The translations under genes were made by a program, and so were the position numbers. Under the pieces are notes generated by a model. That model did not search any database, was not told the DNA's origin, and saw nothing but the letters and a program-made list of their open reading frames with translations. A stretch of DNA of 60,330 bases, filler included, from Sphacelaria rigidula (lineage: Eukaryota), in the NCBI GenBank assembly GCA_964200075.2. It is 10 parts of 10 records of this genome, joined end to end, with 100 filler letters (N's around TTAATTAATTAA, not from the genome) between each part and the next. Parts side by side here need not be neighbours in the genome. Positions count along the whole stretch, not along the records: positions 6,045 to 11,988 come from CAXNAA020023309.1; 9 more parts are not named here. One strand, given 5' to 3'. This document shows, in pieces, positions 1 through 60,330 of the stretch (positions are counted from its first letter, which is position 1; each line of letters opens with the position of its first letter).

Positions 1-2487
1 CCTAACCTAATTACATATGACTTTCATATGAACGCCGTACCCCCCCCCCCGCCCCCCCCCCGCCCCCCCCGAATCTCCCTTGAATTATCTCGGGGGAGTT
101 CGAGGCTTCCGTCCCCCGACAGGGTATGACTACGTGCAAACAAACCAATATCGAGCTAAAACCCTTCCCCCTTTTCACCCCAAAATCAACGCAAAAATGT
201 GTTTTCGCACATGCCCTCTGCGGAAACGGAAGGCTAGAAACTCCCCAAACAAATTCTGGAGATCGGAGGGGATGGGGTCGTCCATATATGAAAGTAATAT
301 GTCACTACTTTGGATCAGCACAGCACTGGTTGAAGTTGAACGTCATTTCGATGTTCTATTTTGTTCAACCCCATTTCTTAGGATCCTCTGTTAAGAGTGG
401 TATGTGGTCTGTGAGGTATCGTAGAACAGCCCGGACACCTTTCGGGGGATACACCCCCTCCGTTTGGCATCCCTAACGGTCACGCTTACTTTCTTCTTCC
501 GTAGTGGTTACGTAGGTGAAGAGTCAGTGTGTGTGCTGTTTGTCTTTGCTGGATATAACGGCAAGATGAGTTCAGCGTGCCATCGCTATCACTGAAGACA
601 GTCTACTGCATGCTGCTGTGCCTCTGCTTAGTGGAAAACTCCGAATATCCGTGGACTGTCAGCCTGTGAAACTGTTCCGAGGCGACGCTCGATGTCTAAG
701 GGTTTTTTGTGATGCCCCTCCGTATTCAGACGCTATACATACACCTTCACAACGCTGACACATGCCGAGATTCAACGCTTTTTTCAACTGTTTTTCAAGC
801 TTACCTCAAAACCTGTAGCACTGAGAAAATTTCCGTGGTGTGTGGGGGGTTGCTGGAGGTACCTCAAACTCGGGGTTCCCGGTATATTTTACTGTAAAAT
901 ACTGTGAAACATACACATACCGCGAACCTCGAGTTTGAGATACCCCCCCGCTGTTAATAACTCGTATCGCACACATCGCCGAGGATCACAGATGTTTTAT
1001 ACGAATCTTTCGTTCCTATTTCGTTATAGGTACAGAAGTGTGCGCTGTATGCACGTGGTGCAGAGAAGCGGGGATGGTGGGGAGCCAGTGTTTTGTATCA
1101 CACGCGGCCATTCGGCTACCCCCCTTAAAATCCTCTGTCGCGATTTTCATCCTTTCGAGGGTAGAGTGACCCTCGGGAGGATAACAATACCCTCTAGAGA
1201 GTGTTTCATACCCGGTTCCGGTCATAAAACGAACCCTCTGAAGGGCATCTGATGCTTCAGTGACTTCTGAGGTCTGAATCCCTCCAGAGTAACACAAATC
1301 TGGTGCTCTGGAGCACGTGGTTTTCGTGAACGTCCCTTAGAGGGAAATATGAACGGCAGAGGGAAATATGAGCATCATTCCTCTGGCGGAGGGATCGACT
1401 ATGGCCTCCAAGGCATTTGTTGCGACCCCGGAAAACACAGCCGTGCAGTATCCTCCAGCGTATACAATTACACGTGTGCACTTGTGTCCTAACTGCTTCC
1501 AGGCGACCTTTGGGGCCATCACGCCAGAAAAAATATATGTATCACCCACCGTTCACAGATCGAATTGCAAAGCTGACAACACTTATTCCCAGCTATAATA
1601 CCACCACAATAACCCTGCAGCAAAGAGCACGAGTTGGCTACAGGGATACAGATACACACTGCAGTAGTTGAGCATGATGTATGTCTTGTTGGTGGAAGTT
1701 TGAACTTGAGCAGCGGGGTATGGTGCGGGCAACAAATGTCGGTTTACCGCAAACACACCCATGAACAGTGCAGGCAGAGAGAGCTGCGCACACTGTTCAA
1801 GTCCTTTTCACGTCGCACTGTAAGCAGAAAACATACATATAGTCCTGCGCTGTCTGTACTGTACTGTGTCCGCTTCCCTTTCACGCCCTACTGACTGAGC
1901 GGTGAGCACGCTGCAAGAAGAGGCATCGTAGTGTATACTCAGTAGCTGACGGTATATAACAGCCCCATGCACCCAAAGTTACAAGCATCCACATTGTTCA
2001 GCCATACGTGGCGCATATGCCGCGCTAACTCTGCAGTATATTGCGCAGCACGTATATAAGCACGATATGGTACTGTCCTACACGGTATTGTACAGTTCAG
2101 TACAGCATCAAACCATGCTTATTGTTGTGATGGTCATATCGCCATCAACGTACAGGATAAACCGCGATCATAATTTTTCGCGTGTTTACTCGAAAAATGC
2201 TTCACTTTGGTGTTCGAATGGTGAACACCGGACTACGGGGTTTTCAAACTTGTATGTTTAGCAGGATGAGATTCATACCAAACGTACGTCATAACCACAA
2301 TCGAAAGCCAAGTAGCATGGCTGTGTGTACATACATTCGCAATCGGTGTACGGGATTTGAAACCAGTCGAGGCTGTTGAAGACTTCGATCCGCTTTCCCA
2401 ACGTATGAAATGGGGGGCAAGAGGATGAGTTCTCAACGACTTCTGCTGTCTCTTGACTCTCATCCACTGATACCGTGCCGTATGTGG

Positions 2488-3925
2488 TGGAGCCTGGTAT
2501 CGTATCAACTTTTCGAGATATAGTGTATCTATATATACCCCTCCCGAAAAAGGTGATATGTCATAAAAGTTGATATATTTGTAGTCATGTTCATACACCC
2601 CCCCATTTTTCCATATATCGCTATAAATCTGATATGTTTAGGGCATATGATATATAGGGGTATAAACAAGATATATACTATATATCACGTGATTTCTGGC
2701 TGTGTGACGTGTATCACCTGCCATCTGACCTATATGGTGATGAAATAACCTTCTATTTTTCCTACAGTATATGGAACATAATAATGTAGTGCATTACATA
2801 TATAGTCCCTGCATATATAATATATGTCGCGTTTTCCAGTGGTACTCTCGCATCTAAGTACCTGTCGCCGTGTCACATCAGTACCTGCCGGTGGTTGGGA
2901 ACTGTGCCCAGTGTGGCAATTGTATTGGTGACCCCACCAAACGCACCTGCTCCGAGGTTATATATTTACATATGTGGTGAAGAGCAGACGTGCAGACGTG
3001 CAGACATCGGTAGCATTGCGATCAATAACGACAGTAACATGTATCATAAGAATATTCATGTTTTTTTTTCATTATGGCTGGCGCCCCACACGTGATCCCT
3101 CCAACCTCCGACCTTCCTTCAGGGCATATCACAGGTCAGGCGGCTATTATGATACAATCCTCCTTCGACCGACTGCAACCGGACGAACCCCGACCGAAAA
3201 ATCAAACCAAAGCAAGAAAAACTGCAGCAAATCAAAACATCGAAAGTTCAGGTACAAGGGAAAAAACACTGGAAGCTCAATTCGCCTGGCACGGAGTTGC
3301 ACTTCTCCGAAACCCCGAGAAAATAAATTTCACGCCACCCGCTGGCTGCCTCCCGCCCCCCACTTGTTACGAGAAGCACGTGCCGATCCTTGCGGTTTTG
3401 GCAGTGGTCGAAGATGGCCTGAGGGCGGTGTTCGGGGTGTGCGCAGTCGAAGGCGACTGCTGCTGAGACTCGTCTGTAGCCGGGGATGAAGGTGCCTGGG
3501 CGTCGCTCATCGCATCAAAACTTTACCTCAGTAATGAAAGTCTGGCAGACGTGTGCGTCCCCTTTTGTGTACAGTAGGCGGTCCCAGTAATCGCGCACGG
3601 TACAGCACATTGCACAGATATCAGCCGATATCTTACATGCATCACGCAATGCGGTCATATATACACTGTAGATCACCTGATGATATAGGCAACAAACTAT
3701 CCAGTATCACCTGATATAGGCCTATATATCATGTACCACATATCATATACCCTTCTAGTCACATTTTACTGAAAAAGCTCCATATAGGGTATGTATATGA
3801 TATAAAGTCACAAAAATATCATTTCATATCATATACCCTCTGAAAAAACATGACTAAGGTATATGAAATATCATATTGTATAGGGGGGTATATATAGGCC
3901 AGGGGTATATCTATACCAGGCTCTA
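2488..3925. mobile_element. Non-autonomous hAT-type DNA transposon (~1.44 kb)
   Basis: TIRs T(G/A)GAGCCTGGTAT at 2488-2500 and 3913-3925; perfect 8-bp TSD GTATGTGG at 2480-2487 and 3926-3933; AT-rich subterminal repeats; no intact transposase. Confidence 0.85.
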
Positions 3926-4649
3926 GTATGTGGGACTTGAACAGCAAAAGCTGCTCGCAAATAATAGTCTTTTCTTGCCCAATTGAAGGTATTGATGAGC
4001 AAAATGAGGATTTCTTTCGAACAGTTTCTGGTGTACAAATTCCATTTGCGAGTGTATATGGGATTTGCACAGCCTCTGCTGTTCGAAACAAATCCTTTTG
4101 GCCTGATTCCAATAATTTGGAATCAGGACTTATTTCGAACAGCTGTGAAAATTTCAGATTTCCATAGCGCGCTTGTGCCTCCAAAAATAACCCAGGGAAT
4201 TTTAATATCGACACAGACCTTCGAGGGCCCCAACATTGAAAATCCTCTAGAGGATTATGAATACCCAAGATCCTCTACGGAGGACTTTAAAGCGGATGGA
4301 ACCGAGGATGACGTTTGAAAATTCCTCTAGGATGTAGCCGAATGGCCGCTGATTTCTTTTCTGATATCTATCTGCAGAGATGAAATTTTCCGCAGAGGAG
4401 CTACTTGTAGGAGTTGAACCTGCCAACAGCAATATGGCTCAGTTTCATACACCATCCCCTGTTTGCACTGGCGGTGGACGCCAGTTTACCTTAGAGTAGG
4501 GGCATACGTGGGCGCGCCAGCCCGGGCCAGACAGGAGGAACGCCAACCCCGGAGTTTTTATTCTGTTTTCAGTACCCCGCCTTCCTTTTGCTATGGGCAT
4601 CGGTGCGTACGGTATCAGTCAGTCGGTGAGCAGTGGTGTGCGGGCGTTT

Positions 4650-5001
4650 GTGTGTTGTCATCCATCTATTCTGCACGCCAACAATCTACACCTCATTTCG
4701 GTATATATCTGGGTGCATCAGCCGGGGTCACGCAAGGCGAAGGCCAATACGGGAATTCTATTGTTCTTAAAATCTTTCCTCCTGCGGTGCTTGCCTTTTT
4801 TTATCGCGAGAGGGATTCAGCAGTCCCTTTCCCTCGCCGACCGTGCAATAGACCTTCGAATACCCACGACATAGTCGCTCTCCACTGTTGGGCATGGTGT
4901 GAGACGCATTCCAGTTCGTGTGACTTCATCAAGGTTCGAACCAACGACCGAACCGTTAGAAGAATTCGAGGTTACGAATTAAGCCACCGGGGCGACCGGC
5001 T
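4650..5001 (-). mobile_element. tRNA-derived SINE, near full-length copy
   Basis: Minus strand starts AGCCGGTCGCCCCGGTGGCTTAATT...GGTTCGAACC (A/B-box-like head). The body is shared with 5260-5614, 26100-26450 and fragments at ~4470-4590, ~5110-5230 and ~6690-6900. Confidence 0.7.
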
Positions 5002-5259
5002 GCTACTGGTTCTTGTTTTCATTTTCGCCATTATTTTGAAGACAAAGACACACGTACTGGCAAGAGGAAAGACTTTCACACAGCAAGGCCAGAGTTTTTA
5101 TTTTGTTTCGTGAAGTCTTCGTTCCTTCTGCGGTGCTTGCCTTCCCTTTTATTCGTGAGGAGGGTTTTTCAGAGGTTCCTTCCCCACCTTGACCGTGACG
5201 TGTAGTTTTGTGTGACGTAATCGCTGTCCACAAAATGGTGCATGGGCGTATGTGTGTGT

Positions 5260-5614
5260 GTGTGTTGTCATTCCATCTATTCTGGACGCCAGTCTACACC
5301 TTTCGGTATATGTGGGCGCATCAGCCGGGGTCACACAGGAGGAAGGCAGACACAAGATTTTTTTTTTCTTGAGTACTCCACCTTCCTTCTGCGGTGCTTA
5401 CCTTATTGTTTATCGCGAGAGGGGTTCAGCAGTCCCTTTCTCTCGTCGACCCTAAAGTCGAATATATGTGTACCTACGACATAGGCGCTCTCCACTGTTG
5501 TTGGGCATTGTGCGAGAAAAAATCCCAGATTGTGTGACTTCGCCGAGATTTGAGCCCACGACCCAACTATCAGAAGATGCCGAGGTGACCAACTGAGCCA
5601 CGGGTGCAAACGGC
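5260..5614 (-). mobile_element. tRNA-derived SINE copy (same family)
   Basis: Colinear similarity to 4650-5001, including the head (AACTGAGCCACGGG on + strand). Confidence 0.7.
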
Positions 5615-5871
5615 TCGCAGAATCAAGAATTCACACCCTGGACAGTGCATTACAATGCCAAGCAGTTCACGCTGTACACTGTTGACTATTGCGTCTATTG
5701 TAAGTACACAAGCAAAGCAAGTCGCTCATGTTGGAAAGGTGCGGTGCCGCTGAACGTATGGCATACGCTCGTGGGCTGCCAATATGCCAACGTTTATCCG
5801 CAATCGTCTTCATTTGAGTGTGCTTGCAGTATCAATGTTTCCAATACAGAGATGTTTGTCCGTAGATATCG

Positions 5872-5944
5872 AGCCGGTCGCCCCGGTGGCTCAGTTGGTA
5901 ACCTCGTGACCTTCTGATGGTTGAGTAGGGGGGTTCGATTCCCA
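5872..5944 (+). mobile_element. tRNA-like head of the same SINE, truncated by contig end
   Basis: A-box TGGCTCAGTTGG and B-box GGTTCGATTCC; matches the heads of the minus-strand copies; no complete cloverleaf. Confidence 0.7.
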
Positions 5945-6044
5945 NNNNNNNNNNNNNNNNNNNNNNNNNNNNNNNNNNNNNNNNNNNNTTAATTAATTAA
6001 NNNNNNNNNNNNNNNNNNNNNNNNNNNNNNNNNNNNNNNNNNNN
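5945..6044. other. Artificial contig spacer; identical spacers at 11989-12088, 18033-18132, 24077-24176, 30120-30219, 36163-36262, 42205-42304, 48247-48346, 54289-54388
   Basis: Identical 100-bp linker (44N-TTAATTAATTAA-44N) with stops in all six frames, separating contigs of decreasing length. Confidence 0.97.
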
Positions 6045-6980
6045 TGCATCCCGTACGGTAGGGACCCCGGTCCGGCATTGAGATCGGTCTGTGCATTTTC
6101 GTATCACAGTTTGGAGGGGGGGGGAGGGGGTATACTCATGATCATGCATATCATAGTCATGAGACCGTTGACGGGGCGGCGGGCGGGAGCGAGATACGAC
6201 AGCACGGAAAGCAGGGGGTCGGGGGGGGGGGATCAAGGTCAGAGTTCGCCGTCGTACACCTCTGAAATCCTGAAAAAAAAACGCGCATAGTAACTTCAAG
6301 ACTAGAATGCAAAAACGCCCGCACATGAAACCGCGACAAAAAAAATCCCAGGGAACCAGAGAAACCTGGTTAAAAACTGGCGTGCCAGCCACTTTCGTTG
6401 TGGTATCTTGTCGACGTACCACTGCCGGATACATAAATCGCGTACAAAGGGGCTTGTAAAAGTGCGTCATTTGCCGTGCCGAAACAAGCCTGTGGTTGGT
6501 GTTTGGTGTTGTGCTTGTATTGCTCTTGTTTTGCATCACCTACACAAACATTGTTGGGTGCGTCTGTCACGTGACCACGGCTGGATCCCTGATGGGTCAG
6601 TTCAAGTATGGCAACCGACCAACCAATCCATCAATCCATCAATCAAAAATATATAACCATACGTACATGAGTATGTGCTGCGCCCTGGTGTGTTGTCATC
6701 TCATCTATTCTGGACGTCAGTTTACTTCTTTCGGTATATGTGGGCGCACCAGCCGGGGTCACACAGGAAGAAGGCCAGCACAGGAGTTTTTTTTTTCTTT
6801 TTATTTCTTCAAGTTCTCCGCCTTGCTTCTGCGGTGCTTGTCTTATCTTTCATCACGAGAGGGGTTTGGCACTCCCTCACCCTCGTTGACCATGAAGTCG
6901 TGGTGTACCCTAAACATGTTGGAATCGATCACACCCTGCACAATATGTGTCCAATAGTTGGAATAGAAGAAGAATTATGC

Positions 6981-7413
6981 TGTGGAGACCACGTATGTAT
7001 GAGCGTATATGATGATAATAATAATAATAATAATGATAATTTCCGCAAATCAGCGAGATGAACACCCAAATACACGTGTAAGCCGGAGAAACAGTCCAGT
7101 GACACACACAAGCGGACCCGAAACCTTCAAACTTGTGCAACTGGATCTTGGGCAACCTAGGCAATAGGCTCTACGGTACAAGAGCCCGAAACAATAGGGC
7201 AACCGCATGAACCCTGGTGGAACGTAGCCGATACTACCGTACCACCTCGTCCCCTTCTCCTTGCCTACCATCGGTCACGGCCGCATCCTTGCCTGGATGA
7301 CAAGAGAGAGAATTACGCCTCGCTCTGGAGATCCTTCGGCAGCAGGGTACGACAACGTTCTTCTTCGGGACCCGTAACTCTACTGCCTCACCCGTAGCGA
7401 AGCCTAGTTCACA
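6981..7413 (+). repeat. 5' LTR
   Basis: TG...CA ends; 3' ~340 bp nearly identical to the 3' LTR; contains an (AAT)n tract. Confidence 0.9.
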
Positions 7414-7414
7414 G

Positions 7415-7500
7415 TGGCGTCGACGGTAGGGTTTGAACCTATCCGTGCAGAGCACTTTGACTGGAGCGTGCGGGGCACACTGCCTTACCAATGGCGACAT
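7415..7500 (-). other. Primer-binding site extended into a tRNA-Ser-like sequence
   Basis: Minus strand reads ...GCCATTGGTAAGGC...AGTCAAA GTGCTCTGCAC GG ATAGG TTCAAAC CCTAC CGTCGAC G CCA: D-arm-like hairpin, long variable arm, T-arm, acceptor 3' strand, G discriminator, CCA. Confidence 0.7.
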
Positions 7501-10500
7501 TATCCGAAACAAAGGGAACCAAGGAACGCTTTAGCAGGTGAAACGTATGGGTCATGTATGCACAGTTATTCGAGTCAAGAGGATTGTAGGAACCAGCGAA
7601 ACGCGAAATTAGCCTCCAGTGTGCATTATATATCACCAGCAGAGCTGGTCAAAGAGCGAATCCGCACTCGTCAACCCACCTCGTACCACCATAGTGCAAG
7701 AGGCACGGCAATCTATCAAGCAGACCGACCTCTGAGAACGCGATGACTCGAAATCGCCCTGACAAAATTCTACCCAACCTGCGATTGCACTACTTTGTCA
7801 TAGCCCACCATTTACCAAACGAAAGCAGAGGGCATACTAGACGGTCGTGCCGAGTCTCAGCTCACAAGTTAAGAGGAGTTGCAAACGGCAGATACTTAAT
7901 TTTTTTCACGTCTCAGAGCGCATGCTATGAAGAAAAAGTAACAACTCTCTGGTGAAAAATATCGGAGAGAGCGGTTTTTCTAGTCAGTACAGTAACTCTT
8001 CCGGTAAGGCATCAAAACAGCCCCAGTTGTGACGTGAAAGTACTGACTAGGATAGAGCATAAGCTGAACAAGAGCAACACAGGTCGGAAGAAAAGAGTGC
8101 GGAGTAAAACATGAACAACCTCCGTACTTGGAGTTAGTTCCTGAACAGCCTTTATAACAGCCGTCGAAAAGCGTTACACCAGGCACGGGTCCACAACTGT
8201 TGAGACTCATATCATACTGCTTTTTTCGCAGTACCCCAAGGGATCGGTAACGTTCCATCGTACACATGTGCAACCTGCCGCCAGAATGAACAATATATAT
8301 TTTCAAGCAGTCACTGTTGATTGCTAATCGGAACTGCCCATACTCCCTCTACAAGATCATCCGGTCACATTTTTGTTAGATGTAGCACCTGTATAGATCT
8401 GCATCTTTAAGTAGACGATCACCATTCAACACCGAGGAGGGCAGTTTGCTTGTCATACGATAGCCTCTACAGTGGGATCGTGTGCGAAGTTTTACAAAGA
8501 GAGAGCGAAAGTACCTGATATAATCACGCAGCTCACAGTAAGCAACACAAGTAAAAAAAATGGTGCAGAGCAACCAGCCTTCGTACTCGGAGAGTGTTCC
8601 GCAAGTATCTTTCATAGCCTAACCGTCATGTGTAATCAATGCGAAAACACCGATTAAAATCTCGGACTCCAAAGCTGTCAACACTTCGAAGCATTTTACT
8701 TTCCATGTATCATCGTTAGCGCGGTACCCGAAGGGACCTGTAATGATACACCCAGCTTCGGCCAGAATCCACGTGCCAGCTAGAATAACGTTAGTGCTGA
8801 GCAGGCCCTGACGAAAGATCCACTTCACACCTGCCTATTATCAGCCTAAGGTTAATCCGTTCGCACCGTGCTCCGAGCACGGCGGACATCAAACTAGTCC
8901 CAAGCAGATCTTTGGATCTTAAAAGCGCGGACATATCATCAGTTTCAAATGTCTGATCGTGGCACGCAACTTTTACATGGTCAACGGGGAGTAAGAGAGC
9001 TGTGGTTCAGGTCGCCAATCCCTCCAGCAGGCACGTCCGTATTGCGGGAAACACTCTGTTGGGATACATTGCACTTGCATCAGAGGTCCGAACGGTGAAA
9101 ACGACAAACACAAGCACTGCAGCCGCCGAAAAGAAAAGAAAAGAAAACACTCGTCAAGAGTTGGACAGGCGTTTAAAATGCCTTCACAAGCCGCACATTT
9201 CCGCAGGAACAGAGGCCCAAGTCCTCGATATGTGTGCTAAACACCGGACAATATTTTCGTTTTCACGGCAGGGGTTGGGATGCTGAACGATAAGTGAAGC
9301 TAAATGTTCACTCAAACCGGTTACACAGCCAGTCGACAGACGTCCTACAAGGCCAACCCAAGGGCACAAGCAGTCATCGACAAGTGTGTGTACGAAACGA
9401 AATCCTCAACTGAAGCACCTTGTAAATACGTCGATTCCGTGATGGATCATAAGACGCGTTATGCACTTTCTATCCCGATTCTTAACTAGTCAACCATGAC
9501 GGTGGGACAGATGCTAGTTGACGGAGTTTTAACAATATTTGGCATTCCGCAAAAGTTGACTCTGATCAATCAACGCAAGGAGTTTTAGAATCGAGTGATT
9601 TGCCACATAGGCACACTGCTGCAATAAGGGAAGACCCGCACGACTCCGTTCAGACTTCAAGACAACTCAGTTTCAGAACGGGTACACTCATATCTACACG
9701 CTATGTTGGCAATGCGCAGGTCAATCAAACACGACAACTACGCAGCTATGCGTGCAAATGGCTTTATCTTTTCCGAAGTATCGCCACAAGTATGAAAGTC
9801 AAGTTGGGCAACGATGCACAACAAACATCGATACGCTTGGCTCACTGGAGAAAATACTACCTACAGGAGCAAGCCACGGCGACCAATTTTTGATTGACTT
9901 GCCGACTTTCTCTTGGGGAAAATATTGCCTCTTCCACAGGTTGACGGCCCAGATGTAGCATTACCGTGAAAATCGAATGTTACACCGGTGACAAAGTCGT
10001 GGGACATGGACGAAGCCCAGGGGGGAAAGTGACCTCAACTATATATTCCACCTCAGACTCAGAGGCTACGGTCCATGGGCTGACCTAGAGTATAGTGCGG
10101 ACGAGGTACCCCAATGTCAACATCTCATAGACGCGTACAGGACCAAGCGAGACTGATTAGCGCGCCTCCACCAGACCCGCCGTCTCGTAACAAGAGAAAA
10201 AGAAAACGGGTTAGTGAAACTGTTCGGGAAGCCAAGTTTCCCGTTGGGAACAATGCCCGGAAAAGTGCACTAGCAGGAAATTTCCCGCTACATGCAGACG
10301 CGTTCGGTATAAAGCGAAAGCAAAAAAGGATTGATGCCATGGTCACCGCGACCACAAGGACATCAGCGGTGCAGAGAGACTCGACCCAAAGGTATGAGCT
10401 CTCACCAGCAAAATAGAAGTATTGCTGGCGAGGACAACCGTGGCAATTTTGTAATCTTGGAGTATACCACTCCAGACATACAAATAGCAGCCACCGTTCT

Positions 10501-10961
10501 CTTCTTGTCTCGGTCTGTGTCTCCCTCAGACACGAGTATTTCAATGTCATTCGGTAATCACCGTGGGTTCAGTGTTCAAGCAAAAGGCGGAACGACAACA
10601 CCATCCCATGCGAAAACACAATGTTTTCTACTGAATTGCCCTTAAATCAGCAACTATAAGGGCATCAGAATCTGTACTGATCCCACAGATTTCACAGATG
10701 CCGCGATCAGGTGACCAAGTCACCAACCGCCGACACAAGTATGCTGATTACGTGAGCCTGGATGCGAAGGTCGATAGAATTCACCGTATGGTGTTTACTC
10801 AACACGACAGTATAGAGAATATGACACGTGTAGACACAGGCCAGTCGAATGGCATCATAACACACATATAACGAGGGATGCACGTTATCATTTTCTTCAT
10901 AAATATTCGCCACAGTTCCTCGAATAGAGAGACTTGAGGCGCGTCAAAAGGGGGGGGGTGA

Positions 10962-11364
10962 TGTGGAGACCACATATGTATGAGCGTAATGAACATCCAA
11001 ATAAAAATGTCAGCCGGAGAAACAGTCTCAGGAATGGGATTCGCCAGTGACACACACGAGCGGACCCGAAACCTTCAAACCTGTGCAACTGGATCTTGGG
11101 CAACCTAGGCAGTAGGCTTTCCGGTACAAGAGCCCGAAACAATAGGGCAACCGCATGAACCCTGATGGAACGTAGCCGATACTACCGTACCACCTCGTCC
11201 CCTTCTTCTCCTTGCCCACCATCGGTCACGGCCGCATCCTTGCCTAGGTGACAGGAGAGAGAATTACGCCTCGCTCTGAAGATCCTTCGGCAGCAGGGTA
11301 CGACAACGTTCTTCTTCGGGACCCGTAACTCTACTGCCTCACCCGTAGCGAAGCCTAGTTCACA
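10962..11364 (+). repeat. 3' LTR
   Basis: Direct repeat of 6981-7413, preceded by a PPT. Confidence 0.9.
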
Positions 11365-12239
11365 GTACGGCACAAAGTACAGGAGAATTGAGACTATGTC
11401 GACAACAGTTGCAATAGGCCGATACTTTACGCAGTACATTTTTCTATTGACATTTCACGCATCGGACAGCTCAAGAGCTACCTGAATATTACTTGTTATT
11501 TGTGTACTGATCCGGATCACGAGCTAGCTCATGTGGCCGCTTTTTCCATATTCGCTCCCTACAGTGCTGGACACCGACCACGCGGAGTAGCGTAAAGGTA
11601 GCGCTGTGGCTTCTCAGACCCTGCTGTCACGTAGTTTATGTTGTTGGATAAGGGATCTGAGAGTCCCCTTCGGTGAGTCATTTTGGGCAGCTCATGAGCT
11701 GTCCGACGTGTGCAACATTTGACCGCAACTTGTCCACGGTGTGAAATCGACTAGGGTGACGTAGAGGTTTGCATCCCAGCGGATACAATTCTTCGCGTCG
11801 TTCCTCTCCGAAGCATATGATTTCCATCGTTAAAAAAGTGACGATGTGAGTACAGTTGTGACAAAGATTTAGCAAAAGTAGACGCAGTATGATAACATCG
11901 GGCATGTACAAGCCCTCCGTTTCCCGTCCTCCGACGAAGGCCATGACCGGTCTTGTCGGTACGGCGTGGGGAGGGTCTTTTCGGCGGGNNNNNNNNNNNN
12001 NNNNNNNNNNNNNNNNNNNNNNNNNNNNNNNNTTAATTAATTAANNNNNNNNNNNNNNNNNNNNNNNNNNNNNNNNNNNNNNNNNNNNAAAACATATCAG
12101 TTAGTTGACGTCCCGAACAGGAAAACATTAACGAAAATGCATGCATCCTCCTTGCCCCTACCCCCTGCGCGAGTCTTGGCACCACACCGCAAATTTGGTG
12201 TCATCTCAATACACAGTGTAACACCAACAGATGCAGGGT

Positions 12240-12800
12240 CTCAGAGCATGCGATTCTGTTCATGTCAAAGTTTTTAGGTTGTAGTTCGGATCGGCTGTAC
12301 AACTACTCCTTATCCCTAACGAAACAGTTTGGACGCTGTACGAAACGGTTTATTGATAATATCTACAGGGCACACATTAGAAACGTAAAGAGTCGTGCAC
12401 CGCTAGATATGATCAGGGACGATGGGGATCTGGAGGGTATCTACCCAACAATGATCACCGATGGTATCGGGGGATTAGTATCACTTACAGCGGAACGAGC
12501 TAGGCCAGCGGTACATTTTCCAGGTATGGATTGTGATCCTGATCCATCTTCAGAAAAACGGTGAAGAAAATACGATGAAGGCGAACGCACGGAAATATTC
12601 CTAGACAACCGCCGATTTCCTCACACCAGGGCAACAATGTTGTTGAGGCCGGAACATTGTATGTCACACACCATAGCCAGTTGTGTCGGCACACTTGCAA
12701 AAGCAATGAACACGCATACTTCGTCATCTCAACAGGAAACCTGTCCCGATCGGCGATGGGAAACCAGTAGAAATATAAATTGTTGCGTATAAAACTGAAC
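12240..12800 (+). pseudogene. Penelope-like element reverse transcriptase remnant
   Basis: Ordered degenerate motifs RFIDNI (cf. RYIDD), GIYP, VHFPGMD (cf. VxFLDM), RFPH, TLYVTHHSQLCR (cf. YGxxxSQLxR), with frameshifts. Confidence 0.55.
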
Positions 12801-13157
12801 ATATTCCTTTGACTCGAAACACATATAAATCACAGACTACAAGCCAATTGCACCGCGATTCGAAAACACGAAACACACTCCCTATGGTACACCATGACGA
12901 GAGAGATATGGGCTACAGAATACAGACAAAATGCCGAATAAACGTACGGTAGGAGTGGGTAAGGTAACAACATTTATCCTGCCCATTTGTCGAATCAAAT
13001 CAGAAAGGCTCACCTATTAATAGTGGGTTTTACCAAGGGCCAGTGGAAAGACACATGGTTGCCAACAAATATTTTCATTACGAGTCAAGTCGTTCCCAAC
13101 TAGGTGAGACTGAAAATACCACAACGCTACGCCTTTTCTGTGAATAAACCAAGTGAC

Positions 13158-13561
13158 AGTCAGGCTACGATAGGGGGGGGGGGGGAATTCTGGGCCATTT
13201 TCTTCCACGAAATTCTGGTTGCGATGGTGGTTGATAGTAGCAACGGAAGTCGAAAAAACCCAAGCCACTGTCGTTTGTGGGAAAAAACAAGAGGGGGGGT
13301 GTGGGGGAGGGGGGGGGGGGGGGGGGTATTCTGGGCCATTTTCTTCCACGAAATTCTGGTTGCAATCGTCGTTGATAGTAGCAACGGTAGTTCGAACGCG
13401 CTTGCTTCCGATTTGCAACGCTCACTCATACTGTTTGACATCGCTTTTACCCAAATACAAGTGCACCGCGAGTGAGTGTGTTGGGTCGTGCGACGCACCT
13501 ATGAGCCCATTTCTGCGTGGAATCAAACTCCCCCCCCCCCCCCCGCTATCGTAGCATGACT
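13158..13561. mobile_element. MITE-like element with TIR AGTCA(T/G)GCTACGATAG followed by poly(G)
   Basis: Inverted termini at 13158-13185 and 13530-13561; ~70-bp internal sequence duplicated at 141-bp spacing; same terminus at 54220-54262 and 60167-60189; TSD unresolved. Confidence 0.6.
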
Positions 13562-14571
13562 CGACAATTTATGTATACATTTGCTTTCTTGAATATAATA
13601 TCTCCCGCAGAAGTATGGTGACAAGTAGATGCTAGAGCATTCACCAGTACTGCCGCCCAAGAAGATTGTACTGTTCTCGTGCACCAACATATATGTATAT
13701 ATACATACATGAGTTTCGGCGGCTTTCGCCGCCACACTCAATGGATCGACAGCAAAGATACATGGGCACCGACGATACCCATGCACGTTGCGTAATGGCA
13801 CACGGCACAGTTTGACAAAGCCGTAGCAGCTCATTTGCTGAGCACGTTGTTCGAGGCCTTGCGCAAACTTTTCAGAATACGATGAGAAACGATGATTTGT
13901 GTGAAACGCGCGTCCACCACACACAAAAAGCGTCTGCCCACGTTGAGCTGATGCTGATTCAAATTCGAGAAAAGAAGTGCCGCTGAAGGATTTGTTTCTG
14001 CCCCTCCCATCATGGGAACGTAGACTTCAGCGGCTTCAGTGACTCATGTATCAACTCGCGGCTGTTCATTGTACAGGAGAAACAGGACCATAGCCTCTCT
14101 CCACCGGAGTAGAAACCAACCGCAAACCTTGCGACGAAAAAACACCCACAGAGTCCACCGATCAGACCCGCCGACCCGCGATCCATCGACCAGCGGTAAA
14201 CGCCTACAGCGCATTGCTCCACCACATAATATATCCCCGACCTAGGTAACAGTGGTGGCTAGAGTCTACAGCACCCCCAAAAGCTCTTTTTCTACCGGCA
14301 ATAAGTGACATTAGAGCTTGACAAGCTCAGACATCATGTTGCCCGGTAATACCGTCGTTTTCCGCATAGAATAGCAATCCATCCCTGCCGCTGTTTCTGA
14401 TGACAGCTCCATGCAAGCTCGCCCCATTTCCGAACAACTCGCCGAGAAGATCCAAGACATCGTCCATCATGAACACGTGATCACGCTACTTGAACCACTA
14501 CGAGTTACAAAGCGATAGCTAGCGCCGCTAAATACTAAAATCCTTGCCCAAAACTAGTCTCTCAACTCCAC

Positions 14572-14782
14572 TGTAATGCGTGAGAGGACCGCGTGCTTAG
14601 AGGACCGCATCTTAATTTGAACATCCCTATGGTTGGGATTAGGGTTGGGGTCGGGGGTTAGGGTTATGGTCAGGGGCGTGGTTCCTGCAGGGACTGGCCC
14701 GATTGGTTTCGAAAAACATCGATCCTGGGTTTTTTTAACTACGGCGCGGTCCTCTAAGCACGCGGTCCTCTCACGCATTACA
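14572..14782. mobile_element. 211-bp MITE with TGT...ACA ends (Ginger-like)
   Basis: 37-bp perfect TIR TGTAATGCGTGAGAGGACCGCGTGCTTAGAGGACCGC; 5-bp TSD TCCAC at 14567-14571 and 14783-14787. Confidence 0.85.
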
Positions 14783-16129
14783 TCCACATCGGCAACGAAA
14801 ACCTGAAACGTCAACGAACGTCGAATTCCAAAGCATGCGTGACTAATCGTCTCTCTGACCCGAGACGAGGTACTTTCCAACATACAGAATGCACTCTTTG
14901 TACGGTCAACACCTGCGCAACGAAGTGCAACAGCCAAATGATAAATCATCCCCAAGCTGGGATGGCTCAAGCTTTCAAGACGCCTGAAACGCACCTGGCC
15001 TCTTGCTTATTGAATTTCGTTAAAACGTATGAACCGCATGCCTCTCCGTCGTGAGAGCTTCAAAGCTTCATCTCGCTAATCAATTCATGAAGACAACGCG
15101 AGGACGGTCATGACTCAAACCGTTGTTCAAGCCATGCATAACTACCCAACAACGGCGAACGGACCTCGACCTCCACCGTCATTGATTGCCCGTAGCGGTC
15201 TCCTTTGTAAACTCGAGTTATCGAGCATACCTCCAGAAAACACTGAGATCATCTCACTCGGATTCTGGACTGTTACATATATCCCATCCGTGCATCAACC
15301 GAAATGTAGCAATAATATACGATTGAATTTTCTCAATACTCTTGCAGCCCACCCGCACCGCTCCTTTCGGGAAAATGGACACGCCGTCTACATGCTCCTT
15401 CTGATACAAGCGGAAAACCACCCACGCGCTCGTCCAAACACGTGACAATCCATAAAAGCCACGGTTAAAGATCATTGATGCATGCGCGCATAATTTCTTC
15501 ATCTCCAACCACCGGAAACACTCGCGTATACCTGCTCACATACGACGAACCCACGCATTACGTAGTTACAACTCATTTTTGTGCTAACAGCAGCAATCAC
15601 CATCTGCTAGAGTCAGTACATGTAAACCACCCAAAGATACTCCCACTGTATTTCCGCGCGAATAAAGTCATTCGAGCTTTATTTCATTCAGCATACAGCA
15701 GTATAATGAAAACTGCATTACCCCTTCTCTTCACTAGACACCATGCACATCAGTAACGTTCAAGCGAAAAATCCAGATATATGCATGCCAACATTTCAAC
15801 CAGCACATGCAATACCACCTTATTTGCAGAAGCGTATATCATGCGTGCTAACCAGAGCAGCACAACACACAGATACACCAAACATCCGCATGTACACCGG
15901 CATTCCCCCCAGCCAACGCAGTACGATCACACTCACTCTACCGCCATGCTTCATGCGCAAGAAGCAGCACAAGCATGACCAGAAACGACACCACGGCAAC
16001 CTGCAATCGTCCGCGAAACGATTCAGGAATACCAGTCACAAGCACTCAATCACACCAGCACTTGCTCCTCAACATCACTCAAAACGGCGTTCACCACAGC
16101 ATCTAGCACCTCAGGACATGCCTTCCTTG

Positions 16130-17868
16130 TAGTCCTCCAGTCCGCTCCTGAGAAACAATGGGACTCGAACTACAACTTTGTGCACACCATAGAGTAGCAG
16201 TTCCTCGCGAACACTCGCTCCTTGCACCATGAATGTAGCTACGCCTGGCTCCCCCATTGTGCCGCTCAGCGCGTCACCGAATGGAATTCCACACCGCCAA
16301 ACCAATGTGACAAATCGTTTGCCCCCACAAATGTCTGCGTATTAACGAACGCTCATTCTTCAGTCGTTTATTCAGAGGAAACGAGAGGCAAAGCGGGAAC
16401 AGCCAAGCAGTCCCGCACAGCAACATCTTCTGATGGTATGACATCATGCTCCTGAAGCACCTGACCGTATAGCGGCAGAGACACCTCAATCAACGCTGCC
16501 AAACACGCCAAACCTATCCGTGCAAAAAAGCAGTGCATAAGATCACCCCACCACTACGCAACGCTCGACGTCGCCGTAGGAAAATGTGATCACTAATAGC
16601 ATCACAAGCCTGGAGCTCGTTCTGCGTACCCGCTCCTTGCGAGTCACACGCCCCTGTTGCTTCGATCATGCAAGGAGTGCCCACAGCTACGGCAGGAGCC
16701 GGGGGTGGAGCTGAGACGGTGCAGCAGCGAACGCAACCGAGGCAAACGCAGCGGAAGACGTCGCAACAGCGGCCATCGCCACAGCCGACACTGCCGCAGC
16801 GTTGCCTACAGTCAGCGAGAGCCGGGGGCGGAGCTGGAACGGAGCCAGGACGGAGCTGAGGCGGTGCGGCAGCCAACGCAATCAGAGCAGAAGCAGCGGC
16901 CGACGTCGCAACAGCGGCCATTGCCACAGTCAACACTGCCGCAGCGTCGCGTACAGTCAGCGGGAGTCGGAGATAGAGCTGGGGCGGTGTAGCAGCGACC
17001 GCAATCAAAGCAGACGCAACGGCCGAGGCCGCAACAGCGGCCATCGCCACAGCCGACACTACCGCAGTGTTGCCTGCAGTCAGCGGGAGCCGGGGGTGGA
17101 ACTGGGGCGGTGCAGCAACGAAGACGGCGAACGCCGCCGGAGCAGACGCAGCGGCTGGCGCCGCAACAGCGGCCATCGCCACAGCCGTCACTACCGCAGC
17201 GTCGCGTACAGTCAGCGGGAGCCGGGGGCGTAACTGGGGCAGTCGAGCAGCGAATGCCGCCGGCGCCGCAACAGCGGTCACCGTCACAGCCGACACTGCC
17301 GCAGAGTCGCGCACACCCAACATGAATCAGAAATGGAGCTGGGGCGATGGAGCAGCGAAGGCAGCAACCGCAATCGGCACAACTGCAGCGGCCGGCGTCG
17401 CAGACAGCAAGCATGGTTGCCGCAGCGGAGTGTTCAGCTGGCGGGGGATGAGGACGAAGGAGGGGCGGTGAAGCAGTTGACACAATTTTGGGAGGATGAG
17501 GACGAAGTAGCGACGGTGGAGCAGCCGGTACAGTTGATGGGGGTATCGGGCGGTACTGGGTCGATGGATCCGTGAAGATAGAGGAGACTACCGGCACAGA
17601 TCTACAACAACAACGCGGTGTGACACCGGCGGTCACAAGGTCCATATCGAGAGCATCGCCGCTGGGAGTGTCCGGAGCATTTACAATGCTGGCAGTTGAG
17701 GAGGACATCGCGAAAGCTTTTGCTCAGGGGGACGCTGGTTATCACGACGATGAACTGCCGATAGATTCGACTCGACTTGAGACACCGCAGACGTACACAC
17801 AGGCACATTTCGGATCACACGATGCTATCTGGAAGGCCGCAGAAAGCAAGGTCGGTTTAAGGTCTTGA
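16130..17868 (+). pseudogene. Ty1/Copia pol remnant (integrase-RT linker and start of RT)
   Basis: LETPQTYTQAHFGSHDAIWKAAESK at ~17776-17850 matches the Copia EPxTYxEA...WxxAxxxE motif that precedes RT; upstream sequence is highly decayed and its boundary is uncertain. Confidence 0.5.
16690..17310 (+). repeat. GC-rich minisatellite, ~5 units of 105-145 bp, Ala/Thr-rich when translated
   Basis: Anchor CGCAACAGCGG at 16762, 16907, 17030, 17162, 17267. Confidence 0.85.
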
Positions 17869-18134
17869 CTTTTATGTATTTCTTTTTGCTTGTGTGCAAT
17901 GAACTGGCATTGATTGTCGGTGCTGCTGTATACTGCTTTGAAGAACCACGGGATGTATCTATGATCATGCATGCCATAGTCATAAGACCATTGGCCTCGC
18001 ATCCCTACAAAGCCGGGACGGAGCCCGCCGGGNNNNNNNNNNNNNNNNNNNNNNNNNNNNNNNNNNNNNNNNNNNNTTAATTAATTAANNNNNNNNNNNN
18101 NNNNNNNNNNNNNNNNNNNNNNNNNNNNNNNNGG

Positions 18135-18200
18135 CATCAATTTCAAGTGAAAAAAAGTATGCATGATCCAGAAAGACTAATCTCGCGGTTTAAGGGTTAA
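18135..18200. mobile_element. Terminus of a piggyBac-like MITE (related sequence at ~50460-50610 and ~650-700)
   Basis: Ends ...CTCGCGGTTTAAGGG|TTAA; sequence shared with 50543-50608. Confidence 0.4.
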
Positions 18201-18235
18201 CCCTTAGCTTTTGGGTGTGTACGGGGGGCTATGCG

Positions 18236-18236
18236 G

Positions 18237-18270
<34 letters not shown>

Positions 18271-18335
18271 CTTCACATTGAAAACCGTTCCGATAACTGC
18301 GCGGTACATTTGTACTGGGCATTTGACGCGGTTGA
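18236..18335 (-). mobile_element. 3' end of a non-LTR element with (CAA)n tail; copies at ~24630-24730, ~26560-26665, 58370-58495
   Basis: Shared GCCTGTGACCACGGAAGGC...AATGTGAAGAC followed by (AAC)n. Confidence 0.6.
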
Positions 18336-19747
18336 AGACAAAAATTCCGATATGATAACCTGAATTCAACCATCTTAAAAATGGACGATGATAGTTGAAG
18401 TCACGACCTATAAGATCGGGGTATTCCTTTTCCACCGCACATTTTGGATCGAAAAATATGTGCCAACACACGCCCTTACGGCCACCATTCACCTCCAGAA
18501 CAGTGTTTCTTTTCCCCGCCGCAGGTTCGGAATCCTTGTTATGGTGGGCGAGACAACGCCGTTCATGTGGAAAGGAGGTCGGAGTTCGTTAGGCCGGTGC
18601 TGCGCACATATCATGCCCTATCTTGCTAATGTTTGCACATCACCAGCAGCTGCTCTGCAATCGCGTAATTATCGCTGTTGCAAGCTACAAGCTTCACCAG
18701 CAACGCATGAGCGGGCGTACAGGGCGCAGCCATCCTGTCCCCTGAGCGTTGCACAAAGGCCAAGGTAGACTAATGAACCATGTTAGGCTGCTGCAATCTG
18801 AACAGGTCGAAAGAGAGAATAAGTTAAATCCTTTCAGCGCCCGAGCATCCTGCTATGATCTTCTTCATGTGCAATATCACTATCCTCCAGGGGACTGTCA
18901 GCTGCAAGAGTCAAGACGGGTACTGTAAATACTTCGTCACCAGATCTCAGTGTTCAACAAATACTTCGTTTCAGTCTGAACGATCATATTCGGATCTTTT
19001 GGAGGGGTGACAGTCCACGGCTCCCAAGCGTGCGCGCAGCGCGTGGTGCAATCAGCGCCAACGGCCTCAAATTGGGCCCTGCGAGCACAAATCGGGCGTT
19101 CTCTGTGTACCCCCCGTACCCAACAGTCCTCGGCATTCTTTCGGTTGCTAGGGCTAGGGCTACGGTTCAGCGAAACCTAAACACGTCGTAGAGTGGATTG
19201 ACCGTAAAAATTGAGAATAACGACGTATTTCAAGTCTGAATACGGATCACTTTATTGAACAGTTTGATCGCTAGAATGCGTCATCAGTCATCCGGGCATT
19301 TGTCGTTTTTTGAGCGAACACGGTGCCAGGCAAACAAACGCCTTATCCGGGCGGTCGGCGTGCAAGGGTGGACCCAAATCGAATCCTTCGCAGTCACCAT
19401 GTTCGAGTACAGTGCAAGGATATTCGACCCCCCAAGCGTTTTTAGTGTCACATATTCCCAGTCGTGCACCCTGACATCTCGGGTCGATCATTGTTAGCTT
19501 CAACGCGTTTTTGCCAGAAACACCCACCCACCAGCGAAAGACAGAGACGAGGCACGAGGAACGGTGGCTTGAATTACAAGATTGGCGTGACGAGGCTCGC
19601 AGTAGTTGATGTTCCTACTGCCTTGTATATATGTCATTTTCTGAACTTTTCTCGGACGACGAAGGAAGCATGAGACTGCAACCGTCAGTAAAGAATACAG
19701 CTGAGTACTGCGCTGAGTACTTCTGTACCTGTCTGACCGACGCGAAC

Positions 19748-21403
19748 TCATGAGGTGGTCCAGTACAAGTAGTCATCTCGCTCTAGCTGAGCGGGCACTA
19801 GGAATGCAGCACTGCACATTTCGTCGTCCCAACGCGTTAATGCTGTCGGGGCCACCAACAGTACAGCACGGATAGTGGCCAGAATAGAGAAATCCCCGTC
19901 ATATTGGAATGTACGTGACATTATCCAACACGGTACATGGACATGGAGTCGGCGTACTCGTACGATAGAGGATAGGAAAAAGCACACGAATAAAAAACAA
20001 AAAGAGAAAAAACTGCAAGAGAGGCCGCATCTGTTCCACCAGACACCTCAACCGACACTGCAGTGGTATGTATAAGAACAGTATAATCGTACACAAAATC
20101 AGCACCTTCGTGCTATTAGCAGGTATGCACACGAGGGCGAAATTCACACAATGTAGATCATGGGCACTTGTATCGTACTGTGCCGCGGTGCGATGCACGT
20201 CGCGTGCTGTCTCTGGACCGTTGTACACAGAAAATGAAGCGGCACATTTCTTCGACAACACCATACTTGGGATGGGACTGACTGTCCTGTACTGTCTGTG
20301 CGGAATCCAAACTGATTCGTACAGATTAACATGAGAGTCACAAGGACAGCGGTTAATCAATGAACTTTGATGAATGCTCGGGGTAAAGCATGAAACATGT
20401 ACGCGGCATGTTGTCTTACAGATTATGGAAGACTTGGCTATTGACGGGAGCTGGGACGAACGGGGGTGCAGATTCGGGAAGTGCGATATGCGACGTGCCG
20501 CATGTCACCGACAGCCGATATAATAATCGGAATGAATGTTCTCAGCATTTGCTTCAGAGGTTGTACATCCCAAGCATGATGCATTTTATCGGATTTGGCG
20601 AAGACATTGCGATGCTGTGTCGGCTTCGGGTTGGATGCGATGTCTGCCGTCGGCTACTGAACAGTCAAATGCCATGGCAGGGCACGGGACATACACGACC
20701 TTCGGCATGAAGTTTGACGCTTGTGTGCACTCACTACTCCTTCATGCGGCCTGGTCTGTGACAAGCTAAGTGGATGAAGGCAGCTTGCGCTCACAAGAAG
20801 TGCAGAGGAACAAACGAAAGCAGCAGGTGGCGGGCAAAACAGACAGCCAAGACAATCGGATATCTCATCTTCCACTCACTGTCGAAACTCGCCCGCATCC
20901 TACGACAAACACAGCCTCTGGTATCAAAAGCATACGAGCAGCGTACACTCACACGTGCACGCTGTTGCAGACCCGGTTGGGTAGTACCGTTGTGCTTTCT
21001 GTGGTACGTTATCCCTCAAGAAAAAGACGGAAAAATTGGGCTGTCATCGACTATACTGTTGTGGCGACTGTATACTGTATAAAGTATACCTCCAACCCTT
21101 GACGAAAGCCAAGCTGGCAGACGACGGATAGTACATACTGTCCGTACTTCACACGGGCAGCGATAACATTACACACCACTGCTACTCACGAGTCAGCCCA
21201 GTAATACACCCGTCAGCACTGGCCCAGCTTTTCCTCCTCGCGCGCTGCTCATCAACGAGGACCACTCGGGGGGCCGGTGACTCCGCCTTCCTCCACATTG
21301 ATGTAAGGAACGTGCTTACGCTTGAGAGAGGGGCGATCGCATGCGCTCCATGCTCGTGGTCTGAAGGCCTTTCCAGCGGCGACGGCCGACTCCTTCTCCA
21401 CAT
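19748..21403 (-). CDS. Possible two-exon hypothetical protein (21403-21190, 19842-19748; 102 aa)
   Basis: GTGAGT donor and CAG acceptor are phase-compatible; no recognisable homology. Confidence 0.25.
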
Positions 21404-22266
21404 CTTCGCCTACGGTACACAGGGCCTCGAAGCCCCCTGCACCTGTGGACGTGAATGCTCGAGTCTAATACTATCGATGCTTCCCTGACCTTTCCCTGAC
21501 AGTGGCCGTGGGTACTGAATCTTTCGAGATGGTCCTTGTCTTGGTCAAGAGATGTGCTACCGAGCCTTCATGGGACATGAAAGGGTAGGCAAGAAATAGT
21601 GTAGGCTGAAAAAGCCTCTGAAAAGAGTTTATGTATGGATTCCAGAGTACTCTGTACCGCAGATCTGGACGACAGGTGAGATGCGCGTGTTTGGTGGTGG
21701 CGTTGTAGCTGTACCCTAAATTAAATTCGTTCTGACGTACGTGTGCAGACAACAGTATGGAATACTGCTTTTTTGGTTGTCCTGTAATAAACATCATGTG
21801 CATGAACACTTGTGTATGAAATACATCAGCCTATTAGCGCTACTTTCTGGAAATATTTTATTCGTCTCGCTAGTCATTCACTCAAGAATAAAAACATATT
21901 TTAGTGGTCTCCTGTGAACACCGCTTGATTGCTCTCTGCCCAAGCCCCGCCTGAAGGGTATATGACAACAGTACAACAGTATCGCTGTCCCACAACTTGC
22001 CACCACCGCCCTCTCCCCTTTTTTCAAACACGACATGACACCATGACTAAAAAATACGGGGCAATCTGAAGTGCCCGATCATACAGACCCTCGCACAGGC
22101 AGACGCTACCCTCACGGTTGGCACCCCCTCGAAACTCAGGTCCGAAGTCGGTACCTGCATAGCAACTGATCTCACATTGATTTCCTCCCCCAGTTACGGC
22201 AGTGCTGTCAGTCGGTGATCGCTGTGTTGGCTGCATCTAGCGTGTTCTCCCAAGGAGACTCGTGTA

Positions 22267-22502
22267 ATGACACCCTCCACGGCAAACCGGAGATGGTGGG
22301 CTAGCGTAGCTCTGGTTGCGGCGACACATCACGCCACGGGGTTTGTGCAGCCCGCATGTCCGCTGCGTGGCATTGGTTTGACGGGGAGCACGGGGGTTGG
22401 TGTGGTGTGTGCTGCTAGTGGGCAAAGGAGACCCTCGTCGTCCTCGCTATGTTATTCAACAAGGAGCAGAGGTCTTCGCATGTCGGACCATACGGAGGAT
22501 AG
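22267..22502 (+). CDS. Exon 1 of a plastid-targeted protein (bipartite signal plus transit peptide)
   Basis: MTPSTANRRWWASVALVAATHHATG-FVQP: hydrophobic signal, ASAFAP-type Phe after the cleavage site, Ser/Arg-rich transit peptide ending LRMS; AG|GTACGT donor. Confidence 0.75.
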
Positions 22503-23275
22503 GTACGTACCGTACCTTGGTCGAAAAATAGGCTATGCTTCTCGTGAGTTTTATCAATATGAACAGTCTTATATTTATGACCAGGGATATTCAAGGTATA
22601 GTTCAGTTTGTCATGTTTTTCACGTGGGATGCGATAGCGGCTGTGTGAAGTTGCGTTCGTTTGAAACATGTGCGCCGTCAATCAACTGTGACCCATCTAC
22701 AGCTTTCGGGTGTATTTGAGGTGCCTGTATGTGTATTGTCAATGTGTACTCGCCACTTGTGTATCCTGTATACCATTATGATGAAGGCGCACGGGACGAC
22801 GAATGTATAAGCGCACGCCTGCTGATATTTTCGATGCGGAAACTGGTGAACGCACTTGAAGCCCTGGTGACTATTCCTCGATTTGGGGTCAATCGCCCCA
22901 TAGAAAAGGTCAACTTCGACCCCCTAGCTGTAGATTACGGTAGGTAGCTCCGACGACAACCTACGCAGTATCACGGTGTGCAACGAATAGCCAATCACAG
23001 GCTATCCCGTAATGTTTCTGAGTTATAGACTGCCTGGACAATCTGCAGGGTAAAATCGTGTTTACTGACTGTACTGCATCATCCGTTCAGGTTGCTGTTG
23101 ATTTCGCCTCTATTGCTGGTTTTCTGACTCAAGAACGAGGCCAGGGCTTCTTGACCTGTTTCTCTGTTTTCACATGTCCGCCCGCACCCCGCACCCCGCT
23201 GCTATCCCTCCGGTCCTGTCGTCGTCTCTCTTCGTATTTCCTGACGCGAATATCTCCGTTTACATTTTCGTCAAG

Positions 23276-23323
23276 ACTAAGAAGACAGACCTTCGCAGAA
23301 GGCAGGGGCGGGGCGCCACGATC
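23276..23323 (+). CDS. Probable exon 2 of the same gene (RLRRQTFAEGRGGAPRS)
   Basis: Pyrimidine tract, CTGAC branch point, AAG acceptor, GTAAGT donor; phase 2 matches exon 1. Confidence 0.6.
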
Positions 23324-23758
23324 GTAAGTTAGCTTCGAGTTTAGTTGTGCTGTTTGCTCTCTCACGCTTGCAGTTAAGGTCCATGGAGAATCCGAAGGGG
23401 CGACAGATGCGATCTTTGATCTTTCCATATATAACCCCAAGGTGCACCCTTTGCTTTACCTGAGGCTTCGGCCAAGTGTATTCGAACGGCACACAAAAAC
23501 GCAGTGGCAATGCGGTATGGGGAATGAACGGCGGTTACGCCGATCGTATCTCAACTTGTTTCAGAAAGAAATCTGTAGAGTTATTTACTGTACCTGTAGA
23601 TCAACGATATTTTCCGCGGTATTGCGGGTCTAGGCATTAGTCGCAGCAGTGCCGTCCTTTCTTGTACTTCGTATGCAGAGAGAGAGTACTGTTCAGCAGT
23701 ATGCGACACAACCAGTGTGTACAAGCTGGGCCAGCCTAGAGGTGGATTTGAAGTTTGC

Positions 23759-24018
23759 AGGCCCATGCTCTTTTATACATTTAAAGTTGGAGCCTGAAAT
23801 TTGGTATGGACAGTGCATAGGGCATCAAAAAAAATTACTGAAGTACCAAAAGATTTTTTTTTCATGAGTTAAGGACAATAATCGGTTTTCAGGTAGCACT
23901 AAAATGCCCTTAACTCATGAAAAAAATACTTGAGTAATATATGTATTTTCATGCCCTATGCACTGTCCCATACCAAATTTCAGGGTCCAACTCTAAATGT
24001 ATAAAAGAGCATGGGCCT
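23759..24018. repeat. Foldback inverted repeat / MITE (arms ~115 bp)
   Basis: AGGCCCATGCTCTTTTATACATT... pairs with ...AATGTATAAAAGAGCATGGGCCT; the inner arms also pair. Confidence 0.85.
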
Positions 24019-24959
24019 CTCGAAAACCGGGTCGGTAGAATTTCGGAACAGTATTTTGCAGGCCACTCACCGGCCCNNNNNNNNNNNNNNNNNNNNNNNN
24101 NNNNNNNNNNNNNNNNNNNNTTAATTAATTAANNNNNNNNNNNNNNNNNNNNNNNNNNNNNNNNNNNNNNNNNNNNATCGTGAATTTGGTGATTTTGAGT
24201 CGTGATGATTTGTCCTAACCGTGGAACGATTAGCGAATTCCTGGGGAAAAAATCTCAGAACTCGATGACAAAGAAGAAAACTCGTTGGCAACGTCCGTCC
24301 AAATCTTCTAATTTGCGTGTAGAAAGAAGGTCCTTGTAAAATATCGACTCAAAACTTTTCAAATTGGCAGCGCGTTTCACTTTTACATGACAGCGCAATT
24401 GCCATTGCGGGTATTGTCAAACCTCGCACAATACTAGGATTCACGAAATGGGCCAAGGCATCGCTTCTTTCTTCCCAACCGGCTTTGTAGGGCTCGTTTT
24501 TGGATCCTCGTAGCCCGACTGGTCGTTTGCGGCCCCGGAACTCATTGAGGTTGGCAGCATCTCGTTTCATTTTCCATCATGTCTGTGTGAAAATTCTTCT
24601 TCATCTTCACTCAGTCAAGCATCCTTATTTTGGGTAGTTAGCCTGTGACCACGGAAGGCGTCCGTATCAGATGCATGGTAGGTAGGAGTACTGCACAGAT
24701 ATCGAAACAGTTTTTGATGTGAAGACACGAAAAGCAAGGAAGCGATTTTGACAAGAGATTGGTTCAGTGAAGAGGTGATTCCTCGACGGACACTTGGAGG
24801 GGAATTTTTTCTCTTTAATATGATGGTTCCCACATCAATCCCTCCTTTTCGAGGCGTCCTCTTTCGCTCTCCTAACCAGAAGAGGCTTTGTAAAAGTTAC
24901 CTTTTTCGCCAGCTAGCGGTAAATATGTATACCATTTTTTCGCATTCCATCCTCTCCGC

Positions 24960-25179
24960 AGGGGACCCCATATCGGGAAATGGCGGCACCACCGCCCCCC
25001 CCAGGCCGCAAAAACCTCACTTGGGGATTGAAGGAGGGGGGGGTACCCCGTGATCGCTGGATGATGGCGATAGCAGTTTCTGCACTGCACCGCACGTGAA
25101 TAAATCTCACGGTATTTACATTTGAGTACCTCGAGTCTATTTAGGCGGTGGTGCAGCCATTTCCCGATATGGGCCCCCT
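24960..25179. mobile_element. ~220-bp MITE
   Basis: ~35-bp TIRs containing CCCATATCGGGAAATGGC(G/T)GCACCACCGCC. Confidence 0.65.
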
Positions 25180-26099
25180 CGTTCTACGTTTCTTTCTAGT
25201 GTGTTGGGTCCCCAAGTCAACAATCTCAACAGAATATTCTCCGTGAGTCTTTGAACTCTGCTTCGGAGTCATCCACCAGTTGTGTGGTCCCCGACCATTT
25301 TTGCGACTTTCGGTATCCACTGACGATTTTCATTATTGTGAATCGGCACCATTTCGACTTGAAAATGAGTTAAAATGATGCCGACTCACGAAAACAGAAA
25401 TCGTCCGTGGGTTCCAAAAGGGTGAACTCCAAGTCGCTTTTTGGTGGGGGCCGCGATACGATCCCGAGACTTTCTGTTCATCAAGAGTACGAATTATTTC
25501 ACTGGTGTCGACAATGTGACAAGGTGACCCCTCGACGAGCACTGGTGGGAATTTCCCCCTTTTATGTAGTGCAGTATTGCCATAGTACCATCAACGGGCG
25601 AGTCGTGATAGAACTCTTCACGGGGGGAAAAAAAGCCATCAATCTAGAGCGAGTTCGAACACCAGACACCAGAATCGAAACTCTCGTACGATAAAAAAAA
25701 AAACTCTTTGCAACGCCAGGTCATGAGTTAGTACATGAGAAACTTGGAGTCCAGAAAGTCCACGTGTAATTGGAGTCCATTTTTTTTCACATTTGGGCAG
25801 CGCAATTCAAGTCTTTGAATATCAGTGGAGTTACGATCGCGGATGCACAAGAGTGACCTTTACAACGAAATAAATAAAAAGAGGAATGACACTACTGTGT
25901 GAATAAGGGATGGTTTGGGACGCGTTACGTACTCCATGACATGATCGTCAAGACTAGGCTAATCGAACAGCAGCAGAGCATCTAGCTAGCAGGCTGGCCT
26001 GCAGTTCACAGTGATGTCCGTATATTGGGTAAAATCGGCAATTTGCAAAAGGTGGCGTGTGCCGAAGGAGTGCGCGATTCTCGTCTTGTCTACCCCAGC

Positions 26100-26450
26100 T
26101 TGTGTTGCCATCCACTTACCTTGGACGTCGGTCTACACCGTTCGGTATATGTGGGCGCACCAGCCGGGGTCACACAGGATGAGGGCTAACACAGGAGGTT
26201 TTTCTTTTTTATTTGTGTTTAGTACCCCACCTTCCTTCTGCGGTGCTCGCCTTTTTTTATCGCGAGAGGGATTCAGCAGTCTCTTTTACCTCGTCGACCA
26301 TCAAGTCGAATTTTGTGTGCCCACGAAAAAGTCGCTCTCCACTGTTGGGCCCTTTGTGGGAAAAAATCCCATATTCATCCGACATAGGAACCCACGATCC
26401 AACCGTCAGAAGGTTTCGAGGTCATAAACTGAGCCACCGGGGCAACGGGT
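26100..26450 (-). mobile_element. tRNA-derived SINE copy
   Basis: Colinear with 4650-5001; head AACTGAGCCACCGGGGC at ~26427-26443. Confidence 0.7.
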
Positions 26451-27159
26451 TGTCTATCCCTGTTTCACGAACACAAAAGCCAAGGAACATGACCATTGTA
26501 TTGATCTGTCTGGAAATATTTTCAATCTTCATTTTCATTTGATTGATTCCCCTGTGTCTTGTTTTGGTAGCTAGCCTGTGACCACGCAAGGCCCCCGCAT
26601 CAAATGCCCGGCACGGACGTTGAAAAGGTACTGCGCAGAGATCAGGACGATTTCGGATGTACATACTACAAAAGCAACACCACCACCACGACTATATAAG
26701 TATATTGCCCTCGACAGAGGCAGGCACCAACGAGGCGAAGCGAGGGGGCTCCCATGGACCGAGCTACGAAAGGCTTACAGTACAGGTTCCCCATCGTGAA
26801 GCTACGGCCCTCACTCGATTATTGTTCGTGAGGCAGAACTTGTTTAGATTACCAGCACTGCCTGCGGATTTGGCCGGTTTTATCAAGTGCAAAGCTATTG
26901 TTGAGCCTGATCTGTTTTTCAAGCGGTCCGTCTGTCTGTCGTATCAAGACAGCACGACTCACGCTGGTGGAAATGGAGAGAGGCTCACGCGTTATATCGT
27001 CTTCCCCTTTGTCCAAAAAATACAATCCAGCCATCCATCCTCAATTAACCTTGAAATGATTAATGAATTATTTCATATCCATCTCTTTATGCACGACCAA
27101 AAAAATATTTTAAATAATATAAGATATTATAATGTATAATAATTAATTAATTAAAATAA

Positions 27160-27195
<36 letters not shown>

Positions 27196-27447
27196 ACTAA
27201 TTAATTAATTAATTAATGGTAAACTAATTAATTAATTAATTAATGGATGGTTGTTATTGTCATATATTCCCACTGCGTAAATAAATAATAATCCTGACTT
27301 CAGATCGGCGTTCGAGATATTTTGTCACGTTTCCATGCTCCAGAACCAGCAAAACAATGTGGCAACTCAGATTGCTCGTTATTCTGGCCGGTTCAAAGGT
27401 CTTCATGCCAGGCTCTTGCTAGATCTTGAAGTAGGTTACGAGATAAT

Positions 27448-27935
27448 GTAAGGCCGCTTCTTAATAGACTCAGACAAAGTTTCTCCGAGAACTACTCTTT
27501 TGAATCTTCCATCACGGATTATTGGCGGAATACAGGTATTGGCGGATTTGGCCTTCTCGCATTGATTTGCTATATTTTTAACGAGGATTATATTATTTCT
27601 ACAATTTTTCGTACGCCCAGTTTTACTCTTGGCCGGACTCTGCATTTTTTCAGTCGCAGCGAAAATCGTCCAATTTGTCGGGGAAAATACGTACTTTTCC
27701 CCCGACAACTCGAAGTTTTTTGGGGCGACTGAAAAAGAAACAGAATCCGGGCAAAAGTAAAAATGGGCGTACGAAAGATCGGACAAGCGCGCTACAATCC
27801 TCGTGAAGAATGTAGCAAATCCTTCCGAGGAAGCCCAATCCGCCTCGGCCCGTATTCCGGCAATAATCCGTGATGAAAGGTTCAAAGGGACAGATCTCAG
27901 AGAGAATGTTTTCGGTCTATAAGAAGCGGCCTAAT
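27448..27935. repeat. ~490-bp imperfect palindrome with no spacer
   Basis: Centre GGGGAAAATACGTACTTTTCCCC (~27680-27703); arm pairing can be followed out to AGGCCGCTTCTTA/TAAGAAGCGGCCT. Confidence 0.8.
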
Positions 27936-28240
27936 ACTTCCTTCGGCACATGCGGTAACCACGGTAAGATCCACACCGGTCGCGTATCGATTTCGGTGCA
28001 ATACGCCTTCGTTCCGCTTCGAAACACGTGCTCGTTGCTCTGATCCGCTTGCGATCATGGAATAATCAACCGTGGAAGACATACTTCGTTTCATCAGCCA
28101 TCGAGTAAAGGACTCTTTTCCCGGAGTCGCTCTTCAGCATTTCTAGATGGTGCATAGGTACGACTTACACCGTGAAAATGCATTTTGTTCAGAGGACAGG
28201 TACATTGACAGCTGAGTGGGACAAACAGCGCATGCTTTAG

Positions 28241-29827
28241 GTGCACACCATACAGGAGGAAGAGCTGCTCGCGGTTCGTACAGCAAATACCAGGGAGTAA
28301 GCACTCTCTACATGAAATTTTGTAAGCCTATCGTTGCTGTACGCTTTGGATTTTGCCGATTGGCAACATGAGATCTTGCCCGCCAAAATGAAAACAAAAA
28401 AGCTGAAGAAAGAATTCTTACCCGGCAATCCAGTGGGCGCATCCCCTCCACCCCCCCCTCCAAGAAAAAATCACACAGGTGGTATCAGCCTTTTTGGGGT
28501 GTACATGCTTGCTAATGGTGATGCGTCTTAACACACAAACACACCAATAGAGCGTGATATTATAAAGTGTTTCCCCCCGACCGCTCATTTCTCCCCACCC
28601 GGGGATGACATCGTTCGATCTCCTTCCCGACCACGACATGGGTGTTATCCACCATTCTGACCAGTAACAGCGACCATCGGGAAACTGAGGACATCTTCTC
28701 CGGACTCTCCTGTTTCACGCCCGGATATAACTACATCGTAGGCGAAGATAATCCTTCAAGATTCGGGGTCAACAGTCAGTGGCCGTATAATATTTCTAAA
28801 CATGGACAAGCCAGCAGTTCCCAGCGGACGGCGTGTAATTTAAAAGCCGGCCATGGCTCACTTTACCATCACGACTGCCTCGAGAGCATCGCCGGTCGTC
28901 GCATGGTTTGTTTGTGTCGCCTTCAGACTGTGATCTCTGACAATTTTTCGAGCGCTTACTGGTGTACTAGTGTAGCCGTCGAGTCTTGGTATTCAGCGGG
29001 ATTACCCGGTGCTTGAGGCGGAGTGGGCACCTCTTGGTCGTCCTCACGCTAACCAAAATTCGCGTGAAGCCGCAGGTATAGTATAAACCTCAACCGCACC
29101 CGGGATTGCCAAGAACGAAATAGCAGCGGCAAGTAACCAGTGCATCAAGCAGGTGCTTGCCTTCCGCATAGAGAGATGGACGTGAGGGTTATTTTTACTG
29201 TGCGCACTCATAGGCAAGGCCGTATTCTACACATCGAGCCATCTCACATACTGTGGTGAGGGCGCGCACTGTACTGTTATTGTGGCGTTCATCTTTTCAT
29301 TCAGAAACGGAAACATCCCCAACACGGACTTGACAAGATTTCAACGCCCTCTAATTTGTGATATTTCCGTCACTCAGACATTGACCATAAGCAAAAGCAA
29401 GGGCATTGCGGCGAAGTCAGATAAGAATGGTGCATATTAGAAAGGATCAGGGAGGGAGGGGCACCGGCATTCACGCAAAACGTTTGGAGAAAAGGGTGAA
29501 AGTGCGCAGCACGAGAACAAGAGAGCCTCGCACACGAACTGCGTCGACGAAACCCCTGCTTTAGCTGCCGTAACCGTACTGGGCCATCAACCTTCTCGCA
29601 ACAAATGTACGTCTACATGGGCTTGGGTCTCCTCGAATCACCTCTAGTAGACAGGTCTTGTCTCCGAGTATGAGCACGTGTTTCCCACTGTGCCTGTCCT
29701 GCACCAGACACTGGTGCCATCGTGCGACCGTACGGGCGTACTGTTTGCACAGATATGTGCCATGCATGATTCGGGTTGTGGCCGAGGATGCAACAGGATC
29801 ATTCAGCATGGTGGACCCTCAGACAGG
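28241..29827 (+). CDS. Possible pair of internal exons (28241-28296, 29753-29827) of an unknown gene
   Basis: GT-AG sites are phase-compatible, giving VHTIQEEELLAVRTANTREYVPCMIRVVAEDATGSFSMVDPQTG; no homology recognised. Confidence 0.25.
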
Positions 29828-30428
29828 GTGCGACTGAGTCGGGGCTCAGTAGGCTATTGAGCAGGTGGCCAAAAACCATCGTCAAAAACCGATCAACACG
29901 TTGATTTTCGTGCGACAGATCCCTGATGGCAAACATACGACGTGTTGCTGATCATTGTTGTTGTTGGTGTTGTTGTCTCTATCTCCTAACCCTTTGGGAA
30001 CCCTCCCCTCCCATCCCCGGGCCAGATGCCTCATTATGAGAAGCCCTGACAAATAAGAAAAGATGGAAACAGAAAAGACCGACGGCAAACATTTTCACTG
30101 TGGAAGACCAAAGACGACTNNNNNNNNNNNNNNNNNNNNNNNNNNNNNNNNNNNNNNNNNNNNTTAATTAATTAANNNNNNNNNNNNNNNNNNNNNNNNN
30201 NNNNNNNNNNNNNNNNNNNGCTCTGGCGTATAGTGGTCGGGAGGGGGGGTGGGGAGGGGCGAGGGGGGGGGGGGTGGTGGATGGGGGGAATAAATGGACG
30301 TACCCAAGATCAATAATCGAGGGGAACACTCGCCACATGAATACTGGAGAAGAGGGAAAGAATGGGAAATATATATATATGATGGAACACAGTTAGATGA
30401 TCGAGAGGAAGCACACACATATATAAAT

Positions 30429-30473
<45 letters not shown>
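30429..30473. repeat. (AAC)n microsatellite
   Basis: Directly visible. Confidence 0.95.
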
Positions 30474-30474
<1 letters not shown>

Positions 30475-31597
30475 CAGCAGCAACGACGACGACCATAAGA
30501 ACAGGCCACTACCGCATGCAGTATATATCATACTAAATCCTGGGCCATGAATGAAAGAGGCAACTTCTTGATTTTGACTGTCGCACATGACCTGAACATG
30601 ATCCACAAGAGGGACCCAGCGGTGGTCATTATCCGCAAGATAGACGTACCCAAGGTAAACAAAATGTAAATTCACGGAAAAGAAGAGTGGGGGAAAACGA
30701 AGGATAGAACAGACGAAAGGAGTCAACTGAAGAGCGAAACAAACGAAAACACACGATGGATGAACGAGAACAGACCCAAGAAGAGGAAGGAAAGAAAAGG
30801 GTACGGAGGAGAACCAGAAAGGAGAAGAAAGCTCCCCGCGTCCCAAAAGTAGGACTCCGCAGTAGGAAAAAAAACACAGTACAGGCTGGGCAGCTGAAGA
30901 CGCGTACAGGAATGTTCCGTCGCCAATTACGAAGAAGAAAAAACAAGCACGGGAGGAACGAAGGGGTGTTTGCACATACGTTCTGTACATCAGGTCAAAA
31001 TTTCATCCAATAACACTGAAAATTGAGCTCGGAAATTGCGTCATTGTCGCGAAATCCGGTTCCTATGTGGAGATGGAACCTCAGCCGGAAGTTCGCCTTT
31101 GACCATTCTTCTACTTTCGGCTCGGAGGTCTTCACAAACTGCTCGTTGTTTCGCGCACTATTACACTACCAGACGCCTTAGCGCGCTAGAGGCCTCGTCT
31201 GCGTGCAATCTCGGACACAGCGCATCTAGTGCGACATGTGTCGTTGTACGATCGTAGCTTGTGCGGCACCACGCGGCACAACCAACTGTAACCGAAAATC
31301 CGATTTCAGCCGTTTTCTTTTGGCTACTTCCGCCGCACATGGTACCCTCAACCCTCTACACTTTCGCACTTGACTGCAGTTTGGTATTTCGTATGATGAG
31401 ACCTTGTCGGATCGCAGTGCTGCACGGATTTGAAGACCCGCGCTGATTTGCCGATCACCACCATATGTCACAGGAGGCACAACTCGCGACACATCGTCAG
31501 TTAGAACGGGCTGAAGGAAAGTGAGCTTCTTAGGCGGCCAGCCTGTACCTCACGGCATGTACTGTACGCGGGGGGAGGCAATGGAGGAAACACTCAC

Positions 31598-31713
31598 CCC
31601 CCTCGGAGCAGCAATCTCCACCACCTTGGCCAGGAAAAAACGCATCTGAACTTGGTCCAGCCCCTGTTTACTGGCCAGCTCCTTCATGTGCGAGAGCACC
31701 GGTAACACATAAC
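31598..31713 (-). CDS. NELFCD: Negative elongation factor C/D (TH1) homolog, third visible exon
   Basis: (G)YVLPVLSHMKELASKQGLDQVQMRFFLAKVVEIAAPRG resembles animal TH1 GYVLPVVSY...DISLIRYFVTEVLDVIAPP; CAG acceptor, GTGAGT donor; phase 1 matches the previous exon. Confidence 0.85.
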
Positions 31714-31759
31714 CTGTCCATGCAGTCATGGGGGTAGAGGAGGGGCGGCGGGGGAGGGG

Positions 31760-32060
31760 TACTCATGATCTTGTATGACGTAGTCATACGAATGTTGACC
31801 TCGCATCCCTACAAAGCCGGGACAGAGCACGCCGAGTTTACGCCGTGCCAGGCTCGCGATCAGCCATACAGCGCGAAGCGCCGTGATGTGTTCGGCGAGT
31901 CGCATGGGGGCTGAGCTGCATCCTGCTACAATTGTTTGGCCCGAAGCGTACCGGCTATCTTGCATACGGATGACAGCCTCAAATCAGTTGCTTCATTTTA
32001 TGTCATTGCCACTTCCAGAAACAACCACGGGTTACATACTCTACCTTATGGGCGTCTCAT
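31760..32060 (-). mobile_element. LINE family B 3' fragment; other copies at ~6130, ~17955, ~35720, ~45345, ~48175, 48694, ~57130, ~57270
   Basis: Recurrent 3' end ...GGGATGCGAGGTCAATGG...CATGATCATGAGTA abutting C-rich tracts; homologous to the family A 3' end. Confidence 0.65.
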
Positions 32061-33055
32061 CATTCGAAGACTACGCCGTACGATCATCCCCTTTCCGGGG
32101 ACTGCGGGTTCTTCACCCCACACAACGTGATCCGACTCGACCATCATCATGGTCACCGAAAAAATGAAAGCACGCAAAAAAAAATAAAAACATAAACCTG
32201 ATTGCCTAGCTCACGCAGTGAGTGGCGTGCTCTACAGCGTCGTCGCCAACCGACGACAACCCCCCTCAAAAGGCGACAGGGGGGTGATTGATCGATTGAT
32301 TTCATCTGATGGGTTGATTGATTTACCATGATACTGCCCAACGCGTTCACCCCGTTCAACTGCCATGGTATCCAGTTGTGTAGGTGGCCTCTTGCTGGCC
32401 TGGGTATTTCGGGGAAGGAACAAATACCTTTTTATTTTTTGCTCTCGCCACACTCTAAACGCCTTCCCTTTCGTCGAGACGACTCCGTGGTCTCAAGGGG
32501 TCAACCCATCTCTCCCCCAGCGCACACCTTGCATTTTGGTCTCGCGGATTGGACTGGATCATGGCCAACACTCCGTCGAGTCTCGTGAAACCAACTCAGT
32601 CAAACCGCCTATTTTTCCACGTACGTCCTCACACGCTTTCGACGGCGGATGTCAGATACTTCGCAGAAAAGGACGAGAACTACACCGCATCTGGATCACC
32701 ACATGTCTATGAAAAACCACTGGGATCATATATCATCTGGGGCTGTGCCGTGCAGTTAGTAACTTTTCTGGTGCACCATCCGTTACAGCCAGGGTTCATT
32801 TGTCCAGTTTCAAAGTAAGCAAAAAACAAATGCGGAGAAAACTATTCGCCCAAATAGTTTCAATCACGTCTAGAATGAACGAGAGTAAAATTGCCCGTTG
32901 TCAATAAACCATGGATCATTTCATCATGATTCACGCATCAATGAGTAGCTGTTGAACAGTTCATTCGATTTTGATTGATTTTGATTTGGTTTTGTGAGTT
33001 ACATGTTGGGAAAGGACAGATACATACGCGTATAATATATATATATATACATATA

Positions 33056-34075
33056 CTTCCTCTGTCTCATGAGTCTGGGTACCTATGGACTTTTAATTTT
33101 CGTTATGCGCACTATTCCGATCATCCTATAGTTGGGTTCGTTGGAAAGATAAAACGCCAACGAAGCTGATGCAAAAAATAAATAAATAAAAGAAGTTAGT
33201 TGTCTATACTAAGATAAAGTCAAAATATGCCCATTTTTGCCCTATTTTGAGAATATTTTTGAGAACGTTTTTGAGAATTCTTGTGATAATTCGTGATTAC
33301 CACCCCAAACCTACCCCCCACACACTACAAACGATGGATACGCCCCGAAGTACCCCCCCCCCTCGCTCTACGGGTGGCGAGCTATCAGAGGGCCGCCGCA
33401 TTGCAATTGCGGTGAAGGTTGCGCTGACTATTCCGCCGGGGAAGGTGCGGGTGCCCAAGGGCGCGATGGGCCCGATCTGCGAAAAGTACGGTGTTAGCCC
33501 CAAGTACCCATCGAAGTTGTGGCTAGACGTTAAGAGCCAGGTCGATGCCAAGCAGGAGGTCGACTTTTCCACACAGAAAAGGAAAGGGCGGCCGTCGCTG
33601 CTTACTCCATCGAAGGTGGCGGCGCAGAAGGTCAACCAGCAGAACCGGACATTCACCCTCCTGCAGGTGTCCGATCAGCTGAACGCGCTCGGGCTGGAGT
33701 GTCTTGATTTTAGTGTGGAACCCCCAAGTGTCTTGTTTTTAGTGTGGGTTCAACATTATACTGGTTTTAGTATGAGGGGACGCGACATGGTTCGTTAAGT
33801 AGCGAGGGGCTAGGTTTATGGTTGAGGATATTCTTGGGGGGTGTCTAGTTTTATTTTCCATAGTGCCCCCATCCCGCCCCCCTCAAGAAGGGGTCAAATA
33901 CGGCCATTTTCGGCCTGACTACTCTTTTCATGAAGGGTAGTGCGCAAGAAAAAAAAATAAAAATGTTTTTCAATCCAAAAACGCTCAAGATTTCGAAAAA
34001 ATTATCGCCGAAGACATCTGAGACCGTTAACGGTCTCCCCCAGCATAGGTACCCAGACTGATGAGACAGAGGAAG
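33056..34075 (+). mobile_element. Tc1/mariner internal-deletion derivative within a NELF-C/D intron
   Basis: 32-bp TIR CTTCCTCTGTCTCAT(G/C)AGTCTGGGTACCTATG with TA TSD at 33054-33055 and 34076-34077. Confidence 0.9.
33334..33798 (+). pseudogene. Truncated Tc1/mariner transposase (N-terminal HTH DNA-binding region only)
   Basis: ELSEGRR...ICEKYGVSPKYPSKLW...RKGRPSLLT...TLLQVSDQL: paired-like HTH with GRP linker; no DDD/DDE domain before the right TIR. Confidence 0.75.
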
Positions 34076-34589
34076 TAGAATATTTCGAACTCACGAGCGT
34101 CAGGCATACTTTGTAACGAGGCATCCACGAGATTCAATGCTGAAATTAGTGTGCAATTCTTCCGCACCCACCCCGGGAGAGGACTGTTCGGGCCAATGTC
34201 GATGCCAGTGGCCCGGTTGGTAGATTCGTGCTTTACTTTGTGAGGGGGTACACATGCGTTCGCGACCGTTCGAACGGACGCGCGATCGCGGTGGTCCTAC
34301 AATGTTTGCGGCGGGCATGAGCATTTCGAGAGAGGAACTATTCTCACGAGGGCTTGGCCAGGCAAGAATACCGACACCCTCGAAACAGACGGACGGGACC
34401 GGGTCGCAGCCCCGGGTCCACTTACGGCTTGTATTTACATGATACATACTTTTTTGTTTTAGATCGGCTATTTCTTCCTGTGCCTTGCTGTTGTTGACTT
34501 TTTTTTTTCTTTTTTTACGTCATAGTCTATCACGTCGTTCTGTCGGACTCTCTCTGGTCCTTCGTTTTCTTCAGCGAGTGCTTCAGTTT

Positions 34590-34685
34590 TGTTTTTCCTT
34601 GGGTACGTCCACCATGTGACCACGGCCGGATCCCTGGGAGGCCAATTAAAGTGCGACAATCAATCAATCGATCAATTAAACAAAA
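34590..34685 (+). mobile_element. 3' end of a non-LTR element with (CAAT)n tail; copies at ~6555-6645, ~30580-30660(-), ~56580-56640(-)
   Basis: Shared TTGGGT...GTGACCACGGC(C/T)GGATCCCTG followed by CAATCAATC. Confidence 0.55.
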
Positions 34686-34867
34686 TCAAAATATTGTTCG
34701 CCCCTTAGCCGCTAGTATAAGTCATCGATCGCTAGAATGAGTCATCGGTTGAACCCGCGTCACTTTCACTTTTAACATGAGCACAAGGTCCAGGTGATCC
34801 ACCCTGGCGATCTGAAGTGTGAACGGCGGGATTCAAAAAAAAAAGCTGTCTCGCTGTCTCCACTTAC

Positions 34868-34976
34868 CCTTCACCATGAGGTGTACCATCTGAAGCAAAA
34901 TGAGCTGCTTGAGTCTAGCCTTGGCCGACGTGGGCGTGTCCGGGGCGGTGCGAGCGGTGAGCATTACCTTTAGGAT
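34868..34976 (-). CDS. NELFCD: NELF-C/D (TH1) homolog, second visible exon
   Basis: ILKVMLTARTAPDTPTSAKARLKQLILLQMVHLMVKG resembles TH1 LKKTLLDRMVHLLSRG; long (CT) tract plus CAG acceptor, GTAAGT donor. Confidence 0.85.
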
Positions 34977-35282
34977 CTGACAAATGGAGAGAGAGAGAAA
35001 GAGAGAGAAGATAAGAAGAGCAAGGAAAACACATTCGTAAAACCAGGAAAACTTACAGCAGAAAAATAAAGTTAAGCGTCAGATTTTTCGAGATAAAAAA
35101 CATATTACGAAATCTTCTTGTATTCGACCACACCCTAAACAATAGATTATACTGAAAAACATGTATTCCATACAGTATGGAATCTATTCTCTGCTGTGCT
35201 AGGCGCAATAGTCAGTACTGTACACGGTCCTTGCTTTGACAGTGTATTCTATTATCCAGGGTGTGTATTCGACAATCTCTCT

Positions 35283-35285
<3 letters not shown>

Positions 35286-35334
<49 letters not shown>
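35286..35334. repeat. (GT)n microsatellite
   Basis: Directly visible; others at ~52782-52807 and ~55945-56005. Confidence 0.95.
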
Positions 35335-35336
<2 letters not shown>

Positions 35337-35562
35337 CTACAATGAGATCTGATACTCAGGACCCGAGAGGTCAAAACTGTACACATGCACTATACACAGG
35401 AAAACTAATACCCAAGTAGCCAGTACCATTGTACTGTAGTTATTAATTTACCGGTAATTTACAACGGTTGTACACGTTTTTGAACACATGATGAGTTCCC
35501 GACAGACAATTGTAGCAACATGATGTACTCTTTCCACGGGGTAGTATCCACAGCTTATGATT

Positions 35563-35712
35563 TTTCTTGTTCTTGTTCTTGTTCTTGTTCTTGTTTTGCT
35601 TTGTTTTGCTTTGCTTTGCTTTGCTTTGCTTTGCTTTGCTTTGCTTTGCTTTGCTTTGCTTTGCTTTGCTTTGCTTTGCTTTGCTTTGCTTTGCTTTGCT
35701 TTGCTTTGCTTT
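35563..35712. repeat. Compound microsatellite (TTCTTG)n-(TTTGC)n
   Basis: Directly visible. Confidence 0.95.
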
Positions 35713-35945
35713 GAGGTGGCGTACTCAGGATCTTGCATGCCGTAGCCGTAAGACCGTTGACCTCGCATCCCCACAAAGCCGGGACGAAGGACGCCGGGTT
35801 CTTGCCGGACGAGGCTTCGGGGGTCGCGGGGAAACATTGACGACAAGAATACTATCGATCGGCAAGACATGACCGAAAAACATCCTGCACTGCTCCAGTC
35901 GTACCCGGCACAAGTTCGACCAATCACACGTCGAGGTACGCTCAC

Positions 35946-36098
35946 CTCTAGTACCTGCGGTCGCTGCGGAGGTTGGTCATCAGCGGCCTGGCCGCAAAGC
36001 TTCAAAAACACCGGGGCGTAGGACAAGAAGCTGGCGGTGGCCGTGAATCCTTCGTTCAAAACCTGCGACTCGATCCACTTCAGAATACCGAGACTTAC
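35946..36098 (-). CDS. NELFCD: NELF-C/D (TH1) homolog, first visible exon
   Basis: VSLGILKWIE...APVFLKLCGQAADDQPPQRPQVLE resembles TH1 VAMGVLKWVD...TPVHLALLDEI...LHPQVLQ; 153 nt, CAG acceptor, GTGAGC donor. Confidence 0.85.
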
Positions 36099-36262
36099 CT
36101 GAAGTAATTCCGCGGGAAGAACCGACAAAAACAGTTTCCCCCCCCCCCCCCCCCCCCCCGGGNNNNNNNNNNNNNNNNNNNNNNNNNNNNNNNNNNNNNN
36201 NNNNNNTTAATTAATTAANNNNNNNNNNNNNNNNNNNNNNNNNNNNNNNNNNNNNNNNNNNN

Positions 36263-36328
36263 GCAATGGAGGGATGGGACTTCAACCTCATATTTTGTTT
36301 CAACCCCAAAAACTAGGATCGGCTGTTA
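36263..36328. repeat. 66-bp perfect inverted repeat with 42135-42200 (probable termini of a young DNA transposon)
   Basis: Exact reverse complements at both contig ends; junctions read TAA|CAGCCGATCCTAG. Confidence 0.85.
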
Positions 36329-36949
36329 AATGATGAAACAAGTGGAAACAGTGCAACTGGCCGCAGCTAAGAGAACACTTTGACGCGGAAACGGTGCAAA
36401 TGGCAGCAAAGAAAAGAACACTTGGATGCAATAAAAATAGTGAAGGTGAAAACAGCACAGAGTGCAACAGCTCAGAAACTACGTGGATGAAGTGAAGTTG
36501 GTGAAGGAGTTGGGGAACAGTGCAGATTACAGCAGCTAGGGGAATTACTTGGATGCTCGAAAAAAATAAGTACGCCCCCCTCCCTTTTTTGAAGTCCTTC
36601 CCTTTTCCCCACCCGTCAGTGCCTGCAACAACGTAGAGTTCTCGACAATCCAACATGGTGACAGATACAGGCAACGCGGTCCAACACGACACAAATTCAC
36701 GGGCCAGGTGGAATGTGGGTGTGGCGTTCCAGTTTGGTCCCCCTCAAGGTGTGACGCAAACACTTCGGGTATGAGGTGTTTCGGACGGGGTGGGCGGATA
36801 TGGGAGGAACTTCTTGCTATTGAGACAGCGGTGGTACGTGTGTAATGTTTACGGCCAGCCCAGAGCTCGAAGGGGAATGTGTCAGACGGTAGCATGGCGT
36901 CAGGTCGTCGGGTAGGGTACGATCGCGCAAGAGTGTGCATGAAACGTAC

Positions 36950-37402
36950 TCTCTCTGGGGCCAAGATTTGTACAATTCTGTTTTTCAGCAGCCGTCCCCC
37001 TAGGTTCTCGAATCCTGTGAAACTGTAGACATAATCATGGTGAGAAGACAATAGACAAGGCATGCTGAGTAAAAATACAGTAATGAGGTACGTTGTACTA
37101 AATATACCGAGACAAAGTACAGAAATGACAAGAAACATGCCCTCACACGCATGAGTTTTACATTGATGCTCACTGGGCGAGAGTCTAGTTCGTATGCCAT
37201 ATCCTAGCTGAGCCACCATGAGACGATCGGATTGTGGTGGTGAAGTCTTGCTGCAGTTATACGGCACAAGAGTTTGACAGCAAAAGGAGAGCGCGTGTTT
37301 ACCTACATCGTGCAGCAATACTGTTGGCTTTCCTACTTATTTAGAATATCGGTCAGCAGGGCGCCTAGAATGCTACTCTCCTGGACAAACTGTCCAAGGT
37401 AC
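36950..37402 (-). CDS. Three consecutive exons of an unidentified gene (37402-37337, 37250-37174, 37014-36950)
   Basis: Canonical CAG/GT sites with consistent phases give YLGQFVQESSILGALLTDILNNKTSPPQSDRLMVAQLGYGIRTRLSPRFENLGGRLLKNRIVQILAPER. Confidence 0.5.
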
Positions 37403-39505
37403 CTGGTGGCTTTAGAAACGAACGTGGTTTTTCGATTGTATGCACGTGACGTTTGAGCAATTGCGTTGCAATTGGAGGGGGCTGGTTGTATGCCGGTATT
37501 ATCGATTAACAGGCTAAGGAATCTGTGAGACCCTGCAGTAAATATATATATATATATGGCGAACTTGGCGAATTTTACGGAACATAAAATCGTGTAGTCG
37601 ACAAACTTTGCCGGGGAAAGTTGGGTGAGCAACACCTCGGTCAAGAAGCTTGTGCATTTCTTTTCTGATCATGCGGCGTTCTCATGGTGGGAAACCGCGT
37701 TAATTTGTGGCAAAGGGTGTGCACGCGAGACAACAACCAGCAAAAATATGGGACTCGTGCTTCGCCCCCCCCGAGGGGGTTCAGCGACCACATCGGCGGA
37801 ATGAGTGTCTGAAAACCATATGTAGGGTCTGTAGGAAATGTCAAAGACACGGTATGTGGTCGCGCAGTCACCTTGCATGGTACGCTAGACATGAAGGGCA
37901 AAAAGATAAAGCAGGGCCGCCAAGTCTGCGTACTGCATAAGTAATGACAAGACATTGCACGAAAATATTTGGCAGTCACCTTGCATGGTACGCTAGACAT
38001 GAAGGGCAAAAAGATAGAGCAGGGCAACTACGTACGTCTGCGTGCTGGATAAGTGATGACAAGGCAATCCACGGGAAGATGAGTGGCAGCATGATATCGA
38101 AAAACAAGTTTGAAGCAACTGAACAATGTATTATCCAACTACGGTACCGCGAAGGAACAAGGTATTATCCAACTACGGTACAGGGTGCGTCAAGAAGTCA
38201 ACCTGATCAATAGCAAACCATACAATCGATTACCAGTGTGGGATAAAATGGGGATCCTATTTAGTGGCACCAAGGTAATGACCGTGCTACCAAAATGCTT
38301 TGAAAAAGTATCCACGATTAGCTAAACCAAACCAAATTGCGGACACTCCATAAAAAGGTACCCAGTATTAGCTAAACCAAACCAAATTGCAGACACTCCA
38401 CGCGGGAACATACCGTCATTGGCAAACCGTTCAGTGTTTCCTATGTGTCCTCCCCAACGCAATGACGTTTAGCGCCGGTTCCCTCCTCGGGATGCGACAC
38501 ACTCAGGACAAGAGTGTGGGTGAAACAAGGGCGGAAGTAATAGAGGGCGTGGTTAGTATACGTTGGAAGTCTTGGGGTACATAAAAATATGGCTCGGTTT
38601 TATCCCACGTGATGGAGATCGAAATGTCGTGTGCCGGGCGGTAAATTCGGCGTTTCGGCCTTGCGAGCCAGATAGATGAAACGATTATCAGCGGAATCCT
38701 GCTCAAGCATGATGAGTACAGGCGGCGCAACAGACAAGGCCTGGGCCCTGCAGATAGCCTACACCCGCATGGTCAAAGAAAAACATCGCGAGCGCCAAAC
38801 ACAAATACAAAATTACCAGAACATAAAATGAAAAATAGTGCAGCTCGAAAAGAGCAAGACGACGGCGGCGTAAATGATGAGACAATCAAAATAAAATACA
38901 AAAATTCCAGAACATGAAATGAAAAATAATGCAGGTCGAAAGAGCAAGACGGCGGCGGCGCAAAATTACACAGCACTCAAAATACAATCGAGGGGCTCAA
39001 AAGACAGTTATGGTGGACGCGACACCCGGAGATGCAAACACTATGAGTATGTAAGATGAAAGAAAAGCAAACAAAATCGACATAAAATGGAAGCTTTAGG
39101 GCATGTGAATTCCACAAATCCGCATGGCCACAATAAAAATGCAACCCCGGAAACAAAGTATATACTGATCATGGTGGGTTGTTTTGCAATAAAACTACCA
39201 GGATAATATAGAGAATGTCTAGAACACGATCATTGCTGGTTAGGTACAGCGATGATATTAATTTGGCTGACCAGGTGTAGATCAGGCGAAGGTGATACAA
39301 TGCACGCAACAATGACAAAACAAAAACTGTGCGATCAGATCGGAGCAAGGTTCATCAAGAACATGAGGGCGGAAAATGCCCGTGCACATGGCAACATGCG
39401 ATGTGATAGTGAGCGAGAAAAATGCAGCCGGCAGTAGGCGGTAGAGGCAAAAACACAACAAGCGGGAAAATAACAGCCAACCAGGGTAGCAGAAAGCACG
39501 GTGGA

Positions 39506-39741
39506 AACAGCAGCAGCAGCAGCAACATACAACAACAACAACAGCAGCAGCAGTAATAGGCAACAGCGACAATAGACAACAACAGCAGCAGCAGCAGCAG
39601 ACAGCAACAGCAACAGCAACAGCAACAACAACAACAACCACAACAGCAAGAACAGCAGTAATAGGCAACAGCGACAACAGACAACAGAAAACAACAACAG
39701 CAGCAGCAACAACACAGCAGCAGCAGCAGCAACAACAACAT

Positions 39742-39777
<36 letters not shown>

Positions 39778-39803
39778 CAGCAACAGCAGACAGCAACAAC
39801 AAC
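39506..39803. repeat. Compound (CAG)/(CAA)/(CAGCAA) microsatellite
   Basis: Directly visible. Confidence 0.95.
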
Positions 39804-41779
39804 ACGGCTACACAGCTTCCGCAGCTATCTGGAGCCTGATGCCCCGAAGCGCCCCGACGTAATTGTAGGCCCTCTGGTTCGTTGACTCGTGCAATCTCGT
39901 TCGACCTTTGTGCCTTTTATCAATTGTTTTGGCTAGGTTATTTCACTTTTGCTCCGGACGTCTGCAGTGGCGTGCTGATGAACCATCGCGGATGAGCTTG
40001 TGCATAAAGCCGTTCGTTGGTGGCGCACTGTGCGGGTTGCATGTAACGAAGTGCAATGCGGCGGGTACGGAGCACAGGGCACCCACGGGGCAAAACAAAC
40101 TACATAGCCCACGCTCAACTATTTATGCTCAACGTGCGTATGGTAGATAGACAGAACAAAAGAGTGCGAAGAGCCGAAGCAGCATTCCATCATACTACAC
40201 TGTACATACTCTCATTGTACACTGTACGTGCTCTCCAAACATCCCAGTGACACAAAGTCGTGAACTTCAAAAGCACTGTTTACTAGATGCTGAATTATGT
40301 TGCAGATAAGATACGCTATGGACACTACAATTTGTGAACAGGCACACTACTTACTCTATATAAAAGTAGTATTACTTTTCCTGATCCGACCCACACGCCA
40401 GCAAAACCCTCCACTCCGAAGGTTTGTCGTCGGAGCGTGCCAGTGTTGACTCTACACAAGCAAGGGCTGGACACCATGTCATGGTACGATACTTACCACC
40501 TGGGTAGGAAGATGCCAGTTCAGTGGGCACTGGGGCTAGCAGGCCCAAACACAATAATTAGTATCGAAGCCATCGAGTTCGACATTACCGAGTGTTGAGT
40601 CAGCCACCGCACCAGTGGTCAGGTGTCATGCCATGAGCCGGCTGCAGCATAACATGTGTTGTATGAAGGTCAGCCTTACATTTGTGAAGACAAGAGAATT
40701 CTCTGAGATAGCAGTCCATGATGGCGTAGATGCTCTTGTATTATTGGCGTACAGGCTAGCTTGTGCTTCGCTAGTTGAGATGTATAGTCCAAAACGCTGT
40801 GACCCGAAAGGGGCGGCCAGGTCAATTCAATCAAACAATGTAGTATGACCCATCAGGTACCAAGCATGACAAAGTATGACAAATGGAACCCAGTCGGCTG
40901 GAACATGATCAATAAATCTGTAACATCCCCCTAGCCATATTTATATGGCTACACACTAATGTATTGGAGGACTGGAAGGGCCAGAACAAAAACAACGCCT
41001 GTGCATCATACGCTTGAAAGTAAAACGAGGAAAACCTGCTGAATTACAGTACAGGGGAAAATTCGTTGCAGATCTAATGAAAAGGTGAACCCTGATGAGC
41101 AAGGGAAAAATCCATCCGTTAGGGAAGGAAAAAAATCTATAACGCCCTTTCCAACGGCAGAAACAGCAGACAAGTACGGTCGCTGTCGTTTTCCCGGGAT
41201 CTCAAACTGGAGAACGATCGGCTAGTTAGCATGATCGCGCGTCGACACCCTGGATCAGTCACACTGGATTCTAGGGTAGTGCGGGGCTTAAACCAGGCTA
41301 AAAACAACCTTTCCGCGAACTGATCAATAGTTACAGGAGTGCAGCTTTTAAGGGGTGCTCTTCTGTAACTACCGACACCTGTTCTACTGGAAATAGAGCC
41401 CACGCGCCTTGGCTCACACATGTGCCCGTATATCACCAAATGGGAAACAATCGATAACAAAGCGTCACAAGAAAAAGACAAGGAACGCTCGAAATTCATG
41501 ACTGAAGCGTACGGTAGCAGCAATATATAGTTACATATTTCCTTATTTCACTACCGTATTCCTCTCGCAATGATATCGTGTACCCCATCACACAACAGCC
41601 ATTCGTACACGTTCATGGCTGCCGTCTATTCTTTGGCTCCTCCGTTCCAGCGTGGGGCGCTAAACTTCCAAGCGAGATAGCTGTTTCCAGTCTCCATCTT
41701 CGTATCGTACTCGCCGAAAGAAATTCCCATAATCATACACGTGGTGCTTCAACTCCGCACTGCTGTAGCTTTTCCAGGA

Positions 41780-42134
41780 GGTAGCACCTGTGGCAAAAGC
41801 TTCAAGGCATCACTACGTGGGGAAGCGGGATGCTTCGAGTGCGATGGCGGGGTCGAAGAATCTGTGGGGTGATACAGGTGCAAAAGGCTCATGACGCAGT
41901 ATGGAGCAATGGGTTGTGGGAAAATCAACGAGGAACTGTGATCTAAGGAAAGGTGTGGACGATCAAGACGGAAGAAATGTGCCAAAAGTGCGACGGTGCT
42001 AGACAGGGAAATATCGAAATATTTTGATATTTTTGAAGGAGTCGTACCAGGATGTACGTTATCACCCTCTTTACTCGAGGTATTATTTGATGACCTGATG
42101 CAAGCATGAGACATGGCAAAGTAAGGGGTAAAAA
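41780..42134 (+). pseudogene. LINE reverse transcriptase remnant
   Basis: CAKSATVLDREISKYFDIFEGVVPGCTLSPSLLEVLFDDL matches the non-LTR RT GVxQGxxLSPxLF motif; frameshifted. Confidence 0.75.
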
Positions 42135-45100
42135 TAACAGCCGATCCTAGTTTTTGGGGTTGAAACAAAATATGAGGTTGAAGTCCCATCCCTCCATTGC
42201 AGGGNNNNNNNNNNNNNNNNNNNNNNNNNNNNNNNNNNNNNNNNNNNNTTAATTAATTAANNNNNNNNNNNNNNNNNNNNNNNNNNNNNNNNNNNNNNNN
42301 NNNNCCCCGAGCGATGTGCGTGAAAAATCCGGAGTGTAAACGGTCTAAATGGCGTGTTTGGCTGTTTTCGAATTTATGGCCATTTTTCGTGCCTTCCATG
42401 GGCAAAAAACAAGAAGATACATTTTTTTTCAATCATTGGGCCATAGCCTAAAATGGAAATAATGTGAAGGAAAAAAGACCTCGTACTTCACAAAAACAAA
42501 GTTCAAGAAACGGACATACGAACAACGACAATAATTCACGCTCTGTACATGATGCAACAGTAGGACACCTCCATCAAGGCTTGTTGAGTGCGTTTGGATA
42601 ATGACAATCACGTAGAAAAATGTGCCGACTCGTACTACGTGCAATACCATAGAACGAACGAACGCGCGATTAAAAAAAAACACTGCCACCGTCATCACCT
42701 CCAATACCTCCCAGATGATCAGACATTTAATCTTGCCGAGGTGGAATCAAGCTCAACTAAAAAGGTGGAATGGATATCCCCCGAAAAAGGTGAAGAGATA
42801 GGAAGACAAAGGAAAAAGTACAAGAGAACAAGAGAAGAGAAAAACAAGGAAAACGAAAAAAAGAGATGAAAGAAAAAGAAGGAAAAAGTGGTTCCATCCC
42901 GGCCTTGAAAAAACTTCTTTCATCCACCACAACAGTCCCCCCCCGTCCCTCCCCCCGTCTCACAGCAGAGCGCATGCACACCTTGTCCTGCTTTTTCCCC
43001 CCTCCGCCCCCGCTACCCGCCCCGCTCGTCCCACCGTTCGCATCTCCCGCAGACGGCCAAGATCCAACGCTGGCAGAGTCGTCGCCGCACTCGGCCGCAG
43101 CGCCGCCCCTCCGCCTCGGCGACTTGGCCGCCCCCGGTGAAGCGGGGCTTCTGTTCGGGGTCTTTCCGTGGTGGCGGTGGTGTGATCCGTGTTGGCGGTT
43201 GTGTGATCCCTAAAGTAATACAGTACATGTGGGTCAAGGCTAGGGTTAAGGCCACAGTGAGGGCTCTGGGGTGGGGTATAGTTTCTCGAGGCCACGGTTA
43301 AGGCTCGGGTTGAAGGTAGAGGTAGGAACTGGTTCGTACCAGTGATTTGTGTGTCACATTTGACACCAGTTGGGCCCATTGTTATCCAAAAAAACAATCT
43401 CCTAGAGAAGCCCTGGGACTTCAGATAAATATCCAAATGGCCCAGAGGATGGCTGTCGTTCTTTTCGACTCCTTCCGTTCCTCTTAGAACTCTCATGACG
43501 GACCACAGCGCTGCTCAGCTCGTAGTTGGCTCGCCTTCGACGTCCTGAGGACACCACTCACGCCAACCCACGACGCTTTCTACTATCCGACATGACCCAG
43601 GGTGTTGTCGCGAGCAAGGTTTTCCCGATCACTCTCGAGGATAACACCCCCAAGTGCTGGGTTGCAGCATCCCAGTTGTTTGGACTTTGCCCAAACGCGA
43701 AGATACGGAGAAAAAAAATCAAACCGCTTTATTTTCAGGCACGTCCGGACCGAGAGTCCAAAAGCTCGAGAAATTCGGAGATATCCGAAAAACCAGTGTC
43801 GATAATAGTACACCTTACAGCCATCAGTTTAAACTGGACTACTGGCGGGCGGACAACCAAAGTACTACTCTTCATTAGTGTGCTGATCTGGATCATGATA
43901 GTTTGCTTCGCCCCCTGTTCTCATGTTTGCTTCCTACAGCGCTGCACGCCGAGCACGCTGAGTAGCGCGAAGGGTACACTTCGGATTTCTCTGACCGAAC
44001 CCGCGGTCAAGTTTTTTTTTTTGTGGACCAACTGATCTGGGAGTCAGTCCTTTGATGACTCGTCTTCGATGGCTAGCTCATGACCTGTCCGACATGCGAA
44101 GCCATGTTGAGATCTAGACTATGAGTAACGCACGTCGACCACGCATCCGATGCAACAACGACAAAAAAGCATTCAACACGCGTACATTGCTGCCATAACT
44201 GCTGTCATATGAGCTGCTGTTGATAATACTGTGGGAGGGATGCGCTGTCTGCGATCTTTGCGTTCATGCCTAGAGGGTGTTTGCATGACTCGTCGACGAT
44301 TCCCAAGGGTGCTTGCAGCACCACAACAGATCGGGGGATATCAATTGGAACATGATGATTACCAGCCAAGAAACGCTTTGGAATATGAAATGGGTTGAGT
44401 CAAGAAGAAATTATTTTAATCACAGAAGTCGCCAGCTTCAACTACGTTTCATCAGTCTTAACCGGTAGCCAGGTCATGAGTCTACAACACTTGAGTACTA
44501 CAAAATTTGTATGACATCCAAAATTAAACCCAAGCTGTATAATATATCCAACGTTACCGGATCTCGTTAACTTTTAACAAAATCAAGTATTATGTCAAAC
44601 CCCCCCCCCCCCCCCCTGGTCATCATCAGGGAACGAACAGGGGGATGGGGGTGGGGAGAGAACGCTTCGCTGAATTCCAGACATACACACGCCCTTGCGC
44701 CTGCATTCCAAAACTTAAAACTCACGTGCGCGTGGTTGCTGGGCGAACCGAGCGTACCGCCTCCGTCCGTGGATTGAAGCGAGATTTCCGCGGACAAAAG
44801 CTCGGAACTAGCACCTTAAAAAGCGAGTCATTTCGGTCAAAATCACAACAGGCGGGCGCGCACGAGGGTCGAGCATGGAGAGGCGGTATTCCCCATCTCA
44901 GCATGCCGTAGTGGTAACAAAGTGGGCAATCCAAGTATTTTCAAGTGACCGGCCATACGCCCCCCTATCGGTGGCCTAAACTTCGACCTTAATCCTCACC
45001 TCCTCTCATTCTTGTTATCGTCATACTTTTAAACCGTCCCCTTCCTCGTGATGAGTCCCTAGTTTGACGGGATCCGGTACCCCGCTCCCCCATACCCGCC

Positions 45101-46789
45101 TGACCTCGGTTGTTGTTGAAATATCTCATGGTTCAGAGTTATAGTGAGGTTTGAAACTTGAAATCTGTTCATAGATGTTCATTTATTCATTCATTTTTTG
45201 GAGGGGGAGGGGGTCAGGCATGATTTAACCCTAATGCGGACCCTCATCGTAAGCCTCAAGTGTACGCCAAGATGCCACTATCTTTTACTTCCACAGCAGC
45301 ATTTCGTCTCATCTACATAACCAGGTTCCAAGCGTTCGGTTGTGTGTGCTCATGATCATGCATGCCATAATCAGAATACCTTTGACCTCGTATCCCTACA
45401 AGGCCGGGAGGGAGCACGCCGGGTTTTCGCNNNNNNNNNCCCCCAAGCGCGAAGCGCCGTGGTGTGGTCGGCGAGTCGCATGAAGGGTGAGCTGCACCCT
45501 GCTAAGATTGTTCTGCCCGAAGCGTACTGATTATCTTGCATATGGATGACAGCTACAATGAACTGCTCCACTTTCTGGTATCACCACTTCCAGAGACAGC
45601 CAAGGCTTATACACAGCGTTCGTATGGGCGGGATACATGAGAGACTCTCGGGGTGAAGTGACGACCGAACTCGCAGTCAAACGTTCGCCTATCCCTTTTT
45701 CGGGCTGGAGATGCCGCAGATTTGCCCCGGATCAACCACTGAAGATGTACGTATGTCATGCACGAGTTGCCTTCATATACCGTTCGACCGCCAGGGGGGG
45801 GGGAATCATGTGAGTCTTACTCGCCGATCTTTCCCGCGAAGAACAAATCCCAAGTCAACAGGTCGTCCACCCACCCTTGTGGTCACCGGGTTGAACGGCG
45901 TACAGCAACGTATCAGGGGTCGGGGGGTCACTATAACGCCATTAAGGACTGTTCCCGGATCTTGGAACACAAATGAGACATGCTCACAGTTAATATAGCA
46001 CCGGGTGTCCCCGCCGTTTCCAACTCAGTAGAGTTTGTACCGGTTCAGCGCTACTCGATCCATGGTTGATAGTAGAGAGTTTTGGAAAACGCTTTTTTGT
46101 CATCTCAGAGTGAAAATATCTCAGGATCAGAGTTCGGAGTTGAAAAAAAAAACTCGTCAAAAAAGAATTGAGGGGGTACCACATTTGACGGAGGGGGACA
46201 GGATTTTTCGTTGCACTCTGATTCTGAGATATTTCCTCTGTGAAAGACAAAAAAAAAGCGTTTTCCGAAACTCTCTGATTAGTTGATTTGAGTGGGAACA
46301 AAGATATTCGGATACTTGGAGAGGTTGACAGTCCACAGTGCTTCTACTCGTCTGGCGTGCGCAGAACGCCAGTTTGTCCAACTCCGCACCACAGACTCGA
46401 GGTCTGCCAACTTGCACTTTGACCAGGGCCCCGAGTGTTTCATGTCTTGGGTACCCTTGATGCAAACAGTACCGTCTGTTGACCAACACGATACGACTCA
46501 CGCAGCACCTGCTCCGAGTCGATAGCCCGTCAACCAAAAGCAGTGCAGCTTTTCCTTGATCATTACACCCGGCGCAGTAGCTAGCACAAGTGGAGAAACA
46601 ACACACACTCCACCTCAGCAATTCCGGTTCATATTAAGGACGCCAACCTAGTGGAGGGTTCTTCAACAATCCTCCACCGGAATCGTACATGGATGCATGC
46701 TGTTTCCATATATATTTTACATGAAACCCATGCGTGTCCCTTGCTACTTTCAAAAGGTGGGATGTGCCCAGCCTCCAGGATCCTATTGT

Positions 46790-47075
46790 CTACAGTAGAC
46801 AAAATAGACAAACGACACTTTCTACAAGAGTCCCCCCCCCCCCAAAAAAAAAGTGCCGGGTTTGCGGAGGCAAAGTCTTCACGTGAATCGAAATAGAAAA
46901 GGTCGAGTACGACGAGCAGCTGGGAATCCCGACGCTTAGGTTCGTTCTCGCCAATATCGCCCATATGAGGCATATCATGCAGCCTGAACCCAGACATCAG
47001 GCGCTGTATGACCATTTCTTCGTAACACTTCTGGGCTGTTTTTTTTTTTTTGGGGGGGGGGGGGCTATCGTCGAA
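46790..47075. repeat. Unclassified interspersed repeat with internal T-run/G-run; copies at ~47935-48178, ~48750-48990 (inverted), ~52370-52610
   Basis: Shared TCGCCCATATGA...TGTATGGCCATTT...TTTTGGG...GGGGGGGG. Confidence 0.65.
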
Positions 47076-47201
47076 AGTGTTCAACCTTTTGAACCTACTC
47101 GCATCCGTCAACTCTCAGTACTGATATCTGCTCTAGGGAAAACTAGTCCGGTCATCACCCCTACAGTATCAAAAGGGATATATACTTCACCTGATGGACC
47201 C

Positions 47202-47413
47202 ATGCTCGTAGCTGCACATGCCGATCCTTGTGGGAGACAACATCCCACACTGCCCCACCCACCGAGTGGTGTTTCCTCGAGTGGTGTTTCCTCAGCACGA
47301 TATACATCGGTACAGCCGCTGACGTATATCGGTGCTGGGGAAACGTCAGTCGGTGGGTGAGGTAGTGTGCGATCTGGTCTCCCACAACGATCGGCATCTG
47401 CAGCTACGAGCAT
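47202..47413. repeat. 212-bp foldback hairpin
   Basis: ATGCTCGTAGCTGCA...CACGATATAC pairs with GTATATCGGTG...TGCAGCTACGAGCAT; loop ~18 nt. Confidence 0.85.
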
Positions 47414-48459
47414 CCAGACAAAATGTGGTCAAATCGTTTAGACAAAAAAAATGTGAGTACTGCGTAGCCTTTAGACCCATTGCAACTATTATCGGACGGA
47501 ACTTTGCGCCGTACATTTTTATTTGTTTAAATTGTAACCAGTGATCACGTAGACCGCATGCCATTTTTTTCGCCAGTGCGTGCATTATTTTCGAAAAATG
47601 TGTCGACCATGGATGGATAGAGGGGCGCCGAACTGGGACAAACCCACCTCTCACGTACGTTGAAGTGAATTGATCGTCAATTTTACACGGTTGAAACACA
47701 CCTGCTGGGTTTCTGTTGAACCCCGACACTAACCTTACATCAAGGCATGTCGAGAACATTCGGACAAGAGGGGGGATGCAGACGGTGGCCCCGCAGAGTG
47801 TGCGTTGGCACACAGCTCAAAGCGTCGCCGGAGGCATCGATTTGAGCAAAAACGTCTCCTGCGCGGGCTGCCAGAAGTACCCGGGACTGTCAGCCCTCGA
47901 AAGATCCGAATATGATACGATAGTGTAAAGACGCTTTCCGAGATAGCCGTCCCCCCTAACAAAGTGGCCGGCTTGGGCAAGCAAAATCTACACGTACCTC
48001 GAAATGAAAAAGCTGAGCATAACGAGCTGCGATTTCCCACGCTTGGGTTTGTTTTTGCTATTGTCGCCCATATGAAGCGCTTCATGTGGCCTAACACCAA
48101 ACATGAAGTGTTGTATGGCCATTTTTTTCGTGATAGTTTTGGGCTGGCTTTTTTTTTTTTGGGGGGGGGGGGGTACCCATGATCATGATATATTGAAGAG
48201 TGTCCAAACTTGCACAAGAAATATATTTTTTCAAACCGTGGGTTTTNNNNNNNNNNNNNNNNNNNNNNNNNNNNNNNNNNNNNNNNNNNNTTAATTAATT
48301 AANNNNNNNNNNNNNNNNNNNNNNNNNNNNNNNNNNNNNNNNNNNNTCACGAGTCGACTCATCATACTAAAACCAAGTAATTTCCAGACGAATCATTTTT
48401 GTCCGACCCTTGAAAGTTTTGCCGATGAGTGTTCTTGTTTTTTTCCCGTGAACCAGCCT

Positions 48460-48661
48460 ATACTAGGAGATAGATGGTGGTCACAGACGGCGAAACAGAA
48501 CGGGGACAAGACATGTGAACGGGCTTTGTGTAATGTATGGAAGAAACGTCTTGAGCGCCTCAATGCTGGAGGCGTCTCGATTACGAGTGGGAACGGTGCT
48601 CCGTCTCGGAAGGGATGCGTGTTCAATGGTCAAACGACTAAGGCAAGCAGCAAATGAGTAC
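48460..48661 (+). mobile_element. LINE family A 3' fragment; other copies at ~52225-52355(+), 54389-54445(+), ~56840-57120(-), ~60190-60330(-)
   Basis: Encodes LGDRWW...GCVFNGQTTKASSK*, the same C-terminus as the longer copy at 50977-52075. Confidence 0.8.
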
Positions 48662-50976
48662 CCCTCCCCCCCCCCCCTCCCCCCAAAACCAGCGAGGTCA
48701 ATGGTCTTATGACTATGGCAAGCATGATCATGAGTACACCCCCCCCCTCCCCCCAAAACCAGCCCTAAAACTGCCATAAAGGAAATGGCCATATAGTGTT
48801 TGATCGCTGATCTTACACTTCATGAAGCGCCTCACATGGGCGACACCGGTGAAACTGATCTCAAGCGTGGGAGTTCCCAGCTGCTTGGTGCGGTCGGCTT
48901 CTGTCGTTTTGATTCGCCTGAAGATTTTGTCTCCCCAGACCCGCCACTTTTCTGGAGGGAGGGGTCCATTGCGGCATCACTCTGATAGCACACAATGCAG
49001 CGGCAGCTATATCGTGCACCAAATGTGAACCGTGGCATGTATCATCCTGGCGGGCGCCCCCATCTTGAGGTGAAAAGTCGCGGCCCGGAGGTATAACGAG
49101 TACTGGAAGCCGTAAGATCGAAAGCTTGTGTGTTCGATACCTGGGAGGTGCGTTTGTTTCGTTTTTCTGACGAGTATCTGATCCCGTCGTCAGAATCGTG
49201 CGGGTCGTGAGCCAGCAAGAAGGCATTTGTTTGTCGATAGGTCGACGCGGTGCGGGATTTTGCAATGATCGGACGAATCGTTCGCCGGTTCGAATCACTA
49301 GATCCACGAATTCTAAGGCCTGACGAGTCGAACGAGAGAATGCATTTGATCGCGGGAAAAAAACATCCCTCACGCAATTTTTTGTGCTAATTCACGTGCC
49401 TGCGGTACGCGTGCCTTGGGTGCAACGCTGAGACCAAAGCCTGAGGATTGATTCGTACGGCACAAATCAACTACATTGAAAGCAAGTATTTTTTAGATCT
49501 ATCATTATTCGTCCGACCCTTTGGATTTTGCTAATCCAATTCGCCTTATCCCCCCCCCCCACAAAAAAAATATACGCAAGGCGTGTACCCGGAAAGAGAG
49601 AGGGAGGGAGAGATGGGTTGGCATCTGTTGAGACGACGGGTCACATCCGCCCGGAGGACGAGGAGGGGGGTGGGGGGCGGGGGGATTGTGCCCAAGGTCA
49701 TGGTGCGAAGCAGCGTATATCGTGCCACTTGCGTCTCTAGTTGGGTTTGAAAGTTAGGATGGAGAGGTGACACCTCAGGCAGCGCCCCCCCCTCAGGTGG
49801 ACTGAGATGAACAAATGCCACATGTGGGATTCGAAGCAGCTCTTTTCTCGCTACCCAAGACTCGTTTTTTTTTTCATGTGGATGTCGGGCATCTATGTTG
49901 AACGCTGTTCCGGAGAACCCCTGACCGGTTTTGACCCTGCAGTCTATTGCGTGCAGAGTCAGTGCGTATGCTGCATGTTTTTGTTGAATACAACGTCAAA
50001 AAAAAGTCAGCGTGCCATCGCTCTCCACTGAACACAATCTCTTGCATGCTGCTGACTGATGTCTCTGCTCAGTGTTCGACATCAACACTACAGGCAAGCG
50101 TGAGAGATTTGCTGGCAACACATAAGGGGTCAGGCGGCCGACACAGACCACGAGCAGAAAAAAGAAAAAGTACGTTATTTGTGCTCGTGCTATCTAAGTT
50201 GGAAATGTCGTGGCCAGAATGAGAAATACGGCTCGATAGCGAAGTAGTCCATCTGTAGGGGGAGGTAACAAGTCGATCATTTTGATACCCGTGATTGGTC
50301 AGAATGGTCACTCCGCTCCTCTCGGGCCTCGTTCCTGGCTTATAATTTTCCGTGGGAAACTTCCAAACACACATGGTTGACTTGATGAGCATTTCGGGTG
50401 GTCTGCGAACAGGCCTACACCCCCTATCGAAAACCACCCCCGCGCCCCCTGGAAACCCCCCGGATGTCCCTGGACTGTCAGCTTGTGATACTGTTCCGAG
50501 GCGATGCTCGCTGTCTATAATGATTGGATGATCTGTTGAATTGGCATCAATCTCACGTGAAAAAAAATATGCATGATCGAGTTGGTCCACCCTCGCGGTT
50601 TAAGCGTTGAATGGGTGCTGTTTCATGGAGGAACTACCTAAAACCCTTGTAAATAGCGTCTTCTTCCATGTCTGGTACGCGTCGTGTGTCGCTTGCAACA
50701 TCGTGGGTAAAGTCGCCGAAGAGATCTAAGCCAATGGCTCCGACATATCCAACGGTCTCCGTCGCCGCTATTGGAAGATCGTTCAAGATTGAGCTTGAAT
50801 CCAAAATGCGGAGAAACGTAAAGTTGCAGTATCCGCCAGACTTGGAGACATTTCTTGACTCCCATCAATAGAAATGCTGTGGGTGAATGAATTTTCCTCT
50901 GCCGGTCATGGCCTGGTTGAATTCGTCGTTTTCAATCAGACGAAGGAGGAAGAGCACGTGGGGGGGGGGAGGGGGC

Positions 50977-60330: not shown

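Follow-up and report, generated by a model that had tools for sequence, protein, structure and literature searches.

In textbook reverse transcription, 18 nt of the primer tRNA are copied before a methylated base stops the enzyme, and an overrun is thought to ruin the product. In the case of Ty1 and Ty3, the extra contacts with the primer tRNA are short, discontinuous boxes, and Ty1 reportedly has an 'extended PBS'. tRNA sequences also occur in aberrant retroviral DNA, where they are located at circle junctions, and a 'strong-stop DNA plus primer' model is the proposed origin of tRNA-derived SINEs. While plus-strand strong-stop DNA is made, the primer is still joined to the minus-strand DNA, and its copying ends after the first 18 nt at m1A58, with m5Um54 as a second stop; a product that extends further would have a 3' end without a complement after strand transfer, and failure is the expected outcome (PMC8599865). 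Among LTR elements with small-RNA-derived parts, the closest described ones appear to be the TRIMp3 elements, namely Helenus, with a tRNA-like part, and Cassandra and Ajax, with 5S-like parts. These are non-autonomous LTR elements of 311-1263 bp, in which the small-RNA part is situated within the LTRs in sense orientation and is presumed to be a Pol III promoter; no complementarity of the tRNA-like part to the element's own primer site was found in that study, and primer sites of bivalve Helenus reportedly use tRNA-Ser (Kojima 2024, PMC10886601). Tf1, finally, self-primes with the 5' end of its own transcript (PMC5445492).

The locus described here lies in a 60,330-nt stretch of Sphacelaria rigidula DNA, filler included (assembly GCA_964200075.2; hereafter the window), within the part derived from record CAXNAA020023309.1. 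Positions 6978-11364 represent an old copy of a non-autonomous LTR retrotransposon of ~4.4 kb that occurs in many copies and is LARD/TRIM-like in its organization. A direct-repeat search, self-BLAST and alignments of the LTRs delimit a 5' LTR of 436 bp (6978..7413, plus strand) and a 3' LTR (10959..11364, plus strand), both bounded by TG...CA. Identity between the two LTRs amounts to 89.9% over an alignment of 387 columns, gaps included, and to 94-96% within ungapped blocks; an (ATA)n-rich insertion of ~50 nt near 7008-7058 distinguishes the 5' LTR from the 3' LTR. The terminal CA of the 5' LTR (7412-7413) is followed by a single spacer base, G (7414), and by the TGG (7415-7417) that opens an 18-nt primer binding site (7415..7432, plus strand). 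This site is the complement of positions 59-76, including CCA, of a tRNA-Ser-type tRNA, and occurs once in the window with up to three mismatches allowed. At the opposite end of the element, a polypurine tract of AAAA and nine G (10946..10958, plus strand), identified from the sequence and the alignment of the LTR starts, adjoins the 3' LTR.

The internal region (7505..10945, plus strand), about 3.5 kb in length, has no coding capacity, the longest stop-free frame being 147 aa. A Pfam scan covered 48 of the 52 listed frames of at least 40 aa on both strands and matched none of them to a retroelement family, and a protein search with the frame spanning the tRNA-like stretch (7408-7746) returned no match. 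Because the interior carries no retroelement protein domain, the element is non-autonomous rather than a full retrotransposon. An earlier note on this DNA had called it an LTR retrotransposon, a designation that holds for the two LTRs, the primer site and the polypurine tract and has to be narrowed with respect to coding. No target-site duplication of 4-6 bp flanks the element (AATTA precedes 6978 and GTACG follows 11364), a lack that may stem from the age of the copy, through decay or LTR-LTR exchange. A tandem-repeat search of the element was negative, and the plus-strand leader shows no notable fold (z +0.11). Self-comparison and pattern searches of the whole window revealed no second copy, and neither the element nor its tRNA 3' end had a match in collections of viral contigs and genome contigs.

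Several further features were observed elsewhere in the window. Paired 44-base N runs recur every ~6044 bases (5945-5988/6001-6044, 11989-12032/12045-12088 and so on to 54289-54332/54345-54388) as ten strictly regular pairs, a spacing that resembles masking applied to the window more than gaps in the assembly; three short N runs (45431-45439, 52298-52307 and 55376-55385), by contrast, resemble real gaps. Degenerate direct repeats, four or five in number and spaced 105-145 nt apart, form a G+C-rich (58%) array at 16692-17349 that contains long stop-free frames on both strands, including a frame at 16812-17723 (minus strand) without a Pfam match. A long trinucleotide microsatellite is located at 39282-39916, with minus-strand stop-free frames rich in C, L, A and V. 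Dispersed repeats occur at 50972-51151 and 56834-57013, and at 31753-32039, 45340-45615 and 57264-57535; the first two are separated by 5862 bases and may represent the LTR pair of a further element. A search of the window placed a tRNA-Ser-type primer site on none of these dispersed repeat families. A 165-aa stop-free frame at 51594-52091 (minus strand) resembles by eye the tail of a non-LTR retrotransposon reverse transcriptase, a likeness that Pfam left unsupported, returning only the unrelated DUF2441 below threshold (E 0.0029).

As in a canonical 18-nt primer site, TGG is situated here one base past the LTR and is the complement of the tRNA CCA end. Unlike a canonical site, the complement continues past 18 nt and stays in the tRNA register for ~87 nt, so that 7415..7504 (minus strand) constitutes a decayed antisense copy of a nearly whole tRNA-Ser with CCA, as identified by a covariance model and an anchored profile test of its 5' half. 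Read on the minus strand from the tRNA 3' end, the copy begins with CCA (7417-7415), which starts one base after the 5' LTR, followed by a G discriminator (G73, 7418), the acceptor 3' strand CGTCGAC (7425-7419) and a T arm with the loop TTCAAAC (7442-7426), in which the B box GGTTCAAACCC is intact. The variable-arm hairpin GTGCTCTGCAC (7455-7445) is an exact eukaryote-type tRNA-Ser arm. All of these parts had been named in the earlier note, and all are present where it placed them.

Beyond the variable arm, the place of the anticodon arm is taken by an unrecognisable middle of 26 nt (7481-7456), against 19 nt expected, which includes a hairpin, AGTGTGC-CCC-GCACGCT (7481-7465), with a 7-bp stem and a 3-nt loop. 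It is followed by the D-arm-like GCCATTGGTAAGGC (7495-7482), in which the pattern GCC...GG...GGC provides a 3-bp D stem and a GG in the loop; both the hairpin and this D-arm/A-box-like segment agree with what the earlier note had reported. Compared with 30 tRNA-Ser genes, the D loop and A-box region has a 2-nt deletion and mismatches, but its GCC and TGG parts remain, at a tRNA-like distance from the intact B box. Positions 8-9 are represented by TC (7497-7496), and the covariance-model alignment places a weak acceptor 5' strand, GATAATG, at 7504-7498, which forms five of the seven acceptor pairs with the 3' strand, two of them G-U. CpG decay as the cause of the weak 5' acceptor strand was considered and set aside, the CpG observed/expected ratio being 0.95 in the window and the element alike. 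The hairpin at 7478-7468 was also considered as a second copy of the variable arm arising by template jump; its match of 10/12 is at chance level, being equalled in 251 of 2000 shuffles and 207 of 1947 genomic controls.

The identity of the copied tRNA was evaluated against metagenome tRNA-Ser loci, which are not the host's own genes. A metagenome scan for a pattern built on the window's own variable arm and T loop, with 20 bases specified, gave at least 126 matches in at least 124 loci. ARAGORN-called tRNA-Ser genes hold 108 of the 126 matches listed (103 GCT, 4 TGA and 1 AGA); the other 18 are mostly cut by contig ends or intron-bearing, and at least two look unrelated. Judged from these sequences, the combined variable-arm and T-loop signature is specific for tRNA-Ser. 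None of the 126 matches listed carries CCA at the tRNA 3' end, and no copy of the element is among them. Meanwhile, the acceptor stem and 3' end of the stretch were matched by no fetched tRNA-Ser locus or prokaryote genome.

A covariance model of 30 distinct metagenome tRNA-Ser genes, aligned to a class II cloverleaf and run with filters off, matches 7504-7418 (minus strand) with 31.4 bits (rough E 8e-8), a score with some circularity where the variable arm and T loop are concerned, since the model genes were picked by the window-derived pattern. The match extends end to end over model positions 1-82, leaves 18 nt unaligned at the anticodon arm only, and compares with 11.1 bits for the next-best match in the 60-kb window. 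All 30 genes share the variable arm of the stretch exactly, but this arm had served to select them. For the 5' half, an anchored test that avoids this circularity scored the 60-nt segment adjoining the variable arm on its upstream side, with random 60-nt segments of the window as controls, against a tRNA-Ser 5' profile. Only 8 of 2918 controls scored as well over columns 1-46, none of 584 over columns 1-28, and 6 of 582 over the D arm alone. The 5' acceptor strand, which the earlier note had regarded as not recognisable, is faintly so in its five pairs; with positions 8-9 it was equalled by 102 of 586 controls and is not significant alone. Furthermore, the stretch is absent from the matches of a window-wide nhmmer search (E up to 100) with the 5' half alone, whether columns 1-28 or 1-46 were used; the likeness of this half is modest, and it would not be found on its own. 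The earlier note had left room for a similarity ending after ~18-20 nt. Instead, the likeness to tRNA-Ser clearly reaches through the variable arm, corresponding to ~41 nt of tRNA plus CCA, and its continuation to the D arm and the tRNA 5' end has moderate support.

The earlier note had raised the prospect of a self-encoded primer, in which internal boxes would drive Pol III transcription of the antisense strand and so supply the element's own CCA-ended primer. The B box GGTTCAAACCC, the A-box remnants at a tRNA-like distance from it and the existence of LTR elements with small-RNA-derived Pol III promoters, such as Cassandra, Helenus and Ajax (PMC10886601), agree with this idea; an intact B box alone, however, is to be expected of any T-arm copy, and the tRNA-like part of Helenus is sense, located in the LTR and shows no complementarity to the primer site (PMC10886601). 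ARAGORN calls no tRNA at default settings on the window or with -ps90, and Rfam gives no match at gathering scores, nor at E up to 10 on 7380-7560. Only with -ps70 does ARAGORN report a pseudo 'tRNA-Gly(ccc)' on the complement of 7415-7504, in which the odd hairpin is read as an anticodon arm. No anticodon arm of 5 bp with a 7-nt loop exists in the stretch, and the D-loop deletion and the incomplete acceptor stem likewise weigh against a working unit. Simultaneously, the minus-strand fold is no better than that of shuffles (z -0.24), and no run of at least four T, as a terminator would require, occurs on the minus strand for 766 nt past the CCA. An encoded CCA, moreover, blocks eukaryotic tRNase Z. 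On these grounds 7415-7504 (minus strand) is most likely not a working tRNA gene and would make no primer of its own, and the Pol III reading is highly improbable. Among the public runs listed for the stretch none was RNA, and runs presumed to be RNA gave no cover over 7431-7493; neither result weighs for or against expression. Eukaryote tRNA genes are not known to encode CCA, and the encoded CCA abutting the LTR consequently points to a mature tRNA that was reverse-transcribed.

The tRNA-like stretch is not confined to the window copy, a restriction that the earlier note had named as counting against its reading, and is present in public sequencing runs from three studies. Contigs of four public runs were placed on 7200-7800 at a likeness of at least 80%, with 72-840 contigs per run; the evidence across copies consists of assembled contigs rather than whole aligned copies, and the differences given below are the best-supported ones. 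The LTR is very repetitive, with a summed word depth of up to 40,000 compared with ~25-35 for single contigs. In two of the runs, X2 and X4, 35 and 37 contigs, respectively, follow the LTR up to 7413 and then continue in unrelated DNA, the pattern that solo or 3' LTRs would give. In addition, contigs of both runs with 32-61 differences extend from 7285-7390 to 7571-7707 without large gaps, so that copies diverged by 13-17% carry the LTR end, the tRNA-like stretch and the leader in one piece. The segment 7442-7514 is covered by 9-13 contigs in each of these two runs, and most other copies contain ~45 nt of unbroken tRNA-Ser-like complement, comprising the T arm and the variable arm.

Most of the covering contigs differ from the window copy at 7442, 7443, 7474 and 7501. 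The change at 7442 restores the fifth pair of the T stem, that at 7443 gives the junction after the variable arm seen in 29 of the 30 tRNA-Ser genes, and that at 7501 restores the acceptor pair 4-69; the change at 7474 is neutral. Because the differences at 7442, 7443 and 7501 restore tRNA features, the window copy represents a decayed form of something more tRNA-like. Eight X2 contigs form a separate variant, which is read from one consensus with an agreement of 0.85. In its 30-nt continuation these contigs diverge right after 7425 and differ at 7426, 7427, 7428, 7429 and 7431, five positions within nt 12-17 of the 18-nt primer site, and agreement resumes from nt 18. Beyond the primer site the only differences are at 7442 and 7443, and these contigs share them with most other copies. 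The boundary of this variation at nt 18 coincides with the usual stop of reverse transcriptase at m1A58.

Word depth, which is not copy number, amounts to ~500-700 over 7431-7514, compared with ~2800 over 7410-7430 and 1745-2640 over 7515-7556. One or two contigs each join 7424/7425 to 7515/7516, 7425 to 7538, and 7439 to 7517, joins that may reflect either true absence or divergence of the letters between. Many relatives may lack the 7431-7514 stretch or be diverged in it. Farther into the leader, at 7683-7724 and 7767-7800, the summed contig word depth jumps to LTR-like values of 11,000-20,000; parts of the element interior are high-copy repeats, perhaps shared with other families or with nested inserts.

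Collinearity in antisense, a start at the post-transcriptional CCA and the coincidence of the first 18 nt with the primer site together indicate that the stretch was copied from a mature tRNA by reverse transcriptase. Comparison with Ty1 and Ty3 leads in the same direction. The element RNA resembles theirs in being complementary to more than the tRNA 3' end, but the additional complementarity consists of one contiguous, collinear tRNA copy rather than of separate boxes, which indicates copying and not convergent pairing. Probably, then, this is an old, non-autonomous, tRNA-Ser-primed LTR element whose primer tRNA was captured by read-through and is now an inherited, decaying leader, and not a tRNA gene. 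In an ancestor, reverse transcriptase would have passed the 18-nt stop on the primer during the synthesis of plus-strand strong-stop DNA and continued copying the mature, CCA-tailed tRNA across the T arm, the variable arm and the D arm to about its 5' end, with the anticodon arm garbled. The over-long product would then have been resolved into an integrated DNA copy by a non-homologous step and amplified, after which the tRNA complement would have been passed down as ordinary leader sequence, decaying, while only the first 11-18 nt would still function in priming and be replaced in each cycle by a copy of the tRNA that primes it. Such a capture would need a rare resolution step, as over-extended strong-stop DNA is expected to fail. 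The anticodon-arm and D-loop regions of tRNA-Ser are heavily modified, and the defects of the copy lie in these regions, a correspondence that is not counted as evidence. Read-through capture had been among the origins suggested in the earlier note, and it fits a copy that is antisense, contiguous with the primer site, begins at CCA and keeps the tRNA register to about position 1.

The same arrangement could have been produced by a secondary DNA event, in which a tRNA-Ser retro-pseudogene or a tRNA-derived SINE inserted or recombined beside the primer site and the element was amplified later. tRNA-derived repeats are common in eukaryote genomes, and some contigs skip 7425-7515; the insertion of a SINE into TRIMs is, moreover, the origin proposed for Helenus (PMC10886601). 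The position of the copy weighs against it: the CCA sits exactly at the required start of the primer site, one base past the LTR and in the priming orientation, with the first 18 nt doubling as primer site and tRNA 3' end. Inspection by eye found no poly(A), LINE-type tail or flanking duplication around 7415-7504. This origin is accordingly quite improbable.

A further possibility concerns not the origin of the copy, which would again be reverse transcription of the primer, but its retention. The extension may be kept by selection as a working, extra-long primer site, either through a 40-45-nt duplex between primer and template, in line with the extended primer annealing that the earlier note had offered as a possible reading, or as a complementary partner, at strand transfer, for strong-stop DNA extending beyond position 58; such a site could work with a primer tRNA that has hardly any m1A58 or none. 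The unbroken complement to the T arm and variable arm in most other contigs, and the survival of the stretch in contigs 13-17% diverged from the window copy, are in line with this proposal, as is the reported extended site of Ty1; retroviral genomes also keep complementarity to the second reverse transcriptase stop at position 54 (PMC8599865). Against it, the private changes of the window copy break a T-stem pair and an acceptor pair, the depth over the stretch is below that of its flanks, and some contigs skip the stretch altogether. Furthermore, in the eight X2 contigs the T-stem strand inside the primer site no longer matches its partner, the T-stem 5' strand kept in the extension. A selected extra-long site is thus unlikely, although it retains appreciable weight. 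A broader form of the proposal, in which selection keeps the near-whole tRNA complement, is unlikely as well: the register of the plus-strand stop and strand transfer would have moved from 18 to ~45 nt or more, for a tRNA-Ser without an efficient m1A58 stop, or, less likely, an antisense B-box unit would feed primer-like RNA.

For read-through capture followed by passive inheritance, the eight X2 contigs are informative in another respect. Their changes within the 18-nt site fit a renewal of these 18 nt from the primer while the rest is inherited, and variation within 18 nt is likewise expected at a canonical primer site from re-copying (PMC8599865). The mismatch that results between the renewed T-stem strand and its inherited partner argues, as far as one consensus goes, that the extension is a passenger and not a maintained structure.

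The element thus differs from each of the described systems. It fails the TRIMp3 description in that the tRNA part lies outside the LTR, is antisense, is itself the primer site and bears CCA, in an element of ~4.4 kb; the tRNA-Ser model finds nothing in its LTRs. As at circle junctions and in the strong-stop model of SINE origin, a primer tRNA is joined to U5 as DNA, the minus strand here reading tRNA-CCA and then the U5 complement. However, circle junctions are dead ends and SINEs are free-standing, whereas the present tRNA copy is contained in a complete two-LTR element and occurs in many copies. With Tf1 it shares the property of an LTR element that does not rely on a standard tRNA 3' end alone (PMC5445492); unlike in Tf1, nothing here suggests that element RNA or antisense RNA serves as the primer. 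In the full-text literature searched, a scope that left out most subscription journals and older retrovirus papers, no description of a contiguous, near-whole antisense primer tRNA beside an LTR was found.

The family appears to be a natural record that reverse transcriptase can copy a mature tRNA almost completely in vivo and that an over-long primer copy can be fixed and then spread. The contigs that vary inside the 18-nt site would show the renewed and the inherited parts of a primer-derived sequence within one family. Copies of this type would also be a source of CCA-bearing, tRNA-like pseudo-hits in eukaryote genomes. If the long complement were functional, the family would represent a natural LTR element with a near-whole tRNA complement as its selected primer site.
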